DNA of 64,000 nt from Eledone cirrhosa. Taxonomy: Eukaryota. Positions 1 through 64,000 of this stretch are shown piece by piece (positions within the stretch are counted from its first letter, which is position 1; every line of letters starts with the position of its first letter). The stretch is taken from positions 194,804,001 to 194,868,000 of the forward strand of contig OZ024743.1 in NCBI GenBank assembly GCA_964016885.1, in the 5' to 3' direction. The notes under the pieces were generated by a model. The model was not told where the DNA came from and ran no database searches. It worked only from the letters and a program-made list of their open reading frames with translations. Made by a program: the position numbers and the translations under genes.

Positions 1-239
1 TGTGCAAATATGAATTTCCCTAATGTAAGAGAAATCGATCGAAAAATAGTAAAATAACATTAACTTATTGGTTGTTAATACTACTGATCGAATATTCCAG
101 ACGGCTTCCATTTCTGTTTACATTTCTATCATTATAGTAGAATTTTCCTTTAATCTAAATATTTTAAAAATTTTCATATATATTTTTTTACTTTGTCTGA
201 TGGTTTATACATGTTAATGGTTATATATCTTAATTTCAG

Positions 240-326
240 AATATCTACTCTTATTTCGCTGAAAGCTATATATTAGATTTTATAACAAGAAATAGTTTCG
301 AAAACTTTGATGGATGGATATTCTTT
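240..326 (+). other. Candidate coding exon (phase 0-0), unknown gene
   Basis: TAATTTCAG acceptor and GTAAGT donor; 87 nt, open in one frame: NIYSYFAESYILDFITRNSFENFDGWIFF. No recognised homology. Confidence 0.3.
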
Positions 327-746
327 GTAAGTATAGTTTTGTACATGAAAGAGACGTGTTAATTAATTAACAGTCCAATGAATTAATATATCTTACACTA
401 ATTACTCGTCTATATTTTCTTCAATTATGACCTTATACAATTGATCAACTTTTCTTCTGTTTATTCTTAACCAATATATATTTTTATATTTTTGATAAGT
501 CATATAAGGGAAACCCATCAATTGGTTGGACAATAGCATGAATCTAGATAATTCTGGTAGATGGTTATGCAGTGGCTATTGCACGAAAATATTATCAAAA
601 TGAATTAAAATGTGTACTTTAATTACAAAATAAAAACAACAGGCTGGCTGTAATTGTATGCAACAATGTAAACAGTGTAAGTGTGTGAATTTAATTCTTA
701 TGTATTTCTATATATTGTTGGGGTCATGCTGCCAATAAGAACAGGG

Positions 747-948
747 CAGACCTGCAAGCCTATAAAAACCCGAACGGGGAGTACCATGAAAAAATGTGCC
801 CCAAAACGGGGAGAAATGAGGCAAAAACGGAGAGATTTTACATAATGTAAGCTATACCCATTTTCACAAGAGAAGACATCTTTCACCTCCCGTCCCCGCA
901 AAATGGATGCGAGATCTTACCGTCAGATGGAGAGAGTTGACAGGTCTG
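747..948. mobile_element. hAT-like MITE (~200 bp)
   Basis: Ends CAGACCTGCAAG / GTTGACAGGTCTG form a terminal inverted repeat; flanks GAACAGGG and GCACAGGC are a 6/8 match to an 8-bp TSD typical of hAT. Confidence 0.55.
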
Positions 949-1004
949 GCACAGGCATTAGTTGATGTTTCATTTCGGTGTTATCATTAAGTCAGGTAAG
1001 AAAG

Positions 1005-2090
1005 GGCAGTGGATTGTCGGAATTGGTAGAACATCTTAGAAAATACCATTGCGGTATGTTACTGACTCTATACATTCTTGGTCAAATTCTGACTAGGTCT
1101 ACCTTGCTTTTCTCAAAAAATTATGTTTTCACGTATTGTTATGATTTAGAGAGTCAATAAAAATCCTCTCATCGGTTGAGTGTCATTTCGGGTTTATTAT
1201 ATGTCATGTAAGGGCGGTGGATTGGCAGTATCGGAGGAGTCGGACACCATGCGTTACAGCATGGAGTTGCGGTCCTTTATGGTCTGAGTTCAAATCCCGC
1301 CGAGGTTTACTTTGCCTTTCATCCTTACGGAGTCGATAAAATAAGGCACCAGTAACGTACTGGGGTCGATTTAATCGACTTTTCCCTCCCACCAAATTAC
1401 TGGCCTTGTGCCTAAAGTAGAAACAATTATTAGTCAGGTAAAAGGCGGTGGGTTGGCAGTATCGTTTGATCGTCGTACAACTTGATTTGCAGAACAGAGT
1501 AACGGCCCTTAATGTTCTTAGTTCAAATCCCGTCGAAGTTATCTTTGCATTTCATTTTTACGGTGTCGATAAATAATGCACCAGTAATGCTATGGGGTCG
1601 ATTTAGTCGAGTTTTCCCTCTCCTCAAATTCCTGGCCTTGTGCCTAAAGTATTAATCATTATCAGCCAAGTAAAGGACGGTGGATTAGCAGTATGGATTG
1701 GGTGACGTACAACATACTGTGGAACATATATTTATGATCCTTAACTTTCTGAGCCCAAATCCCACCGAGGTTCTCTTTGCCTTTGATTCTTACAGGGTAA
1801 ATAAACAAAGGACCAGTAATACACTATGGTTGATTTAATCAAATTTTTCTTCTCCAAACATTGTTGGCCTTGTCTCTAAAGCAGGTAACAAAGGGTGAGG
1901 CATTGGATCAGTTGGTAGAGCATCGGTGAAAATGTTATTCAGGTATTTCTTCTGACTTTTTAGATACTAATTTTAAATCCCGTTGAGGTTAACTTTGCCT
2001 TTCATCATTCTGAGATCGATGAAATATGTTATCAGTCAAGTACTACGTAGTCCCAAATTTGTTGACATTGTGTCTAAATTTGAAATCATT
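1005..2090 (+). mobile_element. Head-to-tail array of five tRNA-derived SINE copies (~1005-1110 partial, 1212-1432, 1443-1662, 1677-1882, 1895-2090)
   Basis: Repeated head GGCGGTGGATTGGCAGTATCGG (A box), GAGTTCAAATCC (B box), central GCCTTTCATCCTTACGG.GTCGATAAAATAA and tail CTGGCCTTGTGCCTAAAGTAGAAACAATTATT. Confidence 0.85.
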
Positions 2091-2800
2091 GGCTTTGTGT
2101 TAAAAAACAATTATTTATCCGGTAACTAATCCATTCCCCGATTAATTTTAATACCCGGATGGTTATATAATTGGCAAAGGACTTCCGTCACACTTTCTGT
2201 GACCTTTCAAAGACTATTTGCCTCATATATCTCCTCTTAAATTTGATTTTGTTTAATGTACTCCATTTTGTCTTTCTCTTGAATGAGATGTGACGGTTAA
2301 TTAACCACCCGGTTACTAAACTTACCAAGGTGTTGTTTAGATTCCCAACCAATTAACGAAACTAAAGTCAAACTCAACTTCTGTATGTATCTTTCTTGGT
2401 AGCATGACTCTCCCACAATATAACAGTATCAGTTTCAACGCACGATTTCATATCAAACATTTTGCAAGCAAAAGAGACACAAATATTAAGAACAAATTCT
2501 GACGTTTCTTAATAGGTAGTGTGGCAGCTGCTGACAGATTCTAGTTTTATCAAAATCATCAGCAAATCATAGTTTTCATGAGCTACGTTCAGTCGCTAAA
2601 CATTTAAAAATGTAAATTACGATGCATTTTGACTAGTATAATTTGCATAGTTATAAACCGTAAAGGCGGTAGAGTGGCCGTATCGATAGAGCACGGGACA
2701 ACATGCGTCGCAACAGGATTTGAACTCAGCACGTAAAGATCGTAAGTAAATGGTGCGAAGCTGTAATAATTATTTTAATCTACATCGTCTACGATAGGTC

Positions 2801-2985
2801 TAATAATTGTTTCTACTTTCAGAACAAGGGCAGCAATCATTCCAGTGCATTACTGGTACTTTATTTTATCGACCCCGTAAGGCAAAGTTAACCTCGACCG
2901 GATTTGAACTCAGAATGGAAAAGTCCATAACTCTATGCTACAAAGCATGGCGTCCGAGCCTCTTACGATATTACCAATCCAACGG
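2801..2985 (-). mobile_element. tRNA-derived SINE
   Basis: Reverse complement of the same SINE consensus (TTGTTTCTACTTT...GGATTTGAACTCAG...CCAATCC). Confidence 0.8.
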
Positions 2986-2994
2986 TATCTGATT

Positions 2995-3138
2995 TACGTT
3001 CTGAGTTCAAATCCCGCCTTATTTTTTATCCGTTCGAGGTCAATAAAATAAAATAAAACTAATGCACTGGATTCGATTTAATCGACTTTCCACTGCCTTT
3101 AAATTGCTGGCCTTGTGCCTAAATTAGAAACTATTATT
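2995..3138 (+). mobile_element. SINE, 5'-truncated with internal deletion
   Basis: CTGAGTTCAAATCCCGCC...GGCCTTGTGCCTAAATTAGAAACTATTATT. Confidence 0.75.
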
Positions 3139-3585
3139 ACAAAATGTAAGAGAAGGGAAATAACTCAAGTAAGCCAATGACACGAATTGATATAATTCTT
3201 GCAGCTGGTAAATATATATATTATATCACAGTGAAATAAATGTACATCTTGCATACTAGTGTACAAAATATATTCATAAATATAGACCTATTCATTTTTA
3301 AACAGAAATAACATAATCAAATACTAAAATATTCGTAGAATGTATTTTCTATAAACATATATTTTCTTTCACACAGGCGAAAATAAAATAAAATTCACTA
3401 ACCTCCATAACCCGTCCACTTTCTGTTACTACGGATACCTCTATATCGACCTGAAAATTATTGATTTATTAGGAAGGGAACAAAACTGAGCATGCAATGT
3501 ACATGGCTATTTGGAAATTGTTCAAAACCTACCTAGTTGTAATTTAACTGAGATGTATATACATAATACTTACATACATGCGAAA

Positions 3586-3594
<9 letters not shown>

Positions 3595-3678
<84 letters not shown>

Positions 3679-3695
3679 CATATATATGATATAAA

Positions 3696-3786
<91 letters not shown>

Positions 3787-3893
3787 TAATACGTATGTGA
3801 TGAAACACAGATACCAACACAAGAGAATTCATTACCTTATTAATTTTATATATATATATACGTATTTAATCACATAAGTATACCCAAATGGTA

Positions 3894-3938
<45 letters not shown>

Positions 3939-4265
3939 TATATACATATACATATATACATGCATACATACTTATATACATACACACATACAATCACACA
4001 CACACACACACACATACACACATACATATATATATATAAATAATGATATCCTCATGCACCGAGATGCAATAAAATATCTTATAAAATAGGGTGAAGCCCC
4101 TTGAAGGATATAAAAGTCGCCATCGGCCGCACGGAGGAATCGAACACCACATCTAGATACCGGCTATTTGTAAATAGTCAACATCTACTTAATTGTAATT
4201 TACAATTTACAATATGGAAACATATATATATATATATATACATACATTCATACATAGATACATAT

Positions 4266-4321
<56 letters not shown>

Positions 4322-4335
4322 TCATACATAGATAC

Positions 4336-4386
<51 letters not shown>

Positions 4387-4559
4387 TATACTACAATCAC
4401 TGAATGTTAACGATCTACTATGTCATCGTATGTCATGCATCATTTTATTTTATCTGATGAGGACGTACTGTTGAACTTAACTTAGTACCTCTGAAATATG
4501 TATAATGAAACATAAAATATAATTGATCACAAGAATATCTATTTTGTTAATATTTTAAA

Positions 4560-4636
<77 letters not shown>

Positions 4637-4660
4637 ATATGTATATACATCTATGAGATA
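3595..4660. repeat. (TA)n/(CA)n/(TG)n microsatellite cluster with short unique islands
   Basis: Direct reading; source of the YIYI-type pseudo-ORFs. Confidence 0.95.
4441..4518 (+). ncRNA. Type I hammerhead ribozyme motif (PLE pseudo-LTR type)
   Basis: CTGATGA (4454-4460), stem II core GTACT/AGTAC, GAAA (4493-4496), TATGTA-TA; stem I TTTTAT/ATGAAA. Confidence 0.6.
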
Positions 4661-5371
4661 TGTGGCTTCAGTTACTCATAGCGACCTAATAGCAATTTCT
4701 TTTCTCGTCATTTAAGGTTCTTCACCCTAATTTATGAAGTAATTTATAGCATCTTCGCCATGAGCACTTCATTCTTTATATTAACTGTATCTTCTCAGTC
4801 GTTTTCAAGAGTCATAGAGATTGGCTACTTATATACATAAATTCTGTGTATGTAAGTATGTATGTATGTTTATATGTATATATATATATATATATTTATC
4901 TCGTGTATTTGTTTATTTTTTGGTACAAAGCCATGCAATTGTTCAATATACGCGTTGAAAGTGTATAGCGTTTGATATATGTTTATCAAATTAATTTAAA
5001 CAGTTTATGTAAATGCACCGAACGACTGTGTATCATGGCCGACTATACTCAACAAATTAAGAAGCAATTTACCCTTCCTATCTAATAGTACATTCCAATA
5101 TAAGTAAGTCCAATTCTAGGAAACTTTTACCTCCTTATATATTATCGAATTTTCCTTACATAGGTAAGGCATTCACCTCACGAAACCTTTGAGCTCCATT
5201 TGGATAACTGAGTAGTATTTTTACTTTTATGTTAGCTATCTCTGACGGCAAATATTTACAAATTTAGATCTCAGAAACAAAAAAAACCTGTGACTAAAAC
5301 CATTCTATTAGGCATCCTTTTCCCCATTCCGGCATCCAGCCTGTTGTCTCCTTCAACAAGACAATTTCATA

Positions 5372-5576
5372 TATAAATGCTACCATTCTTGAATGTTCCA
5401 TCACATTCCAGCTAGACGAAGTAAGCACACCAAATCTACTGTAATGTCTACCAATCCGTTTATATTTAATGCCAGGCTACGTTGCAGCTAGGCATGCTCA
5501 AACATTACAGTGGTTTTGGTGCGGTTACTTTCTCCACGAGGAATGTGATGGAACATTCAAGAGTGCTAGCATTTAT
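5372..5576. repeat. Foldback (inverted repeat) with ~80-bp arms
   Basis: TAAATGCTACCATTCTTGAATGTTCCATCACATTCC vs GGAATGTGATGGAACATTCAAGAGTGCTAGCATTTA, with further imperfect pairing inside. Confidence 0.85.
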
Positions 5577-8258
5577 GTACTAAAGAGTCTTGGAAATATC
5601 AGGTGTCTTCATGGATAGTATATACTTCAAGCTTATTCCAATCGCTGACTATAGCAACCTCTTCTGGGCAATTGCCAGTAGTGTCTCTACGAACATTACA
5701 GTCTGCTTTTGGATACCTTTCCACTAACAAGGTAAGTAGTTCTGTGGCAAGTAAAGCTTTCTCTCTACTCCTCACATATTACATGCAATCAAACAAATCC
5801 TCACACCACTAATTTTATCAACATATACATAATATATACGACAAGGGTGGAGACACCTCGAGTTACTTCAGACTAACGAAAGCACCGACCCTAACAGTGC
5901 ATTTTTTATTACACTCCATTAAATAAAAATCCTGTCCTTGATAAATACTTCAATAATGGTATTTCTAAAAGCTTGTATATGAATGTTTGGAAATGTTATA
6001 CATTGCGTTTTCCTTCTATAAAGAGCAGCATCAATGACCTTTGAAAAACCGATTTAGTCGTTAGCCACACAATATCGAACACGCTCCGTATACAGCTATC
6101 TATTATTGCACACTTAACACGCTAGATGCCATCCAATATGAAAGCTATTTACCTGATTAGTAGCAACACACTCATGAACATATTGTCTATTTTATAGCGA
6201 AGACTATTGTCTCTGCTTCTATGAACTATCTAGTTGTACGCTATCCCAACACTTGCACTCCTCATCCATTGTTTCAAATCTCTCTCACCTCGAAGTCCCA
6301 CACTAACAACTTCCTACATATCATCCGCTCCATAACGCCAACACTGGAATTCCCTCCACGCCCGTGTTTTCCCAGTAGACACCAACAAACAAGTTGAAGC
6401 CAAATAGACATCGATCAGTGTTACTAGTCTCGTAGTCTTTGTAAAGGTCACAGCTACCTCTCTCCCCTTCATTCTGAATAAAGCATACCAATCATACATG
6501 AATACATACTTACACACACACACACACGCACACGCACACACACACATACACACACACACATATATATAAATATATATATATATATATATTCATAAATGCA
6601 TTCATACATACGCTGACACACACATATATATATAATATATATATATATATTTATATATATATATATATATACGATAGAAAGAGACATAGAGTAGAGAAAG
6701 AAAAGAGAAGATACACGCCCGTGTATTTTTTATACGTACATATGTGAGTACGCTTGCGCGTGTGTCTGTCTATAAATTATCAAGAAATATGGAGCGATTA
6801 TAATATTAGAAAACGTTTTTCAGTAGTGAAGGTTGGGTGAAAAACACGAAAGTAACCGTCAGTTATTCGAATTAAATCCGTGAAAAATTGCCCTCTTAAG
6901 AAACCAAATATCAACTGCTGTTATAAGCAGGATTAGATTGCTGAGTCAAGATTAGAGCGGGTAAAGTTTAAAAAAACTATAAGCTGTGAATCTGTATTTG
7001 ACATATTATATGTTAAAGTTAATCAATCGTGTGAAAAGGATTTGTAATAGAGAATGTGTTGGTGTCACAATAGAAGTGATTTCCATCATATTGCTAGATA
7101 GGAACCCTAAGCCAAGCATTATATTTTATCCCAATCAAATTTGGAGTAGAAGAATAATAAATAAGCAGAGTGGAAAATACAGAGAAAAAGAGAGGGAAAT
7201 AAAGAGAGGTGGTAAAGAGACATAATGAGAGAGAGGGGGTTAAGAGGGGGAAGAAAGGGGGAAGAGAGGGTGAAGAGAAGGAGGAAGAAAGGTGAAGAAT
7301 GGGTAAAGAGGGGGGATAGAGGTGGTGAAGAGAGGGGAGGAAGAAAGGGTTGAAGAGTGAGGAAGAGAGGGAGGAAGAAAAGGCTGAGGATGGGGAAGAG
7401 AAGTGGGGTGGGGGAGAAGAGAGGGGGAGACGTTGAGAGAGAGGCTAATGATAAAGAAAATAGAGAGAGGTAGAAAAATGAGATATATTGAGAATGTTGT
7501 GTTTTCGCCAAATATCTAGGAATTGTCTCAATCTCACAGCTTTAGAATTTTACTAAGATTATGGGATCTCTGTAATCGAATCATCAATATATATTGACGT
7601 TGGTGTTCTATTTATTTTCTTAGATTAAAATCAAGCAGAATAGAAACTTCTTATAAGATTCTGAAATTACTAATAATATCAGCATAATTCCCACTCGTGC
7701 TAATATTGCTGCATGTTGTCGTCCCCTTATCTGATATTAGTTCCAACGATCTTTCCCATCCATACTTAAATATCGGATCTGTAGGCAATATTAGGCGATA
7801 TTTATTGAGAGCAATATGTTCACAGCACAGAATTTAATGCTTCCCTTGCACAAATGTTTAGCCTTCACATGAAGATTATTATTTATTTTTCTCTTTTAAT
7901 TAATCTTATAATCTCAAATAATAAATCGAGTCATTGCACATTTCCAATGAACAACTTATTGGTAGCCATGTTCATAATATGGTTGGCTTTAAACATCTTC
8001 GTATCTGGCAGCAGTTAACTTCACTATCGGTTGACTTATTAATACTCAATACAATTTGACCAAAATTGATTCTATGAATTTATTCGATCAGATATTCCTC
8101 AATTGATTTCCTACACTGGTTCATCGAAAGACGAGTGAAAAAACCCCTTTATTATAAAGCAATTCATTGGAAAAACAAATAAAGTCATCAACAACAAAAA
8201 ATATATATGAGAAAAATTCCCGAAAATTACTTCTCCCTCTTTCCGTTCTATTGCACAG

Positions 8259-8309
8259 TACTAGGATTTAAAGCCAGTATGTATTCGTCCTATACAGTGA
8301 CATATATTG
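8259..8309 (+). other. Candidate 51-nt coding exon (phase 1-1)
   Basis: Strong pyrimidine tract TTACTTCTCCCTCTTTCCGTTCTATTGCACAG and donor TG|GTAAGG; open only in phase 1: xLGFKASMYSSYTVTYI. Confidence 0.35.
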
Positions 8310-8687
8310 GTAAGGTATATTTGGGTAACCAGTGCTTAGATATTTAAGATTACACACACACACATGTGCATATATATATATATATGAGTCACGGGTTCAA
8401 TCGGGGGTAACCAAAGTAAGTATGGTACTAATTACATTAGAAGTGTGTATACTTAATTTAATATAGAAATGGCATCTACAGGACTAGATGACTTGTCTTC
8501 TTCAACACTATATATTTATATGGAAGCAACTTCTGTTTTAACTTTGCCTTTCATCCTTACGGGGTCGATAAAATAAAGAACCAGTAATGCACAGGGTAAT
8601 TGCTGGCCTTGTGCCAAAAGTAGAAACAGTTATATATTTATATATATATATATTTGTCTTATATATATATTTTTATATTTTATTTTG

Positions 8688-8730
<43 letters not shown>

Positions 8731-8737
<7 letters not shown>

Positions 8738-8922
8738 CTGAATATTAGGGAACCACAAGTAGATAGGTTTCTCAATATATTATTAGAGTAGACTCATATT
8801 TATTTCATATCAAAAGGCTTAATACAGTCTAGACCTGTTTCATTCGTACTAGATTATCAAGCGAGTGAACTATCTTTTGCCTCATACAAGCAACTTCTAT
8901 GTGAAATGTAAATAAATATAAA

Positions 8923-8968
<46 letters not shown>

Positions 8969-9264
8969 TAAAAAAATAATGAATAAAACAATGAAACAGT
9001 TCCTTATATTAAACAAAAAAAGTTCATTATTTAACGATCGTTTCTAGGACATATATGTATATATATATATATTATTCTGAATATTAGGGAACCACAAGTA
9101 GATAGGTTTCTCAATATATTATTAGAGAAGACTCATATTTATTTCATATCAAAAGGCTTAATACAGTCTAGACCTGTTTCATTCGTACTAGATTATCAAG
9201 CGAGTGAACTATCTTTTGCCTCATACAAGCAACTTCTATGTGAAATGTAAATAAATATAAATTC

Positions 9265-9297
<33 letters not shown>

Positions 9298-9374
9298 AAA
9301 ACAAATAATGAATAAAACAATGAAACAGTTCCTTATATTAAACAAAAAAAGTTCATTATTTAACGATCGTTTCT

Positions 9375-9381
<7 letters not shown>
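8731..9381. repeat. Near-identical tandem duplication of a ~320-bp unit (8731-9052 and 9070-9381)
   Basis: TATTATTCTGAATATTAGGGAACCACAAG...GATCGTTTCTAGGACA occurs twice, separated by (TA)n. Confidence 0.95.
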
Positions 9382-9412
<31 letters not shown>

Positions 9413-9498
9413 TATATATATATATATATATATATTCATATATTATTATTACTATATATATTCATATATATATATATATTCATATATATATATATATA

Positions 9499-9534
<36 letters not shown>

Positions 9535-9572
9535 TACATATATTCATATATATATATATATATATATATATA

Positions 9573-9870
9573 GATATAAGTATGTATACGTACATACATA
9601 TATGTATACAGATGTACAGTAGTATGTATATACATACATATATGCAAACATATATATATATGTACGTATGGGTTTACCGAACATGTATTATAATGTTCGG
9701 TTTGTTTGTAAACAAACAGCCCGAATTATTAGCCGTACAGTGTTCGGCAACCATCGTTCGGTAAACCCATACGTACATATATATATATATATATGTGTGC
9801 ATGTATGTATGTATATACATACTACTGTACGTGTGTATACATATATGTATGTACGTATACATACTTATAT
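9573..9870. mobile_element. Foldback/MITE-like element with ~110-bp microsatellite-rich inverted arms
   Basis: Arms end GTACGTATGGGTTTACCGAAC / GTTCGGTAAACCCATACGTAC; ORFs 9582+ and 9674- translate almost identically. Confidence 0.75.
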
Positions 9871-9923
9871 ATGAGTATCAGCCGTACTAAGAGTGAGAAA
9901 TGAAATTTCATTTTTTCCATCTA

Positions 9924-10003
<80 letters not shown>

Positions 10004-10085
10004 GGAGGTGAGTTTTATTGTAGTACAATAAAGCAATGCAGATAAAACTGCACTATCCACAAGTGTTTTTTAGCCTTCATATCAT

Positions 10086-10171
10086 GTTCTCCTGTTTTAT
10101 CTGATGAAAACACAAATATTATTGCATGATGATGTTTGTTTTTGAAATGCGCATAATAAAATACATGGAAC
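10086..10171 (+). ncRNA. Type I hammerhead ribozyme motif
   Basis: CTGATGA (10101-10107), long AT-rich stem II (AAACACAAATATTAT / ATGATGATGTTTGTTTT), GAAA (10144-10147), palindromic TGCGCA, TA; stem I GTTTTAT/ATAAAAT. Confidence 0.75.
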
Positions 10172-10193
10172 TCCTTTAACCATCTTTTGATCT

Positions 10194-10294
<101 letters not shown>

Positions 10295-10536
10295 AAATAT
10301 ATATATATATACATTTATATATTTCTATGATTTTTTGTTCACGATCGCCTGTATTATTACCTTTATGATTTTTTGTCTTTAATTTTCCGGTGTTTACTCC
10401 CCCCTCCCTACGTTTTTCTGTTCCTTTTTCCCTTCCCCGTCTCTGCCTATCCTTCGCACTCACCCCTTCGTTCACTCCACCCCGCTTCACACCCCCGCCC
10501 TCTCATCCCTCCCCCTGCTTTCACCCAACGCCCATC

Positions 10537-13330
10537 ATGGCCCACCTGAGATCCTTTCTCCACCAACTCCACAATCGCCTCAAACTTTTCCTCACCCCCT
10601 CCTTCCACCCTGCTATCTCCCCTCCGCCCTTCAACACTCCTACCTTCTCTTCGCCAAAACCCGGCACTCCAGCCACATCCATTTCCTCAGCCACTGCCTC
10701 CGCCTCCACCTTATCCCCCTTGGCTTCCGTCTACACTTCCACCCCTCCCCCGCTGCTTCCCCCTCCGCGCAACGTATCCTCACCCGATCCTCACGCCTTC
10801 TGATGCGCAACTCCATCCGCGCCTCCCATTCCACCCTCCGCCTACTTGACCACCAACTGACCCCCACCCTCCTCCGCCTTTACTCCACCTGCCACCCCCT
10901 CCTCGCCCAAGCCATCCTCTCCTTCATCCACAACCTCAACCACAACCTCTTCTCGTTCCTCAGCTCCACCAAAGCCCGCAAGCTACACTCACTCCCCTCC
11001 CCCATCCACCACCACCCGCCCATCCCCATACGCCCACCACTCTCCACCTCTCCTCCGACCCAAACTTCCACCCAATCTCCACCCCTCACCACACCCTCCC
11101 TTCCCTCCCCAAACACCCAAACCCCACCCCTTGTTGTCACCATACCCCCTGACCCCCCCCCTCTCCGCACCTGAGCGCTCACTCCTTAGTAGAGGCCTTC
11201 GCTTCATACCCCACACTTCGCTCAGCGACGATTTCCGCACCCGAACGGAAGTCGAGCGATTCGTGCGACGCACTAAGCTACAGGCACATTTCAGCCGAAC
11301 GCCACCGTCTTCGGACGCCCCAGACCCGTTTCTCGCCCTGGGACGACGACCATCTTCTTGTACGCCGGCCCCAGGGCAATTTAGCACCCTGGACGCCTTT
11401 GTCGATGCCAGCCGTAGCGCAGTAAATCGTTTCGACTTCCGCCACCGTTCCAAACGGCACAACATCTCACGGGGCGAACTCCTCGCTCTCCGCTCCCTCC
11501 GTAGCCGAGATGACATCGTCATCAAACCGGCGGACAAGGGAGGCGCCGTGGTGGTATGGCGCGCGGACCTCTACACGGCCGAAACCCTCAGGCAGCTCTG
11601 TAACCCCCTCTTTTACCGCCCTCTACCCTCCGATCCCACCCCTCTCTACCAACAACAAGTCTCCTCCACCATCAAAGACCTTATCGCCTCCTCCCTCCTC
11701 CCCCCCACCGCTTCCCACCTCATCGTCCGCACACCCCGCACCCCGACCATCTACTTCCTCCCCAAACTCCACAAACCCGACAACCCCGGCCGCCCCATCG
11801 TCTCCGCTTGCAGCTGCCCCACCGAACTCATCTCCGCCTTTCTCGACTCCCTCCTCGCCCCCCTTGTCACCACCCTCCCCTCCCACATCTCTGACACCAA
11901 CCACGCCCTGCGCATTTTCGACTCCTTCACCTACCTACCCGGCCCTCAGCCATTCCTCTTCACCCTAGACATCAAGTCCCTCTATACCGTCATCCCCCAC
12001 GCCGACGGCCTTCGCGCCCTCAAACACTACCTCGACCTTCGCCCCTCCCCCATTCCCTCCACCCCCACCCTCCTTCGCCTCGCCGAGCTGGTCGTCACCC
12101 TAAATTGTTTCTCCTTCTCGGGTGTGTTTTACCAACAGGTCACGGGGGTAGCCATGGGCACAAGAATGGGCCCGAACTATGCCAACCTTTTTTTTGGCCA
12201 TGTTGAGGCCCAAATCTTTGCCCAGTACACCGGCGCCACGCCCGAATTGTACGGTCGTTACATTGACGACTGTATCGGAGCCACGACCCTCACCCGAGTA
12301 CAGCTCGACTCCTTTCTCTCCTCTTCTGCTCCTTCCACCCCTCCCTCCACTTCACCACCTCTATCTCCACCACCCACGTCCACTTCTTGGACATCTCCGT
12401 CGCCTTCGACCCCTCCCACCACTCCCTCGTCACCTCCGCCTTCTTCAAACCCACCGACTCCCACTCTTACCTCGACTTCACCTCTTCCCACCCCACCCAC
12501 ACTAAACTCTCCATTCCCTACTCCCAACTTCTCAGGAACCGCCGCCTCTGTAGCCGAGATGCTGACTTCGAGTCCCAGGCCCTTTCCCTAGTCAGCCATT
12601 TCATCCGCAGAGGTTACCCCCCCTCTCTCGTCCACACCGCTCTCACCCGCGCCCGTGCTATCCCCCGCTCCACCACCCTCACCCCACGCCACCGCACACC
12701 CACCCACCGTCTCCCCTTCCCCATCACCTACCACCCCTCCACCTTACCCCTCCACCGCACCATCCGCCGCTTCTTCCGACGCCTCCAGTCCGACCCCTCC
12801 ACCTCCCACATCTTCCCCACCCCACCACTCCCCTCCTTCAAACGCGCACGCAATCTCCGCACCCTCCTCGTCCACAGCTCCCTACCCCCCAATCCACGCT
12901 CCGTTTCCCCCCCGGTTCCTTCCCCTGTTCTAGGCCCCGCTGCAACACCTGTCCCCACATCACCAACACCACCACCTTCCAGGGTCCCAACGGCCACCCT
13001 CTCTCGGTCCGGCATGCCTTCCGCTGCACCTCCTCCAACCTAGTCTACGGACTTCGTTGCACGGAGTGCAGCGCGACTTATGTCGGACAGACGGGACGTC
13101 GCCTGGCGGACCGAGTCACGGAGCACCTCCGGGACATTCGTCTCGGGGGCAGTTCCCCCATCGCCCGCCACTTTGGTGGCCCTGGACACTCCGCACGCCA
13201 ACTCACAGTCTGTGGCCTACTCCAGTGCCACGGAACACCCGCCCATCGCCTTACGGTCGAACAACGTACTATCTTCATCTTACAGACCCACACTCCCCCC
13301 GGCCTGAACTCCCCACCCTTATTCCTTTAG
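10537..13330 (+). pseudogene. PLE polyprotein (RT + GIY-YIG endonuclease), ~4 frameshifts
   Basis: HFLSHC..LIPLG N-terminus; IKPADKGGAVVV, YFLPKLHK, GRPIVS, LDIKSLYT, QVTGVAMGT, RYIDD; KPTD..YLDFTSSHP; CSRPRCNTC linker; NLVYGLRC..C..TYVGQTGRRL..R..EH; PPGLN; TAG at 13328-13330. Confidence 0.92.
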
Positions 13331-14515
13331 CGTTCGACCGCCCCCCTCCCACCACACTTATCCCCCACTAACACCACTAACACACCCCTCCTTTTCACCG
13401 CCCACCCCACACTAACAATACTAACACCTCCACTCCACCCCTCATCTGACCACCCTTCCCCAACTAACATACTAACATCCCTTCCCTCCCCTCTTCTCCC
13501 CCTCCCCCCTCCTTATCACATGCACACACGCACCCACTTACACCACCCACCCGACACGCAACTAACATCACTAACACCCTCCAACCCCACGCACACGTAC
13601 CCACACACCCTCGTACACCACCAACTCTACACACCCTACCCCCACTAACCCTCACTCACACCTGCATTCCACCTCTCCCCACCTCCCGTATACTAACACC
13701 CACTAATACCTCTTCACCAAACTACACACACACCAGTACACCACACTCCCTCCATAGAACCTCACACACCCTTCTCTCCCCGCTCCACACTCACTCATCC
13801 CACTAACACCCCTACTAATACACACACACACACACACACACACATACACACACACCCTCCTCACTCCAACTCTCACACCTACCCATCCTCGCCTCCCTAC
13901 CATTCCGCCGACTGCTGCTATGCCCTTCCGACCACTGTCTCAGCACCAACTGACCACAGCACTTCCACTGCCGACCACTTCCTGTTGCGCGCGCACCCCA
14001 CATCTCTCCTCTTCCGACCACCGCTTCTTGGATTACCCACACGCGTTATTGACTTCCAACTAAAATCTCCATACATCCGTGTAACTTACCACTTTTCAAC
14101 CATCCTCTTACACCATCACCTATATAACTCACCCACACACACACCCCAAAAAAATTTTTTATCCACACGCCACCCACACCCACATCACGCTTAAACCACA
14201 CACACGTGCTTCCCACCACATATTTACACCCTCAGCCCCCTGATTCCTCTCCCCCCACCCCCTTATCCACACACGCACAGACCCTCCGACCCACAAAAAC
14301 ACCCCCCACATACACCTTCCTGAACATGCAACCCCGTTCTTCCCCCAACCCTTACTTTCACATACACACACACACACACGCACACCTAACCACACACACC
14401 ACCTTCAGCCCTCCCCGCTCGGACACCCCGTCTCCCTCTCCCCACTCCACCCGCCACCACCTCTACTCACCCCGCACCCTTCCACCACCTGTTTACCCCC
14501 CTTTTAATTTCAGTT

Positions 14516-14620
14516 TATTTTGATCATGCCTTTATTTTTAAATTTTCTCATTCCTTGTATTTTGATCATGCCTTTATTTTAAATTTTCTCATTCCTTGTA
14601 TTTTGATCATGCTTTATTTT
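14516..14620 (+). repeat. ~40-bp tandem repeat (about 2.5 copies) in PLE 3' UTR
   Basis: TTTTGATCATGCCTTTATTTTAAATTTTCTCATTCCTTGTA repeated. Confidence 0.85.
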
Positions 14621-14728
14621 TATTTATTATTTATTATATTTTTGTCTTTATTTGTTAATTTTTCATTCGCACCGTTTCCTTTCGCTATATGTCTCTCCAC
14701 CACTCCCCTACACACCTTTTGAACTCTC

Positions 14729-14760
14729 ACCTGAAGAAGGGCTTATGCCCGAAACGTCGT
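14729..14760 (+). ncRNA. Minimal type I hammerhead ribozyme of the Neptune PLE
   Basis: AC-CTGAAGA-A-GGGC-TTAT-GCCC-GAAAC-GTC-GT, the minimal PLE-type hammerhead architecture. Confidence 0.85.
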
Positions 14761-14868
14761 CCCCCACCTACCCCCCACTCTCCTGAGCGTGAATTTAATA
14801 AACATTTATCGTACTGCCTCTCTGTTCTGTCCCTGTTCAATTTTTCATTATACATGTATTTATATATA

Positions 14869-14914
<46 letters not shown>

Positions 14915-15020
14915 CGCAGGAATGATATATTCAGCAATCGATAAAAGTTTGCAAATTTTTAAAGCAATCTCATCGATTATATTGTTTTATTATATTTTAT
15001 TATATTATATATATAGCCAA

Positions 15021-15210
15021 GGCGGTGGATTGGCAGTATCGGTAGAGGGTCGGACGCCATGCTTTGACGCATAGAGTTACGGCCCTTGCCATTCTGAGTT
15101 CAAATCCCGGCGAGGTTAACTTTGCCTTTCATCCTTACGGGGTCGATAAAATATAGTCCAGTAATGCACTGTGTAATTGCTGGCCTTGTGGCAAAAGTAG
15201 AAACAATTAT
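15021..15210 (+). mobile_element. SINE, young short-form copy
   Basis: Full head to GAAACAATTAT tail; lacks the GTCGATTTAATCGAC segment. Confidence 0.9.
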
Positions 15211-15359
15211 ATATATAGCAATGTCGTTTGGTTTGTCTACTTCCTTACTTTAACTTACCATCTGTAATCCTCCCTATGTAAAAGGATGTTATTTGTAAAT
15301 AACACTACCTACTACTTTAAGTGTTCATGTGTCAAATGTAGAAACAATTATTTATCCGT

Positions 15360-15514
15360 TGGACATGTTTCCAGCATAGTTACATCCCTTTACAATCTGA
15401 GTTCAAATCCCGCCAAGGTTAACTTTGCCTTTCATCCTTACGAGGTCGATAAAATAAAGTACCAGTAATGTACTGGTTATTTGCTGGCCTTGTGCCGAAA
15501 GTAGAAACAATTAT
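15360..15514 (+). mobile_element. SINE, 5'-truncated
   Basis: B box, central block and tail present. Confidence 0.8.
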
Positions 15515-16289
15515 TTATCGCCCCAAGCTTTCCTATTACTAGACTGTATTTTTATTTCCTACATCCTTCTTTCATCACTTTGCATTCCCAACCCCTATTT
15601 CTACTTTATCTGGCTGTCACAGGAGGAACTTTGACCTTCTCTTTCATCCATCTCTGCAGCTTACACACACACGGTACTTCCAATGCCACTCAGATTGTGT
15701 ATAGGAAGCACTGAGGCGTTTCGTGGTTGATGTCATTTGAAATCCCAACACATTAATTGCTAGAGAGAAAATATTTGTTTTTCTATTTACTCCAGCTATG
15801 CGGGCTATCCAGTCAATTTTTAACCGTTACTAGTCCCTCAAAAAAAGGGGAGGGGGGGGGGGGGGGGGGGGTAACTGAAAAATATAAAACGGTTAAATCG
15901 GATTCCATACATAATTTCATGGTCCCATTATAAGCATTGTAATATTTTAATTCATGAACATTTTTAACATAGCCTCCTGCTAGCATGACTCAGATTTCTA
16001 ACCTCATAATATATCTATCATCATACGTTACATTGCCCTGCCACCCTGTATCAGCGATAACAAAGAAAACTATTTATAACTCACATTAACTACATTAGCA
16101 CAAATAACCCAAATCTGTTTGCTGTTCGTTCTACCGTCCTTCTGGTGTTATTTGAGAGTTGCTTTCATAAATGTATTTACCAACTTTAATATCACATGAT
16201 CTCATTGTAATTTATTGTCGCCATTCTGTATGGAAGATTGTCGTATTATCTTGTCAAAATCTAGAGTGCTTTACATTTTCTTCATAGCA

Positions 16290-16497
16290 GGATGGTTAGA
16301 GCGTCGAACAAATATGTTGTAATATTTGTTATGACTCTACATTCGGATTTCAAATCTCCGGAGATCACATTTGCCTTTTATCCTTCCGCAGTCGATAAAA
16401 TAAAGTACCAGTGAAATACTGGTGTCGATGTAATCAAATTTATCTTTTCTCTACAACATTGTTGATTTGTAGCACAATTAGAAATACTTATAATTAC
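16290..16497 (+). mobile_element. SINE, older diverged copy
   Basis: TTGCCTTTTATCCTTCCGCAGTCGATAAAATAAAGTACCAG. Confidence 0.7.
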
Positions 16498-16729
16498 TAT
16501 GACCATTTTGTGAAAATATTTAGAAATTCTTATTTTTCTCATTATGTAAACTGGAAATACTACCTGTTGTTTGCTTAACAGACAAAACGTTTAGGATATA
16601 GGTATTTAAATGAATATATTCATAGATATATTTGGATATTCAAATTGCATTTTCACTCTGAAACTGGATCTACACTCGGAGTTTACCTGAACTTCCAACA
16701 GGAAATCTTTTCGTATCACTGATATTTCT

Positions 16730-17100
16730 TTGCTTCTTGCATTAGTTAAATACTCCACGACTCACTACCACTTTTCCTCCACTATACTCCTCTTACTTCC
16801 ACCTTCTCCTTCTCATCAGTCTATTTCTTTCACACCCCAATTCCTATTCCCAATCTCACGCCCAATTTCAAATCTTTTCTCCGCTAGCTCCGTTCCACTC
16901 TCAAACGCTTCCTCCAACCTCTCCCTCCATATTCCGCCCTACCCGTCCTATCAATCTTTCTAATTTCTCATTATTTCTTCTGATAATGGACTAGTGTCCG
17001 AAAAGGTAAGACGCTCTTCCTGTTATTTCAAGTGTTACTCTAATATATTCCTTCCATATACTGTACCGATTGTGTTGTTATCTCTGTTTTTTTTTACATA
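16730..17100 (+). mobile_element. PLE 3' UTR remnant with mutated hammerhead
   Basis: Pyrimidine-rich tract followed by CTGATAA-T-GGAC-TAGT-GTCC-GAAA-AGG-TA (16980-17008). Confidence 0.5.
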
Positions 17101-17130
17101 CTTACATACATACACACATATATATATATA

Positions 17131-17400
17131 CACTTTAAACTTTCGCCTGCACCACAGACGGTGGCTAAGCCTTCCAAATGACTCACTTGCTTTGCTAACG
17201 CGCAGACCAACTTCTGCATCCAAAGAGCAGGTCACACTCAGAGTACACCCCAAATACACAAATCTGTCAGCAACCTTCAGCTTTTGACCGTATACAAATA
17301 GAAAACTTTCTCCGGAGCCGGTTGGTACATGACGACAGTTTTCTTTAGACTGATTGTCAGTCCCACATCACTGTACGCATTAGAAAAAGAACTGATTTCT
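17131..17400 (-). mobile_element. RTE/BovB-like LINE RT fragment
   Basis: GLTISLKKTVVMYQPAP; FVYLGCTLS..SLDAEVGLRVSKASESFGRLSHRLW. Confidence 0.85.
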
Positions 17401-17666
<266 letters not shown>

Positions 17667-18319
17667 AAGAGCTAGCCGGTAGTATCTAGCCTCCTTTTCT
17701 AGTCCCTGTTCATTACATGTAAGGGTTGTTAGATTACCTTATATATTTTTATACTCAAGACTGCCCTTTGTACGCATTGCATTTTATAGTGGTTTGGCCA
17801 CTTCACCTCGCATTATCAGTAGATAGTACCGTGATGACAATGTTTATGATATGGGTGACATACTTGAATCCTTATTCCACAGCGTGTATCTATTGTCATA
17901 TCTTAGTATTTTGCTTATATCTTTTGTGTATCAGGTATTTCATTGTTATTTCCCGGTCATCGATTGCAAAAACATATCCTTCAAAATAGAATCAATTATA
18001 CCGGTTGTTGAACAAACATAGACTACTTTGTTTATCTAAACTACTATCCTTTTCAGGTTTTCTGACAACATAGCCATGCACGAATTTTTGGTGATAAGCT
18101 GATAGCATTTCAGCCACTAGGTTCTAGCAGTAGTGCTGTGCAATACCGCAGAGTATGTGTTTTCAATCATCATTCACTAAGTCTTTCTCAAGAAGCCCCC
18201 TCACAGCTCTCATGATATTATCTGCCTCATGCAGAAAGATTTGTTCTATGGGTGGGCTTCTACGCTTGGTGGTTAGGATATGATGTGACATATAAATGCT
18301 ATATATATATATATATATA

Positions 18320-18711
18320 TGAAATACAATATGTCGAAAAGGTAACACACTAGAGAGAGATAGTGCGCCATCAATAAAACAAGGAAAAACCACCAGTGTA
18401 TGGAATCTATAACCTATAAAAGCGGCAAAATGTCAAATGTTAGTATCGGAAATTTATACAGGATCGATTGCTTTGTTAAGTTCAGGGGAGGGTGCAAATG
18501 AGCTTGTTGAAGTATAAAAGCAAGATAATGATGAAGTCATAGGGAAACAAAGCGGTCGAGCACAGTATCAAAGCTTCTTCGGTGTATATAAGTGTATGAA
18601 AAAGTCCTAGTCCTGTAGAAGCTATTTATATATTAAAGTGTGTATACACTCTAGTAATGTTTTCACTACCTTACTTACCGCGGTTACCCTTGATTTAACC
18701 CGGGACTCACA
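18320..18711. mobile_element. ~390-bp interspersed repeat with TG...CA ends in (TA)n (possible solo LTR); partial inverted copy at ~8385-8500
   Basis: Ends TGAAATAC...GGGACTCACA; reverse complement of 18600-18710 aligns with 8385-8495 (GAGTC.CGGGTT.AATC..GGGTAACC...CTACAGGACTAG). Confidence 0.4.
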
Positions 18712-18941
18712 TATATATATATATAGATATGGTTATAGATAATTCGTAATATGGTCATGTACTTATGTAAGTAGACGTTTTAAAGTAAACTGTTGAAAAT
18801 CACTACAGACAGGGAATGTCTAAAAATAGAATTATAAACAAATGTGTTTATATTTTATCGATATTTAACACTATTGGAATTATGTTGACATGTAGACGAT
18901 TCAAACTTTAGTTTGTTATAACACACACACACACACACACG

Positions 18942-19102
<161 letters not shown>

Positions 19103-20244
19103 GAATATTTATATACATATATATTTATATATAAATATATATACTCACACAGACACACAGACACACATATATATATATATACATATATTTGTATATTTAT
19201 TTATATATTTATATATTCATATGCTTGTGAGAAAAATGTACTGTCCGACTTACGTTTTTCTTTTTTATATTTGTAATGTATCAGACGGGTATCGGTTAAA
19301 CCAAAATACAATACAAACAGAAACGATGTTCATCAATAAAAATATCTTATATGTTAATCAATAAATGTATTATAGAGAAGAATCTTTTAAAACCTGCAGG
19401 ACATTGATTATATTTATGAAAATCATCAATAACCCGAAACTGAGGAGGTAGGGGTATATTAAATGGTACGTCAGTCATGACTTCTTGTGACTTGCTTAAA
19501 TTAATATAACCTTGATTATATAGAATAGAGATGATGATAATGATAATCGATGACCTGTAATTTGTAATGTATGAACTGCTTGTAGCTTTAAGGTGTTTGA
19601 AACAATGTTGATCCATTGATTATTATATCTTCAATGTAGTGACTTCTATTACAGGTTAAAGGCCTAAAATGTCCTAATAAAGTGGTTGACTGTAAATTGA
19701 ATTTCTTCTATTAACGTACAGGGCAATGTGCCATCGTCTGAAATAATATATTGACAATAAATTCATGGAGATGCAATAAGTTGTCTGTCCTTCTATACAG
19801 TTGCATTGCTCTATACACCTGTATTTATTTCCCTCTATTTGTAATAACATGTGAATCCATATGAGGATCAATTCCATTCTTTCTAAAGAAATACATAACA
19901 AAAATCGTTTGACAGTTTTCATGTTGCAAATATATCACATAAAAAGATTCAATACTCATCTGTTGTTGGCTATGGGCTCACATTGGAAACCATGATTATT
20001 ATTAATAAAGTCAGTTTGATGGCAGAATTTGTAGAACATTGCATGCCAAAATGTTTTTACAATTGTCACACAGTATAACTGTGTGACATGAACTTTGTAT
20101 CGCACTGACGTTTAACAGATTCAGCAAATTCACAATCGTTTCCTGCAATATATCATACAGATTCAGTCAAAGCCATGTCTCTAACTACATATTCCTAGAA
20201 TACCAAAGGTACATGCAACTATGAGAATATCTTCTATGTTCAGT

Positions 20245-20665
20245 TTAAATAGACCAGCCAGGTGATCTACATAGAAAAAGGTTCATGTTGCCACACCAGC
20301 TATTTTCCAGAGTTGTGAAACCGTGACTAAGCTCACCCAGAGAGGAGTTACAAGGATAAATCCGAGGTTTGACCTGAATTCCAACCAGGAGTTGGTCGAA
20401 ATCCATCCATATAAGTTTGATATTTTGGCTGTGGACAGTTTTGAATGGCGTTATCGATGCTCCAGAGCAGAGTAGTACTTGCAGAATCTGAAGGCAAGAT
20501 TTGAGAGACATAAAACGTCATATGCTCCAGCCATATGCAACCGTGTTCCATGATCAACTCTCAACCATATAAGTGCGTGGGACTCGGGTCTTTGAGTTCA
20601 AATGCATGGCCCCGGACGTTGAGAGCACCACACACAATGCTCTTTCGACTATGAGAGTTTACCAT
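20245..20665 (+). mobile_element. Degraded RTE LINE 3' fragment
   Basis: ILAVDSFEWRYRC resembles the RTE WE.LA.DR..WR motif; a degenerate zinc-finger-like tail follows. Confidence 0.45.
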
Positions 20666-22776
20666 TCACTAACATAATAATGGTGTTTATATACTTCATA
20701 TTTGAAAATGATTTTTAACAGAAATATTTTGTAAGGGATATTTAAAACCATCATCGAACAAGGGATGTAATATATCCTTCTTCTGTGAGGTATTTATAAA
20801 TTTTAAACTGACCTAGGTTGCATAATAAATTTTCTTTTTTCCAGGTGTTTTATATTGTCTAGTGAATGCAAATCAATGACTTCCAGTTACAGATTTCATG
20901 GAAGTTTATCAATAATACAGTCAAATAGAGTTTCAGTTATTTCAATGTTTTGTTACATTTTTGTGTAACCTGGAAAACACCATTGAACCTGTAGCTTCAG
21001 ACTAAATGTGATAGAAAACGCCGAATTCGCTGAATGGCTGGATTCTCCACAGCAGGCAAAAATTGTAGAAGATATGTATTATTAACTGGGATGAACAACG
21101 TTAATTTTGTTACATATAAGCTAAAAATCACCGTGAAGTCAACTCGTTAAGATACCTCATTAAGTTAGCTAAGAATGACAACTTTCACAACCATTTTCCG
21201 TTTGTAAGCGGTGGTTGAGTATGCTATTCCTAATTAAATCTCTCAATCTTCATCCGAAATTAAAAGACGACACTTGTGAGAAAAGGTTACTGCTTTTAAG
21301 CCATCTTACAATAGTGTAGTAAGGCAAATCATTATATGCAGCTTCTATTACTCAAAAATATGTTTAAAATTCTGATGATTGAGTGCATGCAATCGAATAA
21401 AATTCACTGCTGATAAAACTAGTATCACACATGACAAACCTAAATATTTCCTGGAAAGTGTCTGCTGCTGAGTGATGCAGGTTGTCACAAATTTGTAGAA
21501 TTGTACGACGAAATCCTTTCCTGATTGTCATATATTTTTCTCCATCAATTTTAATACATCTTAGACATTCTGAAATCAACTTACATTCGGTCAATGACTC
21601 CTTCACTGCTTCGAAAATGATTTTACCAATAAGTCCGTGCATGCTGCTCAAGAAAGCTAGTCCTTACGACACTTCAAAGTTAATATTAATTTTCCGAATG
21701 AAGTATATTAACATAGTGTTTTCACACATATCAACAACCGAAGAAATCTAATTGAAGTCTTGCAGTTTATTGTTTTATAGGCACAATATGTTGTGTCGAC
21801 TCACCGAATACTCGAGTACAAATCTTTTTTTTTTCAGGACATACATAATGAGTTGCTGCTATCATAAAAAAATTAATTCGTCGATCAACAGTAAATGACT
21901 TTCCTTTAATAAATAAGCTTTAGCTGCAGCATTATTATTAGCATTTGTCCTAGGGGAACATGGCTGTTATGATAAAATATTCTGTTTCATGTCTTCATAT
22001 TCCTCATGACGTAGTATTCCTGTTAAATGAGAACAGTAATATGAATGCTTTGTTTGGTAATGCCTACGTGTATTGTATTTCTATAGCACTGCAATAATCG
22101 CCCTATGTTATTGCTTTTTTTTTTCAGTTATGAAATTTCCACCCTCCAATGTTCTTTGAAGACGTGTCATTCAGACCCAGATGTTGACCTCTTCTCTCGG
22201 GAGTTTATGGCTATATGTTATGGTTAATTCAAGTTTCGTGTTACCGCGAATTCAAACCCCAACCAAACGCTTTATTAGAAATGTACATACATTATATAAT
22301 TAAAATCGTTTTGTCAAATCGAGGTTTAAAAAAATTAAGATTGAATATTAAATGATGAAATAAGAAATAAGAAAGACAGAAAGGTCGATAGATGGATCAG
22401 AAGGATACACATATTGAATAATAATAAAAAAGAAAGGAGGAGCGGAATGTCTGAAGGACAATTTGCAATCTAGAGAGACATGGAATGTAATTGTGTGGTC
22501 AGGGAAACACAGGAAAAGATGTGATGTGGAACAGAGATAGAAAGGAAGAAGACGTAGGGTTGTTAATCATTTGACTACAGTACATAGATAGAGAAATAAT
22601 AAAATGAGGGGGTGGGATGAAAATTCATAGGGGACGAAATGTATATAACATGCCAAAGTGGAAAAACTATAAGGTGTCTGGAAGACAATATATATATATA
22701 TATATTGATGTATGTATATATGTACGAATGAATGCGAAGACTGGTTTGGTAAGTTACATAATTGTATTTATTATTA

Positions 22777-22970
22777 GTGGTGGATTGGCAGTATCGGTAG
22801 AGGGTCGGACGCCATGCTTTCCAGCATAGTTACGTCCCTTTACGATCTGAGTTCAAATCCCGCCGAGGTTGACTTTGCCTTTCATCCTTACGGGGTCGAT
22901 AAAATAAAGTACAATTAATGCACTGGGTAATTGCTGGCCTTGTGCCTAAAGTAGAAACAATTATTATTAT
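22777..22970 (+). mobile_element. SINE, young short-form copy
   Basis: Near-identical to the 15021, 40211 and 56918 copies. Confidence 0.9.
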
Positions 22971-23358
22971 GGTCATTTCAGTAACACCGGAGTATTGCAA
23001 TAATGCAATTGCAAAAACTGGTATGAATGACATCATCAGATAATTACGAAGACTGATTATGTATGTCAAAATGAAACTGTTGATATGCTCTAAGCAGTGA
23101 TACACTTCATACTCCACCCTGTCAGAGGCGATCCTATATCAAATGTGAATACATACTACCGGCGTAGATGACTCCATCTGTTTACACAATAGCTTGTTGA
23201 TTGAAATGAGGCATACGCAACTCTCAGAAATAAACGCTTGATCAAATATCGACAACTATGCATGTATATATAAAAATGTCTCCTTTCAAACGTTAAACTA
23301 ATATATGTTTTCATTGTAGTCTGTTTGGTTTCTTGTTGTCCGTTTACTTTTCGCATAT

Positions 23359-23429
<71 letters not shown>

Positions 23430-23554
23430 TATATATATACATTTATATATATATATATATATATACATATATTTACATTTATATATATATATATATACAT
23501 ATATATATACATTTTTCTATATATATATATATATATACATATATATATACATTT

Positions 23555-23622
<68 letters not shown>

Positions 23623-23635
23623 ATATATATATATT

Positions 23636-23666
<31 letters not shown>

Positions 23667-23667
23667 G

Positions 23668-23698
<31 letters not shown>

Positions 23699-24584
23699 TC
23701 ATATATACACCAGTATGTATGTGTGTGTGTCTTTGTGTGTGTGTCTGTATGTATGTCTGTGTGTTTGTGTAAACTAGGTAGACATTCAACCAAAAAGCTG
23801 ATAAAATAGGACCTAAAATTTAGAAAAATGCAAAGAAATAAATTGATATACTATACTGCAGTAGCGTATGAGACACTGTTAATCTCTGTTGTTCCATTCA
23901 TTTAGGAAAGTGAAAACATTTACTGTTTAAAATTTCGCACATGGGAAAACTTTCATTTTCCATTTTTTTTTTTACCATGTGAAGAGATTTCACTTTTTTG
24001 TGTATTAATATAAAATATTGATTCCTTTCAGGCCACTGCAACAATGAAAGTTTTTGTTTTGAAAACATTATTATATTGTTCACTAAGCAAAGATTGATAA
24101 AAAAAAAAATGTATGTAATATCACATAGATGCTGGACAATTCTCTAGTTTTCACTGTAGTATGAACATATCTCAGTATGTCAGTCATCTATATTCTGTCA
24201 ATAATTTGACAATAGCAATGCAGACTTAAAGAAAGCGTCTAATCTCTGAATATCTTTAATGTATTCCAGTCTATTTCAAGTACATCTTTGTATCTTAGTA
24301 AGCATTATAACTGTTATATTTGATGCATATGGACAATATGTCAGGGAAACAATTTTGCCCACCATAGAACTTTCTTATATCTGAAAATCAGGTCATAGAA
24401 TATGCGTCATTGTATCATTAACTCTTGCCGTGGTCGGCTGGTGAAACGGCGTAGCCAAATTAGAAAGGTCTTCAAGATAGACACTTGGAAATTAAGTCAA
24501 ATATATGACACTAAATGAAGCTAATGTAAATTTTATAAATTCCCACTACTATAGAAGGAAAAGACAAATTTGGTAAAAGATCAT

Positions 24585-24752
24585 ATTATAATGTTTTCTA
24601 ATTTAGGCACAACGCAAACAATTTTGGGGGAGGGGAGGTCGATTAAGTCGACTCCAGTGCCTTAGTGGTAGTTTAATTTATTGCTCCAGTAAGCATAAAA
24701 AGACAAAGCTAACATCGGTTTGATTTGAACTCCGAACGTAAAGGACAGCAAA
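24585..24752 (-). mobile_element. SINE truncated at the adjacent transposon end
   Basis: Tail to B box on the minus strand, ending at the TA next to the TIR. Confidence 0.7.
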
Positions 24753-24754
24753 TA

Positions 24755-25690
24755 CAGGGTGCTGACGATATCTAGGAAAATAGAACACAGCAGTTTTATT
24801 TTTAAAGATATATTTATCAAACTTCGGTCAGTTTGTCTTCATGATTTGTTCTTTCGATCTCACTCGATAAACCCGCCATTGTCTTTGATGACGGCATCAA
24901 GGCGGCCTCGGAACGGGCTACAGGCTTTCGTCACTGTCCCCCGATTTAGGCCCCTAAAGGCACTTGTGATCCTGACCTTCAGATCGTCTTTCGTATTGCA
25001 GCTAGATCTGTTGGTGTCTCGCTCCACTGCGCCCCACACAAAGAAGTCGAGGGGGTTGCACTCAGGCGAGCTGGGAGGCCAGATGTCAGGTGAAGGGTGG
25101 TCGACAAAGTTCTTTGACAGCCAGGTTGGATCTTTCGGCTGGTATGGCAGGGCGCTGAGTCCTGCTGCCACACGTATAGCCAACCTGCAGCTACCTGGTC
25201 GATCCAGGGCTTTACTACCTCGCTCAGAACGCGGATGTAGCCATCGGTGTTTAGCTTGAGTCCCTCAGAGAAGAAGTGAGGTGGCATGACGTCACCTTGA
25301 CTGCTAACGACACCTAAGACCAACTTTGTCTGCATGACTCTGGGTACGTATTTGGATGAGGCAGCGAGCCACCTGTTGTTCTGGGAGTTGATCTTCTGGT
25401 CTTGGCAGAAGATTTTCTCGTCAGACAAAAACCACAGCATGTCTCGCTCCGGTGGGTGTTTCAACTTGTTGATCAGCTTCTTTGAGTGCTTCAGTCGCTT
25501 TTCTTGCATCGCCTTTGACAGAAATTGTCCTTTCCTCATCTTGTATGAAACGTAGCGAATGTCTTCATGTACCACCAGCCTAATGAGCTTTTCATCCACG
25601 CCTTTCTCCCTTGCAATGGCACGCATCGACTTGCCTGGTTCATTGTTGATGATATCCTGAACTTCAGCGACGAACTCGGGCGTTACTAAT
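24755..25690 (-). mobile_element. Tc1/mariner DD37D (maT) transposon, 5'-truncated, frameshifted transposase
   Basis: FLSDEKIF, VWQQDSAPCHT, WPPSSPECNPLDF; 37 residues between the 2nd and 3rd Asp after restoring a 1-nt deletion; stop at 24860; end TA|CAGGGTG at 24753-24761. Confidence 0.88.
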
Positions 25691-26087
25691 ATAGGTACAA
25701 GGCCATCCACTGTGGGGAAGAATTAAATTGTTGAGCCTTAAATGGTACTTGAATTTACCGACACCAGAAGGATTAAATATAAATTACCTAAAATCATTTT
25801 AACCAACTCGAACTATTCTGCAAACACAACGCTCAAATGTTTTCGTAGTATCATACTTCTCTATTTTAGCTTGATAGATTATGAAAAAATAAACCAAGAT
25901 TGTCGAAGAAAATATTGTGCGGTATATACTTATGCTCCTTATGATATGAGTTCAAATCCCCCCTAGGTCAGTTAGATTAGCATTTTCCGAGGCCAATAAA
26001 ATAATGTATCAGGTAAATAATGGTGTCAAAATAATTAATTGTTCACTCACCATCTAAAATCTAGCTTTGTAGCTGTATATCATAGTA

Positions 26088-26312
26088 ATAATGATGGTTT
26101 CTTATTTAGGCACAAGGCCAACAATTTTAGGGTAGGAGGAAAGTCAATTAAATTGACCCCAGAGCGTTACTGGTACTTTATTTTATCGATCCTCTAAGGA
26201 TGAAAGGCACAGATAACATCAGCAGGATTTGAACTCAGAACATAAACGGGCGTAACTCTATCCCGTAACGCATGTTTTTTCGACGTTCTACTGATATTGT
26301 CAATCCACCGCC
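26088..26312 (-). mobile_element. SINE, long form
   Basis: Full reverse complement of the consensus; tail-to-tail with an old + copy at ~25868-26090. Confidence 0.85.
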
Positions 26313-26611
26313 AAAATAATAATATTTATTATTTCTTACATTGAAACAAGCCAGAACATTTGCTGCAATGGATGGAAATAAACACGAATCAACATAAATC
26401 ATCTAATGTTACTATTCTATCAAGCTTGTGGAGGAGAAGTAATATCTGAACAAGACAGATTTAACTTCGCAATATAGATCTAAGAACATATTTGCTGCTC
26501 AACACATCACTGTACTGTTACAATACTACCAATGTTATATAATAATTTATAATTACGAAATAAATAAACATAGCAAAATAAATGATGATACATACATACA
26601 TATATATATAC

Positions 26612-27138
<527 letters not shown>

Positions 27139-27571
27139 TGGCTGCCAACTCGTATTCGAGTACGGCCACTACTTTATATCCATGTAGGAGAACCCCTACC
27201 GATGCGCTGAACGAGTGTGACTTTTTAGTCCAGCCAGCGACTTGAAAACTTGGTACAGACACTACACTTGTGACAATTATTGACACATAGTGTTGGGCTC
27301 ATGGTACCATGTGACGACAAGTGCAGAGAGATCTCCAGATATAAAGCAATGCCTGTGCAGTGAAGCTATTATAGTGAGCAAAGGCACTGCACAAAGCCAG
27401 TTCCACTCTCTTAACCAAGATGATATTTACCAAAAAGAAGAAGAAGTCAACATCATTGGATACCATCAGGATTGCAGGTGTTATATCAGAGTTCTCCTTC
27501 TCCTAGAATTCTGCCTTGACAAAGGCTAAGGGGTCATCTCTCCCGTAATATATATATATACATACATACAC

Positions 27572-27665
<94 letters not shown>

Positions 27666-28029
27666 TTTGTTTGTATAGTGTATATTTATTTTTCCCAAAC
27701 GAAGTCTGCAGACTGACAAACTTTCGCAGCTTTGCGGAGAAAATTCAAGCTACATAAATTAGGAAAACAGTGATACTAACAAATTTATTGTAAAAGTTGC
27801 AGAAGTGAAAATAATGATAAAAAACAACTATACAAAAAACATAACTGGTTCTACAAATAATATCACAACGCTTGTTCACAAAAATATACAAATGAAAAAC
27901 TTTGATTAAGATTAAAATCACTCAAATATACGAAGATAAGGAACTCGTTTAATGGTAGCTCACCACGTACTGTTTTCCTATTACTATTTCCATAAATATA
28001 AACTACCACCACAAATATTACTGCTCCTG

Positions 28030-28054
28030 CTGCTACTACTATTACTACTACTAT

Positions 28055-28121
<67 letters not shown>

Positions 28122-28322
28122 TGTTTCATCATTTTAGCACAAGGCCAGCAATTTGTAGGGAAGAGGAAATTCGACTAAATCGACGCCAGTGCATTACTGA
28201 TTGTTTACTTTATCGACCCACAAGAATGAAAGACAAAGCTAACCTCGGTGGGATTTGAACTCAGAACATAAAGGGCCATAACTATGTCGCGAAGCCTGTT
28301 GTCCGATACTGCCAACCTACCG

Positions 28323-28382
<60 letters not shown>
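28030..28382 (-). mobile_element. SINE (28120-28322) flanked by (CTA)n tracts on both sides
   Basis: Reverse-complement SINE between two trinucleotide arrays. Confidence 0.85.
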
Positions 28383-28383
<1 letters not shown>

Positions 28384-29588
28384 ACACCTGGGCTGTTGCA
28401 ATTCTATGGTATAGCGTTAGGGTGATAGAATGGAGACGTGATAAAAACGAGGTTAATAGAAAGGCCAGGAAAATGATGACACTTAAAGGGGGTCAACACC
28501 CCAAAATTGACGTGTACAGGTTGTATCGACAGAGGAGAAGGGGGGCTCATTATCTGTGAAATGTGTGCGAAGTCCGAGGAAAATAATCTGGCAGGGTATG
28601 TAAAGAATTGAAAGGAGTGATTAATGACCGGAGGAAAAAGATAAAGGTCGTAATCAGTGATGAAGCAAAAGAAAACAGAGAATTTAAACAGGACAGACGG
28701 AATGATACGTTGAACAGAAGGAAAGAGAACAATATTATAGTTAATTCTGGAGTGAAAATGCCTCAAAGTGTTGAAAAAGACAGAATCTGAGAATGGACTA
28801 GAAAATGCGACTTGAAAGTTGAACCTGAAGCCCTTATTTTCTTAGCCCAAGAACAAACACTGAGAACTAAGAATATCGGGGTTAATATTAACAAATCAGT
28901 GAATATCGCACTTTGTAGGTTGATTGATGAAAAAGGTGAAACAATAAATCACCTTATTAGTGAATATAAGATGCTTGCTCAGAAAGAGTACAAGAGAAGG
29001 CATGACAACATTGACAGATTGTTTAACTGGAAGCTCTATCGTAAGTATGCCATGAGTAGTAGTGAGAAGAAATGGTATACGTACCAACGGGAAATGGTTG
29101 CTGAAACGAACTGCATAAGATCTTTTTGGACCTGACCATTCAGTGCGACCATTTATCATGACTAGAAAACCTGATGTTGTTCTCATAGAAAAGAAGATTA
29201 ATAAGGAGGTTACTGTGGATATTACTTCAAGGTGGGTACACTGTAAATTAGAAGGAAAGCGAAAATGTTGATAAACATCAGGAGTTGAAGAGGGAAACTA
29301 GGAAGCTTTGGAGAATCAGACATTTAGAAGTGTTACCGATTGTAGTTGTCGCACTAAGAGCAGTTGCTAGAAGGGTGGATGTATAGCTAGAAAGAATAGG
29401 AATTACTATCAGGACAGGATTGTTTCAGAAACCAGCCTTGCTAGCAACTGCAAGGATTCTAAGGAGGGTGTTAGAAAGTTGAAGGAAGAGGAATCACCCA
29501 AAGGACATTTGATCATTATCTATGGCTCGCTCTTGTAGGATAGTGTCAGTATAACATCTACCAGAACAAAAGCGTTGCAAATGATAAT
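28383..29588 (+). mobile_element. R4/Dong-clade non-LTR retrotransposon, 5'-truncated and degraded (RT C-terminus, zinc knuckle, RLE endonuclease)
   Basis: NTWAVAIL.YS..IEW, HPKIDVYRLY..RRRG, EALIFLAQEQTLRT, ETINHLISE..LAQKEYKRRHD, RKPDVVLIEKK, PIVVVAL. Confidence 0.85.
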
Positions 29589-29589
29589 A

Positions 29590-30055
29590 CTTGTTACTAA
29601 TTTAGGCACAAGGCCAGCACATTTGGGGGAGGGGAAGGTCGATTAAATCGACCTCAGTTCGTGACTGCTTCTTTTAAATATCGATCCTGTAAGGACGACA
29701 TGCAAAGAAAGCTAACCTCAGCGGGATTTGAACTCAGAACCTAAAGGGCGTAACTCTATCCCACGAAGTAGGGTGTCCGACGCTCTACCGATATTGCCAA
29801 TCTACCACCCTTGCCAAATCCACCGTCATAATAATAACAAAAGTATTAATGATTTCTACAAGAGACACATGGCCAGCAGTTTGTGGGGAGGGAAAAGTCA
29901 CTTAAAATGCCCACAGTGCATTACTGCTGCTTTATTTATTGACCTCATAAAGAAGAAAGGTGAAGCTAACCTCGGCTGGATTTGAACTTAGAACGCAAAG
30001 GGCTGTAACCCTATGTCGCGAAGCAGGGTGACCGACGCTCTACCGATTCTGCCAA
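29590..30055 (-). mobile_element. Two tandem SINE copies (29590-29790, 29850-30055)
   Basis: Reverse-complement consensus, twice. Confidence 0.85.
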
Positions 30056-30489
30056 AAGTAATAATAACTAGAGTTATTTGAATGTGGGATAGAAAACCTT
30101 GCGGTATTTATTCATGTTCTCAGCGCTCTCGACGTAAACCTCATCAAAGTTAACTTGGTCTTTAGCACTTAGTGTACTAGTAAATTACTAGCATCCCAGG
30201 GCATTGGTGGAAATGTTGGAGCATCAGATGAGATGATTTCCAGCAATTGTTCCAGCTCTTTGCGCTCTGGCATCAATACCTGCGAGGAAACTAGGGCAGA
30301 ACTCTATCAATATTTGCTGCTCCTTTAGAAATTATCTGTACGCGGAGGTAGGGGGCGTGTAGGCATATAGCATTGCGTGTATTCCATAAAATACCTTGCT
30401 TAGACATACGTTTTTGGGACGAACATTTCTGCTGTAGTCACATGGTTATACAGAACGTACGGAGGTTCTGGGATACTACTAAGTACAAT

Positions 30490-31230
30490 AATAATTCCAC
30501 TAGACGTCTCATATATGCACAAATATTCCTGGTAAGAAGAACAGCATTACCAACAACAATAACAAAAAAAACGAGCTCCAAATTATTACCGGATAAGACT
30601 ACTAATAATTAATAAGATTTTTTTTTTTTTTTTTGCAAAGTGCAAATAATATTTGGCAACCAGAAAAGTTAATGAAGATCTGAAAAATCTACAATTAAAT
30701 AACATCATAGGAACCAATATTCTAGAATATCCAGAAGCTGCTCTTATCACAGACTTTCTACGAGAATAAACAAATTAAAAAGAACAAAGCTATAATACTG
30801 GACGCACAACTTGGAAAAAAAAGATCTTAGTAAAGTTTCTTCAATTTCGAAAAACAAGAATAACACACGTAAACAGTGTGAGGAATACAAAGAAAAGATA
30901 AACTACGAAAAAAGTGTAAACAGTGTAATAGAGAAAAAAAAGAATAAATGTAATGTCGTCGAAAATAAATGAATTTCAACAATAGATCAAGCAATATCAA
31001 CAAAGCAACGTAATTAGGAATAATAAAAATATTCTACCAAGAACTGAACAGCGTCGAAGAACATTAATGAAGAGACAGATGTGGACGAATTAACACATTA
31101 ATTGTAAGGCACTACTGATACAACATTTGAACATAACACAAAATACAACTGTTGAAGACAGAATTAGAAGATATAAAACAAGGAGAGAACATCTATATAA
31201 CTAAAGAAAAACTCGAGAAATTTTTATGAC
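30490..31230 (+). mobile_element. Highly degraded R4/Dong-like pre-RT fragment
   Basis: QYQQSNVIRNNK..FYQELN-like segment; A-rich; many stops. Confidence 0.35.
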
Positions 31231-31384
31231 GTTGTTAGTGGTTGAAGAATAGTAGCGGCCACTACTTACGGTAGATCGGAGAGCTGCCAGTAACAGAATG
31301 GACTTCTATAACGACACAAGAGAGTAATGTGTTGGGTTTAAACGAGACGACGGGGAAAAAAAATCAATTAACTAAAAACACAAA

Positions 31385-31550
31385 CAATCGTCTCTGCTTC
31401 TACAAAATGTCTATCAATCAAATTCTACACACAAACTTTTGATTGGGCTAAGGCTATGGAAGAAGATCCTGTCCAATGTTGCGTATATTAGGATCGTAAA
31501 ATAAAGCAGGTTGTTGTCAAGTGATCCTCTAAATCACACAACCATAGCCA
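31385..31550 (-). mobile_element. Old copy of a second tRNA-derived SINE family
   Basis: Minus strand GGCTATGGTTGTGTGATTTAGAGG...CATTGGACAGGATCTTCTTCCATAGCC resembles, from memory, octopus CORE-type SINEs. Confidence 0.45.
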
Positions 31551-32101
31551 TGTCTATGAACAGTAAGCAAAACAACAACCTAAAGAGCCTCAGAGCAACC
31601 AGAATTTGTGAGTTCTAATTAACAGACTTCGCATGTGACCGCCCATTACGTTCTGAGTTCAAATAGTACCGAAGTAACCCACTGCCTTTCAACCTTCCGT
31701 GGTCGATGGAATAAAGAATATGTAAAGTACTGGCGTCTATATTATCGACTTCTTCTTCTACCTGTGCAGGTAATAGGCCTTAAATTAGTCATTATTATTT
31801 ATTAATAGAATAATAATTCTTGAGAGCAATTATCCCTATGATGGAGTGACTTTAATAAGCAAGTGTCACTTAAGTCACCTAGATTGTAAAGCCACTCAAA
31901 TTAATTAGTATCGATAATTAGTTTCTTAGCTTTACTCTCTCCGTCGCTCTTTCCTCTCTCTATAATAGAATATCCCCCCTCTCTATAATTTAACTGCTTT
32001 ACTCTCTCTATCGCTCTTCACTCTCTATATGACAACACTGTTTTAGTTTCCGTATCTCACTTCAATATATACACATAGAGAGAGAGAGAGGGGGGGAGAG
32101 A

Positions 32102-32135
<34 letters not shown>

Positions 32136-32259
32136 TTTAAAAAAAGATTAGGAAACTACACACACACTTCTACAGAGAGAGACAGAAAAACAGAGAAAGG
32201 GGAAATGAGAGAGATAGGCCGTTAGACAGAGAGAGATACAATTAAAGTGTTAGTTATTC

Positions 32260-32330
<71 letters not shown>

Positions 32331-32603
32331 CAGAGGGAGAGACAGAGGGGGACCAGCAAGTGAACGTTTCCAATGACGTTAAATCAAGTATCGGCATTAA
32401 AATAATTTTGAAATAAACAATGTGTATGATCAAATGTAGCAGTGATTGAAAAATAACGTTCATTTCCGGGGTATATCTCTGATCTGTCGTCGCTCGCATA
32501 AGTAACACACACACACACACATACACACATACACACACATACACACGCACACATACACACGCGCGCGCACACACACACGCACATACACACATACACACAC
32601 ACA

Positions 32604-32680
<77 letters not shown>

Positions 32681-32798
32681 CCACACATACTTTCACACCT
32701 GATTTCGTCAATTGCCGGATAACATCAAAACACAAACACACACATGCACATACACACTTATACAAACACACATACACACACACAAACACACACACATA

Positions 32799-32823
32799 TC
32801 TATACTTATAAAGCTGACGGTCG

Positions 32824-32857
<34 letters not shown>

Positions 32858-33020
32858 TGTATGTATGTATATTAACAACACAGCTTAACTCTTTCTTTTT
32901 AAATTCATTTGCTACGAAGTCGGAAGGACAATGTGACACGGGAGGATGTGTGGTATCTTTCCAGTGGAGTGGTGGGAGCAGGTATACCTAGACGGGTGAC
33001 AGCCGGACGGGTCATGCTAG
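32799..33020 (+). mobile_element. Non-autonomous Helitron (222 bp)
   Basis: A|TCTATACTTATAAAGCTG 5' end, internal (GTAT)n, GC-rich subterminal GACGGGTGACAGCCGGACGGGTC, CTAG|T 3' end. Confidence 0.8.
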
Positions 33021-33199
33021 TAGATTTATATATAGCAAAACTACAAAGAAGTAGATGACTATTCTATATTGCACACACAGTCCATTTGACAATTATATGA
33101 CGAGTGAGGTGTGTGAGTTGATATGTACAACTATATACATAGAAAAATCAATAGTGAAGCAAAAAGAAGAAAATATAGTAGATTAGTAGAAAAACTGTT

Positions 33200-33900
33200 A
33201 CTTGACAGTTTGTCAGCAAACAGAAAATAAAGCTAGAAAAGAACAGGGAAGTTTGGCTGAAAGTTGAAGGTCTAAAAAAAGGAAAGAAAAACCTTTATCA
33301 TTACTGTGCAAGGACAGCCTACTAGAACAAACCTTGTTAAGACGAAAATAGCCAAAATCCAGCAAGTAAATGTTGGATATATGGCAAGGTAGATGAAAGT
33401 TGTCAATCAATCAACTATTGCGTGAATGCCGAAGACTGTTCAAACAGAATACAAAACGATATGGCATGGTAAGCAAAAATACACTAGCATGTTATAGAAA
33501 ATTTTAGTTTAGAAGAAATGTAATTGAAAATAACTAATGTAAGGTCATGTGGAAGTACATTGCACAAATAATCATGTTAATGTTGCATGAATGCACGATG
33601 TGATTACCATACACAGAAAGCCAAATACGTTAGTTCCTAAATATTGCTATTGCTAGGATTGTCATACGGATAAAAAGAAACTATTGAAAAGTCATTGAAA
33701 TTGTTTAAATGATTTTAGGAACGTGGGTAACCTTTTCTAAACCATCAAGGGAGAGCTGAGAACAAAATGAAAGTAGATGTAATTACATCCTCAGAGGTGT
33801 CAGAAATATTTAATTTCAATTCTTTAAGAAGCCATAACAAAGCTACGCCAGAAAGAATTATGATCTCACGACACTACTCGTCGAAACCCGAAGCGATGCT
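33200..33900 (+). mobile_element. Degraded R4/Dong-like fragment
   Basis: TRTNLVKTKI..., GKVDES, LLRECRRL.QTEYK-like motifs across frameshifts. Confidence 0.4.
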
Positions 33901-34949
33901 GATATAATTGAAATCTGATTTAATATGTATCATATCTATACAAAATGTGCTCTCATGTTAAAATGTGGCGGCATTTAGATGATTCCGGATTTGCTCAACA
34001 GATCTCAGAATGACGAAACGTAATGTTTCTCACATTGGCAATAGAACGCTGAGAAAAAAATGACGATATATATAGATTGCTGGAAGGAGTTTATATAAAG
34101 GCAGGGTAGCTCGCGAAGAAAGTAATTGATGCAATGTCAATCACTGATCTATATCATTAGAAAAAGAAAACTATAATTATCACTATTAACGTAACACCTT
34201 ATTGTTTTTAGAAAACTGATCTTGTAGTTTATTGCATTCTTTTTGTATCATAATTATTATGGAAGTGTTATAACTCATACCATTTTGGGAATCCCTTAAG
34301 TCCAAATATTCCAGACAGTTACCAATGTACAATTCGTGCGAGATTGTAGTGTCTCCAACTGTACCTCTTTTGTGGAAATAAACTATGTATAAATTATGTG
34401 GCCACCGTTTCTCTTGTTGCTCCACGCAGTCTACACAAAGCAGATTCTCCTATATGGTCAATCCCGAACTTCACATAGGTACGTCGTAATGCCTACTCTG
34501 AGCTGCAAGGATCAAATCTTATATTTCAACTTTCTAATGAAATGTGTGAATCAGTCTGTCCATTTCAGTATTGTTGAATTTTATCACTTTTTAATAGTGA
34601 AAAAAATATTGATTATTATGTAGATATGCAAAAGAAAGAAAAAAGCAAATTTAAGGAAAACGTGGAAAGGGTAAGGAAAGACTGATGTGGCTGTATGGGA
34701 AAATAGAGGAAAGGACTATAAAAGCTACAAATGGGAGAAAAAGGAGGAGGGAAATCAAGGACTCTAGGAAGACAGTTAATGTCTTAAATAAAGCTAAATA
34801 TGAGCTTTCCTAAGTGAAAACATTGTGTAAATAAATATTTCTGTCTATAGGGATATTATACCTGATATTCTAAAGCTGTGTTGACAGCTATTTTCCTGCG
34901 TTCGAGATGTTCTACGTTTCTAAACATTTCCACTCAGTCGGTACTTCAA

Positions 34950-35490
34950 TATTTATTATTATTATTATATTGTCCTCCCTCGGGATTGATTTTATTTCCC
35001 AGATTAGTCAAGATAGAGGACCAGATCCAGTTGTCTTGGGTTTCATGACATTGTTTCCTTCTTTTCAATATTTATCCAATACCTTTCGTAAAAGGTTTCT
35101 GTACAATTTCCATTTTAATATTGAATTCTAGTTTTTCTATAAATTTATCCAAATTCTCTGTGATCGTCTGTAAGGCGCCAACGACCACTGGTATGACGAC
35201 CCCATTTTCCCTCTTCCACGTTCTTGAAATGTCATAATTCAGAGGGCAGTAATTAGTACACTTTCGTTTCCTTCTATACGAGTATCAAAAGTTAAATCTA
35301 TCAACTAACATTTTGTTTCTATTTTCGATTACAATGATGTCTAGTCTATTATGATCGAGTCGTTTATTGGTTTGAATGGGTAAATTCCATAACATCTTGC
35401 TGTCTTCCGATTCCAATACTTTCAACAGTTAATACATTTACCATTGCCTGCCTTGTCAAATCTCCACCTCTCACACATTTTCTATTTCCT
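34950..35490 (-). mobile_element. R4/Dong-clade 3' fragment (RLE endonuclease end)
   Basis: KMLWNLPIQTNKRLDHNRLDIIVIE and VIPVVVGALQ on the minus strand; ends in (TAA)n. Confidence 0.7.
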
Positions 35491-35505
35491 CCTCCTATTC
35501 CTTCT

Positions 35506-35506
<1 letters not shown>

Positions 35507-35573
<67 letters not shown>

Positions 35574-35574
35574 A

Positions 35575-35632
<58 letters not shown>
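35507..35632. repeat. (TAG)n microsatellite
   Basis: Direct reading. Confidence 0.97.
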
Positions 35633-35633
<1 letters not shown>

Positions 35634-38402
35634 AGTGAGAAAACTGTGTTAACACATGGCTATACGATTTCCACATTTATCATATTTCATACAAACCTAC
35701 GTAGAATCATTAATCAAATGTTATAGATTCTTTCATGAGCTCATTATAAATGAGTTTAACTCTGCTCTTCTTGAGTCAGATGACGCTATGTTTAGTCAAA
35801 GTTCCGAAAATAACTATACAGATTTGATAATTTTACATATAAATATGTTTAATTTACGTTGTGTTTATATATAAAGATGTTTTCAATCATTTTCAAATCT
35901 ATTACCAGCAACACCATCCAGTAATATATAAAAAATATGATGTAATTTTATCATTTACAGCATATATTCAAATGTTTCATTTTATGTATCTTATAATGTT
36001 CTAAATAAAAATATAGTGAAAAAATGTGGTTTTAAATTATAATTTGATTGTTTTATCTTTAAAAAAAAAAATCTATCCATAACAACATCATAAACGATTT
36101 ATTAATCTGCATTGTTAACATCGAAATTTGATTTCCTTCCACCATTTTAGGTTGTGATGCTGTGAATCGGTTTTAACTCATGCGCATAAAAATGTATATT
36201 TAAAATATTAAATTGAAAACAGAAAGCATAAACATGTTTTAAAATTATTATCATTGACTTTAAGGTAAAATGATTGTTCTTTACATTCCTTTTTAACAAT
36301 GTAAGGTGGGTCGCAAATTTGACAACTTAAAGAATCTTTCAACAACATCAAATGCTTTCTGAAAGCATGATGTAATTGGAAAAGTGGAAAATTCGGACAT
36401 TTAATAAGGGCTATTTTGGGTGTAGGCAGGAAACTAGGGGCTCTGTTCATTGCATTTTCAAATGATATTTAGAAATTTTAGTGTTAACTACTTTCTAAAT
36501 TCTGGGAGTTTGGCAGTATTTGAGTTCAGGTATATTGTAAATGAATGTATTTCGTAATTTTTCATGTATTGCCGATTCTGAAGTTTGGATCTTTCCTATG
36601 GCCTTTATCGTATATGACAGGAAATGGGAGGGCAAGTTCAGAATTTAAGTGAAGTGTACGTATCGCCCGATTATTTTTTAACTTGAATATGACTTTTGTT
36701 GACTGATTTTAAAGAAGAGTGGTAATATAATTTAATTGCTGTTGGAGGGTGCATATTTTATTTGGAGGTATGTTGCTCCTTTTAAAACCTCTTAGTGCAG
36801 CTAATTCGTCTTTTGTGAATTATTTTGGGCACAGCTACTTTGTTGTCGTTTTTTGTGTTATTTCATTATTTGTTTTCTACTAAGTGTTGGCATATAGTTT
36901 TGAGCTTTGAGTTTATAAAATTGACAATTTCATTACAAATTGTATTTCAAATTATTATTTCGTATGGAGTTGTTTATGAAAGCTTTAAAGATATTTGTTA
37001 CTGCAGTATATTTGTGATTCTGATGTTCTTAAATTCTGAAAATTGTCATTTCATCTCAGGTTGAAAATATTTCTACCAAAACGTTTTAGTTTGTGTTTCC
37101 CTCGTAAAAATCGTGGGTAGATTAGTCGGAGGATATTTAGAGATTAATTACGACCATGTGCTTCTTGTATATAAGTTCAAGAAACAATACATTGTATTCG
37201 AAGGGTAGTTATTAATGTTACTTGTGCTTTTAAGTAGGTATTGAAGAGAAATTTCGTAAATTTCTGTAATGATTTCTTCTACACATTAGTGTCATCAGCA
37301 TCAATGGAGTTTATGAGTGTATTATGGTTCATCTAGGGTCGGTTTGAAGTAGAATATGTGCTGAGGTTGGTAATGTATTTGAGTATCATATTAATATCTA
37401 ATGATTGGATTAAAATAAATATTTGACAACTTAGATTTTGGCTATTTCTATGCTCTGTTAGAGTTAGATCGCCATTTATGGAATATGTTATACTGGATGG
37501 TATGCAGGATTAAGTTAAAGTGTTCAAGCTGGTCATAAACTAAATTTACTGTCCATATTTATTGCCAGTATATGTCTAAGTATGTTATTAGTGTTACTAT
37601 TTGCCGACTAACTGATATCAAATATATCAATCAAAATCCTTTTATGGTAAAAGAAATTATAGGCATGGTAAAAGAAATTATAGAAATTATAGTCAAGAAA
37701 TTATAGTCATAGAGACAAAAAACATTCTCTGGCAATGCAAATTGTAATTTCAAGCGACAGTTATGCAATATCTGGTATCTATTAGCACGTAGTAGCTAAA
37801 AAGTGTCATATTGAATTGAATCATGCACCAAAATAAGATACAATTTCGACAAACATCCTGTGAACAAACAATAGATAAATAGGTTACACTTTCAATAGTT
37901 ACGTCCTATTCTTCTAGAACAAGAAGAATACATGAATTATTATTTTTAGAAAGTAGGGTATCATTATTTGAAGTAACTGTTTATCGCTATCTAAAAAAAA
38001 TCGTAAATAAGATTAATTCAGTTACAAGTATTCTCATGAACAAAGTTCCCTAATGTAAAATGCAAGCAGAAACTAGCATTTATTAAATAAGAATTGAAAT
38101 TAAATTAATTCATACATTGATCGAATCACTCTAAGACGTCAATTCATATGAACTATATATATAATATTCTGACAAGACAGTTCAATAAACGAGAATAACT
38201 GGCTCAAATCCATATACCATTATGTGTCTTGGCATTACATCAGAGGGATTGCATTCAGGAATTAGAACATATATTTATATTTGGATTTTCATGATATTAA
38301 TGTGATTTTGAAAACTTTGTCAGAGTACATTTTCGTCCTAAAAGTTTATGAAGATAGAAATTTGAAGGTTTCATATACTTCTACTTATATATTTATTACC
38401 AG

Positions 38403-38757
38403 TACTGGATTATAATAGCGGTGTACTTTCAGGTATGTGTTTTTGTGCAATAAACATACAAGAGTCTCGCTATGAATGTTTATTCGCTGTGATCATGTTA
38501 GTGCTATCTCAGTACTCATGTGAGAACTCAAACATGTGTGGGTACTGAAATATGAATAAACTATAGCGTATATACGCCCACATAACCAATGTAGCTTCAG
38601 TAGAAAGTCAATATTTCATGAAGGTTTGTTTATATTCTTTCAAGTATTCAAATTCATTTATTGATGTTGTGGTAAGCCTCATCCCTTCTGTCTTATGTGC
38701 ATCCTCACATATATACAACATTGTATCAGATAAAGATGCGGCTCTACGGGCGCAGAG
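38403..38757 (+). other. Cluster of three candidate microexons (38403-38432, 38645-38671, 38730-38757)
   Basis: Each is bounded by AG/GT (GTATGT, GTAAGC, GTATTT); spliced in phase 0 they read YWIIIAVYFQ-YSNSFIDVV-IKMRLYGRR. Confidence 0.25.
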
Positions 38758-40210
38758 GTATTTTACTGATGCAATATAACAGTAAAATTGAAGAATAATT
38801 CGTCATTATTCCGCACTATTATGTTAAAAGCAACTGTGAGGAACAAGATTAGCTAGAATACATATTAGATTAATGTCAACAACGAAGCATACTGCAACTA
38901 ATGAACATTCAGCGTAACTGAGCGATCGTAATTTATTTACATTGAATTGGGTTGTTTCTATAGAAAAACCTTTTAATAAATGATGCAAACGGATCGAAAT
39001 AAACAGGAATTTCATGAAAACGAACAACCCATTCTTCAATATAGTATCGAATGTTTACGGAGGAAAACATGGAGACATTGAATACGAATTGAAAAGTGAA
39101 TAAAAAAAATCTGAAGTAACCGACTAAATGATAAATTGACTATCGTGTGAACTGAACATTTTCAGTTATCTAAAAAATAAAAACGAAAACATGTCAAATT
39201 ATTTTCCGTACATTTGTTAATGTGCCAGTATTTCATTGTAACAATACGTTTAAATACGCGTTTGTCAAACAAAACACGTATGTACAGATAGGGGTAACAA
39301 AACAAGACATGCCGAATAACAAAACGAGATTCTAATGTAACACCAGTGACGGGTGGCCTGTATGTGGATGGATAAATATCTAGAGATATCAAGCAAATTT
39401 CGTGTTATTTACATCTGTAACGTCTGGCAAATGGAGAAACACATTGGATAATTTAGACTTCAATATGCAATATCTGAGGAGGTCAAAGATAGTCATTGCA
39501 GGAATAAATGAATGCGGAATTTTAAATGAATGCTAAGCAGCGATATCCCCCGAGAATAAAAATGTATCCTATTATAACTATATTTTCAGAAACCGATGGA
39601 TTTTCAGGGCTGGAAGAGCGTCAGACAAAATGATTTGCAACATAGAGCCACGCCTATTTACATTCAGAGTTTAAATAATAATGATCGAGTAAAGTACCAG
39701 TCAAGTACTTGGCCAATTTAAATAACTTTTCTATCCACTTAAGCTACCAGCCTTGTGATTGAATCGACTTAATAGAAATATTTTGCCCATGGAACGTCTA
39801 TCATTTGACCTCTGAGGAAGAGCAACCAAATATTCTTTGAATCAGACCGCCTGCCTTCTATATATACAAAATAAAAAAGGGGATATAGGTTCTGCTCTAT
39901 CAGGTCTAGCGGACCAAACAAACATCAGTAATACAAATACAACCACCAACAATGGTAAAGTTTTAACATAAGTAAATATAGACATTTATACGTCGTCACC
40001 AGATCCGTAAAGAATAGTAACCAAATCGCACTCATACTACTTCATACGGTCTAAAACAAGAAGATGGTGTTAGATAATGTAGATCCAGATGCGGCGAAAG
40101 AGAGAACGTCAGGGTTGGAATGGTTTTTCCTTACATAACTCTGCTTCACCGGAGATAACATCAACAACAATAACGACGAGAATCATAAGAACAACAAAAA
40201 GAACAACATA

Positions 40211-40394
40211 TAATTGTTTCTACTTTAGGCACAAGGCCAGCAATTACCCAGGGCATTACTGGCACTTTATTTTATCGACCCCGTAAGGATGAAAGACAAA
40301 GTCAACCTCGGCCGGATTTGAACTCAGACGTAAAGGGACGTAACTATGCTGGAAAGCATGGCGTCCGACCCTCTACCGATACTGCCAATCCACC
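40211..40394 (-). mobile_element. SINE, young short-form copy
   Basis: Reverse complement of the 22777 copy. Confidence 0.9.
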
Positions 40395-40822
40395 ATATAA
40401 TGTTTGCAGGAAAACGCAGCAGGAAAACGACTTCATGCCTTTCAAAATAAATAATTTCGAAGAGTAAATAATTTCAAAAAGTAATAATTTCGAAGAATAT
40501 CAACATTAATATATGCAAGAAGAATTTATCTGATACTATCTTCTGGAAAACTTCGGAACAGATGTGAAAATCACAGAGCTAACAAACAAAATATATTATC
40601 TCCAGAACATTCCATTTCATTAACGAATCGTATTACGTCTTTCGTCATTTGTATAGTTAACGATGTAACTAAATTTTACGCAAAGTTAGAGTTCGGTAAA
40701 AGAGAACAAAATAAGTGATCTAATAAAAAAAATGTCGATAGTTTTATATCTAAGTAGACTGAAAAGACATACATGGTTTCAAAGGCACACTGGGATGCAC
40801 GCACACACACGCAAACACACAC

Positions 40823-40905
<83 letters not shown>

Positions 40906-40994
40906 CACAAACAAACACACACAAACGTACATATTACTGTATTTTAGCCATTAAAGCTAAGGCTATATTGGAGTATAACCTTCATATATATGTA

Positions 40995-41097
<103 letters not shown>

Positions 41098-41333
41098 GTG
41101 TGTATATATATATATATATATTGGTAAACGGAATAGAAAATGCTGTCAAATTGTTCACAGTTGAAAAATGGTTTAATTAGGAATAAAAGAGTATTAGTGA
41201 TTGTATGGGTTAGTATTCAGTTGTGGTTTTAAGTTTTTAAGTTTTTACCGGTTGCGCATTTCTAAATGCTTTTCAAAAATAATTTTGAGATAGAGTGTCC
41301 GTACTGTTTGCTCATATATATATATATATATAT

Positions 41334-41408
41334 AAATCAGGGAAGAAGAGTGACACGGTGTGCTATACGGTTTGTATAGCAAACCGTGTCACACTTGTTT
41401 CCTGATTT
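41334..41408. other. ~35-bp-stem hairpin opening a ~245-bp island within (TA)n
   Basis: AAATCAGGGAAGAAGAGTGACACGGTGTGCTATAC-GGTTT-GTATAGCAAACCGTGTCACACTTGTTTCCTGATTT. Confidence 0.8.
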
Positions 41409-41593
41409 ATCATTACTCCAAGTGTTTACAACATAGGAATTACAGCGTACTCGCAGCATCACTATGGACACGCCTTGTTGAGTCAAACTTAGCCAAGCGT
41501 TGATATCATCCACTACCCGGAGTACCATAACTGGACTACACCTAAGTGGACTACCTATAACAATCATTTGTTACCCCGTATATATATATATAT

Positions 41594-41644
<51 letters not shown>

Positions 41645-41899
41645 GTTAAAGAGTAAAGAGAGAGATGGAGATAGGAGAGGAGAAGAGAGATTGGTGAATT
41701 AGTTAGAAGCCAAAGCGTAAAGGCATGTGTTCAATGTGTAATATGCAGTGGAAGGCAGCTAGGTGGCTGGGTTCATGTAGAGGTTAGGTGCACAGAGCTG
41801 GAAATATTCATTAGTTAAGCAAAAACAAGACCACAAATTTCACAAGAAAGATATTATTTAAAGATCGTCAACATATTTTAGTTTGATGTAAGGAATGTA

Positions 41900-43105
41900 G
41901 AGAATAATAATAATAATATATTAATAATAATTATGTCCGTTTACAATTGTTTCGCTACTCAATATAATATTTTTGGATCAAATGATTATAGATCATTATT
42001 GATCTGGGTCAGTTGAAAATAATTAACTTAGGTATAGTTAGAGCGGCTCATCGGAACTTCAAAAGGAATATAAATTAAAATAAGGAAAGAAAGTTACATG
42101 AATGTAATATTCCATATATTGGTATTTTACTATGGTGTCCTGGGTATATCCATTGTCTGCCATAGTCGAGCAGTATTCTTCTGTCGATGCTGCATTGTGT
42201 GAGATCTGCCTATGGGTAACAAGATGGCGGCCAATGGATATTACCTTACTAATTAGAGGGTGGTTTCAGGGGAAGTAACTCCTCGAGAAATTCGAAATTG
42301 TGGGTAGTTTATAGTTAAGAAGTGCTAATTTTTTAATTTTTTAATTGAGAGACAATGTAAGAGAGGTAACTTATAATTATCTAAGTTAGCTATAACTATT
42401 TAACTTATTAGCTATAAGTAAAAATGGGGCTAGATGACTATGTTGGGTCAAATATTCTGTTGGCGAAGGAATTAGCCCTTCAATGTTGACAGCTAATAGT
42501 AACCTCCGTTCTATCGTTAATCGGTATAGGTCGTGATAGAGTTATGTAATATGCTTCGGTAAGACAGAGGTCACAAGAGTTTATTCGTCCATTGAACGGT
42601 TGGGCCGTAGCCAATATATCCCATGTTAGTGAGTGTTCAATGTTGGTTAGTTTAATGTTTTTAATGAGCCTAGAGATGTCGAACATCTGTTGTTAGGGTC
42701 TCAGAAGGAAAAAGAGTGCTCGTTATAGCGTACCTTAAAAGGGTTAGAGGTAGAGCCGATATAGGAGCTGGTATGTGAAGCAGTTTTAACTGTGCACCTA
42801 TAAACTATATTGGGTATCAGGTAATGTCCATTTAGTGGGCATGCATTAGGGTAACGGCAGTTGCATTTACTTCTGCGGTTAGTGAGAGTAGGGTTGTTTA
42901 AACTAAGCGGTTGGTCTGTGCTAGAAGGATTAGATAAGGGAGGTGTTCTACTAGAGTAAGTATTGGTGTAGTGGCGTGGTGTATTTAATGGGTGTGGTGT
43001 TACCGCGGTGTGGTAGTTATACTGTCTTAGTTTATGATGGTTACTGAATGCGATGTGGCTAGCTAGGTTAGGTGTTGTGGAGAATGAGATTTTAATGTTG
43101 TCATA
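41900..43105 (-). mobile_element. Penelope-like element, Naiad-type, 3' fragment (GIY-YIG + 3' UTR + hammerhead)
   Basis: IKISFSTTPNL, KCNCRYPNACPLNG, NIVYRCTV, YIGSTSNPFKVRYNEHSFSF, LTWDIL, CDLCLTEAYYI, INDRTE..CQH. Confidence 0.85.
41939..42057 (-). ncRNA. Type I hammerhead with extended stem II and a core mutation (CCGATGA)
   Basis: GTT-CCGATGA-GCCGCTC...GAGTAGC-GAAAC-AATTG-TA-AAC on the minus strand. Confidence 0.65.
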
Positions 43106-45697
43106 CAATCAGCCTTGTATGCTGGAAGAGGTTTGACGTCTTTGAGATTTTATCAATGTTGCAAAGACCATTTTCCTTCACTACTATCGGTATTTTGAAC
43201 CTAGAATGCGCTGTTCTCACACCAGGCATCAGTGTTGCGGCAATGCCAGATGACGCAATAGCAATAGCCACGTCACCGTTTCCCCTGACTTTTGAACGAA
43301 TTAAGTTTATCCGGAATGTCTTTCCTGTTCCACCTGGAGCGTCAATGAAAATCAATGCAGATGTGTTCGTCTCTAAACTGTTACAAACGAAGTCGTGCAC
43401 GTGTTGTTCACTATTCAATAGAGGCTCCGTCTCTTCTACAAATCGTCGCTGCTCTTCTCTGCTGTATTGCAATTCATGCAATAACTCCAAATTGCCACTA
43501 TCCTGATTAACAACAATATTATTTGGCCTTAGCAAGTTAAAGTCACTAAGACTTTTGCCCAGGTCGTTAAGTTTGTCTTCAACATACAGAAGACATGATC
43601 ATAATGTCTCTCGCTAATCAAAAGGTTAGAGTTTCTGGTAGCCCTTTTTTTCTCTTTGAAGGTAATCCTCAGACAGTGAATGCTTAAATCGAACCCATAA
43701 AGCATTGGAATTGTCAATTTCCGTATTTGTGAGGAGCACGATGAATAGATCTCTGATGGCTTTGGGAAGCCTTTTTCGCTCAGCATCTTCCAGAGTCTGC
43801 TGCCAATGATCATCCGATTGAAGCAAACCTTTCTCTCTGCAGACGTCTTTGAATAATGGCAGGAGTTCTCCATCACACATTTTCAAAGAGTTGAAGGATA
43901 CTGGCCCTTTGACGTGATGCAGAAGGAGTTTTAAATAATACAGGTCACCATTTCGTGGAGAAACAGTGTATACTCCTCCCAAAATGTTCGCCTCAAAAAT
44001 TCCTGGATACTGCTCTACTGTTTTCCCCACGTTTCTCCTTTCCCATCTCTTATTACTCCAAGTGTAAAACTTTGGGACATCGGCATAATACAATGTTTTT
44101 GCAAACGGATCCCGATCGCAAAGATTCATGAACTTAGTCAGAGTCGTCTTAGCCATGTTATTGTTTACTTTAACAGCAGCATTGACCCGAAAGAAGATTT
44201 GATTTTCCTCAGGTAGATGAAATTGAACGCGAACTACGGCCGGTTCTCTCTCATCAATTGAAAATCCAAGGCAACAGCTTCTGAAGGACCGATATATCTT
44301 CCTGTTAAAAACTGTATTATCTCATCTTCCCTGTTCACTCCAAACATTGCCTGATCACTGCCCTTCATGTTACATTTGATAACGTATTTGATCGATTTCA
44401 CGGAAGAGCACATCTCCACGTTTAGGTGGCAGTTGAACAGTTTTAATAGTTTCATATTGTAGGGAACCACCCATTCCGAAGTTATATTTCGGCTTCCCCT
44501 TCCTTCTTGGTGCCCCTGAAATCCTCCCATTCCTGGAGACCGTCTGCTGTACACATGATAAGAGTCCTCTCCACACAATATATATTTATTGAAAGGCTTA
44601 GGGTACCGCTTACTGCACGTTCCATCTTTCCAACACGGCGAATTGTTAGAGCAATTCGGACCGTGGATCATGTGCTTCAGCACCAATTCGTGACCCTCTG
44701 GATCTTTGTTTGGATCTGGTATTTCGGCTTGAACAAATTTATCATATTCCTGCGGTTTGGACTTGGGGGCTTCATTGAGTCATAGTAAACAGTGCACATG
44801 AGGAAGACCTCCCTTTTGATATTCGACTGTCAGCATGTAAGCTATGCACTTGCCAAATAGGCCATCTACTCCAGTAAGATACTTTCTTAACAGTTTCCGC
44901 TTCAGGTCAAATACTCTGGCAATTAAATCTGGCCTGTCATGTGGCTTCTGATTCAGGAATAGGTTTTGCCGGATTTCAGGCCAGTTTGGATTGCATGTCA
45001 TTGTGATGAAGAACGAAGGATTGCCGTACTTCCGTATGTACTTCATGGCATCCTGGCATCGCTCCATCAAAAATCTCGGTCCACCGACAAATGTGGAAGA
45101 GAGTATGATTCGCCTGCCAATATTGTGAAAATCGTCATCATCATTCAATGCGTCAGTAAGGCCCTTGTATGTTGTAGATCGCAATGATGTTTGATTCATT
45201 CGGATGTATTGCAGTCTATCTTCTTCAATCTTCGCAGCCATGTCAACTAAATATTGCTGAAATAAACTACCGCCTCTGAGAATTTGGTTGAATTCATTTT
45301 CATTGTTCATTGTTTGATAGGCATAGTAGCGCATTAGCGTCAACTTCTTGTTGTTGCTCATTAACAGCTCATGATGCCATCCGTCATCGCCAAAAGGAAA
45401 ACATAGAACATACTGCAAACTGTCATAGGACCGATGGGACTCTGAGATTATTTGCAATTGTCAGCCTTTTTCTTTCAACACAATGTGCCGTGCTTTTGCT
45501 TGAAGTTCGGTACTGTTTTGTATAATAAGAGAAACTTCGTTTGCAGTTTGTGCATTGAATCTTCTCTCATGTTCCATTGCTGGTCACCTATCAGGATCAA
45601 TAATAATCGAAGCTTCGGGAATATTTTTAATTTGTTCTTTGCCATTCGAAATGAAGCAACGTAAGGGTTATATTGTCTGAGTATTATTTCCAATAAT

Positions 45698-45871
45698 GGA
45701 AGTATCGGTAGAGGGTTGGACGCCATGCTTTGACGCATAGAGTTACGGCCCTTGCCATTCTGAGTTCAAATCCCGCCGGGGTTAACTTTGCCTTTCATCC
45801 TTATGGGGTGGATAAAATAAAGTACCAGTAATGCACTGGTAATTCCTGGCCTTGTGCCAAACGTAGAAACA
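45698..45871 (+). mobile_element. SINE inserted into the Helitron ORF with a 15-bp TSD
   Basis: ATTATTTCCAATAAT at 45683-45697 and 45872-45886; removing the SINE and one TSD restores IVELLEIILRQYNPYV. Confidence 0.92.
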
Positions 45872-46380
45872 ATTATTTCCAATAATTCAACTATGTCACG
45901 CTGAATGCCATCGTTATGGAGTATCCTGATCCTCAAATCAACACTATCCTGAGGATCCAAGAAGTAAATTTGAAGAAAATGGGTTGTTCGTTGGCATTAG
46001 GGGTTAAGGAACCGAAGTAATGGTGAATTTGAGCATGAATAATGATAGAAAGATTCCATCCACGCCTTGAGGAACGAACTTCTTCGGCCCCAAAAGATGT
46101 CATTTGGAACAGGAAGTTGTATTGTCTGAGGTTCTTCCTGAACTCGTTTGCCCGAGGCTGATCAGTACTAAATATACTGTGAAGTTCCTGGGGTAAAGGC
46201 TGCAGATTCCCCAACCTGACTTTTTCATTCATACAGCAAAAGTTAGCAGTTTCACCATGAAAAAGCATTGCATGACAACAGACACAGATCTTATTCATCT
46301 GTCTAACTTCAGCAGAGAGGTCACGTCGTTGAACTGTCCTTGCTCTATCCCTAATTGTTTGTTGGCAAAGACGTTCAGTT

Positions 46381-46860
46381 CTCCGAGCGTGCGATTCATG
46401 ATCTCTCCTTCTTTTGCCACTTTCCCTCTGTTCTGCCTGACGCTCAGCTCTCCGACCATCAGATTCATGATCTCTCCTGTTTCTGTTTCTTTCCCTCTGT
46501 TCCGCCTGACGCTCAGCTCTCCGACGATCCGATTCATGATCTCTCCTTCTTCTGTCTTTTTGCCTCTGTTCCGCCTGATGCTCAGCTCTCCGACCATCCG
46601 ATTCATGATCTCTCCTTCTCTGTCTCTTTCCTTCTGTTCCGCCAGACGCTCAGCTCTCCGACCATCCGATTCATGATCTCTCCTGTTTCTGTTTCTTTCC
46701 CTCTGTTCCGCATGATGCTCAGCTCTCCGACCATCCGATTCATGATCTCTCCTTCTCTGTCTCTTTCCCTCTGTTCTGCCTGACGCTCAGCTCTCCGACC
46801 ATCCGATTCATGATCTCTTCTGCTTCTATCTCTTTCCCTCTGTTCCGCCAGACGCGCATC
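46381..46860 (-). repeat. 69-bp (23-aa) tandem repeat, ~7 copies, Helitron N-terminal charged repeat
   Basis: CTCCGA anchors at 46381, 46450, 46519, 46588, 46656, 46725, 46793; encodes RLAEQRERDRSRRDHESDGRRAE-like units; two 68-bp units shift the frame. Confidence 0.9.
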
Positions 46861-48583
46861 CCTTGCTTTATCAGTCTCATCGATCCTTGTATCGCATACC
46901 TGTCCCAATCTTGTTGGTGTTGACCACTATCTTGCTCACCTTCTTCGGCTCTCCTTAGCCGGTCTTTCTTTCCACTATCGATAGACCAACCAGAAGATTT
47001 CTTTCTTCCTCGTTGAGGTATTATTTAAGAATCGAAAATCATATTCACCTTAGAAAAAATTCCTATTACCTCAACAAATATTTTTTTAAAATCATCATTT
47101 AGAAATATTTCTAAATAATGAAAATATTATCTGTTTAAACAACACGTATTTTTCAAATCATATTCACTTAAAAAATACTTATTAATAATTAAAATATTCT
47201 GTTTAAAGAAAGCTGTAATATATATACTCGGTGTACAAATAATTTGTATTTTTTAAGTCATTTTCACTTAAGAATATAATATTTTTTCCATCGTATTCAC
47301 TTGAAAATAATAATAAAAAAATGAAGATATTGTCTATGTAAATAAAGCTATTTGTGAAATCAAATTCACTTTCAAATATTTCTAAACAAATATTTCTAAA
47401 CAATTGAAATATTCTTTTTAACAAAAGCTAAACTATAAACACCTACTGTTTAACACCAACTGGTGTTTTTCAGTGATATTCACTTAATGCTATTATGATA
47501 ATTAAAATATCGTCTGTTTAAAGAAAGTTCAAATATAGAAACTTGAGGTACAAACAACTTGTAGTTTTGAAATCATATTCACTGAGAAATCATTGAAAAA
47601 TCTTTTTTTAATAATTATTTAAAATATTTCTAGAATGATGAAAATAGGTTATGTCGATTTATTTGTTTTATCCCCATTTCAGGGTTATATCACATTTTTT
47701 CCAATATGCACCGTTTTGGCTATTTACGAAGGTATCCTACAGACACACAAATATATATATATGTCTCTAAATTAAGTACTGTTACACACACATATACACA
47801 CACACATGTCTCTAAGTACGTAAACACATGCACTGGCACACATACACATACAGATACACACGGTGGCAGTAGAACTGTGAAAGAGAGAGAAAGAAATAAC
47901 GTTATGGATAGGTGGGAGAGTTAAAATAAATAAAAGTTAAGGACGCTGTCTCTTTCCCTATCTGTCATCCCCCTCTCTCTCATCCTCAAACTCTCTCTCT
48001 TTCTCTCTCTCACCCTCACTCTCTCTTTCTCTCCCTCGCCCCCTATCTGTCTCTCTTAACTACAGAATGGACAACCAAAAAACAAACGGATTATTTCTTT
48101 CGATATTCATTATAAAATAAGATAAATTGAATTTAGATGAATTCCTTGCTATTTTTGGAAAATTGAAAATAATGTCCATGTGCGATTTACGCCAAACTTG
48201 TTTTATTCAGAGTATTTTCTCATTATGCAATGTTTTGGCTATTTACGAAGTTTTGCAGGATAATGTTAATTTCGAGGTATTTTCCCAGTATGCACCGTTG
48301 TGGCTATTTACGAAGGTACCCCCAAAACCCGCGAATCTCGGGAACCCGGGGTCAGATTTTCGCGAAACTTGTTTTATTCAATTTGTATTCCCATTTCAGA
48401 GGCAACTTGCTTTCAAAGTATTTACCCATTATGCGCCCTTTTGGCTGTATTACATAACACACAAGCAAGCACCCAAGCAAGCACGCAAGATCAGAGTTAT
48501 AGTAGTATATAGATTTAAATAGAAAGTTAAAAACACAATATATAACTACTCCTTTACCAAAAATTTCTGCACGTGAGAAAATG

Positions 48584-48700
48584 TTAATATAGGTCTGGAT
48601 CGTTCATCAGACAGTTAATATGTTAATAACATATCTGTCTGCAGAACGATCCAGACGTATATTAAAATTAATACCTAGGATCCAGAAACATTTGGTAATA
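48584..48700. repeat. Inverted pair of hammerhead-like pseudo-LTR fragments
   Basis: Arms 48584-48614 and 48635-48665; minus arm has CTGATGA, plus arm has CTGCAGA...GATCC/GGATC..GAAAC. Confidence 0.55.
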
Positions 48701-48734
48701 TATCGTGTAGTTCGCTTTCTAATTAAATAGATCT

Positions 48735-48958
<224 letters not shown>

Positions 48959-49018
48959 GCAAACACATATATGTATATATATATATATGTTCTATATATA
49001 TATATATACACATAATAA

Positions 49019-49096
<78 letters not shown>

Positions 49097-49147
49097 ATAA
49101 TTATAATGAAATGACAGGAGGCTGGACTTGTGTAAATCCTTGAAAGG

Positions 49148-49225
49148 TTTATTATACTATGATCATTTCAATGACCGGGTTCCGTATGAATCCGGTGATA
49201 TCATCAGGTATTCGAAATATAATAA
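49148..49225 (-). ncRNA. Type I hammerhead ribozyme motif at the end of a PLE-like UTR remnant (~49100-49830)
   Basis: ATAC-CTGATGA-TATC-ACCGG..CCGGT-CATT-GAAA-TGATCA-TA-GTAT-AATAAA on the minus strand. Confidence 0.75.
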
Positions 49226-50782
49226 GTGAATGTAATAGACAAAATCCATGGGGCTGAAAATCAAACACCCGAGGACGACCGCCATCCACCATCTTCCACC
49301 TTTGCCGGTCGCCCTCAAGTGATGTGGCTAAAGCTACTACCGGTCAAATAAAGGAAAAGAGAAAGGGATAGGAACATAAGTAAGAGTTAAAAAAGAAAAG
49401 AAAGAAAGAAGAGAGAAGGGAGAAGGAAGAAAATGGAGAAGGAAGAAAAGGGAGAAGAAGAGAAGTCAGGGTTAATGTCAGCTATAAGAAGAAAGACAGA
49501 AAGAAAGAGGAGGAAAGGTCGGTATTACAGTCAGGCCAGGAATGTCGCGAAAAAAATTTATTCTAAATGACCCGTATCTTAACAACTACTATCGGTCAAC
49601 TATAGGCAAACAAAAAGGGGGAGGAAGATAAGTCAGCAATAATATCATGCCACAAGGAGAAAGACAGAAAGAAGGGGGAAGAGAAGGTAGAAAAGGAAGA
49701 AGAAGAAAAGTCAGTGTTGATGGCTACAAGAAGAAAGATCGAAAGAAGAAAGGTCGATATTAATGTCAGACTACAGTCAGGCCATGATGGCGCGAAAAAA
49801 ATATTTTCAAAGGGACCCGTATCTTAGCAGAGGTAAATATAGCGGGGCTCAGTATGTTATAATGTGTGAGCAGAAGATTGGAACGCTATATTTTTGTTTA
49901 GATTTATAGGATGAAGTAAAAAAATTAATATTTAATATTAACATTATAAAATTAAAGAAATAAAAAATTGAAAGTTAAACAGTTTAACATTTTTAAGTTT
50001 GCGAGGTTTAAGCAAAGAAAGAGTCTTTTGTGAAGAAACTTAAATTTTATTATAGAGTAACGATTGTCTTTACTTAGCCGTCAAACAGCATGCGGCGGCC
50101 ACAAGCTTGCGCAGCCCATCACTCCGAGTGATATCGCCTAGCGAAAGATATGGAAATCGATTTTTCCGAGCACTCATTAGTATACCATCCCTTGTGAAAC
50201 AGGTTTATGTTTTGAAGTTCCGCCCGATCTGCTGAAAAGGTTTGAATTTTGAAATTTAAACTTGTCTAGGCACCAGGCAGTTGCCATATTATGTCTGTAA
50301 GTATAGATTTAATATTTAATATTTTCTAGATCGATACAGACGGACTATATGTACTTGAATTAAGGTATTTCTATCTGGCTAAAAAATTATTGTCATTTTG
50401 CAAAAAAAACACATTAGTGTTGATCATATTTTTTAAAATTGTAATGTAATGCTCAGAAGTATTTTCTTAGAGCTTAATATTTGTAACTGACTACTAAACT
50501 GAAATATATAGAACATATATATATATGTATATATATATATACATATTTATAATTTAGGGTATGGCTCGAAATTGTATCCGCAATATAACAGGTACAAACA
50601 TATTCTTTGCTCTCCTGAGTTCTTCAACCTTTTATCCGTTTAACCTGTTTTATTTTTCATCTACAGGTTTACCAGAAAACACCATCTTCGCCAAACAAGC
50701 TTGGTGGGGGATTATACTAATAAACAAGAAGGACGACTTCATTTCTACATCCCTGTTTATTTTGTTATATGTATTTCAAAGA

Positions 50783-50838
<56 letters not shown>

Positions 50839-51061
50839 CATAAACGGAGAAAGCTAAAAGCGATACTCCGACCAATTTCCAACTCACTCAACAAACATTA
50901 GGAAATACCGGAGTATATTCCAAATTAAACGATTGGGGTGCTAACTATATTGTATTGTGTGGATAATTGGGTGTATTATTTCATATGAGATATATTAAAT
51001 ATCTCATTTCCCACTATATATATATATATATAAATATATATAAATATATATATATATATAT

Positions 51062-51418
<357 letters not shown>

Positions 51419-51420
51419 AT

Positions 51421-51459
<39 letters not shown>

Positions 51460-51670
51460 AATAATGGTTTCTTTATTGGCCAAAAGGGCTAACACGAAGA
51501 AAAACATTAGAAACGGCACAGAACAGTACAGGACAATACAAAGTGGGTTTTGATCGTGTAAACAGGTTATAAAAAGATAGAAATCGGGATAGAAATGAAA
51601 AAAAAATTCAATGGCCACCATTGCAAGCGCCCTCTCTCAGTTTTCCACTCCTCAGTCTACAGACGCATAC

Positions 51671-54600
51671 TCAGAGCGGGCCCGTCATTCGGAGCAGACT
51701 CGCCAATTTCACCGACCTTTCAACACACTTACTAGAAGACAGCACTTGCCTCTCCATCCTGATTTTCCTCTTCAAGTGAAACTTGAAAAAGTTAATCAGG
51801 GATTGGCCGGAGAGGAAAGTGTCCGTCTTCGATCCTTTCAACCTTGTCCACCACACAATCTCTTTTGCCATGGCTACCAGGCAGATGGAAACTGCCTGCC
51901 CTTCCTCCTTTTTAAAGAAGGATGGTGGGGCTATCTGCACAATGGACTCAGTCGATAACCGGATCCGTCCTACACGGGACAGCAGCTGTTCAACATAGCT
52001 CCAGAAGTCAGCAATTCTCGGGCACTGAACGTTGGCGTGCAGGGCGGTTTCGTCGCCCTGCGCGCATCTCGGTAGGATCGGATGACAGCACCTCCGTGTC
52101 TGTAGAGCTTATCCGGAACCGGCAACGCTCCTCGGTAGCACTGCCAGGCCAGGGATTTCTGGAAGATGTCCATAGGCCCCGGGCTGAAAGTTCTCTTGAA
52201 GAGAGCGAACAGCTGATCTTCTTCGACGCCCAGGGTCTCCCCGAGAACGTCGTCGCTCTTTCCCCCCACTAGCCCTCTATAGAACGCCGAGGTGGTTGTT
52301 CCACTGATACTAGTGCCCAACTGATGGAGGGCGGTTAGCGCTTGGAGACATTCCAGCTTCCCTCAGTCTTTTCCTGATCCAGGACTGCATCTCTGTCAAG
52401 GAGACGAGGTGGGGAAAAGCGCTTATGGCAAACGGCGACCACACCTGTTCACCTTCAAGGAAGCACCAGAGATGTCGCAGCCTCAGCGCATGTTTGCTCA
52501 TTATCAGCCACGGCATGCCTAGTCTTCCACGCAACGGGTGTTCGACATAAAATGGATCGTCTGACCATGGGAGCACGTCCCTTCCGCAAAAAGCGGAAGA
52601 GAAGGCGCTCAATTTTGGTCAGAGTTGGGCGGGGGCAAGATACGACGGTCAGGCGGTAGTAGATGACGGAGGCGATGTACGCATTCGCCACCTCCGCCCG
52701 AAACTTAAGAGACAGCCTCCTCTCAGCCCATTTCTGAGTGAGAGGGGCCACCCTGCTCGTCACTTCGCTCCAGTCTTTCTCCATATGGAGGCCGGACCGA
52801 ACTAGACGCCAAGCAATTTAACAGGTCCTTTCGTCCAGTGCCCCACGACGCTGTCGGACGACATGGACTTGCCTTCCAGGTGCCGAGTTGCAAGCCCACC
52901 GACTTTTCCTGGTTTATTGTTGCTCCTGTCACCGCTTCGTATTCCTTGAGCGCAGTGTCGAGCATCTGGACGTGTTTGGTGCTCGACACCACCACGGTGA
53001 CGTTGTCGGCGTAAGCTGACACGGATTTCCCACATCCCAGTTTGCGTGGGACCCCCCCTCATCGTCTACAATTTGTGCAGTAACGGCTCGAGGGCCAGTA
53101 CATACAGGAGGGACGAGAGGGAACAACCCTGGCGGACCGAGCGTATGGTGCTGAAAGGCTGCGACATGTGACCATTCACCCTCACAATCGGGCAGATGTC
53201 GCTGTGTATCCCAGCGATCCAGCTACAAAAAACGGGCCTTAAGCCGGCCGCCTCAAGGACCGCAGCCAGGTACTAATGGTCGACCCTATCAAATGCTTTA
53301 GATTGATCCAAGTTAATCAGGGCCCCACACGTGCCAGGTTCCTTAACCACCCTCTCTATGATGTATCGCATGAGATGGAGTTTATCGTGGATGGATCTGT
53401 CCGGAATGACGCATGTATACGCCTCTCCCACCAGATCACCGACGACAAGCACCAATCTCTTTGCTAACACATTGGCCAAAATCTTGCACTCTGTGTTTAG
53501 CAGTTATGGCCCTGAAGTTGTCTATAACGTCCCCCTTGTTCGGAACTTTTCTCAGCAGTGCCACCGCTCCCCGGCTCACAAAACTGTGAATGCTCCCGTT
53601 CTGCTACCATTTACAGTAGACATCTGTGAAGAGGTCACCGAAGAAGTCTGGCATATACGCATAAAGTATGTAAGGAAGACCATCGAAACCTGGCGATTTA
53701 CTCCTCATGCAGTCAGACATCGCTTCCCGTATTTCACCTGCTGTTATCGGCTTTCCGCAGCACTGCGCTGTGGTAGTCGAGAGCCGCGGCAGTCCGTTGA
53801 GGTATGCACCGAAGTCCATACTCCGATCCGGCCCGCCACCGCTCCTGAACAATTGAGAAATGTGCTGTTGAAAAGCCGCACACATCTGTTCGGGTTCGAG
53901 CAACATGCGCCCGTTTTGATCAGCGAAAGGACCGAATTGTGGACCTGTTGCCACGTCGCGTCTCCACCACCCGGGCCCATCGAACGGCTCTCGTCCCCTC
54001 GCATCGGTTGCGTTGCTTGTCCTAAACGCCTCTTCTAGCTTTCTAACTAACTCTCCCTCTACTCTATTTTCGTCTATCACTACTCATTTTCTAAACCTTA
54101 TCGATTCTACTCTAATAGCCCTTTTCAGGGTAAACCACCACCCGTTGTTGACGATCGCACCCGTCAACGCACACTTAACTAAATCGCTAATCCGGTCTCT
54201 GTAAGCTTTGCGCACCGGGAACGACACGCTCAGCTTGCAGTAACCAGGCCCTTGCCTATGGAGTCTATCTAAGTCAACTTCACAGATCACAAATTTGTGG
54301 TCCGTGTAGTCGACTACTTTAAATTGTGGACAACCTACACTAGCCTTATCTGTTTCCCTACAGAATACCCTATCTAAATACGATCTGGATGACCCGATGC
54401 GGTTTGACCATGTCCACATTGGCATAATCGGATAATCCAGTCTATACCTGTCAGAGGGTTCAAAACGTATGAGCAGGTTGTTGAGGCTTTTACACCCTCC
54501 TGCGCTGTCTACTAGCTCCACATAATCCCAGCGCGCATCTAAGATACCGTTCCAGTCGCCCACTAACACTAAAGTGCAGGACGTTCCAAGAAAGGTCTCT

Positions 54601-54927
54601 AGACGTCTGAAGAAATATGGCCGTCCTGCCCCTGCTGGTCACGTCCAGCACCACCGACTTACCTTCTGGGTCCAGGAAGATGGCCCGTATGGCTAGAGCC
54701 TCTCTGGAAAAGCACAGCAACCCCTCCCTCGATCCTGGACGGTTGGGAGATGCGTATACATCGTAGCCGCCGATGATCAGTGCGAAGGCTCGTACTTCGG
54801 AAATTCTGGTCTCGCTGATGGCCACCACGTCTATGGTTAGTGACCTGAGATAGTTAAGCCGGTGGCCCTGCTTCCAAGATGACCCCAGGCCACGTACATT
54901 TATACTGCCTATTCTAAGTAAGGCCAT
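51671..54927 (-). pseudogene. LINE ORF2 (APE endonuclease + reverse transcriptase)
   Basis: MALLRIGSINVRGL, ISETR, LVGDWNGIL, SYLDRVF, YTDHK, KSPGFDGLP, LDQSKAFDRVDH, VRQGC, AYADNVTV, INQEKS; many frameshifts. Confidence 0.92.
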
Positions 54928-54987
54928 GTTTGGTGAGGAATGGAGTAAGTGAGAAAGGATCACTTACCTTGATCGTGTGGGAAAGGG

Positions 54988-56480
54988 TCAGTCGAACCGT
55001 CCCTTTGGCTGATCATGGGTGTTTCGAACAATGATGTCGGTGTATATCCTCTTGGTAACCGACCTTCTGAAGTCTTCAACTGCGTTGGAGAATGTTTCTT
55101 TTAAAAGTTTATAATGTTCTATTTTGATTTCAATAATCTTTATATTTTGTACGAGTTCTTCATTTGCCATGTTTATGACTGTGTACTTTTGGGGTGGAGG
55201 GTGGTTTTTGTTGCTGTTCTCTTGTTGTTACTGTTGGGTGTGTGTGCTTTGTTGTGTTTGCGATGTTGGTGTTTTTGGTGATGCTTGTGGTGGTGTGGTT
55301 GGTGTTGGTGGTGATGCTCGTGGTGGTTATGGTGAAGATGGTTCTGTTGCTGCAAGTCTCCTTGCAGCCTTTACCACTCTTTGTTTGCCTTCGCTTTTGG
55401 AGGGTGAAGCTAAGGGTTTTTTTTATCTTTTGTTTAGTGGCAGACTGTTTGCCACTTCCCTCACGCCTCATACTCCATGTCGGATTCCATGGCGTCTGGG
55501 AGGGGTACGAGCTCCACCGCTGTTGGTGGTGGTAGTGGAGCCCGCTCCGGCGATTTTGCCCCCGGTGTAGCTACTGCGACTTTTCGTGTAGCCGCCACTG
55601 CTGCCGCTGCTTTAGTTGTCTGTGGCCTTGGTATAGGTGCCACGGACGTTGCCCTCCTACTCACCAAGGAATGGTCTTCTGTCTCTGTTGCCTCTCCTGC
55701 TCTTGGTAGCAGCGGATCAGCCGTTGGAAGGAGGGGGGGATCTTCTTGGCTATCTTCTGCGGGCAGAAGGCCCTGAGGTGACCCTTCTGTCCACTGAAAT
55801 AGCACTTTAAGCGCCTTCCTTCCACGCTTATGGGGAGTTGGAGTCTTTCCTCGAGGTCCATGATATCTGGGCTGGCCTCGTTGCACTCCTGGTTAGTTTG
55901 TATTAGCATTTGTATGCCTATTCCTGACCAGTTCTCTCTTCCCATTACTTGCGACTCACCATGGCTCTTGCGGCTGCCATCTTCTCCTCGGTGACTAGCA
56001 CCGTCTTTATATTTTGGGCCACACCTGCGAAAGAAGTGGCCCCTTTTTCAGCGGCACCATTATTGCTGCTGTTACTGGTCATGTTGTTGGTGCTGTTGCT
56101 GTTGCTACTGCTACACACGGCGTTGTTGGTGGTGTTGCTGTTATCACTGTTGTAGTTGGTTGTGTTTTTGGGGCCACTCTTGTTGTTGTTTTCGGTGCAA
56201 TTTGTGTTCTTGCTGTTGGTGTCGTCATAGTTTATTTTCTTGTTAGTGGTGTTAATATCGTTGTTGCATTTGTTGTCATTTTTTCTGTTGTCTGTATTTT
56301 GGTTGTCGCTGTTATTGTTGTAGTTGGTATGGTAATTTTTTTTAAATTAGTGTTCTCAGTGTTGTTGTCTTTGTTCACGTTGCTTGTGGTGGTGTTTGAT
56401 GTATCAATTTCTGTAACCCTCCTCTCAATTTTACGCCGTTCTCACACGACAGCAGACATATTGCAGGGGTGGGTAGCTCA
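54988..56480 (-). pseudogene. LINE ORF1 (gag-like, Thr-rich, degenerate CCHC knuckle)
   Basis: LPISVEGRRLKCYFSGQKGHLRAFCPQK; long Thr-rich low-complexity segments. Confidence 0.7.
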
Positions 56481-56699
56481 ACCATGTTTTTTTTTTCTTT
56501 TTAAAAGTAAAATGTTCAATTATTGTTCAAATATTTGGGCCAAAAGGCCCAAATATTATACTTTCCCCTTTCATAGGGCAAAGTCCAAGGGCTTATATCC
56601 CTTACACAACAAGAAATATTAAAATTAAACAACAATAATTATAACAGGTAAATAAAGCGACTTACTGGGAGCGAGCAAAAAGACGTCCAAACAGACCAA

Positions 56700-57097
56700 T
56701 AATAATAATAATACTTGTTTCTACTTTTGGCACAAGTCCAGCAATTAAACCAGTGTATTTATTCTATCGACCCCGTAAGGATGAAAGGCAAAGTTAACCT
56801 CAGCGGTATTTGAACTCAGATCGTAAAGGGATGTAACTATGCTGGAAAGCCTGTCCGACTCTCTACCGATACTGCCAATTCACCAATAATTATAATAATA
56901 ATAATAATATGTATATATAATTGTTTCTATTTTAGGCACAAGGCCAGTAATTACCCAGTGCATTACTGGTACTTTATTTCATCGACCCCTTAAGGATGAA
57001 AGGCAAAGTCAACCTCGGCGAGATTTGAACTCAGATCGTAAAGGGACGTAACTATGCTGGAAAGCATGGCGTCCGACCCTCTACTGATACTGCAAAT
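56700..57097 (-). mobile_element. Two tandem short-form SINEs (56700-56884, 56918-57097)
   Basis: Reverse-complement consensus twice, with (ATT)n tails. Confidence 0.9.
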
Positions 57098-57867
57098 CGA
57101 AGGTGCAATCGTATGTAAATATAATTATATAAATATGGTAGAATCGTTATACAAGTTAAAATTATTTGTGCGCGACACTTATTGCATATCCTTAAAATTC
57201 TTATATTGTATATCAAACGAATATAATATTCACCCATGTTTCAATAATAATTCTCACAGTCATGAGCTAGACGTGGATTCATTGAAAGAAGACGAAACCA
57301 TTAGTTTGTAGTTACATGTGTGGTATCTGACCACTAATCTACTGTTCAATGATTTATCGACAACTAATCAAAATATATAATACATAAACTTGAAGCTTAA
57401 CAAACTACGCTATAGTATAATGCGTTTTACATTAAAACCTTATGATCTTTATGACAAAGTCAACTTTTATTTCAATCATAATTATAAAACCGCACTAGAG
57501 ATAGATCTTTGATGATAAGTATCAATGAAACAACGATGTTTTGTTTACTTTGTTATCCATTAACTTTGTAACTGTAATCGCAATATCTATCTATCTATCC
57601 AGATAGATAATATATATGGCAGACCATATAATTTTTCCTTATATCGTTGGTTTTTATGGCTTTGTGTGTCTATTATGTAAATACATCATGTTTCAAAATA
57701 GAAAAAAAGTTTTGTGTAAATATATGTTCATACATAAGTATGTGTATAAACATTTAAAAAGACACAACGTAAGTAAGCATATCTATATTAATGATTAGAT
57801 ACATATAGACACTCCCACACATTTATATCTATACAGAAATACATATATATATTATTGCATATATACA

Positions 57868-57907
<40 letters not shown>

Positions 57908-57948
57908 TATATATATATATATATATGTGTGTGTGTATATATATATAT

Positions 57949-57992
<44 letters not shown>

Positions 57993-59079
57993 AAAAATGT
58001 ATATGCATAACTACACACACACATTTGCAGATAAGCACACAGGCATGCGCAGGAGACACATACACACACAAACAGACATATATATGTTCATTTACAAATC
58101 AAATTCTTTCACATTCAACGTGAGGTAATTAGATATCAGTTTAGTCAAGGCAGACATTATTTCTATAAATGAATAGACGCAGAAATTGTTTTCTCTTTAT
58201 TTGTAGCTTACTAATCTTCGTATCTTTCGAATTGTTATAACTGAATTGAATAAAAGAACGGTGGCAACAACAATAGCAACAATGAAAGGGGTGGGCAAAT
58301 ACACCAATAGCATCAGCAGAATTTGTCATGATGAAGCCTCCCCCCCCCCAAAAAAAAACAAAAAAAAAAAACAAAAAAAAACAACACAAAATAAAACATA
58401 CAAACACAAAAACAAACAAACAAAAAACAAATGAATTGTATATGAATGAAAGTAATATTAAATATATTTAAAAAATCTATAACACAAAGTTATTATTAAG
58501 CATACATAGATCTGTAAGAAAAATGTGTTTGCTTTCATTATTGAAGAACAATATCAAGGATGATCTGACCTGAGAACTGGGGGAACACAGAGTAGCATTA
58601 ATTTCGATTATATTCACTCTAGAAGATTCTTCTTCTCCTTCTGGCTCTCTTTTATTCTTTGCAATTCTTTTTTTCCGGCTTTCACTTAAAAATGTTCAAA
58701 TTGAATTATAGTTATTGTTTATGTATAATAAAATATATAAATGATACAAAAGATATTATAATAAAAGAACAAGCACTAGCAATAGAAAACCAAACACGCA
58801 TTCTAGTTCATATTTTACCAATAATTTCATTTAATATAGAGCGCAGAATTTCGTCGCTACCAATGAATATTGACTGAAAGGCTAAATCGCTTGAACCACA
58901 AAAGATGGTATAAAACACGAGTTACTAACAAATTTTTTTCTTTTTCTAATGAATAGTATACTAGCTAGGTTTGTAAGAAATCAAAGTATCAATACTGTTC
59001 TGAAGAGTACTATTAATATTATTGCTGCTGCTGCTGCTACCTCTAATACTTCTACTTCTAATTATAATCATAATAGTAG

Positions 59080-59280
59080 TAATGGTTTCTACTATAGGCG
59101 CAAAGCCAGCAATTTGAGGAGGGGGAAGGTCGATTGAATCGACCCCACTTCATTACTGGTGCTTTGTTTTATCGACCCCGTAATAATGAAAGAAAAAGCT
59201 AAGCTGGGCGGGATTTGAACTCAGAACGTACAAGGACATAACTCTATGCAACAAAGCATGTTGTCCCACGATTTACCGAC
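59080..59280 (-). mobile_element. SINE, long form
   Basis: Reverse-complement consensus. Confidence 0.8.
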
Positions 59281-60349
59281 AATATTTCCTGGGCGATATG
59301 CCGATTCTTCAACTTGAACTCGAATACGATGTTTTATAGTCATGTACCAAATAGTGTAGAGGATAACCATAATCATCAAAGTAGAGTAGATTAAATGTTC
59401 TAGATATGTTTATTAGGGAGAAATAATGATCCCCTTGCTTTGAGAGATATCTCAATCTCTTCTGAGTAAAACATCTCATGGCAAGCGAAGGAGAAGCTAT
59501 CAAATTACAAGAATCTTGAAAATTAAATATGCAGAATATGTTACATGAAAGTGAAAACAGTATCAGTGATAATTAGATAAGTAGATATGATGAACATAAA
59601 CATGGATAATAGCACATATGGCATACCAGGACTCACAAGTTTAGAACTAGACCACATCCTGCACATGACACTTTCAATTATAAAAGAAACTGAAACAGTA
59701 GTCTCTGCATGCAACAGATGCCCTATAAAATAATGATTAAAATAACCATCCCCTAATGAAATAAGGCAATGCTTACCATGTACTACCTCCACCATCAAAT
59801 CAAATAACACAAAATCTACGACACATACTCTATAGAGCAATCTTCAACAATATAACACAATTCGCATCATAGTATTGCACATACTTTTACAAAATCGATA
59901 TGCAATACTATAACACCTAAATTCTTAGGAAACCATCACTACTCAGCATACTATAATAGCATATGTTGCACATATTCTACACTACAAACAACATTTTAAA
60001 GAACACATGGAACAGAAAAGAAATAACCACATGAAAAAAGAGAATGATGTACTATACCAGACTACGATGGGTCTAATATTTCAAAAACATGCAGTTACAC
60101 CTTGTGTTGAAGTAGACATTCGCTATTCCACACACACTCAACATAATAAACGGACGAAACATTCAAATAAAAATAGAAAGAAGGCAATAAACCCTGTAAC
60201 AAAACAAAAGAGATGTGTAGCGTACAAACGCAATGTTACATTAGAAACATTCATTACTGCACACATCTCAACAACATGAGAATCTCACAGCAAACTGTTG
60301 ACAAGATGACGCTATTAATAATAAAAAATACAAAATACAATTTCAAATT

Positions 60350-60830
60350 TTGGAATAATGTCAGACAACGAGTGGTTAGGAAAATCAACTTTAGAACACG
60401 ACTGTTACTTATGTAATTTGCGCCAATGCAAATCATTTTTTGTATCTTAGTTCAGTCCAGAAATTCTTTTGGAGCAGGCATAGCCGATAGCATACTTCAA
60501 TGTTGTCTTGTCATGTATAACCTTTCATCGCTTACTTCTGTCACGAACAGAAGATTCTCTTTTGAAGATTCTATTCACGATTTCGCTGAAAATCTCTAGA
60601 TCTGCTTTATTGAAGTGAACCATATTCGCCACATGTAAAAGCAGTAAAACTATTTTGCAATTCATGGCTTTTATTAGGTTTTAAGTGACCAGGTAAAGTT
60701 TGATCTGAATTTGCTGCAAATTTGTGTTTCGATTTCACCTGAGATATTTCCCAAAGATAGGCAATTTATAGGTTATTTTTAGATATAGAGCAAGTAATGT
60801 ATGTTGTTTATTATGCTGAAGCATGTCTCG
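60350..60830 (-). mobile_element. Degraded R4/Dong-like RT C-terminal fragment
   Basis: NLIKAMN and ERLYMTR motifs on the minus strand. Confidence 0.4.
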
Positions 60831-61389
60831 CGCATATGCTACTTTTTAAAAAAGAATAATTCTGGATTAGGACGAAGAGAAAGATTTTTTGTAGAGGGAC
60901 AACTATAGATCGACATCAGACGTGTGGCATACTACTAGGTGACCACTATATTCTACCAGTTGGACTATACCTTGAGGGGAACGTTTAATATGACATCCTA
61001 TAAAACCTCAGTCAAGAGACATGTTCAATAAAGGCTAGTGGAGTATTTTAGGCATCGATTTTACAGTTTTGGTATTTTCTCTTAGAAAATAATTTGCTCC
61101 GAAATTATAAACAATTATTAAATGTCATTAGCCCAATATTACCAAAGAACGGGCTCATTAACAATAAACTCTACATGCATGACTGAGTTGGAGTTGCTGT
61201 TAACAGAAAATGTGCCATACCGGATTCTTCCGACAGACACTCACTCAATCTAGTCCTACATCTTTGTCACTGCCATCATTACTAACACCAGTACCATCAC
61301 TACCACCTCCAAATTATTTTAATGTCTAAAATTCTGTCGCCACAGAAATGTTTTGGGGGATAATGTTAAACAGTTTAAAGACGAAGATT

Positions 61390-61560
61390 TTCCTCTCAAG
61401 CCAAAAATGGGGTTCCTACGAAGAATCTTTGAAGTGACGTTATTCGATAAAGTGTGTAGCTCAAAGATCATAGAATTAATCCAGATAGATTCGCTACTTC
61501 TCCGAATTTAAAGATCACAGCTCCAATACAATGGCCATGTGGATACAAGAAGACTTTTGT
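61390..61560 (+). mobile_element. RTE (Expander-like) LINE fragment
   Basis: FLRRIFEVTLFDKVCS..IIELIQIDSLLLRI*RSQLQYNGHV. Confidence 0.7.
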
Positions 61561-62489
61561 GTGCCAAGCTAATTGGATAATGTGTAAAGAGTGTCTCGAG
61601 TAAATTTATTTTAGTGTTCCTGTCCTGAACTTATTTGTGCCCTTCATTATTATTTCTGTTGATTGTAATTTATTAATCAACCTTTTTTAATTGTTATCGT
61701 AGATTTCACCATTTCACGTGAGCTGAATCCCTGCTGATACTGATTAAAGATAAAAACTGCACCCACTTTGATACTAGTCGAATGGCAGAAATGATAGAGC
61801 GGTCGATAAAATGCCATTGCGTTATTCATTTCGTTCTGGTTCTGTATGTAATGAGTTTAGATCATGTGAAGCTAAACTATGTTTTTCAGCCTTCCGTCTT
61901 CGATACAACACAGCACCAGTCACGTACATAGGGTGAGTTGATCAGGTTTGCCTCAGTTGCAGATTTGCTGCCCGTGTGTTTCAATTAGAAACATCCAATT
62001 TGTGTTTTTATGCAATTTGTTTAATTGATTTTAATGTTATCCTGCTGATTTGTTTGTTTGTTGTCTATTATATACGGTGGGTGAATTATTGGTGGTGACA
62101 CTGTAGTCTATGCTGAGTGAGTTATCAGAAGGCAGGTGTCGATTATATGGAATGTGTCTACTGAGGGTTGTGTTTTAATGTTATCGTTTAACTCACATAA
62201 GCTCTGCTCAAGGAAGCCGATAGTAATTGTTCATATTTTAGGCACAAGTCCAGCAAATGTCGTGGCACGTTACACAGGTATTACTTTATTACATGACTTA
62301 CCTTTCCCTCCGAGCATTTTCAGCCATATTCCGATAATTTATTCTGCTGGCTGATTAAATATAACGACTGAATGCGACAGTTGTTGGCGATTGATAGTTT
62401 AATTGATAAATTGTCAATTATTGCATAGGGTACAAATCAGAACAAAGGAAGAACATATTGTGTGATCGAAACTAAATTGTAGTTGAGCA

Positions 62490-63043
62490 CTCACCCTGGC
62501 CACTTCTGCAATGGTAAAGGTGAATGTTATGGAATACCAACTCCATCAGTTTCTCAAAAAAGCTCAAACTCTACAAGTCCTTGGTGACTTTGATCCTTTT
62601 GTATGGGCGTGAGAGACCGACTCTCACAGCTGACATGGAACGACGATTCCAGTCATTTGAGCACAAGTGGCTCAGAAGGTTACTAAACCTGCCATATATG
62701 GAGCATATAAAACAGCTTTGTCAGGCAGCAAGTTAACAAATATGCTAGCAGACAGGAACCATCCCTTGCAATATTGAAAAAACGGAACCTTGAAATAGCA
62801 TGTTTATATATCCTGCCACAACAACTTGTCCAAAGCTTCCTTCAGGGCACAGTCGAGGTAGAGAGAAAAAGAGGTGGACAAAGAAATTGCTGGTCCGATA
62901 CCATCAACGACTGCATTGGTCACAACATCGAATCCCTTCTACACATGACGGAGATAGAGGCCGATGGCGACAACTGACTAGAAAAGCGTCTAGAGTAGCA
63001 CTCCAACAACAGACTGCATCGGTTGTGGGAACATGATGATGAC
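62490..63043 (+). mobile_element. RTE-clade LINE 3' fragment with (TGA)n tail
   Basis: ISFSKKLKLYKSLVTLILLYG, FEHKWLRRLL, LQGTVEVERKRGGQR..WSD; ends ATGATGATGAC. Confidence 0.85.
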
Positions 63044-63469
63044 AGGACGTTTCTGCAAGACTGTATATCACTGAAAGTCTTTAAGCTTGGGTAGCCTTGC
63101 ATGATTTGCTATAAGAATCTACTTGGGTTAAGTATAGATCGATCACCTAACAAGTATAGATTGAACAATTTAAATATTTTTATCTGGAATCCTGAATTTG
63201 TTGAAGCTATTTCTAAGAAATTGAATTAGAATTTGAATAAAAATTTCTGAGTGTTTTATAATATGAATAAACATTAGGATCTGTTAGAGTGAAAAATATG
63301 TACATGAAACACCCAGAGGGACACCATTAAATATTGCTTAATCAGACACTGATACTTGATAAAATATCCTGCAAACTTATACTTATATATAAAATTTGTC
63401 GAGTAGCAATATATATTCGTGTTTGAGTGGATCTGTTGTTGTAACTATGAAAGTATGTGTGTTTATGCA

Positions 63470-63900
63470 TCTACGCACATATGTATGCATGTAAGCATGT
63501 ATGCATCCAAGCATTCATGCATATATCCATGTATATATGTATATATGTATGTATGCATGTATATATATATATATATATGTGTATGTATGTAATATATTTA
63601 TGGGTGTGTGTACATTTATTTACATATGCATAAATACATATACGCATACATGTATATATGTATGTATACATGTATATATGTATATATATATGTATGTATA
63701 TATGTATGTATATATGTATGTATGTATGTACGTATGCAGGTATATAATGTGTGTATGTATGTACGTATGCAGCTATATATGTATGTATGTATTTATGGGT
63801 GTGTGTGTGTATACATATGCATGAATATATATATATGTGTATATATGCATGTACGTATGCAGGTACGTATATATATATGTATGCATATAGTGCATATGTT
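63470..63900. repeat. Degenerate (TATG)/(TA)/(TG) low-complexity tract
   Basis: Direct reading. Confidence 0.9.
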
Positions 63901-64000
63901 AGTGCATTTCATACGCCGATTGTTTAATTGAGAGTTTCGTTATAAGAATTTGAAATTACGTTTTTCTTGCGTCTAGAGCTGTCCTATTGTTTTCGCATGT

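Follow-up and report, generated by a model that had tools for sequence, protein, structure and literature searches.

Response elements for proteins of the QKI/How/GLD-1/ASD-2 group have been described in intron 10 of RAI14 and in the 3′ UTRs of MBP, hipk and lola. They are built on an ACUAA core with a pyrimidine favoured at position 6, they lie in a single-stranded context and, in RAI14, the tandem sites stand 9 nt apart; the motif array analysed here resembles them in all these respects, its single-stranded context being a predicted one. Such elements comprise one to four sites in the transcripts of host genes, whereas the array consists of 13 to 18 predicted sites in the RNA of a mobile element. 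That element, in turn, most resembles the Neptune-type Penelope-like retrotransposons (PLEs), with which it shares a reverse transcriptase (RT), a CX2-5CxxC linker, a GIY-YIG endonuclease at the C terminus, a pLTR hammerhead, tandem pLTRs and (TA)n targets, but its family is unlike other Neptune PLEs in combining a 3′ UTR of 1.3-1.5 kb with the motif array.

Likenesses extend to less closely related systems. The stability element of Rous sarcoma virus is described as a cluster of host-protein sites after a stop codon (that of gag), associated with a long 3′ UTR, yet it is bound by PTBP1 through CU-rich sites (PMC4764554) and provides an analogy only. Dengue virus 4, likewise a parasitic RNA, is reported to have its 3′ UTR recognized by QKI, but there is one site, and it restricts the virus through lower translation (PMC5959249); the retention of many sites by a PLE would imply a benefit to the element, unlike in dengue virus 4. 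Finally, the targets of VANC in Arabidopsis VANDAL transposons are described as arrays of short motifs in non-coding transposon DNA, built by tandem duplication and recognized by an element-encoded, DNA-binding protein (PMC5735166), whereas the best match for the array is a host RNA-binding protein.

The ACUAA motif and the PLE class are thus each known, and their combination, together with evidence of selection, appears undescribed. The literature searched, with subscription papers largely outside it, yielded no description of STAR-protein sites in the UTRs of PLEs or other retrotransposons, named no host factor for a PLE 3′ UTR and contained no report of STAR proteins blocking nonsense-mediated decay.

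The retrotransposon and its motif array

The window, by which we mean the whole stretch of 64,000 nt analysed here, contains on its plus strand a Neptune-type PLE (10322..14855) with a 5′-truncated leader, inserted in (TA)n. The ORF of this copy (10537..13330, plus strand), whose start ATG was inferred from copies L156 and L157, is frameshifted and distributed over several frames, and comprises an RT with its YIDD motif at 12259-12270, a thumb and a linker; Pfam searches on the broken copy returned RVT_1 (E 0.0037) and GIY-YIG (E 0.018), both below cut-off. Its 3′ portion (12911..13330, plus strand) encodes a CX4CXXC zinc-knuckle linker, CSRPRCNTC, which conforms to the CX2-5CxxC pattern, and a GIY-YIG endonuclease with an internal CxxC that ends at the TAG stop codon (13328-13330). 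A CX2-5CxxC linker upstream of GIY-YIG is common to Neptune and Nematis (PMC8557442), and the Neptune label used here denotes this shared domain layout, our trees having been built without named reference elements. As expected of a Neptune PLE, copies L032-L034 carry a single open frame, of 822-828 aa, ending in the endonuclease, and 398 protein homologues were found at E ≤ 1e-20.

The 3′ UTR of the window element spans 1,400 nt (about 1.3-1.5 kb across the family) up to a minimal type-I hammerhead motif (14731..14758, plus strand; CUGAAGA, stem II, GAAACGUC), with AATAAA at 14797. The hammerhead assignment is a motif match, with no Rfam hammerhead match at this position; Rfam returned four weak matches, all below gathering score and none of them in the array. 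Hammerheads of this minimal type have been described for PLEs and are reported to be weak in vitro (PMC4209133). Across the host genome, an animal genome of 3.0 Gb, the minimal hammerhead pattern has 12,384 exact matches against one for the control, many of them corresponding to short 5′-truncated PLE tails in (TA)n. Past the hammerhead, most families of the genome display a CTAAY or TTAAY word about 30-40 nt downstream, followed first by a word resembling TGTAC and then by a tract rich in T (14790-14850 in the window; L188-L207). AATAAA is less constant, and the arrangement was not seen in the foreign loci.

A tandem upstream pLTR with hammerhead, the arrangement known from PLEs, is present in 17 of 30 loci picked by their 5′ end; it extends into the array in seven of the 17 and begins downstream of the array in the other ten. 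A block composed of CACTTCCTG and a GC-rich segment (13976..13995, plus strand) is found in subfamilies A, M, B2, C and D, defined below. Reading either CACTTCCTG or CATTTCCGG with a GC-rich tail, this block is conserved from A to D where the adjacent UTR diverges (copies L243, L263 and L197), and it looks like a pLTR promoter site of the ETS type. One family copy (L152:5400-6400) has its 3′ UTR split by an RT-coding element resembling a different PLE clade. Elsewhere in the window, inspection by eye identified, all on the minus strand, broken Helitron-like Rep/helicase frames (43101-45460 and 45933-46855), a Tc1/mariner-like transposase fragment (24979-25722) and endonuclease-RT LINE fragments (53604-54963); a 69-nt coding tandem repeat of about seven copies lies upstream of the Helitron-like frames.

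A first-pass annotation of the window, made from its letters alone, had reported 13 ACTAAY hexamers directly after the PLE stop codon, forming pairs with starts 8-12 nt apart in an almost G-free, probably unstructured tract. Every hexamer was recovered at its reported start, and the array, which begins 37 nt past the TAG, resolves into six pairs and one single site, all on the plus strand. Pair 1 (13367..13381, starts 13367 and 13376) has a start spacing of 9 nt and is shared by subfamilies A, B and C, its second site being ACTAAA in C. Pair 2 (13411..13425, starts 13411 and 13420), also spaced by 9 nt, is found in A and B and is missing in C, and pair 3 (13463..13476, starts 13463 and 13471) has a spacing of 8 nt in the window and of 9 nt in B and C. 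Pair 4 (13561..13575, starts 13561 and 13570; 9 nt) is followed by the single site (13644..13649). In most B copies this site reads ACTGAC and the adjoining ACTCAC has become ACTAAC, so that the loss is offset by a gain just downstream and one site is kept at this position. Pair 5 (13692..13707, starts 13692 and 13702) and pair 6 (13802..13819, starts 13802 and 13814) have spacings of 10 and 12 nt, respectively, and the latter gives way to a (CA)n run that reaches 13855. Eleven of the hexamers are ACTAAC and two are ACTAAT. A T at position 13707 occurs in the window copy alone: of 30 aligned copies, the remaining 29 have ACTAAC at that site.

Enrichment against shuffled sequence, which the first-pass annotation had proposed as a check, is pronounced. 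Dinucleotide shuffles of 13331-13860 contain on average 0.97 ACTAAY (maximum 4) and trinucleotide shuffles 2.6 (maximum 8), and none of 1000 shuffles of either kind reaches 13; a 4-mer shuffle (mean 10.7, maximum 12 of 200) is uninformative because it preserves most of the word. The runner-up 500-nt stretch in the window contains five ACTAA. The tract has a G content of 3.5% and no predicted fold (-4.9 kcal/mol over 500 nt, z -0.34), in agreement with its earlier description. Its G-poverty is not peculiar to the array, since G is scarce in the element as a whole (11.5% G, 45.7% C). This skew of the sense strand holds throughout 10322-14855, ORF included, and three other transposons in the window have a G content of 23-29%; RNA so poor in G can hardly fold, and may escape double-stranded-RNA editing or dicing.

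Distribution of the array and conservation of its cores

The 27-nt pattern of pair 1 matches 1,192 places in the genome and its reversed control none, indicating that the array is family-wide, with at least 1,192 copies, and all 30 top copies carry 9-13 motifs each. Searches from divergent copies, together with a tree, arrange the family in successive subfamilies, namely D, C, B2, B, M and A, of which A is the youngest; endonuclease identity to the window copy is roughly 85-88% for most B copies and falls to 70-84% in C and 54-72% in D. Units have been both duplicated and deleted among subfamilies. The UTRs of subfamily D match those of A in short stretches only, and an alignment-free count yields 69 ACTAA in 13 D copies against a shuffle mean of 15.4 (maximum 24), with the pairs standing in contexts other than those of A. 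The full array is not essential, given that a short-UTR variant of D, represented by five copies, has only one to three sites in each. Seven duplicate loci and loci without an anchor were dropped before counting.

Conservation of the motifs in other Neptune families, a further expectation of the first-pass annotation, was not borne out. The sister family E (50-57% identity, UTR of 456-675 nt) has four ACTAA in six copies against 4.9 in shuffles, which is the chance level. From a metagenome set of 80 loci, 13 without an endonuclease end and one without downstream DNA were set aside, and the remaining 66 foreign loci with DNA past the endonuclease contain 0-3 ACTAAY and no array; seven relatives on genome contigs, counted out of ten because three have no endonuclease end, contain 0-1 ACTAAY. 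Foreign relatives with a detected hammerhead have UTRs of mostly about 55-440 nt and no array, and scans of viral contigs found no relatives. In the supplement of Craig et al. (584,131 characters, mainly Naiad, Chlamys and Hydra elements), where a match may be concealed by a line break, none of three exact pair strings occurred and ACTAAC gave 84 matches, none of the first 24 being an array. Animal Neptune-type elements were also encountered in contigs filed as bacterial genomes (L269-L278; CBDDTI01, JAAXHI01, CBDHDM01), which suggests host contamination of those assemblies.

The genomic background bears on how such pairs may originate. A triple-ACTAAC pattern has 28,153 matches in the genome against 2,253 for its reversed control (12-fold), many of them in satellites, and the abundance of ACTAAC satellites makes slippage a likely origin of the pairs. 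Unrelated ACTAAC-rich minisatellites are located, for instance, at C1:1197780-1201903, 1533326-1563440, 5564984-5566169 and 21677711-21678412.

Selection on the motifs was assessed on the premise that dead copies evolve neutrally and that differences between subfamily-majority letters reflect active lineages. Across 48 young copies (L040 excluded), the motifs have accumulated 17 private mutations where the base rates of the spacers predict 18.7, and they are therefore not mutational cold spots. Between the majority letters of A and B, only 2 of 78 motif columns differ, compared to 56 of 360 spacer columns (p 8e-4). In DNA of low complexity, motifs in common serve the aligner as anchors, which inflates contrasts of this kind. 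The same two subfamilies differ at 13/278 first and second codon positions, at 25/139 third positions and at 138/736 positions of the downstream UTR. A second alignment gives 1/65 for cores and 61/379 for spacers (p 7e-4), and counting the motifs of either group gives 4/75 and 58/367 (p 0.017).

Over the longer distance from C to A, none of the 50 core sites defined in C has changed (spacers, 112/380), and the sixth base differs in four of ten motifs. ACTAA is retained in ten of ten instances, compared to 9 of 64 for other A/T-rich complex 5-mers, overlapping words in these counts not being independent. Motifs defined in B, on the other hand, are no better kept in C than spacers (11/73 and 76/427; p 0.74), nor is the retention of words significantly higher (10/15 and 34/71; p 0.12), because C lacks pair 2 along with two single sites. 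A fixed-versus-private test is modest (p 0.039, with two alignments mixed), and other islands, such as CCAGTA, are conserved too. Copies L147-L151, retrieved through the motif pattern, were excluded from the B group in all tests, and the alignment of 30 young copies is too close to tell motif from spacer.

The first-pass annotation had held that a decayed minisatellite should have spacers as conserved as its motifs; the cores are found to change far more slowly than the spacers between subfamilies, one direction of comparison, from B to C, not being significant. Together, these data point to selection on the ACUAA core of the motif, with a free sixth base, and the array, which is lineage-specific, is probably functional.

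Candidate binding protein and competing explanations

A QKI/How gene is present in the host genome, as recognized from its predicted Qua1 and KH exons. The Qua1 exon scores 58.8 bits, above the PF16544 cut-off, with Quaking-A as its best PDB match, and a KH exon of QKI/How type follows 42 kb further downstream, both exons lying on one strand of C9 at about 33.26-33.30 Mb. The Quaking consensus is given by Carmel et al. as NA(A>C)U(A>>C)A, and GLD-1 is reported to bind a single hexamer at 84-110 nM, two hexamers separated by 2-4 nt at 12-23 nM and two hexamers separated by 6-12 nt at 4.8 nM (PMC2905418); since binding is tightest at 6-12 nt, the usual 3-nt gap of the array would be helpful yet suboptimal for GLD-1. 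In RAI14, tandem ACUAAC sites precede the splice site by 34 and 43 nt and QKI binding requires both, ACUGAC relieves repression and the loss of one site cuts reporter RNA (PMC13004596); the commonest spacing in the array, 9 nt, is that of these tandem sites. Fly HOW is described as binding ACUAAC at ~5-6 nM, and CUGAC ~8-fold more weakly than CUAAC, in germ-cell 3′ UTRs, with outcomes that may be stabilising or destabilising and with a double motif bound no tighter than a single one (PMC12868882).

The array agrees with known QKI/How sites in having an ACUAA(Y) core at 13 of 13 sites, a second site nearby in the six pairs and a predicted single-stranded context. Its free sixth base and the rarity of A-to-G changes at position 4 favour QKI/How over a branch point or SF1. 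Sam68 and T-STAR, reported to require linkers of >15 nt and a shorter motif (PMC4735526), fit the array less well than QKI/How. The first-pass annotation had suggested that the element RNA may recruit a host STAR protein for localisation, stability, translational control or circularisation. Recruitment as such is favoured by the slow-changing cores, the recurring pairs and the host QKI/How gene, and disfavoured by the state of other Neptune families; circularisation is not supported by the sequence. QKI-driven circularisation is described as requiring sites on both flanks (PMC11722881), and here they all lie on one side, ~910 nt from the ribozyme, with 13 ACTAA in the array, 0 in the leader part present in the window and 0 in the tail from the hammerhead start.

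The same observations can be set against explanations that do not involve a STAR protein. The pairs might be a neutral legacy, that is, remains of ACT/ACC/AAC-type micro- or minisatellites multiplied by slippage that seem conserved because they form complex islands among C runs. They can indeed be read as triplets, mostly 9 nt apart, and the turnover of units between subfamilies, the many genomic satellites matching triple ACTAAC, the sister family without an array and the non-significant B-versus-C test are all in keeping with such an origin. We nevertheless regard neutrality as unlikely: in dead copies the motifs acquire mutations at the rate that was expected, yet between active lineages they hardly change, other complex A/T-rich words have mostly been lost, drift is seen at position 6 and not at positions 1-5, the pairs of D stand in different contexts, and Tandem Repeats Finder reports isolated two-copy hits only. 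No more probable is a function at the DNA level, in which a host transcription factor or an element protein would bind the array so that it enhances transcription or counteracts silencing from a position upstream of the tandem pLTR promoter. The frequency of tandem upstream pLTRs, seven of which reach the array, and the conserved block 160 nt downstream of it that we label ETS-like would suit this role, but most upstream pLTRs begin downstream of the array and all 13 motifs occupy the sense strand. We know of no animal transcription-factor consensus consisting of ACTAA with a free sixth base, which also counts against it. The VANC targets, as tandem repeats in transposons (PMC5735166), offer a precedent for DNA-level sites, whereas for PAc, a Poseidon PLE, the RNA element that binds protein is reported to lie within the opening 172 nt of the ORF (PMC11167929).

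Still less probable, in our estimation, is that the motifs act as branch sites, or as SF1/U2 decoys, governing splicing or nuclear retention. The branch consensus reads UACUAAC, competition between SF1 and QKI for ACUAA has been reported (PMC13004596), PLEs are known to retain introns (PMC8557442), and the two sites of pair 5 precede an AG at 13735, within the conserved CCAGTA, by 43 and 33 nt. This AG, however, is preceded by CA repeats only, with no polypyrimidine tract, and its distance to pair 5 is longer in B; there are two AG in the 490 nt of the array, and pair 5 alone has one in the 18-45 nt range. Moreover, a single branch point would suffice, and ACUGAC is reported to work as a branch point (PMC13004596), yet position 4 has changed from A to G at one site only. 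A service as back-up stops, whereby TAA in all frames would trap frameshifted or read-through ribosomes in a stop-poor, C-rich RNA, accounts for the facts that all 13 TAA of the tract lie inside motifs and cover the three frames, and that the element can be read in alternative frames for >250 codons without a stop. A few stops near the end of the ORF would be enough for this purpose, however, and the AC flanking each TAA is conserved along with it, making this the most improbable of the explanations by far. Pairing with telomeres as in EN-minus PLEs was rejected, the CCCTAA-type unit being the telomeric repeat and the array containing 0 CCCTAA and 0 CCTAAC. A hidden T/N-rich ORF was likewise discarded, with between-pair gaps (35, 43, 90, 74, 48 and 100 nt) that do not keep to one frame, and a microRNA seed site is unlikely given that positions 6 and 7 vary, especially in D.

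Proposed mechanism and its significance

We consider it probable that the array constitutes a putative landing pad for QKI/How, the cores of which were kept while the spacers drifted, and which would stabilise the element RNA and time its translation. QKI/How dimers would bind the ACUAA pairs as they do at the 9-nt site of RAI14. Purifying selection would operate at the RNA stage, since only transposing master copies hand sequence on. The pairs themselves probably arose, and still turn over, through slippage and short duplications, with selection retaining the core. Within the landing-pad model, we put forward more tentatively that a protein coat beside the stop codon could shield the 1.4-kb UTR from long-UTR decay and hold or release translation in germ cells, stabilisation and translational timing being modelled on the PTBP1 element of Rous sarcoma virus. 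Hammerhead cleavage, if it occurs, would fall at about 14758, remove the poly(A) signal and leave the RNA more reliant on bound proteins. As an alternative outcome, QKI may repress translation of the element, as reported for dengue virus 4 RNA (PMC5959249).

For research on how PLE RNA is handled, the array supplies a named candidate host factor together with exact, mutable sites, and subfamilies with 1 to 18 sites form a natural series. It is conceivable, although we hold it to be doubtful, that a dense high-affinity QKI/How array causes the element RNA to be treated as a privileged germ-line mRNA in spite of its long and possibly tail-less 3′ end, and that its copies seed the genome with QKI modules that alter splicing or titrate the protein. 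If the landing-pad model is true, a transposon co-opts a developmental RNA regulator by means of a motif array, and more than 1,000 dispersed copies with clustered QKI sites could affect host splicing when sense-oriented in introns.

What the first reader, a model, noticed from the sequence alone, without database searches (positions are those of the whole stretch)
51459..51495. The dominant SINE's 3' tail matches the 3' end of the Tx1/L1 LINE: candidate SINE-LINE partnership
Seen: the LINE 3' end (minus) is TTAGCCCTTTTGGCCAATAAAGAAACCATTATT. SINE tails are TGGCCTTGTGCCTAAATAAGAAACCATCAT (26091-26120, minus) and CTGGCCTTGTGCCTATATAAGAAACCATTAT (26612-26642, minus). Both share GCC-TT.TG.C..A...AAGAAACC plus an (ATT)n tail instead of poly(A). 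Established: SINEs commonly share 3' tails with the LINE that mobilises them (stringent type; usually L2/CR1/RTE), whereas mammalian L1 is relaxed. Inference: an L1/Tx1-clade element is the engine for this very abundant SINE.
Basis: partly seen in the sequence, partly recalled or inferred. Interest (0 to 1): 0.78.

Follow-up and report, generated by a model that had tools for sequence, protein, structure and literature searches.

The report
Octopod SINE shares Tx1 LINE tail
The commonest short jumping element (SINE) in this likely octopod genome ends in the same 25-base tail as a group of Tx1-type long jumping elements (LINEs) and lands at the same ATT-rich sites, so it is likely copied around the genome by their enzyme.

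Summary
Observation confirmed and strengthened. The 51466-51495 tail is the true 3' end of a Tx1-type (L1-group) LINE: 29 of 29 other copies end there, and 1,884 exact tails lie in the genome. It is shared by at least four Tx1 families. The SINE (132,470 exact copies of its main tail) matches family A at 17-19 of 25 end-anchored bases (P about 1e-5). Two mismatches form one swapped base pair of a 3-bp stem around a CUUGU loop. Seven other LINE ends (CR1-type, RTE, Dong/R4) do not match. Second line of evidence: SINE copies carry 10-18 bp target duplications starting at Y|ATTAT, and Tx1 families A, B and E insert into (ATT)n in the same orientation. (ATT)n is not diagnostic, since CR1 has it and the SINE's ATT is mostly target duplication. 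The tail does not single out this family, and this copy is broken. Hairpin-dependent ('stringent') recognition is inferred, not shown. Seven literature searches found no Tx1-SINE pair with a shared tail; SINEU/Tx1-Mar was inferred from target sharing. The scan noted related SINE/Tx1 cases on other DNA, unchecked.

The parts
51466..56697 (-). Decayed Tx1-type (L1-group) LINE, family 'A', with both ends present (5' end at 56697) and internal deletions
   Evidence: Translation; 53-79% aa identity to intact family-B ORF2 in pieces; the same 5' end after ATT runs in 4 other loci
51660..54927 (-). ORF2 remnant (AP endonuclease, reverse transcriptase, C-terminal CCHC), broken by stops and frameshifts; low end approximate
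   Evidence: the intact relative L155 has Pfam Exo_endo_phos, RVT_1, zf-RVT
55000..56485 (-). ORF1 remnant with a degenerate zinc knuckle near 55804; low end approximate
   Evidence: intact CX2CX4HX4C in family B
51479..51489 (-). Tail hairpin: 3-bp stem GCC/GGC around a 5-nt loop (CTTGT in most copies, CTTTT here)
51466..51477 (-). AATAAA followed by GAAACC; AATAAA is kept in the four Tx1 families, absent from the SINE
   Evidence: only 13 SINE-stem+AATAAA matches genome-wide, all SINE copies
51460..51465 (-). Short ATT run after the LINE end (target-derived or terminal repeat)
56698..56715 (-). ATT array between a SINE tail and the LINE 5' end: the site into which the LINE inserted
56716..56884 (-). 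SINE copy (short subfamily) directly upstream of the LINE, same orientation
56917..57105 (-). Second SINE copy in tandem
26091..26312 (-).
26612..26832 (-).

Best explanation
A tRNA-type SINE of about 190-225 bases shares a 25-base 3' end and an ATT-type insertion site with a group of Tx1-type LINEs, and is likely copied by their ORF2 protein. In the likely mechanism, ORF2 nicks the strand reading AATAAT at T|A, binds the RNA 3' end (short stem, CUUGU loop, 16-nt spacer ending GAAAC), lets the next AUUAU pair with the nicked DNA and reverse-transcribes from that junction. This would leave a 10-18 bp duplication that begins right after the element. Shown: shared tail, shared site and polarity, duplication lengths, mutual nesting. 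Inferred: nick position, RNA recognition, trans-mobilisation, and the direction of borrowing (LINE to SINE). Which ATT-targeting family (A, B, C or E) drove it is open.
For: Tail: 17-19 of 25 identity to family A; 2-10 of 25 for seven non-Tx1 ends, none with local-alignment p below 0.06. The three inner stem pairs are paired in 36 of 36 cells; the SINE swaps C-G to G-C and family B swaps G-C to A-U. Loop-to-repeat spacing is 16 nt in the SINE and families A and B, 17 in C. Target: duplications of 10 bp or more in 25 of 87 SINE copies (mismatched-flank null mean 2.1, max 6), 15 bp or more in 14 of 87 (null 0.23). They start exactly after GAAAC(A/C) in 24 of 31; the -1 base is C/T in 22 of 25. 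Tx1 5' ends follow ATT runs in 19 of 19 mapped family-B copies, 15 of 15 family-E copies and 4 of 4 family-A ends. A SINE directly follows 17 of 70 Tx1 tails against 2 of 42 CR1 tails (Fisher p 0.008). L1-clade duplications are 7-18 bp, RTE 7-15 bp (PMC6007223, passages). Intact ORF2 frames of 1204 aa exist. Divergences overlap roughly (SINE short subfamily median 6.2%; Tx1 A 7.8, B 6.7).
Against: The match is only 25 bases and 68-80% identical. The hairpin is no more stable than shuffles (z -1.5 to +0.4) and is missing from 1 of 8 minimum-energy folds. The covariation is two events, the outer pair is broken in 8 of 12 rows, and the structure was read from these same sequences. The youngest intact family B matches less well (14-17 of 25; local-alignment p 0.01 and 0.11), and C gives p 0.10 against the short subfamily. 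Only 12 of 27 truncated Tx1 junctions were flagged as ATT-flanked, several being poorly mapped. 62 of 87 SINE copies show no exact duplication of 10 bp or more. Tx1 duplication length could not be measured inside ATT arrays. Most SINEs sit at short ATTAT sites, whereas intact Tx1 copies sit in long arrays. The LINE survey is not exhaustive, and the Tx1 ages come from search-biased, mixed subfamilies.
Confidence: 0.8

Rival explanations
1. Tx1 does move the SINE, but in a relaxed way: only AUU repeats that pair with the target matter, and the hairpin is a relic of the SINE's origin from a Tx1 tail. This is a variant inside the best explanation.
For: Weak fold energy; SINE spacer and stem polarity differ from every Tx1 family seen; SINEU is said to use Tx1-Mar with no tail similarity found for SINEU-1 (PMC4494074).
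Against: Loop, stem pairing and spacing are kept between the SINE and Tx1 families whose ORF2 C-termini are only 55-60% identical. The young CR1-type family also ends in (ATT)n, yet 0 of 8 truncated CR1 copies show a duplication of 8 bp or more or an ATT 5' flank, so an AUU end alone does not appear to attract this enzyme.
Confidence: 0.3
2. An unsampled LINE of another clade (L2, CR1, RTE, I/Nimb or other) is the real partner; the Tx1 likeness is secondary.
For: Most published pairs are CR1, L2 or RTE (PMC3747384, passages). Only 800 kb plus targeted loci were surveyed, and four of the seven control ends rest on single copies.
Against: All 11 non-flagged matrix hits in 800 kb were SINE pieces, Tx1-type ends or the Tx1 5' UTR hairpin by inspection. 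Genome-wide patterns for a SINE-type stem outside SINE context gave 13 and 2 hits, all SINE copies. Dong ends in (AAT)n, the opposite polarity.
Confidence: 0.12
3. The tail likeness is chance or convergence from living in AT-rich, ATT-rich sites.
Against: End-anchored P about 1e-5 with the ATT run excluded and about 11 ends tested; 0 null hits at 8 bits; independent target evidence.
Confidence: 0.05
4. The SINE hairpin came from, or was donated to, the 5' UTR of Tx1 family E, which holds GGGC-CTTGT-GCCC with the SINE's stem polarity followed by a short ATT run.
For: 11 of 11 identity at the hairpin, 9.0 bits on the SINE matrix, fixed in 15 of 15 copies. Tx1 often inserts right behind SINE tails, which could put a tail into a 5' UTR.
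Against: It lacks the GAAAC end and the 16-nt spacing. Families A and B have GC-stem hairpins with other loops at a similar 5' UTR position. It does not change which enzyme moves the SINE.
Confidence: 0.1

Closest known systems
SINEU with Tx1-Mar in crocodilians (Kojima 2015, PMC4494074; parts 1-3 of 5 read)
   Same: A SINE inferred to be moved by Tx1-clade LINEs because both prefer the same target; tandem insertions.
   Different: SINEU has snRNA heads and poly(A) tails, and no LINE resembling the SINEU-1 3' half was found. Here the head is tRNA-type, there is no poly(A), a 3' end is shared, and the target is ATT rather than a Mariner.
Maize/sorghum ZmSINE2/3 with LINE1-1_ZM; Chlamydomonas SINEX-3_CR with L1-1_CR (Ohshima 2013, PMC3747384; passages)
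   Same: L1-clade LINE and SINE share a 3' end; the monocot case has a hairpin with compensatory changes.
   Different: Plants and algae, shared ends of about 45-80 nt, poly(A) or poly(T). Here an animal Tx1-type group, 25 nt, microsatellite target.
Kibi and Koshi, microsatellite-specific Tx1 families of fish ((TC)n, (TTC)n; as described in PMC4494074)
   Same: APE-type L1-group LINEs inserting into a microsatellite.
   Different: Targets here are (ATT)n (A, B, C, E) and (ATCT)n (D). No SINE partner is mentioned for them in the text read. Relationship not tested by tree.
Stringent SINE-LINE pairs of the L2/CR1/RTE clades, such as UnaSINE/UnaL2 (PMC3747384, passages)
   Same: Shared tail with small stem-loop followed by a short repeat.
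   Different: Different LINE clade; the eel pair has experimental support, this pair has none.
Octopus tRNA-derived SINEs OK/OR1/OR2 (Ohshima and Okada 1994; seen only as cited in PMC4824008 and PMC4758252; the name OK is recalled)
   Same: tRNA-type SINE abundant in an octopod genome.
   Different: Identity with any of them could not be tested: no sequence was available. No partner LINE is given for them in the passages read.

Membership tests
L1 group LINE | ORF2 with AP endonuclease, RT and C-terminal CCHC; closer to L1 than to other clades | tested here: met
   Pfam PF03372, PF00078, PF13966 on the intact relative L155; human L1 ORF2 E 4e-49 against R2 5e-21
Tx1 clade | Sequence-specific insertion by an APE-encoding element | tested here: met
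   19 of 19, 15 of 15 and 4 of 4 complete 5' ends follow ATT runs; target-specific APE elements are mostly Tx1 or R1 (PMC4640811, passage)
Tx1 clade | ORF1 with CCHC zinc knuckle (feature recalled) | tested here: met
   CX2CX4HX4C in the family-B ORF1 region; degenerate in the window copy
Tx1 clade | RT phylogeny groups with Tx1, Keno, Kibi, Koshi | not testable with these tools
   No named Tx1 reference among the hits; no tree built
tRNA-derived SINE | Internal Pol III A and B boxes, under 700 bp, high copy, 5' truncations, target duplications | tested here: met
   A-like box TGGCAGTATCGG and B box GTTCAAATC read by eye from the profile (box consensus recalled); 132,470 exact tails; truncations and duplications
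tRNA-derived SINE | At least 60% identity to a named tRNA over 60 nt | tested here: inconclusive
   ARAGORN found none in the window; Rfam found none on one copy; no tRNA bank compared
Stringent-type SINE-LINE pair | Shared 3' end sequence | tested here: met
   17-19 of 25 to family A
Stringent-type SINE-LINE pair | Conserved stem-loop with compensatory changes | tested here: inconclusive
   3-bp stem paired in 36 of 36 cells with two compensatory events, but no excess stability
Stringent-type SINE-LINE pair | Tail required for retrotransposition | not testable with these tools
   Needs a cell assay
MetaSINE | 66-bp Meta domain after the tRNA head | tested here: not met
   By eye, no likeness to the BivaMeta/BivaMD alignments in supplement part 1 of 4; three SINE motifs absent from that file
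CORE-SINE (OR1/OR2) | CORE central domain | not testable with these tools
   Source sequences not held

The most novel reading that the evidence does not exclude
This is an animal L1-group LINE lineage with stringent, hairpin-based recognition of a non-poly(A) RNA end, and it drives a SINE of some 300,000 copies. The RNA handle (CUUGU stem-loop, fixed spacer, GAAAC) is a module kept while the DNA target changed from (ATT)n to (ATCT)n between sister families, so template choice and target choice evolve separately.
Probability: 0.5. Interest if true: 0.7.

Novelty: new variant of a known kind. Interest (0 to 1): 0.56.

Why it matters
SINEs are the largest repeat class in octopus genomes (PMC8967140, passages), and no partner LINE is named in the papers read. 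This supplies a candidate engine with two independent signatures. It also bears on when L1-group elements lost strict recognition of their own RNA: shared-tail L1-clade pairs in the review read come only from monocots and a green alga. Intact ORF2 copies, a 25-base handle and sister families with different microsatellite targets make the question directly testable.

Tried and rejected
LINE tail as a degraded SINE remnant: rejected. (ATT)n as a marker of partnership: rejected, because CR1 has it. CR1-type, RTE, RTE-X-like and Dong/R4-like ends: no match. The Penelope-like element in the window scores -24.8 bits at best. Folding energy gave no support. Pfam found nothing on the window's broken ORF2 pieces. 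No named Tx1 reference was obtained. SINE family name not settled: SINEBase supplements unavailable, Gilbert and Labuda 1999 not held, one supplement file each of PMC4758252 and PMC4824008 not searched. Tx1 duplication length not measurable. Full-length CR1 5' ends were not mapped (12 of 20). Tx1 family ages are unreliable; family C (20%) is a mixture.

Full report
Setting. The window lies at G000:C4:194804001-194868000 of a 3.0-Gb genome. The closest named relative of the LINE protein is from Argonauta hians, 73% identical over the RT region, so the host is likely an octopod (inference).

Observation. The three strings are present as stated. The two SINE copies belong to a longer, older subfamily (median 13.8% from its majority, n=20) and carry a minority ending. 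In 80 evenly spaced 10-kb stretches there are 140 SINE pieces, 2.4% of the bases. Of 92 good tails, 64 end TAGAAACA and 4 AAGAAACC. The main 28-base tail occurs 132,470 times exactly (control 0); 92 per 800 kb extrapolates to about 340,000.

The LINE. It runs from 56697 to 51466 on the minus strand and is broken by stops and frameshifts. Its 5' end recurs after ATT runs in 4 other loci. A search with its 3' 446 bases gave 4,048 candidates, 40 scored, 30 fetched. All 29 other loci end at the same place before an ATT run, 27 with the CTTGT loop. The family-A tail occurs 1,884 times exactly. Of 86 ORF2 C-terminal hits in fetched DNA, 71 have the tail motif within 520 bases; 11 of the 15 others lie at a locus edge. 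In 50 further loci 46 have it. A sister family B has many open 1204-aa frames with endonuclease, RT and zf-RVT domains, best structural relative human L1 ORF2 and a CCHC knuckle in ORF1. With its target specificity this fits the Tx1 clade; no tree with named references was possible.

The shared end. At least four families (A-D, my labels) end in a 3-bp stem, a C(T/C)TGT loop, AATAAA and GAAA. The SINE has the same loop, the same 16-nt distance to the repeat as A and B, and GAAAC, but no AATAAA. End-anchored identity over 25 bases, ATT run excluded, is 17-19 to A, 14-17 to B, 14-15 to C and 17-20 to D. Seven non-Tx1 ends give 2-10 of 25 and no local-alignment p below 0.06; Tx1 ends give p 0.001-0.11. 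The middle stem pair is C-G in all 8 LINE rows and G-C in all 4 SINE rows; the outer pair is A-U in B; a fourth pair is broken in 8 of 12. That is two compensatory events, on a structure read from these sequences. The hairpin is in 7 of 8 minimum-energy folds but no fold beats shuffles. Genome-wide patterns for a SINE-type stem in a non-SINE context gave 13 and 2 hits, all SINEs; these patterns would miss a partner with other flanks.

The shared target. All 19 mapped 5' ends of 20 intact family-B copies follow ATT arrays, 10 of them the tail of another Tx1 copy; so do 15 of 15 copies of a family E defined by its 5' end. Family D sits in (ATCT)n. Truncated Tx1 junctions were flagged ATT-flanked in only 12 of 27, several poorly mapped. 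Of 87 SINE copies (5 of 92 dropped for short flanks, merged or duplicate starts), 25 have exact duplications of 10 bp or more and 14 of 15 bp or more, against null means of 2.1 and 0.23. In a free search the repeat starts right after GAAAC(A/C) in 24 of 31. The site is Y|ATTAT, and 67 of 87 copies are followed by ATTAT. So the SINE's 'ATT tail' is mostly target DNA. Whether ATTAT reflects the nuclease or RNA-DNA pairing cannot be separated here. The young CR1-type family also ends in (ATT)n, but 0 of its 8 truncated copies among 20 show a duplication of 8 bp or more. RTE ends in (GAT)n and Dong-like in (AAT)n, the opposite polarity. A SINE follows 17 of 70 Tx1 tails and 2 of 42 CR1 tails (p 0.008); Tx1 tails have longer ATT runs, which may contribute. 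The window shows the reverse nesting: the LINE sits right behind a SINE tail at 56698-56715.

Mechanism (inferred). By established target-primed reverse transcription, ORF2 nicks the AAT strand, holds the RNA by its 3' stem-loop and spacer, pairs AUUAU with the freed DNA end and copies from the GAAAC junction. AATAAA is likely kept only by the Pol II-transcribed LINEs. The tail is shared by families whose C-termini are 55-60% identical, far older than SINE copies at 6-14%, which favours LINE-to-SINE borrowing. Tail identity cannot choose between A and D; target does, excluding D. Confidence 0.8 that the ATT-targeting Tx1 group moves the SINE, about 0.5 that the hairpin is required.

Known work. 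Seven searches listed no paper on a Tx1-SINE shared tail or an octopus SINE partner. PMC3747384 (passages incl. most of Table 1) lists 58 pairs; its five mentions of Tx1 are all outside the table, and L1-clade pairs are from monocots and Chlamydomonas. PMC4494074 (parts 1-3 of 5) infers Tx1-Mar mobilisation of SINEU from shared targets. PMC13282606 (part 1 of 3 and passages) lists active L1-Tx1, CR1, RTE, Dong and SINE families in Octopus vulgaris with no pairing in what I read. PMC4824008, PMC4758252, PMC3531059, PMC8967140, PMC10294476, PMC6007223, PMC4640811 and PMC9223172 were seen as passages. Repbase, the 1994 octopus SINE paper and subscription journals were not available, so a prior record cannot be excluded. 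An earlier unchecked note of this scan (e1-9959201) describes a similar pile-up in a SINE's ATT tail in another genome.

Verdict. A real, well-supported candidate partnership; new variant of a known kind; interest 0.56.

Noticed in passing
L153:8799-8833 (+); L258-L272: The 5' UTR of Tx1 family E holds a GGGC-CTTGT-GCCC hairpin with the SINE's stem polarity and a short ATT run before ORF1. Families A (window about 56535-56550, minus) and B have GC-stem hairpins with other loops at a similar place.
   Followed up: partly
L236-L255: Tx1 family D keeps the tail motif but ends in and inserts into (ATCT)n; open frames of 1129-1150 aa exist.
   Followed up: partly
L155, L064, L158, L165: Dong/R4-like elements abut the same ATT/AAT arrays in the opposite orientation, giving mixed Dong-Tx1-SINE stacks.
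   Followed up: partly
window 1002-2092 (+): Head-to-tail array of about five old SINE copies, period about 232, joined by similar short spacers.
   Followed up: no
window 10383-13330 (+): Penelope-like element by reading of its translation (GIY-YIG-like C-terminal motif, recalled); no Pfam hit.
   Followed up: partly
window 43101-45460 (-): Helitron remnant: Helitron_like_N and PIF1 domains.
   Followed up: no
window 24979-25722 (-): Tc1/mariner-like transposase fragment by reading of its translation; no Pfam hit.
   Followed up: no
L009, L052, L170, L268: Another repeat, ending in an AT-rich near-palindrome (ATTAATAATTATTAAT), recurs directly 5' of Tx1 and SINE insertions.
   Followed up: no
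L146: A truncated SINE inserted in a CR1 3' UTR with an 8-bp duplication starting ATTAT, showing SINE activity after that CR1 copy inserted.
   Followed up: no
window 46369-46855: 69-bp tandem repeat, about 7 copies.
   Followed up: no
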